Positions 1-64,000 of a DNA stretch of 64,000 nt are shown here, one piece after another (position 1 is the stretch's first letter; each line of letters opens with the position of its first letter). The notes beneath the pieces were generated by a model that made no database searches, was not told the origin of the DNA, and saw only the letters and a program-made list of their open reading frames with translations. A program made the position numbers and the translations under genes. The DNA lies in the NCBI GenBank assembly GCA_054600435.1, contig BAAIJX010000016.1, positions 124,001 to 188,000 of the forward strand, written 5' to 3'. Source of the DNA: Neophaeotheca triangularis. Lineage: Eukaryota.

Positions 1-507
1 TGGCCTAGAAAAGAGCGAGTCCTGTAGTGGTACTGAATGGGGCAACGTCTGAGGAACGCCTCGCATGGCCTCCGGAGAGAAGGCGCTTGGGTTGTAAGTC
101 GACGTCGAAGCTGAGGAGACGTTCTGATCTACCTCCAGCCCAGCTGTGGAAGTCGCAGTAGTCTTCGAGCTGCTCTGTTGCGACGTCTCTCCCTGCTTCT
201 GCTTCTTGTTGGACTCCTGCGTCGAGTTGCGTCGGGCATCGATTTCGGCATTGGCGGAGCTCGCGCGCTTTTGCGCTGCTACCGACCCGGGCTCACTGTA
301 TCCGGAGCATTCCAGCCTATTTTGCTTGCATGTCTCGCACGCCGGTCGCTCGCCCGAGCAAGCAGTCTTCCTCTTTCGACATGTCAAGCATGCGGCGCCA
401 ATTCTCCGCCTCTTCGGGTGTGGCGCATTCTGTGTGATAAAGCGCAGCTTCTTGGGCTGCGATCCCCCCTGTTGCGCATTCTCGTGCGCTTCACCGTTTC
501 CGCTCAT
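1..507 (-). CDS. Zn(II)2Cys6 (GAL4-type) fungal transcription factor, 5' part; runs off the window start
   Basis: Manual translation from the ATG at 507 gives MSGNGEAHENAQQGGSQPKKLRFITQNAPHPKRRRIGAACLTCRKRKTACSGERPACETCKQNRLECSGY. This is a canonical CX2CX6CX6CX2CX6C binuclear cluster, and the frame stays open to base 1. Not in the supplied ORF track because its stop lies outside the window. Confidence 0.93.
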   Translation of the reverse strand, partial: MSGNGEAHENAQQGGSQPKKLRFITQNAPHPKRRRIGAACLTCRKRKTACSGERPACETCKQNRLECSGYSEPGSVAAQKRASSANAEIDARRNSTQESNKKQKQGETSQQSSSKTTATSTAGLEVDQNVSSASTSTYNPSAFSPEAMRGVPQTLPHSVPLQDSLFSRP

Positions 508-1609
508 GGTGTTGATATCGTTTGGGCCCTATGTGGCGTGGATCATGCGACACAGAGTGCCTTTGACTCGAATAGTGCAAAGACACGCAGGGTCATTCTC
601 GACGGCGGTCTCGGCGGACCGCGTGGCGTCTCGAGCAATCGACATCCAGGTATTAGGGCTGGGAGGACAAGCGACGGCAAGATGAGGAGGCGCGGAGAAG
701 GGGTGGGCAGCAAGCAAGTACTCAGGTATGTAACAAGCAAGCAGGCAAGAGGCTCAGCGCGAGCGGGGATTGTGCCAGAGATGAGGTTCAGGTACAGGCT
801 CAGGGTGCAGTACTAAGTGCAAGGACGTTGGTTCTCGGATGTACAAGGACTAGGTAAGTAGCAGCAGGTGAGTTTGGTAAGGTGTAGAGGGTATGTACGA
901 TGAGAAGTCTTCCAGGCCCATCTCCAGCTTTCCATACATGATTAACGTTACTAGTACCTGGGATATGATGGATCTCTCTGCAACGACCAAACGACCACTC
1001 GCGGATTGTTGGCCGACTTAGGTTCCCCACAATAACTGGCGAGTTAACCTGGGCATCTACAATACAGTACCAAAGTACGTACAGTGCTACACCGAGACAC
1101 CCGTGGTCCCGTGCCCATGCCCAGGTGGCTTTCACCTGCATAACAGAAACAAACTCCCTCGCCATGCCTTTCTGAACTCCTAGCGCCACTGTCCTGCGTA
1201 TACATAGGAAGCTCTGCCAAGTCCCACCACTTCAGGCTCACCATTTGACTCTTGACCCTTGACCTTTAACCCTTTCTCCGCTCGAATAGGGTGGCACCGG
1301 CAGTGCGGTCAAGACTCCACCCCATCCGCGCGAGGCACGTGCAATGACAATAATAAGAATCGACGAGCGGCCACGGGGTCCACGGCTCACGACCTCGTCT
1401 CGAGAGACTCTCTGATCGGATGCTTCGGCGGCTTCGGCTGTCCCGGCCCTAAGCTGGACATGGCCGGCCGTGGAGCGCCGAGCCCTCTGTCAATGACTAT
1501 CTTTACCGCTACACATCTCTGCATAACCGACCACTATTGAAGACACATCACCCAAGCAACTGTATTCCGAGTTTGTCCCACCACTCGACGAAGGTAGAGA
1601 GAGACAGCC

Positions 1610-2731
1610 ATGGAGCCTTCGGTCACCCGATGCTTAGCCGCAGCGGCCTCTTCATTGAGTGCACGCCGCCTAGCCCTTCGCCATCAACCCGCCGCGCTAC
1701 GCTGCATCCATACCACCGTTCCTACTTCAGCCACCCCAGTGTCGCATCCCACTGTCGCCGGACCACCTCCCCAACCACCAAAGGTCGCCGCTACACAACC
1801 TGAGGATCGACGAGCAAGGAAGCGAGAGCAAGCCGAGGCCCTCATCCAAAATCAAAGGACCAAAACGAACCCGGCAAAACCGAGCACTGCATTGCAGAAG
1901 CGCTTTTGGAAAAGTGTCAGCGTGCAAGAGGTAGAGGATGGTCTACAAGTGCATCTTGACTCCCGACCAGTACGGACGGCGGACCGAAAGATTCTCATTC
2001 TGCCTCACAGCAAGCGTCCGCTTGCCACAAGCATAGCGCTAGAATGGGACCTCTTGGTATCAGCTCAGCAGGCACTCAAGAACCACTACATCCCTATGAC
2101 TTCGATAGCATCGCGAGCCATGGACATCGCAACCGATGATGCAGCCAACAAACCAAACACCCGCCAGGATTTGGTTACAACAGTTATGAGGTACTTGGGT
2201 ACAGACACTCTGCTATGCTGGGCACCTGAGAAGAATCGACATGATCCGAACGAGCCGCAAGGGGACAAGTCACTGCGCGCGCAGCAAGTGGCAGTCGCTG
2301 AGCCCATCATCGCCTTCTTGAAGACGCACATCTTCCCTGGCGTGGAAATCCACCCCATCCTGAGCGAAGAGTCCATTGTCCCTCGTGCTCAGCCAGAAGT
2401 GACGCGAGAAGTCATCAAAGGATGGGTGAGCGGTCTTCCAGCCTTCGAGCTTGCTGCTCTCGAGCGAGGAGTGCTGGCTACCAAGAGCTTGCTAGTCGCC
2501 ACGAGGTTGGTGGTGGAATGGAGCCGCGAGTTTGAGGGACTGAGGAAGGATGTACAAGGACAGGACGGTGAAGATGGCACGAGGAGGTTTGGCATTGAAG
2601 AAGCGGCGGAGGCGGCAACCACGGAGGTCAGCTGGCAGACAGGCATGTGGGGTGAGGTCGAAGATTCGCATGATGTTGACAAGGCGGACCTTGCGAGGCA
2701 GCTGGGAAGTGCTGTACTCCTAGTGAGTTGA
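1610..2731 (+). CDS. ATP12: Mitochondrial F1 ATP synthase assembly chaperone Atp12 (ATPAF2)
   Basis: Intronless 373-aa ORF with an Arg/Ser/Ala-rich mitochondrial presequence and Atp12 motifs KRFWKSVSV, VHLDSRPVRT, LATSIALEWD and WGEVEDSHDVD. Confidence 0.93.
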   Translation: MEPSVTRCLAAAASSLSARRLALRHQPAALRCIHTTVPTSATPVSHPTVAGPPPQPPKVAATQPEDRRARKREQAEALIQNQRTKTNPAKPSTALQKRFWKSVSVQEVEDGLQVHLDSRPVRTADRKILILPHSKRPLATSIALEWDLLVSAQQALKNHYIPMTSIASRAMDIATDDAANKPNTRQDLVTTVMRYLGTDTLLCWAPEKNRHDPNEPQGDKSLRAQQVAVAEPIIAFLKTHIFPGVEIHPILSEESIVPRAQPEVTREVIKGWVSGLPAFELAALERGVLATKSLLVATRLVVEWSREFEGLRKDVQGQDGEDGTRRFGIEEAAEAATTEVSWQTGMWGEVEDSHDVDKADLARQLGSAVLLVS

Positions 2732-3593
2732 GCTGTACAACTATAAGGAAATACATGTGTAAGTGCCATCACGAGGCTGGCTTGTATCGATATTACAGGT
2801 GGCCTCTGATTAATAAAACCTTGATCGAAAGCACCTTGCCCTCGCGAAATGAAAACGACTATTCAGTATCCCAGTAATCTGTGCCATCTCTCCTAGGCTC
2901 ATACTACGCTGTCACACTTCAGACCTCTACACCTGATGTTATAGTACGGTCAAGCGAAAGGACTTCCTCTGCTGCTATGTAACTACAGCATTGCATCTGT
3001 TTCGTTAGCTACCGCCGGGAGAACGAAGCATTCGAGATAATTGAGCCAACTATAAGCGTCCCCGGCAGAATTCAATTCCTCGGTTTTTGAGACCCAACTA
3101 AGATATTACAGAAAGTCTCCAGACTCGCCGCGAATACTTAGGATGGCTGCTTAGAGGTGAGAAGACCCCATTATTGTGGCAGAGAGGAGTGCTTTCCAGA
3201 GAACACTCAACACGTGACCAAGTGAAAGTTTCCATTAACGCCTCGGCCCACCTGGGCACCTGCAGGCTGACGTCGAGCTAGCGCCACAGGCACAACACGC
3301 AATTGACGGGAACGCTGGGAGCTAAAGCCACAACACACCTGGGCACCGCACCGGCGTCACAAACAACACCTCGCGCGCAAATTTTATCTCTATACCGCGT
3401 CCAGACTGCCAAAACTTCACTCCCAGCATACGAAGGAGACAAAAAGAGCGTGAGAGATGAACTAAGCAACGCGCCCGGAGCCCGCCATATCCGAACTCAG
3501 CACCGCTTCGCCCATCGAGGCCATTCGCGTTTCATCCTGCACGCGTCCGTTCCTTGCAGCAATCAACGACTCCCCTGACTCGCATAAGTCACC

Positions 3594-5779
3594 ATGTCTG
3601 GCCCTTCAGTCTACTTCTCCTCACCTCCCTTCGCTCCACAATGGCCAGATGACCTGCCAAAGGTACTCTCACCACCGCTCGACGAGGGAAATCTACGCGC
3701 GCCATTCAGCATCAACAAGGAGCTCTACAACTTCTCGCTCAAGCCCCAAGTCCCTCTCATCTTCGCGACCACCTACGTGACCCTAGTCTTCCTGCTCAAC
3801 GCCTGGAACCGAAGCAGGAACAACCGACCGTGGTGGATCGCTAGACAGAAGCCATGGAAAGCCTTTGTGGTCTTGCACAATGTCGCGCTGGCAGTGTACA
3901 GCCTCGCGACCTTCGTGGCAATGGCTAGAGGCATATCGCGCGTCATTCCGGACTGGAACCCTCACAATGGCGTGGCAGAGTATGCAGACGCATTCTGTAA
4001 AGTCCACGGCCCACGGGGATTGGGGGATGCTGTGACCTACAACACGACTATCAATATCTGGGAGACGAAGAACATGATGGTTCACCTGGCGAACGGAAAC
4101 CCTGACCCGACGGACGTTGGAAGATTGTGGAATGAGGGCCTCGCGTTCTGGGGCTGGTTCTTTTACCTTAGCAAATTCTACGAGGTCATGGACACATTCA
4201 TCATTGTCGCCAAGGGCAAGAGGAGCGCGACTTTGCAGACCTACCATCATGCCGGAGCGATGTTGTGTATGTGGGCTGGCATTCGCTTCATGAGCCCGCC
4301 CATCTGGATGTTTGTGTTTATTAACAGTGGCATTCATGCTATGATGGTGAGTTTTCATGCTATCCGGTCTACCCGCCCGGGCTTTGCTAAATTATTCTCA
4401 AGTACACCTACTTCACCCTCTCCGCTCTTGGATATCGAGTCCCTCAAACAATTAAGCGTACCCTCACGAGCATGCAGATCGCCCAATTCGTCTTCGGAGC
4501 CAGCTACGCCGCCCTGCATTTGTTCATCCAGTACGACATCCCGATCCAAACGCCCTACCAGGTACTGTCGAGTGTGCAGTCAGTAGCATCCACTGCCAGC
4601 TCTGCCGTCAACTCCGCTACTTCTACCGTCGAAGAGATCTTCGAGTCACCCACCGCTGTGGCCACTTACCGCGCTCTTATCAAGAAACTCCTTTTGCGAG
4701 CAGCTGGCGAAGAAGGTGCCGCCGAGCGTATTAGCAACGACCGCGGTCACCATGTTCCTCCCAAGGTCGAGCAGAAGATTGAGCAGTTCAGACAGGAAGC
4801 GCAACCAGCTCAACCAGCTGAACCGACCTACGAAACAAGGTGGCGCTCGGATTACACCAAGATCAACTGCCTCGACACTACTGGCCAGGCCTTTGCCGTC
4901 TATCTCAACTTGCTATACCTCTTCCCCCTGACCGTTCTCTTCGCGCGCTTCTTCATCAAAGCCTACACGCATCGCAGCGGCAAGCGTCGATCCATTTCCG
5001 AGAACATCCGCGAAGCTCCCAGCAATGCTGCCAAAGCCGAGCGCGAAACAAAAGAATACATCGAACGCAACGCAGAAGCTGTCGAAGACGAAGTCAGGAG
5101 GAGAAGCAGCCTTGCCAAGGGTGACCCGGAAGAAGCCCGCAGGCAATTTCAAGAGGATCTCAAGAACGCCAAGGAAGCTGCCGGCAAAGCCCAACGCCGT
5201 GTTTCAGAACGTGTGCACAGCTACGAAGGCAAGATCGGCAACGCCGCTGAAAAGGCCAAGCAGACCGCCAGAGACGCCGCCGCAGGAGGCAAGGACTCGC
5301 CGCAACAGACCCCCTCTTCGAAGCAGCAGAGCGGCAAAGAGCTGCATGAGGTCGCAGAGCAAATGAAGAAATCCAACGACAGCGCGATCGAAGATGAACC
5401 CGAAACTGAATCTCCCTTCAAGCCCGAGCAGAAAAGCAACCTCAATAACGAGGCCAAAGGCTCCCCCAGCAAGAAGAAGAACAAGAACAAGAACAAGAAC
5501 AACAATGGTGGTCAGCAATCTCCCTTCAAGCCCAACTCATCGACCAACGCCGAGTCTGAGAAGAAGCAGGAGGCCAACATGGCTGAGTCGCAAGACTTGC
5601 GTCCCGGGACTGGTGGCAAGGCTACAGAGGAAGAGAAGCAGGCTGGTGCCAGTGACGACACCGATGCCATGGGCCAAAGCGGGTCGATCGTCGATGTGGC
5701 TGCTGAGAAGGCTGAGGAGGCTAAGGAGGAGGCCAAGGAGGGCGAGGGTCCGGGATTGTTGGCGAAGCCTAATGCGTAG
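3594..5779 (+). CDS. GNS1/SUR4 (ELO) family fatty-acid elongase-like membrane protein with a long charged C-terminal tail; exons 3594-4346 and 4403-5779
   Basis: ELO motifs FYLSKFYEVMDT, LQTYHH and NSGIHAMM|YTYF. A GTGAGT...GCTAA...AAG intron at 4347-4402 joins the 330-aa and 435-aa ORFs in frame. Confidence 0.9.
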
Positions 5780-7224
5780 TGTGATGGCAGTCCACTAACC
5801 TGTCGGAAAGGGCAATGGATGCTGGGCTGGAGTGGCGGTAGGATATGTTTCCATAATGGCTTCGGAGTGCGGATGAAGGATGGAGTACAGTACTAATTGC
5901 AAAGTCTGTGACCGTGTACCCGCGTTCATAACAACGCGCTTCAACCTTTGAGATTTACTACTGTACTATTAATGCCACGACGACTCGTACTTGCTTAGAT
6001 TGAGGCTCCTGACAATGGGGGCTATTGTTTGTCCACTGAAAAAAGGTCTGAGAATTTTGGTCGTTATCACGCACGGCAACGCGTCAATGAAAATTGCGCA
6101 GCCCCTAGAGCTCCAGTATTCGACAATCTCCGTAAGTGGACGGTATTGTAGAGCTTACTACAGCGTACCTAAGGTATGAATGCACAGCTGTGTACTCTTA
6201 CCTTACTCCTAGTGGCATGACTTCCTACTTGGGTAATGGCAATGACTTGCAGACTTACGACGGTCATGGCTCCAGGCTCCTACCTTGGCGGGAGCGACAC
6301 GGCGAAGCTCGACCACTTTTGGTAAGACGGCGAATCTCCGGCCCGATCGAAGGGGGAGGGAGAGTCAAGGGACGAAGCTGCAAATCTGTCCAGGTCGTCC
6401 AGGAATAGAAGGGGGATTTATCATTTGACCAGCTCTGCAGTCTTGGCGCGGCGCTTCGACGTCTTTCGGGCGCACTACTCTGGGCAGGGCTGTGACCTGT
6501 CCTCCAAGAACCAACCTCTAGGCACTCCTCCAATCCTACTAGCAAACCTAGGTAGTGACGTTACGCGCCCTCTTCACGAGTCCTCACCCCCTCCCTATAC
6601 ACATCAACGCCCTAGGGCAGTCTATCACTTTCCAAAAATATAAAGGGCAGCCATGTCCAAGCACAGCAGGACTCGGGAGAATCCAGGCTATTGGCCGGGT
6701 CGAGGTTTGTTGGAGTTGTAAATGCACGTCACGTGTAACAAGGCAGTGCGGGCGGGACACTTGCCGCTATGAAACCTTGAGGAATTACGTATGCGGAGCA
6801 GCGTAAGGTACCTTACCCGCTCACTCATCACTCACTCACTACTGAGGGCAGTGAGGGGCCAGTAAGTCAAGTTAAGTTCGGCCTGAGGTGGCTATGAGGA
6901 GAGACTAGACCAGACGACATGCTTGGACATGCTGTCTGTCAAAAGAGCCTTCATGCCATCCCTAACTTTCCTCCTCATTAAGTTATGCCTCGTGCCGCCG
7001 CCGTGTTACCAGCAACCTAATCCTGTCTCCCCCCTCTTCCTTCGCTTGTCTTCACTCATCTACACAGGCCAGCGCAGATCCTAGTCGACATCGTTATTGT
7101 TTTATTGTTTCATTGTTCCGCTTGCAGCCCCTCACCAGCATTTCCATCATCCCTACACCTCTCTTTGTCCTTTCATCCCACCAGACGTTTTCATTGCTAA
7201 TCCGAGCCCGGTGCGTCACAAACA

Positions 7225-9942
7225 ATGGCCCGGAGGCTTTCGTCAATGTTCATGTCGGGCGTACCGTCAGAACAGCAACAGCAACAGCAACATCCACAGC
7301 AGAGAGCCATGTCGCCAGCCAACGCCCACGCCCACGCCCACGCTCCTGGTTCGCGAGGCCCGTCACCACCGCGAGCGCGATCGCCGGGTCCCAGCAAGCT
7401 TCAAAAGACCGGTCCTGCACACGAACGAGCGCCTTCAGGCCAGTATCTCGCACCAAATCCGACACATCCGCCCCAGCCTACCCTTCAAGACCTCAAGCAA
7501 GACTACGCTGGGAAAATGGAGGGCGGAGCTCCTAGCCCACTCATGCCCCCTCCCGCAATCACAGGCGGGTCTCAATACAGATCTAATTCTCACGATCGGT
7601 CATCTCGACCTGGGAGCGCTTACGGCAGCAGACCTAGCACCCCCGTCAGACATCCCTCCGGACAGCTCCCGCCCGCGTCCCCTGCCAGCGATAAGAAGGA
7701 CAAGGAGAAGAAGGGCTGGTTTGGGAAGAGCAAGAAGAAGGGTGGGGAGGAGAAAGGGCCGGTAGCATGGATCGCGGGACATCCGCAGAAGATGGCGTAC
7801 GATGCAGAAGGGCTGGTGAACGGACGACCAGCGCGTGAGCTGTGGGATGAAATGGAAGGAAACTGCTTTGTTTACCTCTTCCCACGCGAATCTGGTAAAG
7901 GGGCTTCCTTCCGTGTCGATTCCGGTATTTTCGGATCGTCCTCTGTGCTGTTGAAAATGGCGTTTGGCGACTCGAATGTCGGTCAGACAGATGACAGGCG
8001 GCAAGCCCCAGTGGATGCGAGAATGCAAGCAATGGGGCTGCATGACGGACAACATCAGCCGCATGGAGGCTCTTCATCTTCAGGTGGTTCCCAAGGAAGG
8101 TATTCTGGTTTCTCAGATGTCCCTTCAGAAGTACACCTCTACCTCCCTGTGCGCCTCTCTGGTGTTCCGACTCCCTACCCAGACCCTACCAACAAGACTG
8201 CCGTGGACGATCTTCAGACACTCGTCGACTATCGAAACCTGTTCGCTTTCCTCTCCGGTCAATCTATCGTGGCTACCGAGAAGCGCAGTTCCTTCTTCCA
8301 CATCTTCATGACCATGGCGTCAATGTTGAAGGGATTCGAATTCACCAACCTTGATGGCTCTACTTTTGGCGAAGTGGCCTCTTCCAGCTTTGACAACTAC
8401 GTCGAAGAACTCGGACTGGCTGATGTTCGATCGAGCCGCGAAGCGACTATCGAAGGCATCGTGCTTGGGGAGCGAATGAGAAGCGTGGCACTGTACAACG
8501 AAGCCTTTACGCATTGCGCCGGCAAGCACGACGACATCGTTACTATGAAAAGCCCAAAGTACGGCATGATCTCGCCGATAACCCAGAACCGTTTGTCGAG
8601 AGCGGCCATGGACCTTGACAAACGTACTGCAAGCATCAGACTCATTCTCGAAGACTTCGATTTCCCAGCTGTCTTTGCGGGTATAGGCACGAGTAAAATG
8701 TCCGACGAGCGACGCGAGGGAGTCCGTTTCGATCAGTGGAAAGACCACTTCTTCAACATGCGCAAATTCTTCCTTGGCACGTGCAAGCAACGTTACGGTA
8801 ACTGGCCGCCTAAAGCTTCTTCTAAGAAAAACGAGCTCGCGACATCTGGCCTCAACCGCATAGTCTTGAGGGACCTTTACCATGATTTGAGCAGCTTGTA
8901 TGATCTGCTTGCCGACCGCGCAAACCTCACGACCCGCACAGTCGATGGTATCGACCACTCGGCCGCACGCGAAGAACCAACCGTTCGAGCTCTGCGTGCC
9001 CTTCTGAGCGAGTACGACCGCAGCAGCCCCCCAGTGAAACCCCCGGTCCCCTTTGACCTCCCGACACTGCCCAGCCTCAAATCAGCCCGTCCAGACTTTG
9101 GCACCGGCGACAAACGCGCAGACCTCAAAGCGATCCAAAAGAAACTCAAAGACGAGGAACTCACAACCATCCTCCGTAAATCTTGGAACGGCGATGCAAT
9201 TCTCACACCCTTTGTAAAGTCTTTTTGCGAAATGGAAACCCGCGCCTCCAAGGGCTGCACCATCGGCGAACTCGTCGACCAACGCATCGGCCAATGGATC
9301 TTCATGTACGTAGTCCTCCAAGCACTCCCCATGCTAGCCTGCGACGCACCGGGTCTCAAACACACAAAAGGCGTCGAGTATTTCCTCTCGCAGCCGCCGC
9401 GCTCTGGCGTCCCCTGGGCAAGCCAAGACGTCCAGCGCGACGGCAAACGCTCTTGGTACTCGGTCGGCGGCACCACAGGCGGCGGTGGCGTTGTGTCCCT
9501 CCCCAGTGATATCGTCGAGCACGGCGTCGAGGGTATCTATCGCCGCAGCCATTGCTGGCAAGCCGCCGAGCGTTGGAGCGCCGACAACCCCATCCTCAAT
9601 TCCGCTCTTCACGACAAGGAGGAAATAGACGCAGAACGTATGGCCGCCGCCGGCCACGGTCCTAGGGACTCTCACCTGCCGGCTCCGCCCTCGGCTCCCA
9701 ATGGTTTCTTGGCACCGAATAGTCGGTCTTCCAGCCCGGCGAGGAGTTCGAAACGGAACAGTTACATGGGACTGGGGTTGGAGGCGCTGCCGCTGCCTGC
9801 GGGAGTCACGCCGGATGGCTCGGCGCCTGTGGAGAGGCCGAGGAGTTCGCAGGGCACGCATGCGGTCGATGCTAGTAAGACTTTTGACGCGATACTCGGG
9901 GGAGGGGCGGGAGAGCAAGCGAAGAAGGGGAAGAAGAAGTGA
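7225..9942 (+). CDS. Conserved fungal protein of unknown function (905 aa), with low-complexity termini and a globular core
   Basis: Long intronless ORF with a protein-like core (ELWDEMEGNCFVYL, LYNEAFTHCAG, RIGQWIFMYVVLQAL). Function not recognised. Confidence 0.82.
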   Translation: MARRLSSMFMSGVPSEQQQQQQHPQQRAMSPANAHAHAHAPGSRGPSPPRARSPGPSKLQKTGPAHERAPSGQYLAPNPTHPPQPTLQDLKQDYAGKMEGGAPSPLMPPPAITGGSQYRSNSHDRSSRPGSAYGSRPSTPVRHPSGQLPPASPASDKKDKEKKGWFGKSKKKGGEEKGPVAWIAGHPQKMAYDAEGLVNGRPARELWDEMEGNCFVYLFPRESGKGASFRVDSGIFGSSSVLLKMAFGDSNVGQTDDRRQAPVDARMQAMGLHDGQHQPHGGSSSSGGSQGRYSGFSDVPSEVHLYLPVRLSGVPTPYPDPTNKTAVDDLQTLVDYRNLFAFLSGQSIVATEKRSSFFHIFMTMASMLKGFEFTNLDGSTFGEVASSSFDNYVEELGLADVRSSREATIEGIVLGERMRSVALYNEAFTHCAGKHDDIVTMKSPKYGMISPITQNRLSRAAMDLDKRTASIRLILEDFDFPAVFAGIGTSKMSDERREGVRFDQWKDHFFNMRKFFLGTCKQRYGNWPPKASSKKNELATSGLNRIVLRDLYHDLSSLYDLLADRANLTTRTVDGIDHSAAREEPTVRALRALLSEYDRSSPPVKPPVPFDLPTLPSLKSARPDFGTGDKRADLKAIQKKLKDEELTTILRKSWNGDAILTPFVKSFCEMETRASKGCTIGELVDQRIGQWIFMYVVLQALPMLACDAPGLKHTKGVEYFLSQPPRSGVPWASQDVQRDGKRSWYSVGGTTGGGGVVSLPSDIVEHGVEGIYRRSHCWQAAERWSADNPILNSALHDKEEIDAERMAAAGHGPRDSHLPAPPSAPNGFLAPNSRSSSPARSSKRNSYMGLGLEALPLPAGVTPDGSAPVERPRSSQGTHAVDASKTFDAILGGGAGEQAKKGKKK

Positions 9943-11147
9943 GGGAAGTAGGTAGGAGGGGAGATGATAGGCAGGTTTTCGAGGCTTGACGGGACTGGAT
10001 AGTGTGGGTTGGTGTCTGTGGTTGGGCGATTGTATGTATGATACCCCGAATTAGCACGAAAGTTTTGAGAGATGAGCTGGTGCAGATGTTCAGTGTACTC
10101 CAACCGTTCGAGGGCTCGAACGGTTTCAAGGATTGGCAATCCCACAGGACCAGACGCAACAGGTAGGTGGCACTGTACTAGACCTAAGCAACAGACTCGG
10201 ATTTCTTGACAGAGAGTTCGTGCACGAAGAGAAATACAGGTCTGGTGTCAGAGACCAGGCCAGCTATGTCAAACTCAGCGAGGCTGGCGTTATGCGACTC
10301 AAGAGACGGTGCGGCCCCGGAAGCAGCCCTCTAGCCGGGTTCCCATCGACCACAACACAAGGACGGCTGTGAGAGCTGCCGTTACTCCAGAGTCCCTCCT
10401 GCAAGACTCGACCACAGAACAGGCTTTGAGAGTTACAGACGGGCTCCAGACGTCCCAGCATCCGCACAACTCCACTTTTTCGTGCGATGACAAGCGTAAC
10501 GGGAGACGCAAATGGTATAGTTTTTGGTCCTGTCCGCGACACCCAGGTACGGCACCACCATGACACTGACTCCCCACCCCTCTGTCATAACACCTCGATG
10601 GAGCCAAGAGCGGGCCCGTTAACAGTCAGAAACAGTACAACGACCGGGACGGAAGGGTGAAGCATCGGGAACGGCATATATTGTCGCACGAGCTCGAGTA
10701 CCACCAGATGACAGACGCCTTACCCAGATCTCGCCATCGGGTAATTGCAAGCTGCGGTTCGATGCCTGATTGCCGACTTCTTGTGTGCCAGACGACATCG
10801 ATAGACCGTTTAACTAAGTCAAAGGTTCAAAATCTGTCATCAAGCTTGTACATCACACGGATAGGATAGACGCACACGAAGCCGTTACACAGACTTTGGC
10901 ACGAATGTGCTACTCTGCTTGCAAGACGGTGGTGTCGAGTACAAAGCTTCACCATGGTGTCTCTGGGTCTGTGGTATCAAACACACCATGACGCGACCGG
11001 GTCAGGTATGTCGTCGTCTTCCGACCTGGATACATTAACGAGGACTCGGCGAGAAAAAAGTATAAAGTGGCCATCCCATCCTCCTCACGGACATTCATCA
11101 TTCGTTGACAACACGCTTCAAGCACCTCTTCCAGACCCACAGCCAAC

Positions 11148-12454
11148 ATGACCAGCCACCAAAAACTCCTCAACTTCCTCCCCATCTTCCTCCTCTCCCT
11201 CGCCAACAACCCCCTCACTACCGCCCTCCCCACCACTTCCAGCACAGACACCTTCGTCCTCCCTCTGCCTCTGCAATCCCAGCCCCTATCCCTCAAGACC
11301 CTAAGCCACAACCATTACGATGGTGACGGCGACGGATTGCACGCGCACAGCCGAGTCGTCGCCGATGACACTCACACCGGCCATGCTGAGCACGTCCACC
11401 ACGCCAACCATGCCACTCTCGCCAAACGCCTCCCCGGTGGCGTTAGAATGTGCACAGAAGAGCGCTTTGGCGGCTTCTGCTGGTGGGGTGTTTACGAGTT
11501 GAACACTTGTGTCGGGCTGGGGAGTTTGTGAGTTCTACCCTTTTTCTTCTTTTCCTCGGATCGTTGGGTGAGCTTTTGGTGCTCGACTAAAGGCCCAGGA
11601 AGAGAGCACTAACACTTACATCGCCGACAGCACTGGCAACATCGGCTCCTTCCGCCCAGACGAGCCGACGAATTGTTTCCTGATGCAGTGAGTACGCGCC
11701 TTGCCCGCAGTTTGCAGATCACGTCTCTCCTCCCATCTGCTCTGCCGCTGTAAACACTGCATCCCTTGCCATCTTGTCCTTCAAGACCCGGCGTCCGCAA
11801 CCATCACCTACCCAAAACCCCTCCCAACCTTTTGAAATCCTCGCGCTTTGAGCTTCTTGGAGCAAAATGCTGCATCGGCATTCCATACCACCCCGAACAA
11901 ACTCAACGTCCGCTCCCTGAATAATGTTCCCCCAAGCCCTCAATCACTAAAACCCTCCTACAAACTGTCTTCCCGGCCCCACACCCTGCGCCCCCTTATC
12001 TCCCCGCCCAACACCGACCTCCCTCCCCTCCTGCACAGTCCCACCCAACCCATCCCCTCCCGCAAAGTCTCCCTCCAACCCATCCCCGCCAATCCCCCAA
12101 ACTAACCCCAACCCCCCTCAACACAGAGGCGGCTGCAACGCCAACGCCCCCTTCGCCTCCCTCTACCACTCGTCGGAGGAAATCGGCCAATTGGAGACGT
12201 ATTCCTGGATCGGCTCGGCAGCGAGTTATATCTGTTTCGATGATTCTTTTTTGGCGGAGGGGGGGGAAGGGGGGATGGGGGATGGGGGGGTGAGTCCGGG
12301 AGTGAGTGGGATTGAGACGGGGATGGAGACGGGGGATGAGTTGGAGGAAGGGGTGGGTGGGGAGGGGGATGAGGAGGCGGATGAGGATGACGATGACGAG
12401 GAAGACGACGACGACGAGTGCGACATGGGAGAAGAGAGCGACGACGATGAGTAA
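11148..12454 (+). CDS. Secreted Cys-containing beta/gamma-crystallin-like protein with a pro-region, KR site and acidic tail; exons 11148-11527, 11631-11687 and 12127-12454
   Basis: Hydrophobic N-terminus and a His-rich pro-region ending in LAKR. Introns are 11528-11630 (GTGAGT..ACTAAC..CAG) and 11688-12126 (GTGAGT..ACTAAC..CAG). They splice in frame to LPGGVRMCTEERFGGFCWWGVYELNTCVGLGSFTGNIGSFRPDEPTNCFLMQGGCNANAPFASLYH...WIGSAASYICF followed by an E/D tail. Confidence 0.7.
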
Positions 12455-13214
12455 ATCGTCATGGAAGGGGGATCGAACGGCACGCAGACGCGCGAAAGGC
12501 CGAGTGTTGTCGAGACTTGCAGACAGAGACGAGAGCCTGGGCATTTCGCAATCATCTTTTTGCTTTTGCAAAGAGGGGAGCAGCGCCTTGGAAATTATGA
12601 AGTATTTCCTAGCCACAATAGTTTCCATTTTCAATTGTTGGCTTCACTATCTACCACTGCGAATTCACCCACCACCGAGTCGCCGCCCACACCCCCGAGC
12701 GAATGCAGGCTTTTGCAAAAACACGAGCAAAAGCAATTCGCCATGGAAAAAGGAAAAACGGTCAAAAACGCCCTCGACCGCAGTCTTGCTGTCATTTCTT
12801 TCCCGTTTTGGCATGAAGAAACAAGAACAGGACTCTTCATCTGCAAGTCTCGGCCCCGTTCCATGGCCGCATGCTGGGCACCGAGAGCTGCGCGTGAATC
12901 CCTTAGCGCCCGAAAAACGCCTTGGCCGCGGTATGGGTATCTCTTTCGCTACCGTTGTGTCGTGAAGAGGCAGCAACTCTTTCGCTGCGAGCCCTGACCT
13001 CTTTACGTAGCCACATTCCTAGCGCAAAGAGAACCCCCCAGAAACCCCAGAAACGCCCTTTATCCGATGCTGGTATCTCTCATTTCAGCGCTGCGCACGT
13101 AAAAAGACCTAAAAAACGCCATCGCGACAATCGTATACCTCTCCCCCTCGTAACAAGCTCTTCCTCACCGACCCACCACCACCACACCCACCTCCATCTC
13201 CACAAACTCTCACC

Positions 13215-16200
13215 TCACCACTGCCCCGCAGCCGCCGAATCAACCATATCCCCTCCAGTCCCAGCCCCCCAAGCCATCTTAGTAGCCCGATGGAAAACAG
13301 CCACACTCAAGACATGGCCAAACTTCTCCCCAATGCGCTCAAAAGTCCCACTTCTTACAAAACCCGGGCCAAACGGACTCTGCAACCAATTCGGCAGCCA
13401 AAATCGCTCAGGCCTGTCCGCCTCGTAAGGCACGCTGAAGAACAAGTTCTTGACATTTTGCTTGTAGTCGAGTTTGGCAAAAGTGGCGGCGCCCTGAAAC
13501 TCGACATCGGCGCGTTCCGTGTAGCCTTCGTCGAGAGTTGCGAGGAGTTTGTCGAGGAGGCATTTGCCGATGCCTTTGCGGACGTGGGCGCGGGCGGTCC
13601 AGATTTCGAGTTTGACGGCTGAGTCGTAGATGTCGTTGGCGGCGCCGTAGGGGGTTGCGAAGGCGAAGCCAATGACGGGGTCGGGCAGGGTGATTTCGGC
13701 ATAGCGTCCTGGGCGGCCATTGAAAGTGCGGGGAGGTTGGGTGGCGGTCTCGCAGGCGACAAGGAAGGGGAGGTTGGAGGCGCGGATGCGGCTGAAGCGG
13801 GCGTTCATGTCCTCGACTTCGATTTCTTCTGTCTCGGGCGCGGCGGTGTTGTACTTGATGTGGAGGTTGTAGAGTTTTAGAATTTGCGGCATGTCATCGC
13901 GGATCGCTGTGCGGATGCACATGTTCAAAGATGGCTTTGTTTGCACTGGGCGAAGAGAGTCAGAGTCGCGTTGAATTTTTGCTGCAGTTCGCGCAATCTC
14001 TTTCTGTTTGGCTTTGCGCTCGGCCGCCGCTTGTATCTTTGCCTGCTCTTGTCTCTTACGGTGGGCAGCGGCGTGGAGGGAGCCTTGATCGCTCTCACGG
14101 GCTGCTTTTTGTGCGTGAGTCTCGTTATCCGGGTCAATTCCCTTCTCCTCGGGCTCCTCGATCGTCTTCAGCCACGGCTTATTGATTCCGTAAGGGTATT
14201 CTTTGTCGACACCATTTTCGAATCGCCAGCGCTGCCACCATGGTATGGCGCCCTTTAGGTCTTCGTCGAACGGTTCAGGCTCCTTCGTCTCGATGTACTC
14301 GGCCCAGAAATCGTCGTACTGTAGATCGCCAAACAGCCAGGGACGCCACCAAAGCGGCGCAATCTCTCCACTCAAAACACTTTCCTCAGCATCCCTTATT
14401 GGCTGCTCAAGTTCCAACCCCTCCAGGACATCGTATACTTCATCAAGCCAATGATCAATTCTTTCCTTTGACTGATCGTTGCGGAACGCCGGGCGCATGT
14501 CCCAGTCAAGTGGCGGTGGGTTCCAGTTTCCCGTCCAGTCGGCCAGAGGCTGATCCGTCTCCCACGGTGGGAGTTTTTTGACCCGCTTTCCCCAGCCGCG
14601 AGTGGACGAAGTGGCCTCGGAGACCTCATCGTTCCAATCAATAGTTGGCGCACGAGGAACTGGCTTGATAGTAGAGGGTTTGACCCAGCGGGACTCCTTG
14701 GATCGGATAGGAAGTTCGGGTTGACGCTTCTTGCCTTTGCTCTTGCCTTTGCCTTTGCCATTGCATTTGGGCGGCAGTGGGTCTGGATCTGAAATGGCGT
14801 CTTCCTCCTTTCTGGTAGTCGAATAAGGTACGGCCGGTATGGGGTCCTCTTGGGCGGGCCACGCTTGGATGTTTTCCCCTTCGACCTGCGCGGCCATCTC
14901 GCTGGACCACATGTGAGCGAGGGATTCCCCTTGGGTGCGCATTATGCACGTACCTCTCAGCAGGGTTATGGACAGCGACAGGGCTACTTCTGCCGCCCTT
15001 CTTCGTGCGGAGGTGGGGTGGAACGTAGCTGCCGTCGGTGTCAATGGTATTCACTCGACGGCTGGCCTTTGGTGCGGGCTCAATTGCATGTCGATAGGCA
15101 CGCTGGTAATCCCAAGGTCGACGATCGAAATACGGGCGATACACATACCTGATTTGGGAGGGCACGGCCTCAGGAACATCTTGCGGCACCACGCTAGTGA
15201 CCACGCTGTTTGGCGGCTGTACTGAGTAGCTGCCTTGAGTGTAAGCGCGTTGCTCGTGGCGGTATGGCAGCACATTGTCATTGTGTTTGTTGCCAAAGCC
15301 ACTGTTTTGAGGCATTTGATGGTGTGCTGAAGGTATCGACTGATGGCCTCCGGCGTAGACATACCTCGGTTCTGCAGTAGTAGTTGTAGGAGGAGCTTCC
15401 GGGATAGCAGCCTGTTGGGCAGTCTTGACGGTTTGATGATGGGGCGGAATGTGTCTACCCGATCTGTGAATAAACTGTTCCTGCCAGGAGCCAGGCTTAA
15501 ACTCTTTCGCGAAAGGGTTGCAGTGGGCGCCGATCGGTCGTGAGATCGTAGCCAAGGGGCCAGGAAGTGCAACGTACCTAGGCTTGGAAGCGTCCTTTGC
15601 CTCCTCCATGCTCTCGGTTTTCTTGGGAGCCCTTGGCATCCGCTCTGCTGCCTGTTGTGATGGTACAGAGCTAGCCGTAGCAGTAGCTTGCGTCTTCTTC
15701 GCACGGAGGTGCGGCGGAACGTAACTGGCCATGGCGTAAGTATAATCGCCACGACAAGCTATCGGCTTGTAGCAATCCCAGCAAGAAGGCTTTTGCCCTT
15801 TGCGGAACGATGGATCGAAGAGAGCTACGAAGTCGTTCCAGCCTGCTTGGTTTTCAGGGACATACCTCTTCTTCGGGGTGGTGCCGCTATCAGATGCTTC
15901 AGGGGCTGGAGCTGTGATGGAGGCGCCGTGTTCGGAGCTGCCGGTGGCGTTGTCGATGTCAGGGTCAGGGACAGGCGGGCGTGCCTTTCCGTTGAGAGCA
16001 CTCGCACCCTCGGTCGAGGTATTTTTGTCGAGAGTGGTAGTCGTGTCTGCATCATGAACACCGTTAGCCGTTAAGTCCATCGCATCCCGCCGCTCACTCT
16101 ACGACGCGCAATATGCGCTCCGCAGCCCACAAATCGCGTGGTAGGTTTTGAATAGGGCGTTAGTGTAGAATTCACTTACTCTTGCTGATGGCGCGCGCAC

Positions 16201-16411
16201 TGGCAGGTGGAGCGTTCCCCTGCTTTAGACCGTCACCGGCGCTGGGAAGCATGGCAGAACGGGTGTTGCTGGTCGTCGGCTGGTGCGCAGTCGAGTCGTT
16301 GTGGGTAGGTGCTGGTGGTTCAGGAGCAGCAGATGGAGTCGGTAGAGGGTCTACCCATTTGAAGCGCGACTGCTTCTTGGGGGCAGGCTTTTTGGTGTTG
16401 TTGTTGGACAT
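13215..16411 (-). CDS. GNAT N-acetyltransferase-domain protein with a long disordered N-terminus; proposed exons 16411-16180, 16046-15866, 15724-15578, 15454-15365, 15229-15149, 15028-14954 and 14901-13215
   Basis: C-terminal GNAT domain (IRTAIRDDMPQILKLYN...VIGFAFA...HVRKGIGKCLLDKLL...FVRSGTFERIGEKFG). Intron 14902-14953 (GTACGT..GCTCAC..CAG) joins the 480-aa and 609-aa ORFs. Intron 16047-16179 (GTAAGT..GCTAAC..CAG) joins the first exon in frame. Confidence 0.82.
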
Positions 16412-16647
16412 GGTGTAAGAGTGAAGGCGACGGGGTAGGTATAGGTGTAGGTCAAGTTGCGCGGCGCGCAAGCAACGGTGTGGTGAATTTGGGGTTTTTC
16501 TGAGTCGCAACATTGGTTAGAAAGGGGAAAGTGGCCTGCGATTTGAAGGGAGAGGCATACCTGAGGCAGTTCAAGAAGAGTGAAGGCGTTCTTATGTTGA
16601 TGAAAGACAGTAAGATGCTGTTCGTTCATCCAAGAGAGAAGCAGAGG

Positions 16648-16667
16648 GAGAGAGAGAGAGAGAGAGA
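16648..16667. repeat. (GA)n microsatellite in the divergent promoter between the GNAT gene and ARL2
   Basis: gagagagagagagagaga run seen directly. Confidence 0.85.
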
Positions 16668-16877
16668 TTCGTCTTTCTAAAGTGTGAGAGAGGTGGAAGG
16701 TGGCGGGGAAGGAGAGGGAGGGAGTGTGAGGCCCAATGTGGTGTTTATCGACGTTTCAAGCCACGTGATTGGCTGGATTTCGAAAAAGGTGTATAAGGTA
16801 TGGCTTCACTCTTGCTCTCTTTATTCTTGCTACAACACCAAGTATAAAATTTCTGGTAGTCTTGTATTTCCCTCGAC

Positions 16878-17764
16878 ATGTTGTCGATATTACGAAAAGC
16901 GCGTCTTAAGGACAAGGAAATGCGCATCTTGATGCTGTACGTGGCATGCGCTTGAGCAAGTACTTACTCTTTGACTTACAGCTGATTGCCTTCCAGTGGC
17001 CTGGACAATGCCGGCAAGACGACGATTGTGAAGAAGATAATGAACGAAGATGTGAACACAGTCAGTCCGACTCTCGGGTTCATCATCAAGACGATCGATT
17101 ACGATGGGTAAGAGCAATGCAAAATCAGCGCCGGGAAACAGAATTGACAGTTTGAGAAGATACAAACTCAACATCTGTAGGTCTGCCCTGCCGACTGTGG
17201 ACCTCAACGACCGCTGACAGTCTCCATCAGGGGATGTGGGAGGACAAAAGACACTCCGCACATACTGGAAGAATTACTTTGAGAAGACGGATACCCTCAT
17301 CTGGGTTGTCGATGCGACGGATAGGGAGCGCCTAGAAGACTGCAGACAGGAGCTGGACGGCCTCCTGCTGCAAGAGGTGGGGGCCATGAACGACATCAAA
17401 GAGGATAGGAGGCCGACTGCTGACCTATCGTACCAGCGTCTGATGGGTGCCAGCTTGCTGGTGTTCAAAAACAAAAGCGATGTCTCGGGCTCAATGAGCG
17501 AGCAGGAGATTCGTGAGGTGCGCTTGCTCCTCGTCTTCCCTCACCACTGAACACCTCGAGCTGGGCAGCCAGTCCGGCCCGGTTTAGTCATCTCGTTCGT
17601 GGTTTTGCTAACCCAAGCCCGAGCATTTGCAGGGATTACGGCTCGACGAGATCAAGACGCACAAGTGGAAGATTCTGCCGTGTTCTGCCATGACGGGCGA
17701 GAAGCTGCAGGAGGGTTTGCAATGGGTCGTTCAAGATGCAAAGGACCGTTTGTTTCTATACTGA
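16878..17764 (+). CDS. ARL2: ADP-ribosylation factor-like GTPase Arl2 (Cin4/Alp41); 6 exons: 16878-16936, 16997-17107, 17160-17176, 17231-17376, 17437-17517 and 17633-17764
   Basis: Spliced translation [33 protein letters not shown]...[21 protein letters not shown]...NKSD...[27 protein letters not shown], with five canonical GT-AG introns. Confidence 0.95.
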
Positions 17765-18392
17765 TCAGTGGTGATGGATGGGAAGCGATAAGGCAATTGG
17801 CGAGTAAGGTACCTCCCTACATACCTGTAGGTATTTAATTTATTAGTACAAGGCTCGGCGAATTCGGCTAGCGGCGTTTGATGAGCCGTCGGGTGTAAAC
17901 AAACGGGTTATCAACTTAAGGTATCCTACCCTACCTACACGACAAGACACGCCTCGACACGCACGGGAGGCTTTCGGCACACACTACAGAAACAAGCACA
18001 CGGTCTGGAAAAAGGCCCGAGGGACTTGTTCACTGAAGATTGATCAAGGAGGTCGCATGATGGTCGCCTCGCCTCGATACCTCCTAGCAAAGTTGGTGAT
18101 TTAGGGTAGGGGTTGATGAGCATTCCTGGTTACGAATCTACGATTTGCGAATGGATGCGTATCCGAGTCCAGCCAACAGTCTGGCCCGTGATTAGATAGT
18201 AGTAGTAGTAGTTAGGTAGTAATAGTGGTTAGAGTACTGTATCATCATCCGTCTACATTCAAACGAGCACTCCTTCTTTCCGCCCGTGTACTCTACATGA
18301 CCTATTCTGCTTCTCGTGATACCCTTCCTTTTGTTTCTAGCTGCGGTGCCGCTTTGTCCGACAAACGCAGCACATCCCTGTCATTACAGACC

Positions 18393-21300
18393 ATGGACGC
18401 TCATCATCATGCATCTCCGGCTTCACGCCCGTCGCTGGACAAGATTGAAGACCGGGACGACGACGACGGCGGCGGCGACGACGACAACGACCTCGACCCG
18501 GCCAAGTTCCTCCAATCGGTGCGCGAACTGTCGCATCAGCGAGAAAGAGAAGACAGCGAGCGCTATCGCAAGTTGGAGGAAGAGGTTGAAAAGGGCAGAC
18601 AGGAGAGACTTGCCCGCAGAGCTGGTGGGTCTCCTCTCCATGTTGACGTTAGCCCATGATCCCGTGTCTGTTGTTGCTTGCTCGCTTTGGTTCGTTGCTG
18701 TGCTGCACTTCTGCTTTTGGCTGGTGCTGCAGCTTTTGGCTTTTGCGGAGAGGTCGGCGACAACAACTGCCCCCTCCCCCCTACAGTACCGTTCGATACC
18801 TAACTACTGCAACTTATCTACACACCTCACTGACAACATCTCTCTCTTTATCCCCTTTAGAACGCGCACAATCTATTACTGATAGGGCAGAGACTCCCAC
18901 ACATTCGCTTGCTTCTCCGCTACACACGCCAAGTGCGTCCAATGCCATCAGTCCGCCGCCTTTAACCACCCCGCCCTCGACATCAACAACACCACTCAAT
19001 CGCATGCTGAAAGAGTTTCCACAACAATCGCCAATGGATCCCCCACAAAGAAAGCCATCACCCGCCGGGGAGGATGTGCCCGAATTCAAGGGCTTTGGTT
19101 CCATGCGCAGACCCAACTCTTCCGCGCAAAGCTCTCCTCAACCCACCGAATCCTCCCCGAAACCCTTTCCCAGCGCTGGCATCCCGACTCGTCAGGCTAC
19201 GAACCCTTGGCAGCGCCGGCCGGCTTCACGACCCAATGGCGCAAGGCCACTATCAACACTCGCTAGAGAAAACAGCGCGCACTCAAGGGACTCATCCACC
19301 GACCAGCCGGAACTAAGTAGAGATCAGATTGCCGCATCACTCGGCTCGCGTGACCCGTCTTGGTTTCGACAGACAGCCGACAGAGGAGCGGGAAATGCAG
19401 CATTTCGAAAAAGTAAGGAAGAGACAGGAGGAGACGATGCTATGGTGAGCGGGAGGAGACATTTACCAGGTCTATCACGCGAGGGATCTGTAGAGACTGC
19501 GAGGCCATCTAGCCCGGGGAGAGAGAGCTTGGGCTCGGACTCTGCTTCCAAAGTCGACTCTGCGCGTGATAGCTCTTGGATTGGCCGACCAGCGAGCGGG
19601 TCTGTTTCAGGGGAACCCGCCAAGACGCCTTCGGTTTCTGACCGAGCATCTACCACGGACAGCGAATCGTCAGGTCTCGGCCGCACCATGACCATGTCTT
19701 CTTCGCAAGCCAAGATAGCAGCCGGGGGAGTTGAGAGGCCGTCTTCGCCCACAAAAGGCACGGGTGGATTCGTGCAGAGCGCAATGATGAGGCGGACGGA
19801 CAGCGTGAGCAAGAGGTGGAGCGCACAGCCAAGCGGGAACATAAGCAGGCAAAATTCCACTCTTTCAAGAAGCGGCATTGGAAGTGTGAGGGAAGGTTAC
19901 GGTGGACTGCAAGGCTCGCATAGTATGCCGAGACTCGAGTCGACCAGCAACAGCCGCGAGGGTTCCAACGAGCCATTGTCACGCCCCAGCTCGAGCAGCA
20001 GCAACCTGACAAACCTCACAATCACCACCAACGACAACGACGGCTTCAAGAGGCCGGCTCTACCGCACAGCCGTTCGAGATCCATTGCAGATTCCTACTC
20101 CACAAACCCGCAAGAGTCAGCCTCTTCACTACCTTCTAGTCCATCCAAACGCCTCCCCAGTCCGACCAAGACGAAATCAAGCTGGCTGGAAAGCGCCCTT
20201 ACCAAACCCGAATCGCCTCAGCCCTCGCCTACGAAAGAGAAGGAACAACCAACATGGATGGCCAACATAGCAAAAGCCAAAGAGCAGCGCGCGAGTGTCG
20301 ATCTTTCCTCGCCAGCGAAGGAGAAAGAACAACCCGCATGGATGGCCAATATAGCCAAGGCTAAAGAGCAGCGCGCAAGCGTCGATCTCTCGAGAGCAAG
20401 CATGCCAAAGGCTGCAGAAGAGGTGACGACTCCTCGCTCTGGTTCACCCACCAAGGCCGCGTTTGGTCAGTCCTTGCTCAAGCGATCCGAATCTCGGGAT
20501 CTGCGCAAGGAAGCGCCGGCGCCTGTGCGTTCTGTCACTCCGCCAACCAAAGCGAAGCCACCAAATCTTGCTAGTCGACCGACAAGTTTGGTTACTTCTG
20601 AGGCCTTGCCCGCTGCACCTTCGAATGCTGACTCCACTCTGAAAATGCCATCACCTGATGTGGAAGCTGGTTCTGAGAATGAGAGCAAGGCGCCACCGAG
20701 CAATGAGGTAGTGGACGAGCCCGCTCTGAAGACCGAGGAGCCAAAGCCTGCTGAAGATGAGGCGGTCAAACCTGCGCCTCCGGCCCTCAAGAGTATTCCA
20801 AAGTCGGATTCTCCAGCGCCTCTCAACATCAAGAGCGCCGCAAAACCAGACACTCCACCAAAGAAGGACTTCCGAAGCAATCTCAAGGCACGCCCACCAC
20901 CGGAAACAAAATCTAAAGAAGAACCAGAGTTCTTGAGTAAGATTAGTGCTCTCAAGAAGGCTCAGACACAAAAGTACGAGGCACCAGACCTCTTGAAGGA
21001 CAACATTTTGCGAGGCAAGTCCGGCCTAGCTGTCACCAGTGGGCCCCAAAAGACCGTACGGCGAGACGAGCTCAAGGAGTCGTTGCTAGCCAAGAAGGAT
21101 GAATGGAAATCGGTAAAGGGGGAGGGCCGAGCGACTCAGAGGACGCCTGCGGCACCACCTCAAACGCCCACTAAGCCCGAGGCTCTTGCCAAGAAGGACA
21201 ATATGGGCAGAACAGAATCGCTGCGCAAGACCGAAGTACCCGAGAAGCCGAAAGAGGCAACGCCCGAGGCATTGTCCAGATTTCGCAGCTTGCAAGATAA

Positions 21301-23990
21301 GCCCAAGCCTACGCCCGCTACGAAACCCAATGTCGCGCCTCAGCCAAAGCCCGAAACACCAGAGTCGTCCCGACCCGTCACGAAACCAGAAAAGCAGATG
21401 AGCCTTCCAACTCCCAAGCCAGAGCCTCAGGCACCAGAAGCTTCAAACAACCTAGAAAGGCAGACGAGCGCGCCCACTAGAGCCGATCCCAAGCAAGTCA
21501 ACGAAACCAGCAAGCTTGCTTCGCGCTTCAACCCGGGTCTGGCGAACATTCTTGCTCGAGGCCCTCCTGCTAGCAGCGCTGAAGAGCCGAGATCCGCCAG
21601 CTTTGGTACGCCCAATACAAGCGGGGCTGCGTTTACGCCTACCGAGCCTCCTGCTGAAGGTGGTCAACTGCAGGATATGCGCAAGGGACGCGCTAAAGGA
21701 CCGAAGAAGCGGAAGGGCGGTGCTAAGGCAGCTTCAGAAGAGCAGGCGAGCGCGCTCTCGCGAACTGAGCCGTTGATCAATGTTGCAAAGTCAGATGCAA
21801 AGTCGCCAGTTCCTCCAACCAAGTCCACGGCTGTGCGAGCAGTCTCTGCTTCCATGTCACCGAAACCCCTCCAAGAGGAGAAGCCAGCACCGCTTGTGGC
21901 GAGCCCGGCCTCTGCCTCGCCTGTCCAGGAGAAGAAGGCGGCACTGCCCAAGCCGTTGTTCGCATCACGGAGGCCTGACACTCAAGCTGAGATCAAGCCA
22001 GCAACGCCCGCCAAGAAGCCATCCTTCTCCCTTCAAGAGTCTACCCCCGAAAAGCCTGCCGTGCCCAAGAAAGACACAATTCCCGAATTCAAAGGCTTCG
22101 GCTCCATCAAGCGGTCACAGTCGTCCGAAAAGCAGGACGAGAACAAGGAGAACACTGATTCCGACGCCCCGGCGGTAAAGAACGTGGCTTCCTTTTGGAG
22201 TAAGCCTCCGGCTGCCAAGCCCGGTCAACCTCCCAGCCAGATTGAACTCCCCAGCAAAAAGGATGAGGAGGCGGCGATGCGCTCTGCTGGTCTTCTCGCT
22301 CGATCGCCTTCGAGGCCTTCCTCTAGGGATGAGTTTGGCGCCGCGAGTCCCCCAGCATCCGCTGGAGCTCCGCCCAAGCCGTCGAAGCCTTCACGTATTG
22401 TGAGCGGGCAGCTACGGGAGGCGTCTGCGAACAAGGGTACGTCTTAGTGCCTTACACTCTCCCAGAACACATCTCATGCTGTTTTTGCATTGCTTTATTG
22501 ACTTCGCCCGCACAGTCGTCCCCTGAAGAGTCTCCGGGTTTGCTGCTGACTGATCTGGGTTGTTTTCAGATTTGCCAGGGCTACCTCCCATGACAGAGAC
22601 TGAAAAGACCTTGCAAGCTGCTTTTGGTCAAGTACCGCGTGGTGCAGGACCTTTGCAAATCAGCACCGAAGAGCTTCTAGGTGAGGCCATATCGAAAGAA
22701 TCAGAGCCACCGGTCAAGACGCTACGACGGACAATCATCGAGCACTCGCCACCAGACGGCACGCCGACCAAACCCCCACAGCAAGGCGAATACACCCTCT
22801 TTGACGAATGCGTATACACAATCGCCCATTCTTACACCAACCCCACCGGCCGCAAATCCGCCGAAACGGCAATCTGGAGCGGCCGCCACGCAACCCCCTC
22901 CCTCCTCGAAACCGCACTTCAACACTCCCGCAGCATCTGCAAAGACTTCGCCTCAGGCCCCGCCGTCCAATTGACCCAATCCCATGAACCGCCCTCCTTC
23001 TTCCGCACCCTCGGCGGCATCCTCATAACACGGTCCGGCAACCGCAACTCGGCAAGCAAACGATACATCCTCCGCGGCCGCAAACACCTGGGCTCCATAA
23101 CTTTCGACGAACTCCCCACCTTGACCCCATCGCACCTCAACTCCGCTTTCGTACACCTCATCTCCGCGCCTAAAACCCTATCGGAAACAACCTTGTATCT
23201 ATGGAAAGGCCGCTCCGCCTCGGCGGAAGAAATCTCCGCCGCACGCCTCGCAGCCATGGATCTAAGCGAAACGGGGGAAGTGGTAGAAGTCGACGACGGC
23301 GCCGAATTCCCCTCTTTCCTCCGCGTTTTCGGGCCGGGGACCACACGTTCCGACCTACCCAAAACCCCCACTTTCTGGTCACAGAAGCGTCTCGCTCCCG
23401 AAAAATCCACTATCAGACTCTTCCGTCTCCAACGCCAGGAAGTACGACAAACTCTCAGCGGCAATTTCTTCGGCATGTTTGCTCGTAGACCTAGCGCGCA
23501 GTCTCCCGCTGCGGATCTGAAAGTTGAAGCGAAGCTGCTCTTGCCCTTTTCGCAAGACTCGTTTGAGGCCGAGGGGCTCTATCTTCTTGACGCTTTCGCC
23601 GAGGTTTTTGTTCTCGTCGGCCCGCTGTTTGTTGCTCGGTACCGTTCTGGCGGTGACGAAAATGATCGCGCGGGGAATGGGGGTGGTGGAGTGGCGGCGG
23701 TTTTGTTCTCGCAGGCGCTGTTGCTGGCGGCTGAGTATGCTCTCCTCGCTGCTAGTCGAGAGGATCGACCTGTCGTGCCGGCGTGTAGGGTTGTGTTGCC
23801 TGGGGCTCAGATGCCGGCGGGTTTGGGGGAGGTTTGTAGGTTTTGGGAGGAGGGGAGGGGGTTTTGGGGGACGGGGGGACTGATGGCTGGGTCTGGTGGG
23901 TTGGGGTTTGGAAATGTGGGTCGGGATGGGGGTCGGGCGCTAGATTTGGAGAAGGTGGTTGGTGTGGTCTGTGGAAGTGGAGAGGTGTGA
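18393..23990 (+). CDS. Large disordered DUF4045-type protein with C-terminal gelsolin-like repeats; exons 18393-18624, 18861-22436 and 22570-23990
   Basis: N-terminal FLQSVRELSHQREREDSERYRKLEEEVEKGRQERLARRA|ERA, plus SRDPSWFRQTADRG and SPTKGTGGFVQSAMM. Gelsolin-like C-terminus (TAIWSG, HEPPSFFRTLGG, LYLWKG, YLLDAFAEVFVLVG). Both introns splice in frame. Confidence 0.85.
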
Positions 23991-24272
23991 TGGAGGTGTT
24001 TTGGAAAGGGAGAGGGAAGGGAAGGGGGAGACTTGGACGTGGCGCCTGGAAGGATGTTTGAGCACACTCTCCCGCATACACGAGGCTCAGATAGAGAGAG
24101 GCGAGGCGAATGCTATCATTTCACCATTTCACTCGCAACAGCCAATCACAACAGCCACCAGTCGCAAGACATGCAAATCATCAATTCAATCATCTCAGAT
24201 GCTATCAACATCATTCATCCCATCATCCCCACCTTAACTGGCCCTTTCCCCGGGTCCCACACTAAAAGCCGT

Positions 24273-24906
24273 CTACGAAGGCGGCAACACCTCAAACGTA
24301 GTCGCAATCTCCTTCTCCCAGTGCATCTTATCCTTACCAAAGATCTCGGCCCCAACCTCGAGCTTCTTCCTGCCCTCCGGCAACAACGCCGTGCGAGCGA
24401 TGATGGTATCCGGGCCCATGACTTCCTGGTGGTGGTAGACGTGCGTCGTGCAGTTGGGGCAGTAGTAGCAGTTCACGGCGTTGCCTTTTTTTAAAAAAAA
24501 AGTTTCACATGGCGTGTCAGTGGTTGTTCTTTCTCTCTCTTTTTCTTTTCTTTTTTCAAAGGTTGCGGGCTTGCGTGCGGCACACCCATGTGGCAAAGGT
24601 CACTCACCTGAGTCTCCCTTGTAAGTGTACGCTTTCAGACTCGAGCCGTTGTTCGTCAGGCTCAGGTTGCTCTTGGGGATGATGGAGTTCATGGTGAAAG
24701 CGCCGCCGCCGAGGATCTTGCACGTGTCGCAGTGGCTGTGGGTGGTTTGAGGTGTTAGTTGCGAGTCTTGTCTCCTCTAGAAGCTGCGGTCTGCTTTTTG
24801 CTGGGGTTTTGGGAGCGCACCAGAGAATGTGCTTGGCCTGGTCGCCCTCGAGCTTTACGTTCCAGGTCACGTTGCCGCAGTGGCATTGGCCGTTGTAGGT
24901 GGACAT
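24273..24906 (-). CDS. GFA/CENP-V (Mss4-like) zinc-binding protein; exons 24906-24821, 24735-24608 and 24484-24273
   Basis: MSTYNGQCHCGNV...ILCHCDTCK...YTYKGDSGNAVNCYYCPNCTTH: CxC, CxCxxC and CxxC pattern after removing two GT-AG introns. Confidence 0.9.
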
Positions 24907-25248
24907 TTTGGGCTGGTAGATACTGGAGGTTTTGCGATGGTGGAGAGGGTATGTAGCTGACAGTTGAAGGTATTGGTGTGAAGAAGATGGTTGTCTTGAA
25001 AGCGAAAGCTTGCCTTTTGAATACTTGTACCTTGTGTATTATATATACCGAAACCACCGAAACGTCGAGCTTGAGGTGGGTGTGCTTCGGCGGGTATCTC
25101 ATACATCATACTGGCCTAAGCTTTGGCGTTATTTGATATCTGCACTCGTGCAGCTCGTCCTTTTCCAGCCAATGGGTGGAACCTTTGACTCTTTTGGGTA
25201 GGCTCGAGACGCTGTTGGTCTCGGTTAGGCTCCATTTGTACATTCACG

Positions 25249-25288
25249 TTAGTAGTAGTAGTAGTAGTAGTAGTTGTAGTAGTAGTAG
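25249..25288. repeat. (AGT/TAG)n trinucleotide microsatellite
   Basis: About 12 units of agt with one interruption. A shorter (tag)n run is near 18196-18211. Confidence 0.9.
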
Positions 25289-28200
25289 GTGGGCTTTTGG
25301 AATTCTTGCTTCATTCTCTCTCGCCTCTCGAATAGTGAGTGCTCTTTCTTTCTTCGGAACATCTTGTTTTGCCCTCGCCTTGCGTTTGAATGATGTCGAT
25401 GTGTTCGGTTCGATTATGCCAGTTGTCTTGCACATGGATGCTTGTGCTCCGGCCTGCTCTGTCGTCGTCGGTCGGTCGGAGGGGCAATGGTGGGGTTGAA
25501 GGGGGAGGAGCGGGGCTGTTGATTTCCATCACCATCCATAGAGCCATACCACCCGCATTCAGGGTCTTTTGGTGACGTCGATGTCATCCTTCGAGCGGGC
25601 ATGACAATTTTGAATGCTGGTGGAAATGCCCGGTTCCGATCCACTACTCCCGTCGTGGATGGCGATTCCAAATACCCATCGCATCAAATGGTGATCATGG
25701 TTGTTGCCAGTAATATCGAATATGAATTCCGGTTGTTCCTGTTTGCTGCGAACTCATTATTGTAGATCGCTGTCAAGATGGATTCTGGCTGCCAGTTGGC
25801 TGATAGCGATGATTGTTTGAGCCGTTGTTGCGGACAGATTAGGGTTGAGGACCGATACAAAGAAGTCCACAGTAACGATGGGTTGCGTTGAAAGTCACGA
25901 AGATGTTACCGATTGCGAAGAACAGATCACAGAGGAAAGAAAAGAGAGGTAGGTTCCTTAGCATGTTGTCCAAGAAGGTAACGAAAGTTTCGGTTGCACC
26001 ATCAAGGTAATCGATTACATCAAATTCCTTCCGTGATTCTATAGTCACAAAGCCATGGCGTGTCAATCATTAGACAAGGGATTTTGAACTTCGAGTTAGG
26101 CCATTTGAAAAGGATAAGTTACGTGCTCGTTGGTTCCGAAAAAGACCTTGTCCGACCCAGCAGAAGAGGGCGCGCATCTTGACATGCCCGCGACTTCTTG
26201 CGCTTGTCACCCTTGATATGCATCATCTCCAAGACGTCTGAGTCCTGACCTGAGTCTTTTGCAGGATCAGTGGAGTCTCTTCCAGACCGCCGGGAGGAAG
26301 GTGAAGACTAGTTTGCGGACGTTCTCGAGTAGCTCTTCGTAATTTTGGTCTAGGAGCGCATCGATACCAGACTCGGTGTCTCTAGTGATCGAAGACGATT
26401 CATTTCAAACGGGTGGGCTACTTGAGCACAACCACGGCGTTCTTCATCATCTCATTGAAGTAGCCGGCTTCGAATGCGACGATGTGCAGGAGCTCGAGCA
26501 TGCTGGGACCGTATCACTGAGCCTGACGAGAGCCGTGGTGGTATAGAAGAAGAAAGGCTCCCCCTTACCCATCCTCCTCACCATCCTTGCCTTCCTTCCC
26601 GCTTCCCTTGCCCTTTTCCTTTACCCCCTCATCGCTTTCTTGCTCCTCGCTTTCCTTTGCAAGCTCCTCCGACTCCCTCGCAGACAGCCGCTTCCTCTTC
26701 CCAGCTTCCCGCCGTGACACTAGCAACTTGAACTTCCCGCCACTCGCCTTGTGATCGCCTCGAAGGCGTTGGAAGCACGCCTGGATCACAGTCACAGCTC
26801 AATTGTCACTGAAGCGCTGGTTGAAGCGCTGCGTCAGAGTCTTGCGATATGTCCAGCCAGCGTCGTTCTTGAAAGCCTCCGTGACGACATTCCAGATCCA
26901 CCGAAGCTGCTCGGGTGTAAAGCTTTCGCGGGGGTCGACTTTTGCACTCCATCACCGCTGGTGAAAGTTTGGTCCCACCACTTGTTGAAAGCGTGGATAT
27001 GCGCGCGGTCATTGCAATTCATGGAATCGATGAATTGTGAAGACGATGGCAAAGAAGAAGCGCATTCGCCTGCCTGGATTGGTGTTCCTGCCATTGTAAC
27101 GTCCAAGGAAACGGCCTAGAAAGGGGACAAAGACCTCTTGCACGCACCATGCGTTCAATGACGGTAGACGAACCAAAATGCTTATCATGTATGGCCAGTA
27201 TGAACCGCATATTCCATAGCTAAATGGATCTCAGCAGCTTCTTTACGTACCTTTTATCCCTGAGCTGGTGAACGTCACGGACAAGTACTTTCGAAACGCT
27301 CGTCTTATGGACTATTCCAGAGCGTCGGCTTGAGCGTAAGAATTCGAAATTTGCAGGGACAATACCTCACTTTGGTCCACGGCAGGGCAAAAGCCAGGGA
27401 AAGCACCATCGCTCATGACAGGCCTGATCGACAAAGTAGCTGGAATCCCATTGCCGCAGAGTGAGAGGGTAGAATTAGAGAAAGAGTTTAAGCTATACCT
27501 GAAGGGCCTTCACCGGCTGGCAATAGATACTACTCTTCTATATGGGTGCAACGATCTGAAAGCCAGCATCGCTGTCTATCAAAGCGCTGCGAGGTCAGCA
27601 AGCAACACCCGTTTATACACATAGATGCTTTGCCGTCTACCTCTATCGCGAGACAATACTTTATGCTCGCAGCTACCGCCCCATAACAGTCAGATGAACA
27701 AAGGCAGCACGCTCGCACTCTAGTCAAAGCGGAAGCGAAAAGAGGTAAAGGAAGATTGTAGAGGCGATTGAAAAGCTGGTAAATTCGGCAGAGCTTGGGA
27801 AATATTGAACCAAACGATTCAAAATTAGCTGATCCTCGGTTTAGAATTTTGTTAGGGCCGACTCTATGTATTGGAAAGGCTTTCCGCCGTAGGTGCCGGA
27901 TGTGATGCTGCCGTCGTTTGTATGCGCCCTTGGTGTAACGTTGCACAATCACGGCAGTCTTCGACAGGCTAGGTCGATTTTTGGCTTCGGCGATAGGCAT
28001 CTATGGCTATACTGCGGTAGATCCGACAACTGAAAAGGCCATGATCGGGCGTGGATGGCATCGCATCGATGAAGTAGGAAGGGGGACGGAGGAGGTTACG
28101 TGAGGTGAGGTGAGGTAAGGTGCGATGCGCTTGGGCCGAGCTTCTGGCGCTTCTTGCAACTTCACCTCTTGTGGGAAACTCACGCACATTGTGATATGTG

Positions 28201-28926
28201 ATACATTCCCATCAAACAGTCGCCGCAATGCGAGACTTTCAGTTTGCATTTAATCTCGCACCCAGTAAAGCTTGAACTATCTTTTACTGTCAAAATGCCT
28301 GCCTCTACACACACTAAGTCAAGATGTATCCTAAAAGAACAGGCACATGGCTTCGTAAGATCTGCAAGATTTGCTATAAACGGTGTTCTGCTCACCACCT
28401 TAGTAAAGTAAAATGTCAAGCGAATCGGCACTGTGAGACTCCCGGCAAGATCTGAGTGGGATCGTCATGAGAATACGGTCAGCCGCAAGGACACAGCGAG
28501 GCCCCTTGGGCTTCGGCAGCCTGGGAGGCAACTCAGCTTAATGGTCTCCAGAGCCGGGAGTCGTCCTTACCTACGATATAAGGCGGCTCTGGAACATGCG
28601 CTTTCTTTTCAGTCTAATATTCTCTATGCACTCCCCTGGTAAGGTCTCACCCACTTGCTGTTGAAGCCACCGGAGGTAATGAGCTGACCCCGTGAGACAG
28701 CAGTGTGCTCTCCACATGGGAGGCCATGATCAAACTGTATTGAGGAAACGCCAAGAGTTTGAGGCTTTCATTCTATACTTTACGAACAACACTGACAATA
28801 TTCTACAGTTGCCGGAGATGCTTTACTTCAGGCCCCTCAGTATCGTGTTGAAACGCTTCAATTCCGAGCTAAACAAAGCACATAATGCGGCCTCACCACG
28901 GAACACGCCTTGGATGCCCGACTTGC

Positions 28927-29967
28927 TCAGAACCACACAATATCGCTCCTAGCCTTCTCAGTTTCCTGCTTCCCAAATCCATCCTCCAGGTCCGCTCCGC
29001 CGCCCAAGGCATCTTCGTCAACCCCGGTCGCCTCCTCGTTCCATCCTCCCTCGGTAGCCTCGCTTCCGTCATCTCTGCCGCTCTCTGCCATCTCCTCCGG
29101 CTCCAGGCCTTCCCACTGGCTCGAGTCGTAGAAGGCTTGCCGCTCCTTCTTGATCCTCTGGTAGACCCGGTCCAGCTTGGAATAAACACCGTTCTCTTCG
29201 CGAGACTGGTTGAACTTGGCGTTAAATGCACTGGTGACCTCAGCGGCGGTCAACTTCGGCTTTTCCCAGTCATTCTCGGTGATCAAGCTCTCAAACCACC
29301 GCTCTTGGGCAGCTGAGTACTTTTTTGAGCTCTTGCCGGTTCTGGTAGGGAAAGGGGCACGGCTGGTTACCTGCTCGCGCCACTTGTTGAGCTTCCTGAC
29401 CAAATCCGTGTCTGCCCAGTCCATTCCGGTCGCTGGGAGGCTTGGCCAAGTCGTCCAGACTCTGCCGTTGAACATCCAGAGCTTGTGTGGTTGTACCCCT
29501 GTGTCCTTGACGGTGCCCGTTGCATGCACATTCGAACGATCGATGGTGACGGTCTTGTCGCCAAATGTCCAGGTCTGGTACATTTGTCGAGCTGGATCGC
29601 CTGACTGGTCGTTCTGGCCGTTGTTGGTCGGATCGTGAGGACCTCGAAGGCTCTTCTTGCTGTCGTTGTCCTCGCCTTCCGCCTCGTCGGCCGTTTTCAC
29701 CCCGTCTCTTGCACCTTGCACGGCACCCCGGACTTCGAGGCCCGACCTGGTCCGTTCTGCGGGATGCCAAACGATTGAGGGCAGTTTGTCGTGATCGATA
29801 TGGTCAAATAACCCGAGACGCAACGCGGCGGCAACGTCAGACGGGATCCGGAGCTGCAAGGCGTTGGCGCGCTCTTCGTCTGCCCTTTGGAACCAACGCC
29901 ATTGTCCTTCCCCTTGGATTTGGTCTTCGTGAATTACGGAACCGTCGAGGGCCAGTAGCACCTGCAT
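28927..29967 (-). CDS. Orphan protein with a probable Myb/SANT-like helix-turn-helix region and acidic C-terminus
   Basis: 346-aa ATG-initiated ORF containing DWADTDLVRKLNKWREQ...KYSAAQERWF...AEVTSAFNAKFNQSREENGVYSKLDR, which resembles a three-helix Myb-like unit. Domain call is by eye. Confidence 0.6.
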   Translation of the reverse strand: MQVLLALDGSVIHEDQIQGEGQWRWFQRADEERANALQLRIPSDVAAALRLGLFDHIDHDKLPSIVWHPAERTRSGLEVRGAVQGARDGVKTADEAEGEDNDSKKSLRGPHDPTNNGQNDQSGDPARQMYQTWTFGDKTVTIDRSNVHATGTVKDTGVQPHKLWMFNGRVWTTWPSLPATGMDWADTDLVRKLNKWREQVTSRAPFPTRTGKSSKKYSAAQERWFESLITENDWEKPKLTAAEVTSAFNAKFNQSREENGVYSKLDRVYQRIKKERQAFYDSSQWEGLEPEEMAESGRDDGSEATEGGWNEEATGVDEDALGGGADLEDGFGKQETEKARSDIVWF

Positions 29968-30411
29968 CTTGCTTAGGATGTAAAAGGGTGCTGCGCTTTG
30001 GGTGTGGTGAAGTGAGGTTTGTTGTGTTGTCGCGCTTCAGGTGTCGGAGCGTGAGGTGAAGAGCAACGAGACTCCGTAGAGCGCTGGTTGGTGAAGTAGT
30101 GTTGTGGAAGTTGGGACAAGCTGTGCCGTACTTCAGATTGAGGTGTGTTCCTGTGAATGGGTAGGTGGAAGCTTGCAGTACGCCTTGGGTATGGTAGGTC
30201 AAGGTAGAGGTAAGGTATATCGTGTTCCAGGAAGCTCGAGGAAGCTATAATAGTCTGCGAACGCTCGGACCCCTCCGTTACCAGGCTGTAGTAGGGACCC
30301 CTTTCACGGCAGGGTGAGGTATTGTACGGCTAGTGGCGCTAAGGTGTGTCTTCAACGCCGCGTTCGAGCGGTTTCTTCACAAGGTTGTGGTCAGACGAGC
30401 ATACGGACAAC

Positions 30412-31576
30412 TCACAAGCCCCCCACCAAGACTATGGCGATGAACTGGAAGATAAACTGTGATCCGTTCCAAGAGGGGCTGCCATCGAGCAGTTCGACAC
30501 GCATCTCGTTCATCCATCCCTCTCAACGATTGAGCTTCTTCGACATTCCGCTGGACGACTCAGGCAGCGCACGTGATATCGCTGTTTCTTCGTCTTCCGT
30601 TGTCATTTGGTCATGATGAAAGTTGGTCCCGGGTATAGTAAAGGAGAAATAACCTTGAAGCGCTAGAGTGGAGGAGCTAGAGGTAAGATCTGATGTATAG
30701 AGGATTGCTACGGCCAAAAAGTACACATTTCTATTTATGATAAACCCGTCTCTACCTACCTCTTTACGTTGGCTTAATGGGTCCTCTACTCTTTGGCAAA
30801 GCCTTACCTTTAGAAGCATACGGAGAGCCGAGAAGTATCTAGGAGTCTTCTAGACAACGCCGTTTTCCCTTAGTATCATTCTCCCAATTGTACCGTTCGA
30901 GGTCTTTGACAAGGAATGAAAAGAGGGACCAAGCCATGACTTTGATCGAGCTATGGATGAGTAGACTGAATAGGGACTTAGCTCTTTTCGGAGCTTGCGC
31001 GCTTCATCGATGACAAGCCTCACAAGCAGCATCTTGGGGGACTTGCTGAGATACTCACTTGGTCGGTCGGCAAAGGCAGGATTGAGCTCGACAACTGTAC
31101 CGATGGTTGGGAGCGCTCGCTCTGCGCGTAACAGCTCTGTTGTCTGCATCGAAGTATCGTCTGCCGCGTACTGGTACCGAGATATTTTAGTGCTCGCGAA
31201 CAGGGCCCTCCCTCTGCTAGAGCTCTCCGACTCGACCGGCGACAGATCTCGCGCACGCTGGTGATCGGGGCTCATCAGATTCTTCCAAGGCTTGGTCCAA
31301 CATTGACTGCTGCGTTTAATCTGGCTCCTCCGAGCTTCCGGAGCTGGAGTCGTGGACGATTGGAAACAACAGATCCGAGGGCGATGCTTGAGGCTTTCCG
31401 ACTGTGGTACAGACATCTGAAGAATCGTCTTGGTGATGGATGAAGAAGCCGGAATCATTGTAACGGCAATGTGAATCCACGATGTCCTCAGCACAGTCCG
31501 GGCAAGCGAAGTTGCGGAAGTACATCGAGTCTGCAATCGTGGTGACCAGCGAGAGCCTGGGAGGTTGGCCTGGCAT
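30412..31576 (-). pseudogene. Probable decayed gene with in-frame stops and a frameshift; locally TpA-rich (RIP-like)
   Basis: ORFs 30850-31536 and 30523-30819 lie in the same frame, separated by a single TAG. The frame continues past the TGA at 30523 to 30412. An overlapping upstream ORF (MPGQPPRLSL...CPDC) is in another frame. Confidence 0.4.
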
Positions 31577-32528
31577 CTTGGCTGTGCTCAATGAGCACTT
31601 TGATTCAGGCGAGAGGCTCGTTATCCTGTAGAAGCAGGGCCTCAACATGAGTATGGTCACGTCGTCAGGTCGTGGTCGACATTGTCATCCACTCGTGCAC
31701 AGCGTTAGAGCTCAACACCTGGAACAATCCGCCTTTGCCTGCCATGCCGGGTGTGTGCAGACAAAGACTTGAGCATTTAGATAGCTCGGCGAATGCGTTG
31801 AGTCTTGCTCTTCAAGAGCCCATGGAAGACGGGAGCCTTAGGTAGTAACTGAAGCTCCGGAAGCAGGGACAGCGTCATCAAGCATGGTGGCATACATATC
31901 GCTGCGTATGATAACAGCGAGCTGGTCCTCGTAGAATGGCGCGAGATCATCTCAGTCACAACGGGCTTTTGACCACGGAAGACCAGCCGGCATTGGAGTC
32001 TCGAAATCTGTGCAGTTCTGGTCGTAGCACAGCGCCAGCTGAAACACCGCGACGCTACCGCAAGGACCACTCACCTGCACTCACTGATTCACGCTTCTTG
32101 CTTTGTAGCCATTGCGGATAAAGGTCCAACCGATTCGTCTCGACAAAAAATCTCCCTATACACGAGACCTAGCCTGTGCTTCGACCACTGCCCGCACAAA
32201 CGCGGATAGCGCAGATTTAAATTGCAATATAAATGCTGTCGATCGCCAAGCACCTAAGTGTTCCAGGTGCGAACCGATCGGAGCGAGTGTAGCAAGTTCT
32301 GGCCGATGGGTTAATAGTAATTCCCTTTTCACGATCTGAAAGAGCATCACATTTTATACGGGAGTATATTATTGCCAAAGAGCCGCGTCCCAAATTCTCC
32401 GCGTCCATTACACTCATTCATGCCTTGCCTGGTGCATTAAATTTCGTTCATCCAAATCCCTTCGCATCCCTTCATCACATATTCCCTTCGCATCCCATCA
32501 TCACACATTCCCTTTGCACCACGACAAC

Positions 32529-33875
32529 ATGAAGTCATTCATCGGTCTCACAACGCTCGCCGGGCTGGCCCTGGCTGTGCCAGTTCCTCAAGCTGACGAG
32601 GGCGCTGTAGGTGCTCATGTACTGCAAACTGCCCTGACGATCCTTACTAAAGTTTGAACAGACTGGTGGATCCGGGCCATACTCAGCTGTGAGACAGACA
32701 TTCAAGCGGCCCTGCTTCTGACTATCCTGACCCAAGAAACAGCGATACACCACCGACGACAGTCTTCCAGGTAAGCAAATCTACAAATTGCATGGCCGCA
32801 ATACGCCAAGTAACTTCCCACGCGGTGTCCCAGATCCAGCATCCCTTACTTTCCCTCTTCTCCGCTTGCGAAGCCGCCTGCTGACCCTCTTACCTGATTG
32901 TTAGAACACACCATCTACGTCCCTGTAGACACTCCGGAGGCCGCGATGCCCGTTCTAGTGTGGGGCCAAGGCGCATGCTCTGGCAATGGCGCCGCCAACG
33001 CGGAGTTTCTGCTCGAGATTGCCTCGCACGGTTTCCTCGTCATCGCCAGCGGTGCGCCTTTTGGAGAGGGCTCGACCGTCGCGCAGCAAATGACCGACTC
33101 GATCATCTGGGCCGCATCGGAGTCCGCGTCGGCATTCGGCAATGTTGACGGGACAAGCGTTGCGGCCGCTGGCACCAGCTGCGGTGGTACGTCTTCTTGC
33201 TGTTGTCAAGCCTGAGGCGACCGACGACGCTAATACTTCTTGGGCAGGTCTTGAGGCCTACGAGCAGAACGATCAAGAGAACATCAGGAGCTTGGGTATC
33301 TTCAACAGCGGCTTCTACGACGCTGGCCCCGAGATCGACGCCATCACCAAGCCGACCTTCTACTTTGTGGGCGGACCTGCGGACATTGCCTACGAGAATG
33401 TGAGTCTGACAGTAACACGTCCTGTGCCACGCGAACCCAGAATTGACTTTTTGTGCAGAGCGTACGCGACTACGCCGCCCTCACTGGCGTACCCAAGTGG
33501 ATCGGCAACGTCGAAGTTGGGCATGGCGGTACTTTCATGGAGCCCAATGGCGGCGCCTATGGAAAAGCCGCTGTAGCCTGGCTGCAGTGGACCCTACAGG
33601 GCAGCGCCCAAGGTGCAGAGTACTTTGAGAGTGGTCTAGAGGCTGACGGTTGGACTGGCGTGGAGAGTGAGGGCCTGGAAGGGCTCGCGATTGGTGGCGC
33701 TCCAGGTGACGTTGGACGCTCCTCTCCAACCGATGCGACTACTCCTGCCGTTGGTGCCTCGTCGCCGTCCCCGACCGAGATCGTGGCACCTGGCAGCTCC
33801 ATGCCAACGGCGGACGCGTCGCCGAGCGCAACCGGCGGGATGGGAGACTGTGGGGTAGTATATGTCGAGGTCTGA
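32529..33875 (+). CDS. Secreted alpha/beta-hydrolase (chlorophyllase/cutinase-like esterase) with an S/T/P-rich C-terminal linker; about 6 exons
   Basis: Signal peptide MKSFIGLTTLAGLALAVP, then TGGSGPYSA, HTIYVP...PVLVWGQGAC...FLLEIASHGFLVIASG. Nucleophile elbow AGTSCGG|LEA, acid in GGPADIAYEN, His in GHGGT. Canonical GT-AG introns lie between these segments. Confidence 0.85.
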
Positions 33876-33968
33876 GGATAAGATGCATGACAAGATACTG
33901 TTGGTGCTGGGCGCCGGTAGTAGAGAGTGGAGGGAGCAGTTCTGCGGAGGTACTCCGTGCACAATCTC

Positions 33969-34095
33969 CTTCGTGCCGTACCTTTCTTTCCTTCGTGGAC
34001 TCCCCCCTTTTCGTAGCGTGCCTCTTCTCTCAGTAGGATGCCTCTCCTTGTAGCATACTTCGCTTCTTCGTAGCGTACCTCTTATCGTAGCGTAT
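33969..34095. repeat. Degenerate tandem minisatellite, core tcgtagcgtRcctct
   Basis: Imperfect copies: ttcgtgccgtacct, ttcgtagcgtgcctct, cagtaggatgcctct, ttgtagcatact, ttcgtagcgtacctct, tcgtagcgtat. Confidence 0.6.
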
Positions 34096-34426
34096 GTGAT
34101 GAATTCGTTGCTTGTCATGTAATGTGCAGTCGCTGCATCCTCAGGAGGTGATGTTGGAATGGTTGCGATACTCGTCAGCCAAAAAAATTGGTACTCGGTG
34201 ACAAAAGTTTCAGCCCGAGACAGACTAGGGCTCACGGGTACTCTCTCCGGATATATGCCAAGATTTCTCGTCGAAGAATTATTTCCCAAAGCGCAAGCAT
34301 TTGAAGATTAAACCTTCGAGCTTACCACCAGTACCCTACGCATCCGATATCTCAAGACGAGCCTGAGATTTCCAAAACACACCTCACCTAGGAGATGGAG
34401 AAGCAGTGAATCATACAACACAAACC

Positions 34427-37400
34427 ATGGCGACGGCTCTCCAGCAGCAACTTGCTGCCATCGCAGCCAACAGCACCCAACAGCTGGACCTCAAGGCGCA
34501 AAAAGGTCGCCATAGCAAATCGCTTCTCTTCGAACCACGCGATGCGGCTTCTCAGAGCTTCGATACGATATTTCAGATATGCAACGAGGGATTCGAGGAG
34601 CTCTGCATGCTCGATGGCAGATTCATGCCCTTTGCGCGCAATCTCTTCAGCGAGCAAAGCAAGATTGAGGATAGGACACAATTGATGGCCAAAGAAAACG
34701 AAGAGTTGGACAGAGTATTAGAGAGCTTCTTGGGCTTGGTAGGCGGGCGGCTACTCCTCAAACCTGGATTGAAGGCAATCGAGTGGCTGGTGAGACGATT
34801 CCGAGTCCAGGAATACAATACCGAGGCCGTCCTCTTGACCTTCCTTCCGTACCATACATCGCACATCTTCACGACCCTACTTTCGATCCTGCCCGAACAA
34901 TTGCCACCCAACTTCCGCTTTCTCAACCCCTACATCAAGTCTTTGCAGAGCCCGCCCCGACACGCGATCTTGACCGCAACCACGAACAACCCCGGACTCT
35001 TCACTGCCTTCAGCCAGTACACACTCCGAGTGGCAAAGGCAAGACATCAATCCGCTGTGCTCGTGGGCTTCTGGGCCAGTATCACAGCTCAAGCGGTCAA
35101 TGGGATGATAGATGCCTCCAGATCAGGACGCGAAAACGTACGCAAGCAAAGAGAAGAGGATCTGCTTTTGAGAGTTCTGCCCATACTACAATCTGCGCTC
35201 AGCATCGGCGAAGTGCCCGAACTATACCTGAGCGCGTGCATGATCATGACCATCCTCGTCACCAGAGCCGAACTTCAGGATAAGGCGATCAATGCCATGA
35301 TGCAAGCCGTGGCTGGCTCGTGGACCTCGCAAACTATTGACGACGGCTTTGTATGTCTGGCAATCATGGCAGAGGAGCGCCAGCAACTGAGTCTGCCTGC
35401 GCCGGTCATGCGAGCCTTGCTTTCAAGCGAGCTGCCAGTGGAGCGTATGCAGCGCCTGTCCCGAGCCCACCGTTTTGACAGACTCGCGTTGTCGACAGCC
35501 ACCAATGCTCTGGATCTACACGGTCGCGAAGACGACAACGCAAGGTTATCTGTCGCGGCATCTCTTCTGGAGCTCGGGTTGCTACAGGGCTCACACCTCA
35601 AGCGATTCTGCATGCATCTTATCACGACTGCAACCGAGCGCGCACCAATACTGGATAACGGCTCGAGCCAAAAGCTTGTTACGCTGTTGAGCAACACACT
35701 CGAGCTACCTGGGGCGCAGGAGACTCTCCAACAGGCCGGATACACCGTACAACAACTGGAAACCAGCCTCTCCGCTTCGTTTAAGCTTGCTGCGATCGCG
35801 GAAGCGCCCGTGGAGGACACCGATGCGATGGATGTAGACGGCAAGAACAACACAGACGGCGCTCTCGACAAGATACTGGAACAGCTTCCCAACCCTGAGG
35901 AGGGACACTCATTCCTCGGGCCGAACAGCACGGATACGTTTGACATTTTCCACAACGCCTTCCTTGCCGCATACTCCTCAGAAACTCATCTCAGCCAGCT
36001 TTTCAGCAAGCCAGCCTTGCGCAGGAAACGCTGCTTGGAGCAACCGGGACTGCTCTCTTTTCTCGCTCGGACGTGGTCTTCGGCGCTCACTCCTTTACCA
36101 ATCAAAGTCAAAGCTCTGGCAACTGCGCTGGAAGCATCGCAGAGCAAGAAAGATGCTCACGTGGATATGCAAGCTCTGCTTCCTTACATACTTGCTGCCT
36201 TATCCGACCCAATGCAGAGCGTCAGGAACGCAGCCGCCCAGCTGGCTCTCCACGTCGACGGAATGTATGGCGCGGGCAACGAAAAGTCAACAGTCAGTAA
36301 GGATCTGACCGTCTGGGCGAAGGATTCCCTCTACGGCGCAGAATCAGCCAAGATCAAATGGCTCCCTTCGAATGATGCCCACAAGTTTTTCGCTACCGCG
36401 GTCAAGCCGTTTCTGGAGGAGTGTGTGCTGGACGGCTCTTTTGTGATACGCGCCCTGACCGATGCGCTCGATGGATCAACCCACGTTCAGTCGACGAGCT
36501 CCGAAGGGAGGCATTTGAAGAGCGCTTTGAGGGAAAGTGCGTGTAGCTCGTTAGCAACACACGTCGCTGTTACACCTTCTATCCAGGCGAAAATGAGAAT
36601 TCTCCAAGTGTTGAACAACGTTGGCAAGCCTGCCGTCGGTGCGAGAACCCAGATTATGGTCCCCTTCGTGAAGACTTGGGCCGCTCAGGGAGGTGGTACA
36701 GCCACAACGATTTGTGAATCTCAAGGTGCAAACATTGTGGAAGTCAACAAAGCTATCTTGAGTAGCCTGTCGCACCGGAGTGCCGATGAGCTTCAGCTTT
36801 TGAAAGACATAGCAAGCGGAGAGATGGGTGAAGAGGGACGACTTCCAGCTTTGGCCATCAAGCAGCTTGCGCACCTCTGGCGATCAATGAAGACGAATTC
36901 CCAGATTGCGTTGGCAGACTTCCTCGTGGAGACTGCGTTGGAGCCTTCGGCCTCAAGCGACACTACACCCATCCAGGCCGAGTCCATGGACACCTTGAGG
37001 AACCTCCGGTTGCCGACCGAAGTAGTTGTGCATCTTGTTGAGAGCCTACCCAATGTTGGTGATTCATGCGAGCCGAACCCTGCCAAGAAACGAAGGACAA
37101 GTAAAGGTATGGAGACCACGAACCGCAATGCCATGGACGCGACGAAGGCCAACGAGGCTATCAAGAGGATCACAGTCGTCCTGGAGCTAGTTGAAAGCTC
37201 GAAGCCAGAGCAACACCCGCAATTGCTCAAGGGCCTTTTCCATCTCTTGAGCGAACTTCACCATTACGCCACTGCCTTGGGGTCAGACTTGACCTATCTT
37301 CAAGGCGTCCTGCTCGGTTGCATCCTTTCTGTTGTGAAAGGACTGCAATCTTCGCCAAACCAAGAGATCGACCGATCGGTGATTCGTGCAGATCTTATTG

Positions 37401-39829
37401 TCGAGTGTGTGAGATCCACCGCCAACAGCCAGGTTCACAATGCCGCGCTGCTGCTCATCTCAAACCTGGCATCGTGGGCGCCGGATCTCGTCTTGCACAG
37501 CGTGATGCCCATCTTCACCTTCATGAGCACCACACTCCTTCGCCAGAGCGATGATTACTCGGCACATGTTACCAACCAGACAGTAGCTCGCGTTGTTCCA
37601 CCGCTTGCGGCATCGCTGAAGAAGCGCGGTAAAGACCTAATTACTGGTGCCTCGGAACTTCTGTTGAGCTTCACTGCTGCGTTCGAACATATCCCTCTCC
37701 ACAGACGCCCTGGCCTTTTCGAGCACTTGATTCAGACTCTTGGCCCCAGCGAGTCACTCTATGCACTCATGGCCATGCTGGTCGTCAGATATCCCTTGGA
37801 CCAGGGTCTGCAGACGTTCCTTCAAGACTTGATGACAAATTTTGATGTGACAGTACAGCTGTCAGCTGCAAGGCAATATATGGACCTGATGGCGGATGCC
37901 CGAAAGCCCAAACGCAACATATCCGACCTGATCTTGGGCTATGGCGATATGGACGACGAAGAGAGGCACGACTCAACGGTCACGCTTGTCGAGCAACTTG
38001 CGAACATATTGAAGAGCAAGACTTTGCACAAGCAAATTGCCAGGGCTCTCTCCAAAGACGACAAGACCGCAGAGACCCTTCGAGCTACCTACGCGCAGCT
38101 CTTGGAAAGAGTCCTACAACTCACTGGACCTGGGGATGTGGACGAAGAGCTCAAGGCAGGTGCGGATGCCCTGCTCTCGTCCTTGCTCAGCCTCTTCCCC
38201 ACAAAGGACTTCATCGAATCAAGTGCGCAGCTCGTCGTCACTGGAAGCCCTGAGATCCGCGAGCAGGTATTCAGCTCGTTGGAGGCCAGAGCCAGAGCTG
38301 CGAGGCGCTCGAACACCGCTGAAGCCGAAGTCTTCCTTGAAGCATTGCCCAACTGCATGGCATTCATCCGCAGCGATCAACCATATGCTCTGCGTCATGC
38401 TGCTATCAACTGCATCGACCAGATAGTCGACAAGTATGGCAAGCTTGACAAGTCGGCTGTGCTTGAAGTGGCCGAGGCAGTTGCTGGCGAGGCCGCTCTT
38501 GGGTGCGCTGACAAGTCTTCTACTGGCGAGACTGAAGAAGGTCGACTTCGCAATGCGTCCATTCTATGTCTTGCCTCCATGGTCGAAGTTCTGCAAGACG
38601 ACTTCATCCCGATCCTGCCCAAGGTCCTGACAAAAGTATTGGATTACCAAGATGAAAATGCCGAATTCGGATACCATGAAAGTATAGACGGTCGCGACTT
38701 CGCTGTGCAAGAGCCAGCCTTTGCGCTACACATCGCCATTCTGGACAATATACCCTGGATGTTCTCATCGGAATATCTGGACAGAGCTCTCGCTCTCGGG
38801 TGGCACTTAGCACGTATTGATGCCGTGGCCCCGGCTGAATTTTCGCGTCTGGCCGCACGCAAGGTCAAGGCTGAAGAGTACTTCGAGAGCGCGGATCAAG
38901 TCCTCCGCCAGATGGACAGGGATGTCAATGAAGTTTCTCGGTGCATCGATTCGGTGCACCTCGCCATCAAGCATCACACAAAGCCGACTATTGCCAAGTG
39001 CGCATCCACACTGTTCCACTTCCTCCTAGAAGCCTTCGACCTGCGACGGCAGACGTGGGAGGACACGGCCGATGAGGATTTCAAGGAAGAATGGATGGAG
39101 ACCTATCCGAAGGTAGACGCTCTGGCCCTGGATATGACACTGAAACTCAGCGACGCCACCTTTCGACCTTTCTTCATTCGTCTCAAAGACTGGGTCGAGG
39201 CAGTTTTTGACAACCGACAGGAGTATCGCGACAGCCGTGCTTTGAGTTTCTGGAGCTTCGTCCTGACTCTTTCCGAGCAACTCAAATCCATTGTCACAAA
39301 CTACGCGAGTGTTGTACTCGAGGACTTGAAGATCCTCACGCAGCTCAAGGGTGAAAACGAGACGCAGCGCTACCTGGCTTCCACTATCGTGCAAACGTTG
39401 ACGTCGTTCTTCAACCACGACCAGGACGATTTCTGGCAAGCGCCGCAGCATTTCGAGGCCGCCGCGCAGGCTCTGTTGCCCCTTCTCGCCAGCAGGGAAA
39501 CACTCGCGCTTCCGCGTGAGACTTTAATCTCTGCTGTTGAGGAGCTCGCCGTCGCTGCCGCATCCCGCGAGCATTTGAAGGAAATGAACACGCAGTTGCT
39601 GGAGTACATGAGGCACGAGGAGGCGGGAGTAAGGGCTTTGGTGGTGGAGTGCCAGCGAGCTCTGACGCAGAGACTGCAAATGGACTGGCTGGAAATGCTT
39701 CCGCAGATGATTCCGCCGATTAGTGAAGGCCAGGAGGACGAGGACGAGAATGTCGAGAGGTTGGTAATGGCCTGGGTGACGGATATTGAGGAAGTGACGG
39801 GCGAGAGTTTGCAAGAGATGTTGAGGTAG
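34427..39829 (+). CDS. UTP10: U3 snoRNA-associated protein 10 (HEATR1), SSU processome t-UTP subunit
   Basis: About 1800-aa intronless ORF. N-terminus MATALQQQLAAIAANSTQQLDLKAQKGRHSKSLLFEPRDAA...KAIEWLVRRFRVQEYN. C-terminal BP28CT-like LKLSDATFRPFF and EDEDENVE...IEEVTGESL. Confidence 0.96.
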   Translation: MATALQQQLAAIAANSTQQLDLKAQKGRHSKSLLFEPRDAASQSFDTIFQICNEGFEELCMLDGRFMPFARNLFSEQSKIEDRTQLMAKENEELDRVLESFLGLVGGRLLLKPGLKAIEWLVRRFRVQEYNTEAVLLTFLPYHTSHIFTTLLSILPEQLPPNFRFLNPYIKSLQSPPRHAILTATTNNPGLFTAFSQYTLRVAKARHQSAVLVGFWASITAQAVNGMIDASRSGRENVRKQREEDLLLRVLPILQSALSIGEVPELYLSACMIMTILVTRAELQDKAINAMMQAVAGSWTSQTIDDGFVCLAIMAEERQQLSLPAPVMRALLSSELPVERMQRLSRAHRFDRLALSTATNALDLHGREDDNARLSVAASLLELGLLQGSHLKRFCMHLITTATERAPILDNGSSQKLVTLLSNTLELPGAQETLQQAGYTVQQLETSLSASFKLAAIAEAPVEDTDAMDVDGKNNTDGALDKILEQLPNPEEGHSFLGPNSTDTFDIFHNAFLAAYSSETHLSQLFSKPALRRKRCLEQPGLLSFLARTWSSALTPLPIKVKALATALEASQSKKDAHVDMQALLPYILAALSDPMQSVRNAAAQLALHVDGMYGAGNEKSTVSKDLTVWAKDSLYGAESAKIKWLPSNDAHKFFATAVKPFLEECVLDGSFVIRALTDALDGSTHVQSTSSEGRHLKSALRESACSSLATHVAVTPSIQAKMRILQVLNNVGKPAVGARTQIMVPFVKTWAAQGGGTATTICESQGANIVEVNKAILSSLSHRSADELQLLKDIASGEMGEEGRLPALAIKQLAHLWRSMKTNSQIALADFLVETALEPSASSDTTPIQAESMDTLRNLRLPTEVVVHLVESLPNVGDSCEPNPAKKRRTSKGMETTNRNAMDATKANEAIKRITVVLELVESSKPEQHPQLLKGLFHLLSELHHYATALGSDLTYLQGVLLGCILSVVKGLQSSPNQEIDRSVIRADLIVECVRSTANSQVHNAALLLISNLASWAPDLVLHSVMPIFTFMSTTLLRQSDDYSAHVTNQTVARVVPPLAASLKKRGKDLITGASELLLSFTAAFEHIPLHRRPGLFEHLIQTLGPSESLYALMAMLVVRYPLDQGLQTFLQDLMTNFDVTVQLSAARQYMDLMADARKPKRNISDLILGYGDMDDEERHDSTVTLVEQLANILKSKTLHKQIARALSKDDKTAETLRATYAQLLERVLQLTGPGDVDEELKAGADALLSSLLSLFPTKDFIESSAQLVVTGSPEIREQVFSSLEARARAARRSNTAEAEVFLEALPNCMAFIRSDQPYALRHAAINCIDQIVDKYGKLDKSAVLEVAEAVAGEAALGCADKSSTGETEEGRLRNASILCLASMVEVLQDDFIPILPKVLTKVLDYQDENAEFGYHESIDGRDFAVQEPAFALHIAILDNIPWMFSSEYLDRALALGWHLARIDAVAPAEFSRLAARKVKAEEYFESADQVLRQMDRDVNEVSRCIDSVHLAIKHHTKPTIAKCASTLFHFLLEAFDLRRQTWEDTADEDFKEEWMETYPKVDALALDMTLKLSDATFRPFFIRLKDWVEAVFDNRQEYRDSRALSFWSFVLTLSEQLKSIVTNYASVVLEDLKILTQLKGENETQRYLASTIVQTLTSFFNHDQDDFWQAPQHFEAAAQALLPLLASRETLALPRETLISAVEELAVAAASREHLKEMNTQLLEYMRHEEAGVRALVVECQRALTQRLQMDWLEMLPQMIPPISEGQEDEDENVERLVMAWVTDIEEVTGESLQEMLR

Positions 39830-39917
39830 AGAGCAACGGGGTTTAGGTAGTGTATCAATAATACAGAATCTGTTACTAATAGGCATTGTTACATGTTAGT
39901 AGTCTACATCGCCAGGC

Positions 39918-42833
39918 TCACCCATCTCGAGAAGACTCCGACAACTGCGTCGGGAACGAACTGCCGCCTTTCGTCGTGATCAGCACCTCCGGATCCAGGA
40001 TGCCCTCTTCCGCCAACAATCCCGTGTCGACTACAAACTGCCAAAAGCTCCTCTGCCCAGACATCCCCAGCATCCCCGCCCTCCCTACCAACTTCCCTCC
40101 ATTCTCGCTCCGCACGTCGTCCACGATCCCCCGCAGTCTCGCCCAATCGTTGCGCTCCGCCAGAGCGCGCGCCACATGCTCCAGCGCCCGCCAGGAAATT
40201 CGCTTCCCCTCACGCGACATCCTTTGCAAGAACATGAGCATGGGCCCCGTTCCCACGGCCGCGTGGTGCGTGGCGTAGTTCTCGACCATGCGGTCGTAGA
40301 AGACGACATCTAGGGGCACGGAAAAGCCGGTGCCGGTGTTCTGCGTCTGGTTCCAGAGATTCTCGACCGCCTCGAAATCCGGCGGGTCGCGGGCGAAGTA
40401 CGAGGTCATGAGAATGGTGTAGACGTGGGGGCTCGGCTGGATGCCCTTTTGCAGCATGTGGCTGAGTACGCTCTGCGCGGCTTGTGAGTTGGAATACAGT
40501 TTGAGCAGGCGGTCGATGATGAGGGCGTAGGATTTCTGGTTGGTGGTGACGCCCGTGCCGTCTTCGATTGAGGTTAGCAGGGCGGTGATTTTGGTTTCTT
40601 GTTCGGCGTGCGAGAGGTTGTCGAGGAAGCCGGATTCAAAGAGCGCGGTTACGAGAACTGTGGAGGTTGTGCCGTCGGGTTGGACGCCTTTGGTTTGCAT
40701 GCGGGAAAGCAGGGCGAGGGCTTCGTCGACGCGCGCGTGCCGCATGCTGACATTGAGGAGGGCATTGTAGGTGGTGAGGTCGGGCTCGATGCCGAAAGCG
40801 CGGCCCCATTTCAGAACGCTGGGGATGTCTCCGTCTGATTTTGCTGCTAGAGCGGTCACGGCGGCATTGAAAGATGTTACGTTTGGCTTTGCCACGCCGT
40901 TTACCTCCCCCGTGTACTGGGACCATTCAATAGGGGATGCGGAAGCCTTTGATGAAGCTCGTCGTTTGCCAGAGCTGGGAGTGTGGTCTTTCCCGTGCTG
41001 CTTGACCACAGCGTCTATCCATTCGTCGCCCATCTCTTGCAGTGCCTGGCGACCCTTGTGTGTGAGGCCTGCCCTGAAAAGTCCGTAAATCCGTGTTGTC
41101 CATGCATGGTTGTCCGGTTGCAAGCCATTAGAGCGCATACGGCCCCACAAGCCCTCCATGGCGTTGACGTCCTTACCATACTGAGTGCCGCGCATCATGA
41201 CTACATACGTATGGACTCTGGGCTGGAGGCCAGCTTTTGTCATACTGTTCCACACCTCTATGGCAATTCCGGGTTGGCGCATCGCAAGGAAAGCCAGCAT
41301 GAGGTGTTCGTACATGTAAATTGGGAGAGGGCTCGAATATGATTGCACTTCTTTCCAGACTTGTTCGATGCGAGATAAATCCTGCTTTTCCATTCCCCTC
41401 CCTAGACGTTTGATTCGAAATATAACCCAATGATTGGTTCCACTGTATACCCCAGCGGACGCATTGTCACCCTCAATCTCTGTACGGATGTCAGCCAGGC
41501 TGTCTGAATTCATGGCCAAGTCGGTAGAGCCATCTTCGTTGGCATTTTCCTCGGATTGGTGCCGGCGCGGCCTTGTAGGTTTGTCTTCCTGTCGAAGAGA
41601 AGCTACTTCTTCGGCAATTGGCATCTTGATGCCATACTTATCTATAGCAGCCTGATAAAAGACCTGGATTCTCTCGTTGACTTTGAGAATCATGGTCTTG
41701 AAAAAGTGAGGGGGTGCAAGCGTGGAGGTGGATGCTTCCATGACCGACTGTAAAAGGTCTATGAAAGGCGCATGTTGGGGAAACACAGTGCGTGTGTCCC
41801 TCGACAGATCGGGAGACCTTGGTCCGGTTTGACTCAGGCTGGCAAGCGTGAGGATAGCGGCAGCCGTGAAATCGCTGTTCTCTCGCACTGAAACGTTTGT
41901 GGATCCCGTGGGAGGAGTCAGCCAGCTTATGGCGTGCTCAAAGAGTCGGCTCGGGTTGTGTGTTGAAGATTCTTTTATCACCACGTCGGCTGAGGGCAAG
42001 AAGGACCAGTCAAACGCGGCATCATCGTCCATGACTTGGAGCGGTGCGTTGGGTAGACAGTGCATCTTCACACAGGTGTGCCATATTCTCAACGTTTCCC
42101 CAATCAGTCTATCGTGTGCTCCCGGCTTCAAGACACCGTTCACTGGGTGCACATAAGCCCACTGTGCGAGCCTCAACACAACCCAAGACATGGTGTTGCC
42201 ATTCATCAAGTCCAGGCGCCGCATATACTCCACAATTTGCGCAGGGGTCTCCAAGTCGAGTATCACATCTTGATGTATTATCGGCTCTTGCGGTTTGGTT
42301 TCGACATTTTCAGTCTCGAAATGCTGGTAGGCCCACCGCCATAACAATTTGTGCAGTATCTTGCAGGTGGCTTGCGTTCCTGCAGTACTAGGGAGAATCG
42401 TCTGTCGCTCAGCTGGTGGGAGTCGTTCGAAATATTGCAATCCAGAGAGAAGTGCGGATCCTTCTTTCTCGTTGGCTGCGGCTTTCAGTCGTTTTAGCGT
42501 ACTAGTATCGCGCTGTTGCCGCGTCTCATCTTCCACGAATATGCTGGATGGCCGCTCCAGCGTAGGTGTCGGCTGTGGTGCAGGCTTGCGGGGGCCATCT
42601 CTTCTTCGGTCTGTCTCGCGGACCGAGCCAAGTAATTCTTCTGGCTTCAGGGGCTGACGTGAATATCTTCCTTCCCTGCCAAATCTTCGCTCCCCTTGAG
42701 AGGACGCTTCGTTGACCTGGGATCGAGGACTGGCATACGATATTCTTTGTATTTGAGACACTCGGGTTACGGATGAAACGTGCGGTCTCTTCAAGCTCTC
42801 TCTGCAAGCCCGGCAAATGTACGCTGGAGCCAT
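39918..42833 (-). CDS. Mitochondrial pentatricopeptide repeat (PPR) protein
   Basis: 971-aa ORF with a basic presequence (MAPAYICRACRES...) and PPR repeats (GLQPRVHTYVVMM, GLQPDNHAWTT, PNVTSFNAAV, GIEPDLTTYNALL, GIQPSPHVYTILMTSY). Confidence 0.9.
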   Translation of the reverse strand: MAPAYICRACRESLKRPHVSSVTRVSQIQRISYASPRSQVNEASSQGERRFGREGRYSRQPLKPEELLGSVRETDRRRDGPRKPAPQPTPTLERPSSIFVEDETRQQRDTSTLKRLKAAANEKEGSALLSGLQYFERLPPAERQTILPSTAGTQATCKILHKLLWRWAYQHFETENVETKPQEPIIHQDVILDLETPAQIVEYMRRLDLMNGNTMSWVVLRLAQWAYVHPVNGVLKPGAHDRLIGETLRIWHTCVKMHCLPNAPLQVMDDDAAFDWSFLPSADVVIKESSTHNPSRLFEHAISWLTPPTGSTNVSVRENSDFTAAAILTLASLSQTGPRSPDLSRDTRTVFPQHAPFIDLLQSVMEASTSTLAPPHFFKTMILKVNERIQVFYQAAIDKYGIKMPIAEEVASLRQEDKPTRPRRHQSEENANEDGSTDLAMNSDSLADIRTEIEGDNASAGVYSGTNHWVIFRIKRLGRGMEKQDLSRIEQVWKEVQSYSSPLPIYMYEHLMLAFLAMRQPGIAIEVWNSMTKAGLQPRVHTYVVMMRGTQYGKDVNAMEGLWGRMRSNGLQPDNHAWTTRIYGLFRAGLTHKGRQALQEMGDEWIDAVVKQHGKDHTPSSGKRRASSKASASPIEWSQYTGEVNGVAKPNVTSFNAAVTALAAKSDGDIPSVLKWGRAFGIEPDLTTYNALLNVSMRHARVDEALALLSRMQTKGVQPDGTTSTVLVTALFESGFLDNLSHAEQETKITALLTSIEDGTGVTTNQKSYALIIDRLLKLYSNSQAAQSVLSHMLQKGIQPSPHVYTILMTSYFARDPPDFEAVENLWNQTQNTGTGFSVPLDVVFYDRMVENYATHHAAVGTGPMLMFLQRMSREGKRISWRALEHVARALAERNDWARLRGIVDDVRSENGGKLVGRAGMLGMSGQRSFWQFVVDTGLLAEEGILDPEVLITTKGGSSFPTQLSESSRDG

Positions 42834-43243
42834 TGTAGGTCCATAGCAAAATGTAAGCTTGGTTGGTCCAATGGCGTGCAGTCAGTTTGGCTTCCTAAAG
42901 GGGATGTACGCCGCGATTGCCGTTCTATCGGTTACCGACAGGGCCTCACGATACGACTTAAGGTTAGTCTTGCGGTAAAGCAAAGAACTTGTTGATGTGA
43001 TTGGCCTGAGGCTAGGTCACGCTAGCTCAGGGCTGCACTGGAGGTGTTAGATGGTCACGTGCTATGTCACATGACGCGGCTTGGCGAAGCCACTCCTACT
43101 TCTTCGTGTCTCCGTAGCTACCTACATACTTCTGAATACTATGACACTTCATACCATTCAACAGAATTGCTGCCCCGTAGACAAACATGAAATATCCTTT
43201 CTAGAATTGGAACTATATTTCTCACAACAGTCTCCCACTCAGC

Positions 43244-44997
43244 ATGACTACGCTCCAGCCCAGGCCGCCATATTCTCCGGCGGAACTGGAGAAGCTCTAT
43301 CCTAGTCAACTCCAGCTACAGCAGGTCCAGATTGTACGTTTGGCGGATCACAGACCATTATGTGTATTTGAACTGACCACATTCACCTAGTTGCTTCGCC
43401 ATGGTCAGCATCGGCGTATGAAGTAATTGATTTTCCGAGACTGACCCATCGTAGGCGAACGAACGCCAGTGTCTGCCCGCTTTCAAAACGTAGGATGCTA
43501 ATTCAATTCGCAATTGATCAAATTACTTTACTAAGTGTTCAAAGACCGGGCTTCCAGCGTGTATGTCCAATCATGCCTTCGTAGACCGATCCTTTTGGGG
43601 CTGACATTGGCTTAGATTGGCCGTATTGCAATGTAGCAAGACGCATGAAATCTGCCGTGATGACCGAAGATGCGGCATTGGATGACCTGACATGGAGGAG
43701 GAAGATCGAGACACTGGGTGCCGGGGATGCTCCAATCCCTGCGAGTGGCCCTGGGGGTGCGGTCGATTCAGTATGCCAGCCAGGCGAGCTCACCGATAAG
43801 GGGAGGGAAACGACTCTCTCCCTGGGTGCCAGAACCCGTGGTCTGTACGTCGATCAGCTTGGCTTCTTACCCGCCACTCTTGACGCAGACACTCTGCTGA
43901 AGCTGCGCCTCCGCTCAACACCGATACCACGAGCTCTAGAGAGTGTTCAGCAAACGTTCATCGGCCTGTACCCGAGCAGCGCTCGTACGCAAAGCCTTGG
44001 GCCTCCAAACATAGTCACACGAGCTTTCTCGGACGAGACCCTGTTTCCCAACGAGGGCGGCTGCAAGCGCTTTGCAGAGCTCGCTAGAGCCTTTGCGGAC
44101 CGCACTGCGCTCAAATGGAACGGCACCGAGGAGCTCGATTATGTCAACAAGAAGATCGGCAAGTACATGCCAAAGGAGAGCCCGACAGTTGCAGTAGACT
44201 CCCACCCTAGGCTGAGTGGAATCATGGACTCGATCAACTCCACTCTAGCGCATGGTTCCAAGACAAAGCTACCGAGCGACTTTTACGACCCGAAAGTCGT
44301 GGCAACTATCGATCGCATCTGCACTGAAGAATGGTTTGTCGGCTACACTGAATCGCTCGAGTACCGTAAGCTAGGCATCGGTGGTCTCGTGGGAGATATC
44401 ACTCAGATCATGGTACAAGCAGCGGCTGGCAAGCACGGTGGACAGGAGCCGGTGAAGCTTGGCATGGCAGGATGTCATGACACGACAATCGCAGCGACTC
44501 TGACGGCCCTCGGTGCTTTTGGCGGGTGTGGTGTCGACGAAAAGTGGGAAAAGTGGCCGCCGTACACCAGCTCTATCGCTTTTGAACTCTTCAAACGCAA
44601 AGGGGCAGACAGCCCTTCCTCCAGCAGCCCCAGTGGAACCGTCTGGCCCAGCCAACAGCGCACTTGGTGGCAGTCTTTCTTCGGCGGTGGCGCATCCGCC
44701 TCTTCTGAAGCGTCAGCCCGCCAACCATTGAAAGACATTTCTCCCGCGGAAAAGGGCAAGCTAGAAGGCTACTACGTGCGATTGCGCTACAACGACCGCC
44801 CGATGAGCATACCCGGTTGCAAGCCCGCTGGCAAGCATCTCGAAGGTGACGAGAGCTTCTGTACGCTCGAGGCTTTCAAGGAGATTGCCGACTCTTTTAC
44901 GCCAAAGAGCTGGAGAGATGAATGCAGGCAGAATCTGGGATCGCTAGCTTTTCCAGAAACGAAGGAGTTGCCGAAGGGTGTTGAAGTGAGTGAGTAG
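43244..44997 (+). CDS. Histidine acid phosphatase (branch 2, ACP6/phytase-like); exons 43244-43333, 43391-43403, 43455-43489, 43545-43560 and 43616-44997
   Basis: Spliced N-terminus MTTLQPRPPYSPAELEKLYPSQLQLQQVQI|LLRHG|ERTPVSARFQN|TGLPAYWPYC contains RHGxRxP. Also GELTDKG, LRSTPIPRALES and the catalytic GCHD. Confidence 0.9.
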
Positions 44998-45958
44998 ATG
45001 TGGTACATCTTGTCGAGGAACGGTGCTGGCGAGGGTCGATAGACTTGAAGATTTATAGAAGGATAAAGGGTCCTGGGCCTTCAATAGCTTCCCTGTACGA
45101 TCATACCTACGATCAGTATACTCCTGCAGCCCAGCCGTCCACTATTGTAGACTATGTTAGGCCCATCAACCATATCATGATCTGTGATTTTAGACAGCTC
45201 TTGCTCTCCTCGAATGCTCGTGCTCATGATCGATCATACACATAATCGTACCCACCTAAAATCCAGCCTTACACTAGCGCTAGATGCGAGCAGCCAATGA
45301 GCGAATCTGCTGGATCGCCCAAACACTGACCCTGGAAGAGATCTTTATCTTGCAGTTAAAAGGCTGTACATGTGTATAGGTGGACTGGGTCTAAGTATTG
45401 GGCTTTCTCTATGCTAGAACTACCATCGCGCAAGCTTGTGAGCATCAAAACACCCATTCCAATCATTTCTCCCTACTTGACAAGATACGGTAAGCTCAAT
45501 TCAGCTACAGCCTCACTCTGTCGCGTGCAAGACTGGAGAAAGTAGTATGGTCTTGTTCTTCATACCACACGCTTTGTCGAGACAGTAAGGTAAGTACCTT
45601 ACTTACCGAAGATAATGTGTACAGTGTACCCGCGCCGCCAAGGTGATCGCAAACTCCTTCCTAATTAGGCCAACCTCGGACGTAGTGCATCGGTTATTAC
45701 GAGAGGACGACATTGGCCCGTTGGAATGCTCTACCGATCCCCTCTCTCTGGGCACTGTACATTGTGTACATGGCGAAAAGTGATATTCGAGGCGGGAATG
45801 AGTTATTACTATTATCAACTGCCACATCATGTCAACATCAACAAGATGCTTTCGTGCTCGAGACCTCGCCACCAGATGAATACGTGACAAAGAAACAAAA
45901 CACACGGCACGCATCAGGTCAAGGCCCTGTCATCCCCAGCGCGGTTGGAATAGCAAGC

Positions 45959-47361
45959 ATGGCAACCCCTCCAGGCGCAAATGATCCGGAAAAATTGGAC
46001 ATACCCTCCACGGTAGACGCCCTCGACCCCGTAGACAAAATTGGCTCCAACACAACGCCTCTCACACCACCACCTCCCGCACCGAAAGATGGAGGAATGA
46101 GAGCCTGGCTACAAGTCCTAGGCTCCTTTCTCGTCTTCGGCAATCTTTGGGGCTTCATCTTCGCTTTTGGTTCCTTCCAGTCGTATTACGAGCTGGAGTA
46201 CATACCGAATCAAAGCTCTTCGACAATATCATGGATCGGAACCATCAGCACCTTCCTACTCATCCTGCTAGGAGTCGTCTCAGGACCGCTATTCGATCTC
46301 GGTCACTTCAAGCTCATGCTGATAACCGGTGCGCTCGTTGAATCCCTCAGCGTCTTCTTGCTCAGTCTGTGTGGGCCGGTGTACTGGCAGATACTCCTCA
46401 CCCAGGGCGTGCTGATGGGACTCGGGAATGGCCTACTCTATCTCCCTGGACTGGCCCTTGTAGGCCGCGCTTTTAAGAAGAACCGAGCCATCGCGATGGG
46501 CCTCACGACGTGCGGCGCCCCGGTAGGCAGTATCTTCTACACACTTGCCTTCGAGCAACTCATAGACGACAGGGGCTTTGCCTGGACGGTGCGCATCATG
46601 GGATTCGTCATGCTGGGCACATATGCCATCGCATTTCCTTTGCTTCTATGGAGAGCGTCAAACCTGGGTGATCTTGCTTCTGGTACCAAACGGAAGCTCT
46701 TCGATCGCTCAGCGCTGAGCGATGGGCCCTTTTGGACGTATTCTTTCTCGAACTTCTTCATCTTCATGGGATACATGGTGTAAGTCCCCTTTAAACCGCC
46801 AGCCAACCTGTACGGCCACTAAACAAGCGCAGACCCTTCTTCTACTTCGCAACATACGGCCAGATTGTCCTGGGCATGTCCCGCAGTCTCTCCCTTTACG
46901 TCATCATGATCGCGCAAGCCGCCTCGGTCTTTGGCAGACTGATTGCCGGTTTCCTAGCCTCGCGCGCCGGTGTAATGATAAATTGGCTAGCGTGCGCATC
47001 CACAAGCGGCATTCTCTGCCTCGCCTGGGTCGGCGCTCGGAGCACGGGATCTTTCATCGCGTTCGCGGCTCTCTACGGCTGTTTCAGTGGCGCCCTGATA
47101 CCGCTGCCTCCCAGTGTCTTTCCCGTCGTCTGTCCGGATCAGAAAGTTTTGGGCGCGCGCTTGGGTATGGCCCAGGCGATTGGGTCGATTGCTAGTTTGA
47201 TTGGTAGTCCCATCGCGGGGTCGCTGGTTGGTATCCGCGGGGAGCAGGATTTTCTTGGGCTTCAGGTTTTTAGTGGTCTTGTACTGCTCTTGGGAGGGTG
47301 CATGTTGGTCTGGCTTTGGCTGATGCTTGTGAAGAAGCGTGGGCAGCGGAAGCTGATATAG
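45959..47361 (+). CDS. MFS monocarboxylate-permease-like (MCH family) transporter; intron 46780-46832
   Basis: PKDGGMRAWLQVLGSF, SGPLFDLG, QGVLMGLGNG and about 12 hydrophobic segments. The intron (GTAAGT..ACTAA..CAG) joins YMV to PFFYF. The start could lie further upstream in the same ORF. Confidence 0.9.
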
Positions 47362-48031
47362 AGAGCAGCGTCTGCAGTACCGCGTGGGTGGTGTCGTTGG
47401 CTGACTTCGACGACTGGACTAGCTGCTCCGCGAGGCATGCTGCTGGGGCGAGCACTGAAGACATTCGCTAGACCGCCCGCGGTGAGATTAGCCCATGCGT
47501 TTCCCACGGATGAAGGTTGCGTGGCTGTAGCGAGCATTGCCTAGCATGCATGCCACCTCTTTTGGATTAGCTGCAATGCCAGCCGGAGGCGCGCGACCGA
47601 GTCGAGATGCTGTCTAACGGGCAAGCCAGAGGCCGAGGTTCCCAGCTCTGTCTATTGGTTCAAGGACAAAACAGTGGAATGGCGGGGACCGGATGATCCA
47701 AAGCGCGAGGGTCTTTATAAACCGTCGGGCTTCCCTTGTCGGTAATGAAGAGGGCTGAAGGGGCTGCTGAAAGCTTCGAGACGAACAATCACAGGGTCGA
47801 TCTAAAAGTTGCTGAGAAGTCACCAAGCTGTGCTTCTATAAGCGGACGATCTAGTCATGATCCTACCAGGAAGGACATCAAGAAGTAAGGAAGAAAGGAA
47901 GGAAGGCGTCCAACGATGCCTCATTATCGGACAAGTATCGATTTCGAGCGAGACATCACAGGTGACAGCAGAGAGCATAAGCGATACATTACTGATCCAC
48001 GCAACCACTAAACTCCACAAATCCAATCCCA

Positions 48032-49381
48032 TCAATCGCGTTGCTGCTGAACACTCTTAGTAACCTGTATCGTCGCCGCCCCCCGATCCTTGACGAGCTG
48101 CTCCTCGCTCTCGGAAACATCCGACTCTTCAGAGTACGAGTTGTCCCTATGCGGCGGCGTATGCGCAGCTTTGACGGTAGTAGTGTTGCCGCCCTTGTGC
48201 GGTCCCGCGTAGGTCCTGAACTCGATGTTGTCGGCGAGCCCGTCGCTGTAAGGGTTTGCGCGGCCTTGGACGCTCGGTTCTCCCAGGCTGAAGACTCTGC
48301 GGAGCAATGGCTTTAGTGTGCTTGCGCAGCCTACGATGAGACCTACGCCGTTTTCAGCGTCTGGGGTTTCTTTGGGTTAGAAGTGCTCGTGAAAGGGGGC
48401 CCTGTGGGTTCGGTGATGCTTACAGCCCCAGATGACGATGTCGCCGACGACGTGGAGGAACTCTTCCGAGTTGTTCAGGTTGACGGTGTATTTCAGCCGG
48501 ATGCAGGCTGATAGACTTGCTAGCACCCCTAGCGATAATAGGAAGGCTACGGATACCTTTGCGTTGCGGTTGAGTTGTAGGTTCCAGAGCAAGGGGATAG
48601 GTCTGGCGAGATTTGTTAGTGGCACCCGTTTGGATGGATGTGGCGATACTGACAGAAGTGCGCAGAACCAGTCAGTCGCAATGTTGACTGCTGTGTCGGC
48701 GTAGTAGATGTTGGCGAGAATCTGTGAGTCGTTGCAAGAGCCCGGTGCTTCCATCGTCCAGAAGTAGCTAATCCCGGGCATCAGCGATTGGCCTTTGCAA
48801 TTAGGCTTGGTAGTAACCTACGATACTGGTTGACATTGGAAGATAATATAGAACAGGGCAATCAAGTTCATTATCGTGAACGCGGCCGAGACCACATATA
48901 GCGATGTGGTGTATTTCTTCATCGGCCCAGCCACTCGAATCAGCATGAACGAGATGCTCAACTTGATGAGGATGACCGAAACGCAGTACAGGATTTCGAA
49001 GAGGAAGAACCACTGTCGAGTGTCAGTCGGGTGTTGACGATTCGAAACGTGAGCACACGAACCATGAACCCTGTGGATCTCTCTTCAGCACTGAGCCTGC
49101 TATCATGCACTCCGACGCCGTTCCAGGCGCCCCCGAGACATGCAATTGTCAAAGCCGTGAACGGAACCTGCAGAACATTCAGTAAAGCTGAAAAGACTAC
49201 GGTATCGGAAGCCTCTCAGAATACGCACAATCGCAGCACTCATGCACCAATCATCCATCCCCCAAGCGCGATTGCTGATGCGTACATAGACGCGAAGGGG
49301 GAAGACGAGAGCGGCAACGAGGCCGAGAGTGATAATGGCAGCAGCGACATTAGGTGCGTGGTCTACTAACCCCACGGCCAT
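48032..49381 (-). CDS. Pth11-like (fungal rhodopsin-domain) 7-TM integral membrane protein, about 6 exons, no CFEM domain
   Basis: LRVYVR...WGMDDW, GVGVH, ILIKLSI, QCQP..YFW, NIATDWFCALLPIPLLWNLQL and AENGVGLIVGC are recovered after splicing (e.g. introns 49168-49228 and 49013-49062). Confidence 0.9.
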
Positions 49382-50958
49382 GATTGCTCCTCACCCAGAA
49401 GTTGTCGTACCTAGTCGCAAAAGTCTAAGACTGTCAGACTTGGGGAACGTGTTTGAACCTGGTGGGGATCCCAAGATGGTTACATATCCTCGATGTTCTC
49501 CTAAGCTGTCACGGTGCATTAATCAAAGGTTGGCCAAAGTGTTCGGTCTCTTGGTGGCGCGGAATCATCTCCACTCCCACCACTCCAACCGATACCAATG
49601 GCGAAAAGGGGATTTTCCAGATCAACCGAGAGTGTGCAAGCCTGCAGAAGGCCGACGTTCAGCCCGGCTAGAGAGTAGTTGTAGATCGAGCACGCGGCCG
49701 GTGTGCCGGGACCCGGGAACACCTCGTCTCCCTCTATAATTAAAGGGGGCATTCTGCTAGGTCGTCGAGGTGCCTGAGCCCGTTTATGATTATGTAGCGA
49801 TACCTAATTACAGCTTTGTAGTTGACAGATAATCCTTAGTACTACCAGGCAAGGTCTACAGCTTCACTAGTCATACACGTGTGCATGTACCGACACCTGT
49901 AGAGTCAAATACCATGAGTCGTATTAGCACTTCCACCCTTCACTCAAGCGAGCCCGTGCCTGCCGAGCTCGGAACGCTACCGATCAATATAAGAGGGTCG
50001 CATTTGGCGTCTAGACCGAGAAGCAGTGTTGGTGTTTTTCAAGCCTCGCCGGACCAATCGTGAGTCTCATATCAATCGACGGTGAGCTGTTCTCCCAGGC
50101 GTTGTTGGGTTGAAGTAGGTAGCGGTTATCGTCTTGAGAGCTACATCACAATTGATGCAGCCATTGATCGTTATCAGGGGTACGGCTTGTTGAGTCTGCT
50201 GTTAATAAACCTGAGGTCAAAAAAGAGACGTGTGTCAGTGTGACGGTTGGACGGCTCCTCTTCTCAACGACGAGGCGGACGTTTAATTAAATTTAGCGTA
50301 CCGCTCGGTTAGCAAACAGCGAGACTAGGTAGTAGGTACCGTGTGGACAGAAGAGCCACACAGCCACCGATGGATATGTGGCTCGCGTCGCAGCAAGCCC
50401 AGGGTAAGTGTCAAATAAAAATCTGTGTCCACGGTACCTACTAACTTAACCTAGACACCTCTTACTAAGATAGCCTGTAGGCACACAAAACTTCCGAGAT
50501 TCATGAATGGGAACTGTAGGCCGTTAAAAACATCATGACAGCGGCCCAGAGTGACCCACGCTTATAGTGATCATACCGAGCCCTGAGCCAACCCTAAGTA
50601 GGGACAAGAGTGTTTACTAGTACCTGGTCTTGTAGGTTCGAGCTTTTACAGAGACGCAACATTCCGATGAGTTGCGTGAGCAACAGATCACCAGATGGCA
50701 ACAATCAAAACGACGATTTGTTTCCTGATAAGGATGGCAGAGCTTTACTACCCTGCACCGCTCTCGTTTAACAAGACCAGTCGATGTTTTTTCACTCTGG
50801 TCCGTCTTGCAAGGGAAGACTTCGCTCAAAAATACGTAGGTATATACGTTTCCGCTAGGACAAGGACGTGAAGCAAGTACCGAATCCACCTGCCAAACCC
50901 GTCGATCACAAGTCTTGGTCCTTTCAGCTTTGACAGCTTCCTTGAGACATGGTGTCGA

Positions 50959-51848
50959 TCAAAGCTTCGCAGGAACCCATTTGGGCTGCTTTTTGGCGGC
51001 GAATGCTTCCAAACCAATCTTCATGTTTTCTGACTGGGCCAACGCCCTGCCGTACCTCTCTGCTGTCATCTGCGAGGCCCGTTCCACGCTCCCGTGCTCC
51101 CACGAATCTCTCAAGCCCGCACGAGTGACGATAATGGCGTCGGGGTTGAGACTAGCAATCTTCTTGGCCACGGTCAACGCTTCGTCGATCACGGAGTCGT
51201 GAGTCTTTGATATGACGCTGACGAATCCTAATTGCTGTGCTTCTGGCGCTTGCATCCGTCGAGCTGTCAATGCGAGTTCGCTCGCTCTTTGCATACCGCA
51301 GATACGAGCAATGCGCGAAAGACCGCCAGCTGCTGCGTAGAGCCCGACCTGAACTTCTGGCAGGCCGAAGCTGGCTTGAGGAGAAGCTACGACAATGTCG
51401 CTGATGTGCGTTAGCATGCGAAGGCCGAGAGGTCTGAATGAGAGTCGGATGCGTACCAGTTCAAGCAGATCTCGAAGCCGCCACCCAAGGCAAATCCGTT
51501 GACCGCTGCGATCACTGGCTTCTTGCCAGCTCGCCGACTCAATCCGCCAAAGCCAGCTCCCGACATACGCAGACCCTCTTGGTTGCTTCGGCCCCTGTCT
51601 CGCTGCTCGATCAAATCCGCGCCGGCGCAGAAGGCTTTGTCACCTTTGCCGGTAACAATGGCTACTGTCAAAGAGGGCTCATCGTCCAGCCAGTTGAAGA
51701 TTGCCTCTCCCTCCAGGTGTCCCTGAAGATTGATCGAGTTCATCTGCTTTGGTCTGTTGATAGTGGCGAGCATCACTCCCGGGCAGGGGAAAGAGAGTTC
51801 GTAGACCTTGGTCTCGGGTGGTGGAGTGTGCCATGATTGGGAGGCCAT
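50959..51848 (-). CDS. Enoyl-CoA hydratase/carnitinyl-CoA dehydratase (crotonase family), peroxisomal; intron 51401-51456
   Basis: INRPKQMNS, AFCAGADL, KPVIAAVNGFALGGGFEICLNCD and FGLPEVQVG. C-terminal PTS1-like AKL. Confidence 0.93.
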
Positions 51849-54249
51849 CTTTGCTGCGGTTGATCGGAAGTTTCGTCACGGAATGGAAGAAGGAACAGTG
51901 TGTACTTGTTCTACAATCATGAAATTTTTCGAGGATAGTGTTACATTTGCAATGTTTTTTGATGATAGACGGGAATCAGACCTCGAGACCGCCCATCTAT
52001 TGTAGCATCTAACCTCGGCTCCTCGCTTCTGTTATAATGAGCTGTACTGCACAGCACGTGACAGCGCATGCCTAAGGCGTCAGCTAGAAGCCGCAATCTG
52101 TCTTTGCAGGCTTTGCTGCAAGTACCTAGTTTAGTCCTTAGTAATCAATCAATCGAGTTAGTTCGTGCCGCTGCATCACCCGTACCTAGGTACTTTTTGA
52201 TACTCCTTGACGAGAGTATTGGTAGCTCCGACAACATACAACCTCTAATCGCTCGAGATCGCTCTAGAGCAATCTCAACCCGAACAATGCCGCAAGTAGG
52301 GCATAAGGACAAGGCCGTGTGGAGTGTCTTGATGGATGGGAATGGACGAACGTCCTTCTCGGCGGCGCAGACCGACTCTCACTGGATAGGACACTCTTTC
52401 CCACGAAAGGACCATTGATAGATTTTTCTGGAATTTTGTCTCAAGTCAGTTGCCCTCGGATATTCGTCGGCGAGCAGGCCTCAGGGATATATTGGAATTC
52501 TCTGGCTTCCAGCTCCGAAGCGTGCGGACAGTTCATGGCCATTGAGCGTAGCAGCCTTGCCCGGTCGCCATGGTGTCTTTTTGGGACTGCCAGGATTATT
52601 CCGAGAGCTATCTCCAAAACGGCTTACAGCATCAAGGGTTATGGGGAATAGTTGATTTTGTCGATGCCCGACCTCAAGACCGAGAGCTACGCAGACCGCT
52701 CGAATACACAAAGAAGGCTTTCATTTCCACACCACGGCTTATTACTTGCTGCGGTGGAAGGGAAAAGGAGGAAGCTTGCATAGTATCGTGATTGTTGGCA
52801 TCCGCAAGGAGACGACCTTGTCAACGGCGAGCGAGCCGTGTTTGCTGTGCGAGACCTGGCCCTTGCCTGCGACACAAAGAGAAGCACCCTCTGATTATGA
52901 GTGCCCAGGCGGATGCCAGGGAGTTGAATCACAGGCCCACAGGTGGATGCTGCTGGTGGTTTCTGCCATTGTGTCAGTTTCGTGTGAGACTTCCTTGTAA
53001 GTCTACTTCATTCTGCAGTTGTCGCATTTGCGATTAAAGCCTTCTTTGATTGTGAAACATTGATTGCCCTTCACCTAGTACTTTCCAAGAAACATCTGTC
53101 ATAGCAGCTGGGCGAAAGGGAGGCACCGCTACATATACACCTCCGCTGCCTCTACTTCAGGGCTCATCACAAATCAGTACTATCTTCATCACCACTTGAG
53201 TATACACTTTGTCGCAGGTAAGCATCCATCCTTCTAGGCCCCTCGTCCTAACGGGCACTCACTGCGAAGACAGCGCTAACGACATCACTTCAGATACCTA
53301 TAGTTTTCCACACATCTTCCGTAGCCCCTTTTTACCGACCACGATGACGAAGGACACGCAACGCAAGGTAGATCTCATCTCATCTCTATCTACTACTCAA
53401 CACTTGCTGCACGCCTAGCAGCACCTATGAACCGTCCGCTCACTCTATTCCTAGTCGCAATTACTACCGCGGCACCTTCCTCCTTCTACGCGACTTCCCG
53501 TGCGCTAACTTGCGCACCTTCGTGGCCCGTTGCGCATTGCTTACTACTCATCTGTCCTTTACTCGACCAGCCACTTACTTCACCCTTCACTAAGCTTGAC
53601 ATCCTTCACTCGACGGTTCACTCAGATGCAGCGGCGGAAAGCGGAAGGCGGAGGTCTGAGCGGACTGTTGCTTGGGACGCCATGTGGGAGCATACCAGGA
53701 GCATTCACTGCCAAGACACGCTAGCGGCGCTAGGCAGGATACGTATTGTCCTGGTCTCCTCTCTCCTGAACTTGTCTTTCTCTCGAAACCTTCCCACCAA
53801 CTCTCCACCACCTCGCAACGAAAGACAAAAGCGCACACAACGGCAGGTACTTTCATCACATCTGCAGTACTACCGTTATCGCCAGACTCCAGTCTTCGAA
53901 CCGTTTCCGAGCTTCCACCAACTCTTCAGACACGGCTGCCCCCTACTGCAGCTTGCTGCATCATTCTGCGACCCGACAAATTCTCTTTCTTGCCTACAGA
54001 TATACTGTAGCAAGCAACTTATCGCTCGCGCCGACTCACCACTTCAACCGACTTCTACGCAACCCTTCGATCTCTTAGCACACCTTCATTCAACCTATGC
54101 ACATCGCCCTTATCGACTCCACTATCGCCTTATTCACGAATCTATTGCTTGACTAACTACCTGCTACCTCTCGGTTCACTTTCATCCGCTCACTTATCAT
54201 CCAAAAACTTCACTATACTACGGTTTGACAGCGTATACCATCATTCAGG

Positions 54250-55454
54250 ATGGCACCAAACACCTCACTCCTTTATTTTGAGACCGACGTACAGCTGATA
54301 TCGACCGCGAGGAAAATTGCCGGTGAGAAAGGAGTCCAACTCAACTACATACCAGGACCCCCTACACCGATCAAGTCGCCACTGAACGACTTGCTCAATC
54401 GAGTCGGAGTTATAAGCGACCGCCTCACAGTTATGAAGGCGCGCGTCTCTCTGAAGAAAGCCTCCATGGAACGTCACAAGGGCGCCGGAGAACAAGGAAT
54501 CCCTGAAGAACCCGCGTGTGGTACGTTCCCTGTTGAATCTGCTCCCTATGGCAGCTGACGAACCATGCTAACCCCACTGTTGTAGAACCAGGGAAAGAGT
54601 CAGAAGCGAAGGTGGTGGCCATGATCCAATGCATTCTCCCGAAGATTGCAACTGAAGATGCCAAAGACATTTACAGGCATGCCTGGTCCAACGGCCGAAT
54701 CGGCTTGGCCACCACAGAAACCTTGGTTAAGCGTGTGCACCTCGCCATCGGAGCGCACATCCGACACAAGCACACCGTTTACGACAATATTCAGCAGCTG
54801 AACGGAAAAGCGAGTGCCAGGGCCATGGTCGAGCCGGCAATCGTGAAGAAGTTTCTGGAGTGGGCCGCTGAGGAGGTTTCGGAAGAGCTGGCAACCGCGG
54901 CGTCCAGTGTGGCGAAGGAGAGGGACCTTGGACAGACTGCTGGGTCATTAGCCGGCAGGGTCATTGCACCCCCCGGCTGGTATACGGTCCAATACCGCCC
55001 CGGTGTCCACTGGCAGGGCGCCTCTGGCTTCCGACTCGGGAGCGCCTTCCTGAACTATCGCCTGGGACAAGCCCCGCTCGACTCATACACGTCGGACGGC
55101 ATGATTTGGTACCGCGTGACGACTCCTTCAGGTAATCACCGTTTGCAAATACATGGAGCGCTACTGATTATTCTTCAACGAATGAATCTAACACGAGTCA
55201 CAAGGTACTTGAGCTTGGCACAGCAGGCTCGGAGTCAGTTCATGTGCGGGAGATTGGGGATCGGACCTGTTGGACCACGACGACTGGGGCGAACAACTAC
55301 TCGTTGCCGGCGGAGGGCGAGGGTCTGCCGAGCGACCCGAGAGCGCGCCCGTAGAACGGAACGGGGTCCCGACGGCAATACGGTCTGGGCTCCGAGGGAG
55401 GTGTTGGGAGTTTGGCAAAGGGGTGGAATGAGTTGGGGTATCTCAGAGGCATAG
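54250..55454 (+). CDS. DUF2293-domain protein; intron 54521-54585; 5' and 3' ends uncertain
   Basis: ILPKIATEDAKDIYRHAW.NGRIG...VHLAIGAHIRHKHTVYD...ARAMVEPAIVKKFLEW matches the DUF2293 pattern as recalled. A GTACGT..GCTAAC..TAG intron joins the 102-aa and 280-aa ORFs in frame. Confidence 0.72.
55312..55337 (+). repeat. 26-bp exact dispersed direct repeat, copy 1 (copy 2 at 63070-63095)
   Basis: ggagggcgagggtctgccgagcgacc is present at both positions. Confidence 0.9.
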
Positions 55455-56845
55455 AGCCGGGGCAGAGAGAGGCGCGCAGGCCACGGTATGCTTCCTGCGA
55501 GGAGCTGAACCCGCGAGCAGTGCCCGGTCTTTACGTAGTAGCATCGCAACCTTTTATCGCAACCTTTTCTCAACTTGATCCCTGGCCTCCGACCTCCACT
55601 GACCGTATCCCAAGCCGTGAATAACGTCTAGCATCTTTCCCTCTCTGACCTCCCGCCCTCTCCGGTTGTGAAGAACACCATTCGTGATGATACCCTCAGC
55701 AAGCACGCTCGCTCTCCAAACCGTACCTTTTCCCAAAGCCTTCAAACCCTCAAAATATCGTTTACCAGGTAGGAAAAGCTGGAACCGCAACCTCCAAGTC
55801 CCACAAGCTCTCCAGCGCCTGCAATTGCCAATACAATGGCCTAAACCCTCCATTTAGATACCGGCCACCGGCACCTAGTAGCCCTAACCGGCATCGCTGC
55901 AGGAAAGAAGCTCCCCCATGCCATCGCCCGGCTACATCGAGAATGAGTGCTTCCGAAAAGACAATGGCGTTCCCGGTAGAAGCAGGGGTTTGTGTTCGAG
56001 CTACGCTGCTCCCTGATAGGAGATGCCAAGGCTACATATCCAAAAACCTCGTGAGCCCCCTTCTGACGATCCTAGAACTCGGCTTCGGTGCTAGAGGGCA
56101 CAGCTCCGTGGACCATAGCTAGCTGGCTGGCTTCGGGAGTAAACTCCTCAGCGCAGCTAGGCATGTTCCAGCCACCGCTTTCTCTCCCCAAAATTACGGC
56201 CTACGAAAGAGCCAAACCCTGTGACGCAAGTAGAGGAGAGCGTACGGCGGTAGAATGGCCAGGCGCAAAAGAGCTCAACGGTGCAAAAGTGCTGGAACCG
56301 CAAGCAAGCGCGGCGGCAATCTCACTGTTCACGTCCGAGCGAGAAATACATGGCAAGGAAGTCAGTCTGCTTTGTAAAGATTCCAAGTCTGGTGCACAAT
56401 AATTACAAGAGTGCACCCCGGCAAAAAGAACAGTGCTAGAACGCTCGATCCGCCAAAGATACGGCAAAGCAATGAACTCCCCACCACAGTCTGCCTATGA
56501 CTCCCCCATCCACAAAAACCCAACCATCGTGTAGAACCCCCAAAACCATAGGCTCACTCATTGCCCAGATCCCGTACCCTCGTCGCTAGCAGGAGTACTA
56601 AGACTATCAAGAAACGCCTTCGAACCCGCGGCGACAAAAGAGCCCAATTGCATAGAAACCATCAAACGCGTATAAGTATCTTCCAGACTGCCATCCACGG
56701 CCTGTGGAACCATGATAGTTGCATCGTCACTCTCCAGCCACTCAAAGCCAATATACCGGCCTTCGCCAGCCATGCCAGAAGCCTCGAATCCCCAATTGAC
56801 TTCTCCTGGACCCCTACTCACCCTAGCATCATCGGCATCGGCATC

Positions 56846-59728
56846 CTATTGCGCGCGCGCCTGCGGGTTATTGGCAAGCGCATTCTGCATAGCCGCGAAC
56901 TGAGCGTTGAGCCCATCACCGCCACCACTACCCTGCTGCTGTTGCTGACCCCCACCGCCCTGCTGGTTCTGCTGGTGTTGCATAGCAGCTGCATACTGCT
57001 GTTGGTTCATCATCCCGCCCGACATTTGCATGGGGTTCATACCGCCAGGTGTCATGGCGGGCATGGCTCCGGGGCTGCCCGCACCGCCGCCTTGGACCCC
57101 GTTCCCACCGTTGTTCCCGCCGTTGCCCATGCCTTGCATCTGGCCCGCGAGCATGGCTTGTTGCTGGCGCAGGTTTTGCATGTACTGCGAAGGGTTGCTG
57201 GGGTCGTTCATGCCGCCCTGCTGCTGGCGCATGGCGGCCATTTGCTGGGCGCGCTGTTGCATTTGGGCGGCTTGAGCGGCTTGCTGGCGGCGTAACATGT
57301 TTTGCATGACGGGAGGCATGGATTGGATCATTTGCGGCGGGATGTTTTGGTAGCCGCCGTGGGCATGGGCGATTTGCTTAAGTTTGATCTGCGCTTGTTG
57401 TTGTTGGTGTATCATGTTTTGGCGTTGCATGGATTGTTGGTGCGCGAGCATGTTAGGGTCGTTGCCACCGCCGCCTTGAGGAGTTTGTGGTTGCTGTTGC
57501 ATGTTGTTCATGTTGTGCTGTTGCTGTTGCTGGCCCGGGTGGCTGTGGCCCATGTTGGGAGTTTGTGGGTTCATCGGGCTACCGGCTTGGAATTGTCGGG
57601 AGCTGTTCGTCAGCATCTGAACGCAGCGCTGGGCGTTTGTGTGGTGTTGCTGGGCGAGTGCCTGGTTTTGGTTGTTGATGGCAATTTGCGCTTGTCTAAG
57701 GTAGTTCTCCCGCATGCCCATGATCCGTTGGCGCTCGTTTTGCATGCTCGCTTGCGCTTGTGAAGCCTGCTGGAACTGCTCCGGAGTCATTTGGGTCTGC
57801 GGCGAGCCTGCGCTGCCTTGAATACCGGCATGCTGGAGATTTTGTTGGTTGCGTTGATTGAGGAGCATCATTTGTTCAGGCGTGAGTTGCTGGCCTTGGT
57901 TGTTAAACTGCGGCGTAGCCATTGACATGGCGGAGGGCGTGCCATCTTGCATTCCCGGCGCGGGGCTGCCGTGGGGCATTCGTGGTGTTTGGGAAGACTG
58001 CCGGTTTGGCATCGCTTGAGTCATGTTAGGTGTTCCTTGCGACACTTGCGGCGTATTGTTACGACTCCCTTGCTGTTGACTTTGGTTTCTAGCCATTGCG
58101 ACATGCTGGGGTATGGCGGCAGAGGTAGCACGTGCCGGACTGCCGGCCCCTTGGCTGGATGTGGGTACCATGGGGAAGCCACCATTGTTCATCATTGGAG
58201 AGGAATTCATCATGGGCGTCTGCTGCCTAGGTGGGGGACTTGACTGTTGGGCAGCAGACCCGGGGTGCTGGAAGCCTTGCTGGGCATGTCCCTGGTTTTG
58301 TTGCGCTTGCTGCTGGGCCAAGAGCTGCTGTTGCTGCTGATGCTGCTGAGCCGCGGCGATCTGTTGTGCCCTCTCAGCGTTTTGCTTCTGCTGCATCATC
58401 TGATTCTGGCGTTGCGCGAGTTGCGCTTGCTGCTGTTGCTGTGCCATTAACTTCCTCTGTTCGTTTTGTTGAGTTAGCTTGTCCCGTTGCATCTGCTCCT
58501 CGTACTGCTTCTTCTCAACTGCCAATCTCGCCTCTTCCTCCTTCTTGACGCGTTCGTTCTCTTCGTGCTTTTGCCTCACCATCTCTAGTGTCTTGAATCG
58601 GGAGAAGCTTAGCGAAGCCGCTGCACCTTGATTGTCGTTTGTCGCTGTTCCAGCGCCAGTGCGACCTGAAGGCTTGATTCGTTCGTCCATGATGAGCATC
58701 CTGCGCTCGGCTTCAGCCGCTTGTGCATCGTCGGCGGCCATCTCCGCGGTTGTCCGCTTGCGAGTCTTTGGCGACGGTGGCTTGCCGGAGTGCAGTGGAT
58801 GGGCCATCATCTCAAGCATGCGTTGTGATTCTTCGAAGCTACGTGCGGGCTCCAGCATGAGCGGTGGCTGGGTAGCAACGAGCAGCTCAGCCTCGAACTC
58901 ATACATGTTGCTCTCATCCACCATCATCTTCCGTGGCTCGTTAACCAGGCCTCGGGTCGTTGTAGTAGGTGTGGGTGGCACAGAAAGTCGAGGAGTAGGT
59001 GGCTGCCCATTTGTGTCTGCTTCGCCGCCTTTTCTGCTAGCGTCCGATGCTGGAGTCTCGGCAAGCAGCAGCATCTCGTAGTGCATCGTGAGTTGGGTCG
59101 GATGCAGCACAATCGTGGTAAGCTTTGGTCCCCCCTCCTCTTTGTCCTTGTTCGGCTTCTCCGGCGCTGCCATCTCGCCATTGGTGCTCTCTTCGGGTTT
59201 CGTGCTGGGTTTCGGCGAGGTCTCTGCGGCTTTTTTCGGGTATGGCGCAAATGGCGACGGCGTAATGTGCTCGTTGTAGTTGTTCATAGAGAATCTGACT
59301 CCATCCTCGGTATCCGCAGCCCCTCCCTTATTTGTCACTTTTGCGCCGGCAGATCTGTGGTTGTAGACTTGAACAATCAGGCAGCCATCGTAGAAGGGAA
59401 CGTTCTGCTGAAGGAGTTCCTCGAGCATCTCGTGCGGGACGGTTTGGGAGCGCAAGTGCTGCAGGATAGCCTTGACAGGCGAGTCGTAGGCGAAACTTCC
59501 ATCCTGGCCTTCGAAGCGAAAGTGGGTTGGGTGGAGGTGAATAGTGAGGGAGGGCGGCTTGCCAGCGTGTTTTTTGAGGATGTAGGCCGAGTCGCGCACA
59601 TGAGGCTCGTCAAGCTTACGCTTCTTGCTGGCCGACTCCTCCATGACATTTCGCTGTGCCGGTCGTTGACTCTCGCGACGCCGCGGCGCCCCCTGGGAGG
59701 GAGGGCGCGCAACGGCAGCGGCGGCCAT
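56846..59728 (-). CDS. SPT20: SAGA complex subunit Spt20
   Basis: Intronless 960-aa ORF with the Spt20 domain (YILKKHAGKPPSLTIHLHPTHFRFEGQDGSFAY...VPFYDGCLIVQVYNHR...TIVLHPT) and a long Q/M/N-rich C-terminus. Confidence 0.93.
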   Translation of the reverse strand: MAAAAVARPPSQGAPRRRESQRPAQRNVMEESASKKRKLDEPHVRDSAYILKKHAGKPPSLTIHLHPTHFRFEGQDGSFAYDSPVKAILQHLRSQTVPHEMLEELLQQNVPFYDGCLIVQVYNHRSAGAKVTNKGGAADTEDGVRFSMNNYNEHITPSPFAPYPKKAAETSPKPSTKPEESTNGEMAAPEKPNKDKEEGGPKLTTIVLHPTQLTMHYEMLLLAETPASDASRKGGEADTNGQPPTPRLSVPPTPTTTTRGLVNEPRKMMVDESNMYEFEAELLVATQPPLMLEPARSFEESQRMLEMMAHPLHSGKPPSPKTRKRTTAEMAADDAQAAEAERRMLIMDERIKPSGRTGAGTATNDNQGAAASLSFSRFKTLEMVRQKHEENERVKKEEEARLAVEKKQYEEQMQRDKLTQQNEQRKLMAQQQQQAQLAQRQNQMMQQKQNAERAQQIAAAQQHQQQQQLLAQQQAQQNQGHAQQGFQHPGSAAQQSSPPPRQQTPMMNSSPMMNNGGFPMVPTSSQGAGSPARATSAAIPQHVAMARNQSQQQGSRNNTPQVSQGTPNMTQAMPNRQSSQTPRMPHGSPAPGMQDGTPSAMSMATPQFNNQGQQLTPEQMMLLNQRNQQNLQHAGIQGSAGSPQTQMTPEQFQQASQAQASMQNERQRIMGMRENYLRQAQIAINNQNQALAQQHHTNAQRCVQMLTNSSRQFQAGSPMNPQTPNMGHSHPGQQQQQHNMNNMQQQPQTPQGGGGNDPNMLAHQQSMQRQNMIHQQQQAQIKLKQIAHAHGGYQNIPPQMIQSMPPVMQNMLRRQQAAQAAQMQQRAQQMAAMRQQQGGMNDPSNPSQYMQNLRQQQAMLAGQMQGMGNGGNNGGNGVQGGGAGSPGAMPAMTPGGMNPMQMSGGMMNQQQYAAAMQHQQNQQGGGGQQQQQGSGGGDGLNAQFAAMQNALANNPQARAQ

Positions 59729-60119
59729 GGCTGGGTTGCTACTGCGTTCCTACCGCGGTATGCTCCCAGTCTCGGCGCCCGGTACGGCCATTTGCTAGAC
59801 TGAAGTTCGTCGAACTGCTGATGCTTTTGCGACGGCGAATTCGAGCTTTGTGAGTATGCGCGCGTCCGGGAACGTGTGGTGTCGCGAGGTGGTAGGTAAG
59901 GTCATAGGTCGTGTGTCGCTCAAGTGTGGCTGAGGTCTGGGGAATGCCCATCGCGGGACCTCCCGTTTGCTTAGTCAGGGGGCCAGGTCGACTGCCATTC
60001 GCTACCTGCAACCTCATCAGAACGCGTCGTGCCCTTAAGCGGTCACCACCTAAAAACAAAAAACTCCTGTTGTCGTATTTCCCCCCTCCGTTTACCGATC
60101 GATAAAAAAGTACTACAAG

Positions 60120-61531
60120 ATGGCAGCAGAAGTCGCAGCAGGAGTCTGGGCAGCCGAGGAGGTTGTGTCGACCACCGCCCAAGCCGGAGTAGCCGCCTAC
60201 GCCGTGGCAAAGCCCACCATGCCATTGAAGGCCACCTTTTCCCAGATTGCAGCTGCCAAAGACGACGAGACAGAGTATGTCGAGTCTCACATGCTGTGGG
60301 TTCAGCCCTGACTAACAACTTTGAAAGACGCTCATTGGCGCGTTCAAACGCTACCATCTCTGTTGTCGGCAACAAATCTTATGTCTTTGGTGGCGAGAGG
60401 GCAGACGGCGAACTGGCCAGCAATGATGTTCATGCCATCACCCTTGAAGCCTCCGGAAAAGCCGAGCCGGAATACCATCTTCTGCCTCCTGTGACGGATC
60501 CCGAAGGCGGCGACGTTCCTGCTGCAAGGACCAAGCACTCCGCTTGTGCGTTCAATGTCTGCGTAGCCGTCTACGGAGGTTGCGATGCCAAGGGGGATCT
60601 CGTCGACAAGGAATCCATCATCTGGCTTTACAACACCGGGAAGTCAGCATGGGAGAGCATGAAATCAGCAGACCCCAAGGCACCGGCTCCCGGTTCGAGG
60701 AGTCAATGCAGCCTTTTCAACTTCAAAAACAACATCCTCCTCTATGGCGGCAAGAATGACCAAGAATCCGTCAAAGACCTTTGGTACTTCGACTACGCCG
60801 GTAAGACCTGGACACAGCTTCCCAGCGCTCCTGTCTCCGTGACAAATGCCGCTCTCGCCGACGGCTCCCTATACCTGATCTCAGGCCAAGACAGCATGAG
60901 CAGCCAAGTCCACTCACTCGACATCGGCAAAGCTCTCGAAGAAGCCAGAAACCCTGTCGCCCAAGAACCCCAAAAGCCCTCTAGTGACGTAGAAGACGAG
61001 GAAGAGCCCTCGCCCTCAATCAAATGGACCACCACCACCTTCCCAACCAACCCTTTAACCCCAGGCCCGCGCCCTCGTTTCGGCGGCGGCCTCCTCCCAA
61101 TCAGCACCGGCTACGGCCGCAACTACCTGCTCTACTTCTTCGGCTCGCGCCAGTCCCCACTAAACAACAACCTCGACCCATCGACCCACGACGACCCAAC
61201 CCAATGGTCCGACATCTGGACCTACCAAGTCGAGTCCGCAACCCCACAAGCCAAGGCCACCACCAGCTTCACCGACATGGTAAAACCGGCCGCTATCAAG
61301 GACGCCATTCGCTCCAAATTGGGCTATGACAGTGGCCAGCACAGCTGGGCTGAAGTGGAGGTGCAAGCGCCAGGCGACATTACCGATGTCGGCGAAGGGA
61401 AGCTGCACCCAGGGCCCAGGGGCTTTTTCGGCGCGGATGTCATGGAGGATGGGAGGACGGTGGTGATTTGGGGAGGAATTAATGCTAGAGGGGAGAGGGA
61501 GGGCGATGGGTGGATGATCAGGTTGCAGTAG
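60120..61531 (+). CDS. Kelch-repeat (galactose oxidase-like beta-propeller) protein; intron 60275-60327
   Basis: ATG at 60120 (MAAEVAAGVW...) spliced through GTATGT..ACTAAC..AAG into kelch repeats (YVFGG, AVYGG, LLYGG...DLWYFD, VIWGG). Confidence 0.88.
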
Positions 61532-63069
61532 GGCTGATGATACCGAGGATGAAGGGTATTGACATGACGATGATGGCTAAGGGATACGACTGCCTATGAG
61601 CCTACTGTGTCAAAAGGGAGGTTTGATTAATACAATTTCTCCATAATTGTCGAGGTTGCGATCGGCGTAGCTTTGATCTTTCGAAGTTTCGAAGACTTTC
61701 GGGAATCAAATTATTTTCTCACCTCGTCCTTCGACCACAAACCAACAACGCGGAAACCTCGTTAAGCTCCACAGTATGAGCTAGCAAAACATCGGTGTTT
61801 TCTTTTCTCGAAACAAGCAGCAAGTTCTGGAGCAAACTTGGGCATGCACCACGACTCACGAGCACTGCTTCCAAGAACTGAAAATTGCTCCGCAACATCG
61901 AGTACGTTGCCGCACAAGTGGCTTCTGTGACAAAGAGAGCATTAGAAGATGCGAACCGCCATGTTGGCGACAAAGCCTGGAGTGTCATCACTTTTTGGCA
62001 AGGTTTTCGTTCACCTTCTGGGTCCAGCTCTATTGCGTTAGAAGCTCCTTTCTCTAGCGATTTCTGTCTGCTTCTATTGAATCGAGACAACTCTGAAAGA
62101 AAGCGGTTTGAAATAAGTATTCCCTCTCTCGACGTGGTTTCACTCTCCACTCCTTCACTTCTCCACATCAGTACATTACCGCATTACTAACGTTACACTT
62201 TACACCTCTCTTTTCGGGCGCTCGTTGCAACCTCGAGCGCCTCATGGGCCCCTAGTCTCGACTAGCCCACATCATGAGCCTCAACACCTGCTTGCACGGC
62301 ACTGTTAACGCTTCCGATGACTTATACCTCACTCATGTCTGCAGTATACTTCAGTTTAGGTAAGCTTTGTTCCTATTCACCCCCTTACTCTGTCCTCACT
62401 TGACGTCGTATATTTCACCTCTCTTCACCTCACGCCACCTCACCTCACCTTACCTCGTCACAATTACCCGGTTTTCACTTCGACCTCACTCTTTAGCATG
62501 TGTATAAGTAGCTTGCTAATGCTGACCACTTGCCGAAAGGTACAAGTACCTCTCATGCTCCAATTCCTCCGTCTATATTACAACAAGAAGCTTCGAAATC
62601 TAGATCTTCGGTAAGTTCAAACCATTCTTCTCTCGAATACCACAGGCCTCCAGAGTGAAGACGAGTGCTTGGGATCCTAACCTCCTTTCTCCAGCGACCT
62701 GCCCTCGAACTGCCTCCAGAATCCTAGGAATACTACAACCTCACTTGAAATCGCCTCGCTTCTTTCTTCCCTGCCACTTCAACACCTAGTCAGGGACTCA
62801 CAGCGCCTCCGACACTCATACTGACACCGTTTATGCTCCGCTCAATGGCGAGGAGAAAGAGACCGTGCCGTATACGACCCGTCTTACTTTGTCATCATCT
62901 GTTGAAGGTACCCAGACCCCGCCTGTGCGTGCCACCAAGAAAGAAAGCGCCGGCCTCGAACCAGTGCCCACGGACAAGCCCAAGCTGGATGTAGTCCGCC
63001 CAGCGAAGCTGCCTGAGAGCCTCCGATACTACTTCTATCTCGCAGCTAGGGGGGTTGCCGGGAGCACGG

Positions 63070-63095
63070 GGAGGGCGAGGGTCTGCCGAGCGACC
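63070..63095 (+). repeat. 26-bp exact dispersed direct repeat, copy 2 (copy 1 at 55312-55337)
   Basis: Identical 26-mer. Both copies are preceded closely by gttgccgg. Confidence 0.9.
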
Positions 63096-63822
63096 TAATT
63101 GTCTTTGGAGGAAAATGGGTGTGCGGTTTCTCGGCGGCTTTATCAGCAGTATACAGCGACGTGTCACGGCCAGGAATCATTCAGTATCTCCCGGTTTGCC
63201 ATTTTCAACACTGAAGCCTTTGAGCCCGAGGTTTGGGTGATCATGCGACTCAACCGGAGACTTCGGAAGGTAGTGGCCAGCTCTTCCGGACAGCCTACAC
63301 TCTGGCAAAAACCCCCCGATCAATAAGCAGATACTCATACCTTCAGCTCCATCTCTATACTCATAAAACTCCCAAGGGGACGCAACCAGCGATATCCTTG
63401 ACCACAGCACCCACATATCACGGTCTCTAAGCGGCCGAGAGTCTTTCACAATGGCCCTTAGCGGGCAAAAGATCTTACCCTAACTTGAAACCCGATACGA
63501 TTGCATTGATCGAGACATGGAGTGGACAGCCCAGAGTGCTCGAGCGTACAAGGGCGTCACCAGCTTGGTAACAGTCACCACGGTCAGCTATACAGCTCTG
63601 GCGCTTTTGCATCCAATAACACGAGACCATAGACCACAATTTCACCTCGCCTCTACTGAATTGCTGCCGCTTAACAGCAGCTAGGTGACTACGATACGAA
63701 GAGACAGAAACAATTGGAAAACCGCAAAAGGTCCGTCACACCTCCCAAAAGTTAAGCAAAAAATCAATTACCCCGATTTATATACCCCCTCAACTCTCAG
63801 ACAGGGCAGTAAGCACTCCCAC

Positions 63823-64000
63823 CTACAAAATCCCCTCCTTGACATACATATCCATGTACTCATCTACAGCCATCCCATAAAGCTTCTTCGGGTCATTACC
63901 CAAATCCACCAACTTCTGAACATGGCTCTCACTGAAATGCGGGCCCAAGTGACGCTTGTACTTGCTCAGAATTTCGGGCTTGGCCTCCTCGCGGCGGTTC
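63823..64000 (-). CDS. prpD: 2-methylcitrate dehydratase (MmgE/PrpD family), 3' end only
   Basis: Manual translation NRREEAKPEILSKYKRHLGPHFSESHVQKLVDLGNDPKKLYGMAVDEYMDMYVKEGIL* resembles the C-terminus of fungal PrpD/Pdh1. Confidence 0.8.
   Translation of the reverse strand, partial: NRREEAKPEILSKYKRHLGPHFSESHVQKLVDLGNDPKKLYGMAVDEYMDMYVKEGIL

Follow-up and report, generated by a model that had tools for sequence, protein, structure and literature searches.

The gene and its candidate optional introns

The window analyzed here is a stretch of 64,000 nucleotides from a contig (BAAIJX010000016.1) of the black yeast Neophaeotheca triangularis. Scripted gene models place a coding region on its minus strand that begins with an ATG at position 16411 and whose stop codon ends at position 13215. 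When introns 1 and 5 are taken out, the model encodes 1003 amino acids, and when all six introns are removed, the product has 830. The 1003-residue model is identical to P0014, i.e., NCBI GAB7361827.1, a hypothetical protein of the same length from N. triangularis. We call intron 1 obligatory because its removal reproduces this public protein. The public annotation reads through four further segments, c1 to c4, as part of a coding exon; they lie within a stop-to-stop open reading frame (ORF) of 486 amino acids (14638-16098, minus strand) in which the tripeptide RYV appears at each donor. The elements of the gene are listed below, with a slash marking exon-intron borders.

13215..16411, minus strand: whole coding region (scripted models and match to GAB7361827.1)
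16047..16179, minus strand: intron 1, obligatory, 133 nt, GTAAGT..GCTAAC..CAG, length not a multiple of three (not 3n)
15725..15865, minus strand: c1, candidate optional intron, 141 nt, GAAGAG/GTATGT..GGCCAG/, CTTAC-N9-AG
15578..15724, minus strand: mini-exon b, 147 nt, starts (S)YVPPHLRAKK, YVPPHLR codons at 15723-15703
15455..15577, minus strand: c2, candidate optional intron, 123 nt, GCCTAG/GTACGT..GGGTAG/, TTCAC-N9-AG
15493..15522, minus strand: PAM2-like motif CNPFAKEFKP inside c2
15365..15454, minus strand: mini-exon c, 90 nt, starts (R)HIPPHHQT, degenerate motif
15230..15364, minus strand: c3, candidate optional intron, 135 nt, ACCGAG/GTATGT..AGGCAG/, CTTAC-N9-AG
15149..15229, minus strand: mini-exon d, 81 nt, starts (S)YSVQPPNS, degenerate motif
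15029..15148, minus strand: c4, candidate optional intron, 120 nt, AATCAG/GTATGT..CGGCAG/, TTGAC-N9-AG
14954..15028, minus strand: mini-exon e, 75 nt, starts (S)YVPPHLRTKK, motif codons at 15027-15007
14902..14953, minus strand: intron 5, obligatory, 52 nt, AG/GTACGT..CTCAC-N9-AG, phase 2, frame-shifting
13215..14901, minus strand: large C-terminal exon, comprising the middle region (Trp-rich, conserved) and the GNAT domain
about 13218-13940, minus strand: GNAT domain, divergent, resembling phosphinothricin N-acetyltransferases

Each of the segments c1 to c4 is 3n, lacks an in-frame stop, interrupts the frame in phase 2 and extends from GTAYGT to YAG. The original prediction had described four segments of this kind, and they are borne out to the base, as are, after scripted joining of the exons, the mini-exons of 147, 90, 81, and 75 nt that begin with SYVPPHLR, RHIPPHH, SYSVQPP, and SYVPPHLR; the joined junctions read KKSYVPPHLR, KPRHIPPHH, EPSYSVQPP, and QISYVPPHLR. 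The branch-like motifs to which it drew attention are present in c1 to c4 (CTTAC, TTCAC, CTTAC, and TTGAC), its number of 16 retention isoforms is correct (two to the power of four), and the change into the frame of the GNAT domain indeed needs only the removal of the 52-nt intron 14953-14902, whose donor, the fifth in the series, reads GAGAG/GTACGT at 14953 on the minus strand. The frame is kept for any donor joined to any downstream acceptor, and the codons formed at the junctions, AGT, AGA, and AGC, are not stops. The peptide encoded by c1 is YVPENQAGWNDFVALFDPSFRKGQKPSCWDCYKPIACRGDYTYAMA. In c3, an AAG is located 4 nt ahead of the acceptor CAG.

The C-terminal domain is a divergent GNAT domain of the phosphinothricin-acetyltransferase-like type and a putative acetyltransferase. 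Compared with structures in the PDB, the GNAT region matched 9igk_A (E 2.9e-6), 9igl_A (E 3.4e-6), and 5t7d_A (E 6.3e-4). Pfam returned Acetyltransf_7 for the protein encoded in the window at a sub-threshold E of 0.012, and a GNAT match at E<=0.01 was obtained for eight of 27 family proteins, three of them above Pfam's cut-off. No Pfam domains were found in the array ORF, and a search of the ESM Atlas with the conserved middle region gave no usable match.

The sister strain X2, which is about 1.5% diverged, shows no insertion or deletion across 13200-16500. Segments c1 to c4 differ by four synonymous and five non-synonymous changes and the C-terminal exon by 11 and 9 (40 of 51 differences), too few sites for this polymorphism to be informative about dN/dS. 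Other matching contigs cover only 13691-13910 (X3) or a 34-nt low-complexity piece (X4), and joints were seen in none of the four matching runs, which consist of DNA or unclassified contigs. Searches found no relatives of the 486-residue array ORF among proteins of 267-851 amino acids, none of P0014 residues 130-445 among proteins of 30-550 amino acids, and no locus related to the array in the JGI metagenome contigs. The closest relative, P0015, is a C-terminal fragment of 235 amino acids with 66% identity, and the best-matching full-length relatives have 784-834 residues. An 'AMA' ahead of the first motif was considered as a sign of homology and set aside as weak: in relatives, the distance of M-A upstream of the motif varies, and the AMA encoded in the window is shifted by two residues relative to that of P0003 and P0011.

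Splice signals, reading frame and composition of c1 to c4

The octamer AGGTAYGT occurs at nine sites in the window when both strands are counted, and five of these fall within the 913-nt stretch described here. The sense strand of 14 long ORFs (29,568 nt) contains not a single such site, and the same ORFs do not encode a single RYV tripeptide. In all four segments the arginine codon at the donor is AGG, a codon that accounts for 16.5-17% of arginine codons in long ORFs. At the other end, the codon preceding the branch codon always finishes with T, though it encodes T, I, A, and I, and the branch codon itself is always NAC, though it encodes Y, H, Y, and D. The sequence YTNAC is positioned exactly 9 nt ahead of the AG in c1 to c4, and the spacing is identical in the obligatory intron 5; among 2,129 AG sites in long ORFs, YTNAC is found at this exact offset in 0.38% and at any offset in 8.6%. 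Given the peptides, the probability that codon choice alone provides all signal bases is 1.1e-9, or 7.5e-8 when the acceptor AG is left out. The splice signals of c1 to c4 are thus preserved at the nucleotide level where the peptide varies.

The reading frame is preserved as well. Windows of 129 nt taken from non-ORF DNA had a stop-free frame in 2,139 of 16,384 cases (13.1%), and the chance that four of four segments are both stop-free and 3n is about 4e-6 (0.131^4 x (1/3)^4). Measured against this background, frame preservation in c1 to c4 goes beyond chance. The segments carry conflicting signals, preserved splice signals on the one hand and a preserved reading frame on the other.

Codon usage does not decide between the two and is itself intermediate: the codon log-odds of c1 to c4 range from 0.05 to 0.13, compared with 0.21 for coding sequence and 0.007 for stop-free non-coding sequence. 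The likelihood ratios for coding versus stop-free non-coding sequence were 1.1, 0.7, 1.2, and 0.3 for c1 to c4, and with a product of 0.32 the reading that codon bias in the segments is coding-like is rejected. GC content is 0.52-0.56 in c1 to c4; the mini-exons range over 0.54-0.61, and exon 2 has 0.61. Aromatic residues (F/W/Y) make up 15.4% of the peptides encoded by c1 to c4 (169 residues) versus 2.4% in the mini-exons (127 residues). In 2,000 nucleotide shuffles their share was 6.8% ± 1.8% with a maximum of 13.2%; about six of the 26 aromatic residues in c1 to c4 are simply encoded by splice-signal bases (TAY at the donor, TAC at the branch site). A noisy heuristic window scan brought up two further intron look-alikes inside ORFs, 41208-41074 and 43845-43979, which were rejected because they lack an AG before the GT and are clearly coding.

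Peptide motifs in the mini-exons and in c2

Exact copies of YVPPHLR are encoded twice, at 15723-15703 and 15027-15007, and degenerate copies read HIPPHHQ and YSVQPPN. Two mini-exons thereby start with the pattern of the N-terminal YxPPHLR of the DDX3X/Ded1 helicases (PMC11251518). Unlike in these helicases, the core conserved in the GNAT family is [LVI]PPH[LM]R and the tyrosine is frequently absent: across 83 motif instances in relatives, position -2 relative to PPH is occupied by Y 25 times and by A 22 times. The literature matches listed contained, by title and abstract, no report of PPHLR in an acetyltransferase. The link to eIF4E that had been proposed on the basis of the helicase motif, a proposed eIF4E-binding YxxxxL-phi element, is doubtful, as the tyrosine and leucine for eIF4E contact are not conserved in relatives, strain X2 carries an L>R exchange at 15011 in the YVPPHLR of the fourth module (mini-exon e), and even the DDX3X peptide YIPPHLR did not bind eIF4E directly by NMR, according to the same study (PMC11251518).

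The proposal that intron retention tunes motif valency is likewise weak. All PPH motifs sit in mini-exons, so that their number is the same with or without retention, and motif valency would change only via exon skipping. Exon skipping is rare in fungi. What retention is predicted to add is four aromatic-rich peptides, one of which bears a PAM2-like motif.

PAM2 motifs are bound by the MLLE domain of poly(A)-binding protein and follow the consensus LNxxAxEFxP (PMC7356810). CNPFAKEFKP in c2, predicted from the sequence, agrees with it at five of six fixed positions (N, A, E, F, and P) and differs in having a cysteine in place of the anchoring leucine. Noticed post hoc, it is the sole match to N..A.EF.P in the 127,996 residues of a six-frame translation of the window, and the PAM2-like motif is present in none of the other 159 members of a family set of 160 proteins (108,845 residues). 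Its core, NP-AKEF-P, resembles the motifs of Paip2 and ataxin-2.

Proposed optional introns and alternative readings

In our preferred reading, to which we assign a probability of roughly 0.55, c1 to c4 form a serial array of exitron-like optional introns. Preserved splice signals combined with preserved translatability are best reconciled if the segments are retention-competent: they would be genuine spliceosomal introns whose translatability is maintained as well, located in the N-terminal, disordered half of a GNAT protein. Each offers a strong donor, AG/GTAYGT, a branch-type YTNAC with its A at a distance of 12 nt from the downstream exon, and an acceptor of the form YAG, and since this layout equals that of the obligatory 52-nt intron 5, the spliceosome should recognize them. 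Being phase 2, 3n, and stop-free, any spliced, unspliced, or mixed mRNA would encode a full-length enzyme and evade nonsense surveillance. Splicing would yield the 830-residue protein with a polar linker rich in Ser, Thr, Pro, Ala, and Gln and four PPH-type motifs, and retention would place inserts of 47, 41, 45, and 40 aromatic-rich residues between the motifs, one of them with the PAM2-type motif. From these features we infer that splicing probably occurs, that only part of the transcripts undergo it, and that the peptides added by retention are of consequence. Of the splicing-tuned array originally predicted, the complete and preserved splice signals and the preserved translatability hold up, and the motif-valency role does not fare well.

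Exitrons have been described as intermediate in nature between exon and intron (Marquez et al. 2015, PMC4484396). Like them, c1 to c4 lie inside an annotated coding exon, possess canonical GT..AG sites with a branch site, are stop-free and 3n, have a lower GC content than the neighboring exons together with intermediate codon log-odds, and fall into a disordered region, where splicing amounts to an internal deletion (PMC4484396). Exitrons were, however, defined from RNA-seq junctions in Arabidopsis and human, whereas c1 to c4 are known from DNA (PMC4484396). They also differ from exitrons, whose donors are weak, in their strong donors, in the serial occurrence of four in one fungal gene, and in a common phase and branch-to-acceptor spacing, each segment being followed by a PPH-type motif. 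No paper on fungal exitrons appeared, by title or abstract, among the literature matches listed. A fungal precedent is yeast PTC7 (Juneau et al. 2009, in PMC7491326), with an in-frame, stop-free intron that has consensus splice sites and is retained and translated, the spliced and unspliced mRNAs both yielding functional proteins (PMC7491326). In PTC7 a single intron encodes a transmembrane helix, and the two isoforms are experimentally established (PMC7491326); the present gene has four segments, predicted to encode disordered aromatic-rich peptides.

An alternative that we judge unlikely is that c1 to c4 are never spliced and that a continuous disordered exon of the 1003-residue protein encodes RYV and [SR][YH][VI]PP as repeated peptide motifs; their codons would only look like splice sites, and the motifs may descend from a single [SR]YVPPHLR unit that was duplicated. 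No stop interrupts the ORF, the automated public model translates c1 to c4 unspliced, and relatives expand PPHLR as pure coding repeats, with six copies in P0024 and four in P0053. Furthermore, Y-V encoded as TAY GTN creates the donor hexamer whenever the previous codon ends in G, R-Y-V-PPH does occur in the relative P0111 (GRYVPPHMR), and the acceptor AG could be inherited as part of a Ser AGY codon, which cannot turn into TCN by single synonymous steps. The PAM2-like motif and the non-random aromatic content also suit a coding role of the segments. None of this provides a peptide rationale for AGG in four of four cases or for NNT-NAC at a fixed distance of 9 nt from the AG (7.5e-8); all RYV copies lack the family-core PPHLR, yet their donor bases are exactly kept, and 29.6 kb of other long ORFs are devoid of both AG/GTAYGT and RYV. 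Moreover, an intact set of donor, branch site, and acceptor is expected to be used.

If the segments are always spliced out, they would be normal constitutive introns, the actual protein would have 830 residues, and the public annotation would be incorrect. The 3n and stop-free state would then be a transient leftover from introns newly formed out of coding sequence, either by intronization or by tandem duplication, of the Rogers type, of a motif that contains AGGT. We consider this somewhat less likely still. The signal sets are complete, the lengths of 120-141 nt are comparable with the 133 nt of intron 1, 830 residues come closer than 1003 to the full-length relatives, the segments do not outscore stop-free non-coding DNA in codon usage, and the donor AG/GTACGT is like the exon starts AG/TTACGT and AG/CTACGT, in line with the tandem-duplication model (PMC3265369). 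Such introns would nevertheless be 3n and stop-free in four of four cases only with a chance of about 4e-6 absent constraint, and introns of this type reportedly face negative selection in general (Jaillon 2008, as quoted in PMC4484396). As c1 to c4 have no similarity to each other or to the flanking exons beyond the signals, they are not young duplicates, yet they have gained neither stops nor frame-shifting indels. The structure is already common to strain X2, the aromatic content exceeds that of all shuffles, and the PAM2-like motif is intact. Highly improbable, finally, is the idea that c1 to c4 are decayed introner-like elements, mobile introns that occur in Dothideomycetes, although the host order is known to contain them and the segments are longer than regular fungal introns of 50-55 bp (PMC4457414). 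Further copies of c1 to c4 are absent from the 64-kb window, the four show no likeness among themselves, and insertion of a mobile intron leaves unexplained why all four are 3n and stop-free. Van der Burgt and co-workers are said to have found in 2012 that introner-like elements have unusually stable predicted RNA structures; the z-scores for RNA stability of c1 to c4 (-2.22, +1.02, -0.99, and -0.85) reveal no consistent excess.

Regarding the origin of the exitron-like array, the modular layout is real, and the module duplication put forward in the original prediction is plausible; similarity at the DNA level is confined to a 34-nt motif-coding stretch that is 85% identical between modules, none being detectable beyond it, and the duplication as such is undemonstrable. 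The Rogers model, in which introns arise when a coding segment with AGGT is duplicated in tandem (Hellsten et al. 2011, PMC3265369), likewise starts from AG/GT inside coding sequence, and in two of the four modules the donor AG/GTACGT resembles the downstream exon start AG/(T/C)TACGT. This is a mere hint, because the intron bodies have no similarity to the flanking exons. Tentatively, we can extend the exitron-like reading to a disordered N-terminus programmed by splicing, in which four exitrons and at least 16 isoforms would toggle both aromatic peptides acting as 'stickers' and a PAM2-type docking site for poly(A)-binding protein, with the PPHLR motifs between which they lie staying fixed, and in which the array may have arisen from YV-coding [SR]YVPPHLR copies that one exchange, Ser(AGC) to Arg(AGG), turned into donors. 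This extended picture is possible rather than probable; if true, the gene would be a natural multi-copy case of intron birth from coding AGGT sites.

For annotation, the locus poses the problem that gene finders give either 1003 or 830 amino acids and that neither alone may be correct. In fungi, functional alternative splicing is considered uncommon, and intron retention is mostly viewed as noise cleared by nonsense-mediated decay. The gene offers a compact natural test case for whether exitron-type splicing diversifies disordered regions in fungi, whether a short linear motif such as the PAM2-like one may be switchable via intron retention, and whether coding repeats can give rise to introns at AGGT sites.

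Gene structure and the four candidate introns

The gene, from a black yeast-like Dothideomycete, contains two obligatory introns and, in its N-terminal half, four candidate optional introns (c1 to c4), each followed by a short mini-exon (b to e):

16411 to 13215, minus strand: coding region, from the ATG to the end of the stop codon
16179-16047, minus strand: obligatory intron 1, 133 nt (GTAAGT..GCTAAC..CAG)
15865-15725, minus strand: c1, 141 nt; mini-exon b (147 nt) begins (S)YVPPHLR
15577-15455, minus strand: c2, 123 nt; mini-exon c (90 nt) begins (R)HIPPHH
15364-15230, minus strand: c3, 135 nt; mini-exon d (81 nt) begins (S)YSVQPP
15148-15029, minus strand: c4, 120 nt; mini-exon e (75 nt) begins (S)YVPPHLR
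14953-14902, minus strand: obligatory intron 5, 52 nt (GTACGT..CTCAC..CAG)

Removal of intron 5 shifts the frame from ORF 14638-16098 to ORF 13215-15050. When only introns 1 and 5 are removed, a protein of 1003 residues results, and 830 residues remain when c1-c4 are spliced out as well. The 1003-residue model is letter-identical to the gene's public protein, NCBI GAB7361827.1, and the public model, evidently automated, therefore translates all four candidate introns. A likely 61-nt 5' UTR intron of the same gene (16500-16560, minus strand; CAG|GTATGC .. CTAAC .. CAG) lies some 90 nt 5' of the ATG, and an ordinary neighbour, an ORF fragment at 17218-17550 on the plus strand, reads like an ARF/ARL-type small GTPase.

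Each candidate starts with AG|GTATGT or AG|GTACGT, ends in YAG, has no stop codon in the host frame and splits a codon after the second base (phase 2). The coordinates, lengths, phases and junction peptides of the original prediction were re-derived from the sequence and proved correct throughout. Five of the nine AGGTAYGT octamers on both strands of the window fall into the array, and neither this octamer (sense strand) nor the tripeptide RYV occurs in 29.6 kb of other long ORFs. As 13.1% of 129-nt frames in the window's non-ORF DNA are stop-free (2,139 of 16,384), four of four segments that are both stop-free and multiples of three would arise by chance with a probability of about 4e-6. The signals and frame of the array are far from chance. 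Single 135-nt stop-free look-alikes (GTAYGT..YAG, length divisible by three) do exist inside two long ORFs, at 41074-41208 (minus strand, in an ORF that by eye resembles a pentatricopeptide-type repeat) and 43845-43979 (plus strand); both lack the AG before GT and look like chance, so that one such segment alone would not be significant.

Splice signals and coding character

Alignment of the 3' ends gave CTTAC-GCCATGGCC-AG for c1, TTCAC-AGATCGGGT-AG for c2, CTTAC-ACTCAAGGC-AG for c3, TTGAC-ACCGACGGC-AG for c4 and CTCAC-ATGTGGTCC-AG for obligatory intron 5, i.e., YTNAC, nine unconserved bases and AG in all five. Among 2,129 AG dinucleotides in long ORFs, only 0.38% have YTNAC at exactly this distance upstream. 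Read in frame, the branch region is a codon ending in T (T, I, A, I, A) followed by an NAC codon (Y, H, Y, D, H); thus, the branch-site bases are constant while the encoded residues vary. The donor arginine codon is AGG in four of four cases (AGG makes up 16.5-17% of arginine codons). With the peptides kept fixed, the chance that synonymous codon choice by itself yields every signal base is p = 1.1e-9, or 7.5e-8 when the acceptor AG is left out because it may be inherited, serine AGY being unable to drift to TCN. At all five RYV sites the family motif has lost its PPHLR core but retains precisely the donor bases. From nucleotide conservation where the protein varies, and from RYV sites that keep the donor bases only, we conclude that the splice signals of c1-c4 are under selection and, consequently, that splicing most likely removes these segments at least part of the time.

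Signs of coding function are mixed. The absence of stops, in lengths divisible by three, argues for translation, or at any rate tolerance, of unspliced mRNAs. The c1-c4 peptides contain 15.4% aromatic residues, as opposed to 2.4% in the mini-exons and none in exon 2, a share that none of 2,000 nucleotide shuffles reached (mean 6.8%, at most 13.2%); about 6 of the 26 aromatics, however, are imposed by the splice signals. Segment c2 encodes CNPFAKEFKP (15522-15493). Of the six residues fixed in the PAM2 consensus LNxxAxEFxP (as given in PMC7356810), it has five, and a scan of all six frames of the window (127,996 residues) and of 160 family proteins turned up no second N..A.EF.P match. That this PAM2-like motif is specific to the lineage, with Cys in place of Leu, counts against reading c1-c4 as coding, as does codon usage, which is no more than intermediate: the segments score 0.05-0.13 bits per codon, coding frames 0.21 and stop-free non-coding frames 0.007. 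With a likelihood-ratio product of 0.32, this test is neutral. The GC content of c1-c4 (0.52-0.56) is lower than that of adjacent exons (0.54-0.61), as likewise reported for exitrons (PMC4484396). The related strain X2 differs from the window at 51 positions in 3,301 nt (about 1.5%) without a single indel anywhere in the gene; the 40 of 51 differences listed include only a few changes in c1-c4, four synonymous and five non-synonymous. At 15069-15238 (from within c4 across mini-exon d to the last bases of c3), X2 has two alternative contigs with four and six differences and depths of 65 and 55 versus about 100 in the flanks, which suggests two haplotypes or copies. Protein searches and JGI metagenome contigs yielded no close relatives of the array region for comparative tests.

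We read the region as a series of four exitron-like optional introns and assign this reading a probability of roughly 0.55. That it is plain coding sequence and never spliced agrees with the public model but is unlikely, as the conservation of the signals at the nucleotide level would be left unexplained. Somewhat less probable still is that c1-c4 are constitutive introns and recent relics of coding sequence: the 830-residue product suits the size of the relatives (784-834 residues) and codon usage is neutral, but four unrelated segments must have stayed stop-free and divisible by three by luck. Degenerated introner-like elements are very improbable, given that further copies in the window were not found and that there is no excess RNA stability.

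The GNAT domain and the PPHLR family

The C-terminal exon encodes a divergent GNAT domain. Its Pfam match (Acetyltransf_7, E 0.012) is below the cut-off, and it matches phosphinothricin N-acetyltransferases in the PDB (9igk_A, E 2.9e-6; 5t7d_A, E 6.3e-4); 8 of 27 relatives match a GNAT model at E<=0.01, three of them above the cut-off. A word-indexed search retrieved 13 relatives (best about 35% identity) and an exhaustive search 615 representatives at E<=0.001. The relatives are fungal, those named including Oleoguttula, Vermiconidia, Hortaea, Zymoseptoria and Pseudocercospora. Their conserved N-terminal motif, [LVI]PPH[LM]R and then a basic residue, occurs 85 times in 64 of 160 proteins; a looser pattern gives at least one copy in 70 and at least two in 20. 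Among 83 instances in relatives, the position two before PPH holds Tyr in only 25 and Ala in 22. In family members P0024 (residues ~150-380) and P0053, PPHLR modules recur in tandem about every 40 residues, six and four times, respectively, as continuous coding repeats; both proteins are distant members, and their repeats look like independent expansions of the same motif. Across the family sequences, motif expansion is thus a recurrent theme, of which the two exact and two degenerate copies in the window are one more case. Under the one species label, the fourth YVPPHLR copy varies: X2 has CGC for CTC at 15011, giving YVPPHRR (Leu to Arg).

Inside c1, a minus-strand ATG (15731-15733) encodes the Met of '..YAMASYVPPHLR', five residues before the first motif; this may be a former or alternative start codon. 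In relatives, 'MA' is often found 3-10 residues upstream of PPHLR, and at least five (P0021, P0026, P0043, P0044 and P0093) start exactly 10 residues before the motif, which may therefore have been N-terminal in the ancestor.

Proposed origin and working of the array

Donors (AG|GTACGT) and exon starts after acceptors (AG|TTACGT, AG|CTACGT) are one base apart. A Ser (AGC) to Arg (AGG) change in an [S]YV motif copy creates a splice donor, in agreement with the tandem-duplication route to new introns outlined in PMC3265369. Module duplication, as originally proposed, is plausible but not demonstrable, since the modules have only a 34-nt motif-coding stretch (85% identical) in common.

Exitrons are described for plants and human (PMC4484396) and single retained, translated introns for yeast, where, according to PMC7491326, the PTC7 intron has consensus signals and yet can stay in the mRNA and be translated as part of a functional isoform; none of the literature matches listed describes exitron arrays in fungi. 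Whether c1-c4 are spliced, in what proportions their isoforms arise and what these do are matters of inference. As all four are phase 2 and divisible by three, 16 retention combinations and any exon-skipping combination would stay in frame, as had been predicted, and escape nonsense surveillance. Fully spliced mRNA would encode a polar linker with four PPH-type motifs ahead of the enzyme, and each retained intron would add 40-47 aromatic-rich residues between motifs, c2 also a putative PABP-docking-type motif. The idea that splicing tunes the valency of YVPPH motifs is weak, because retention leaves the number of PPH motifs unchanged; what would be tuned is the PAM2-like site, the distance between motifs and the amount of aromatic 'stickers'.

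The window's YVPPHLR has the same pattern as YIPPHLR of DDX3X/Ded1, a proposed eIF4E-binding site. The suggested coupling to eIF4E is unsupported, as NMR reported in PMC11251518 detected no direct binding of the YIPPHLR peptide to eIF4E. Literature matches listed for the motif concerned DDX3/Ded1/LAF-1-type proteins or unrelated subjects, and no description in acetyltransferases was found among them. Since the NMR paper, PMC11251518, also states that the motif is required for association with the translation machinery, it is conceivable that the acetyltransferase is tied to translation or mRNP biology, a link to which the PAM2-like motif adds.
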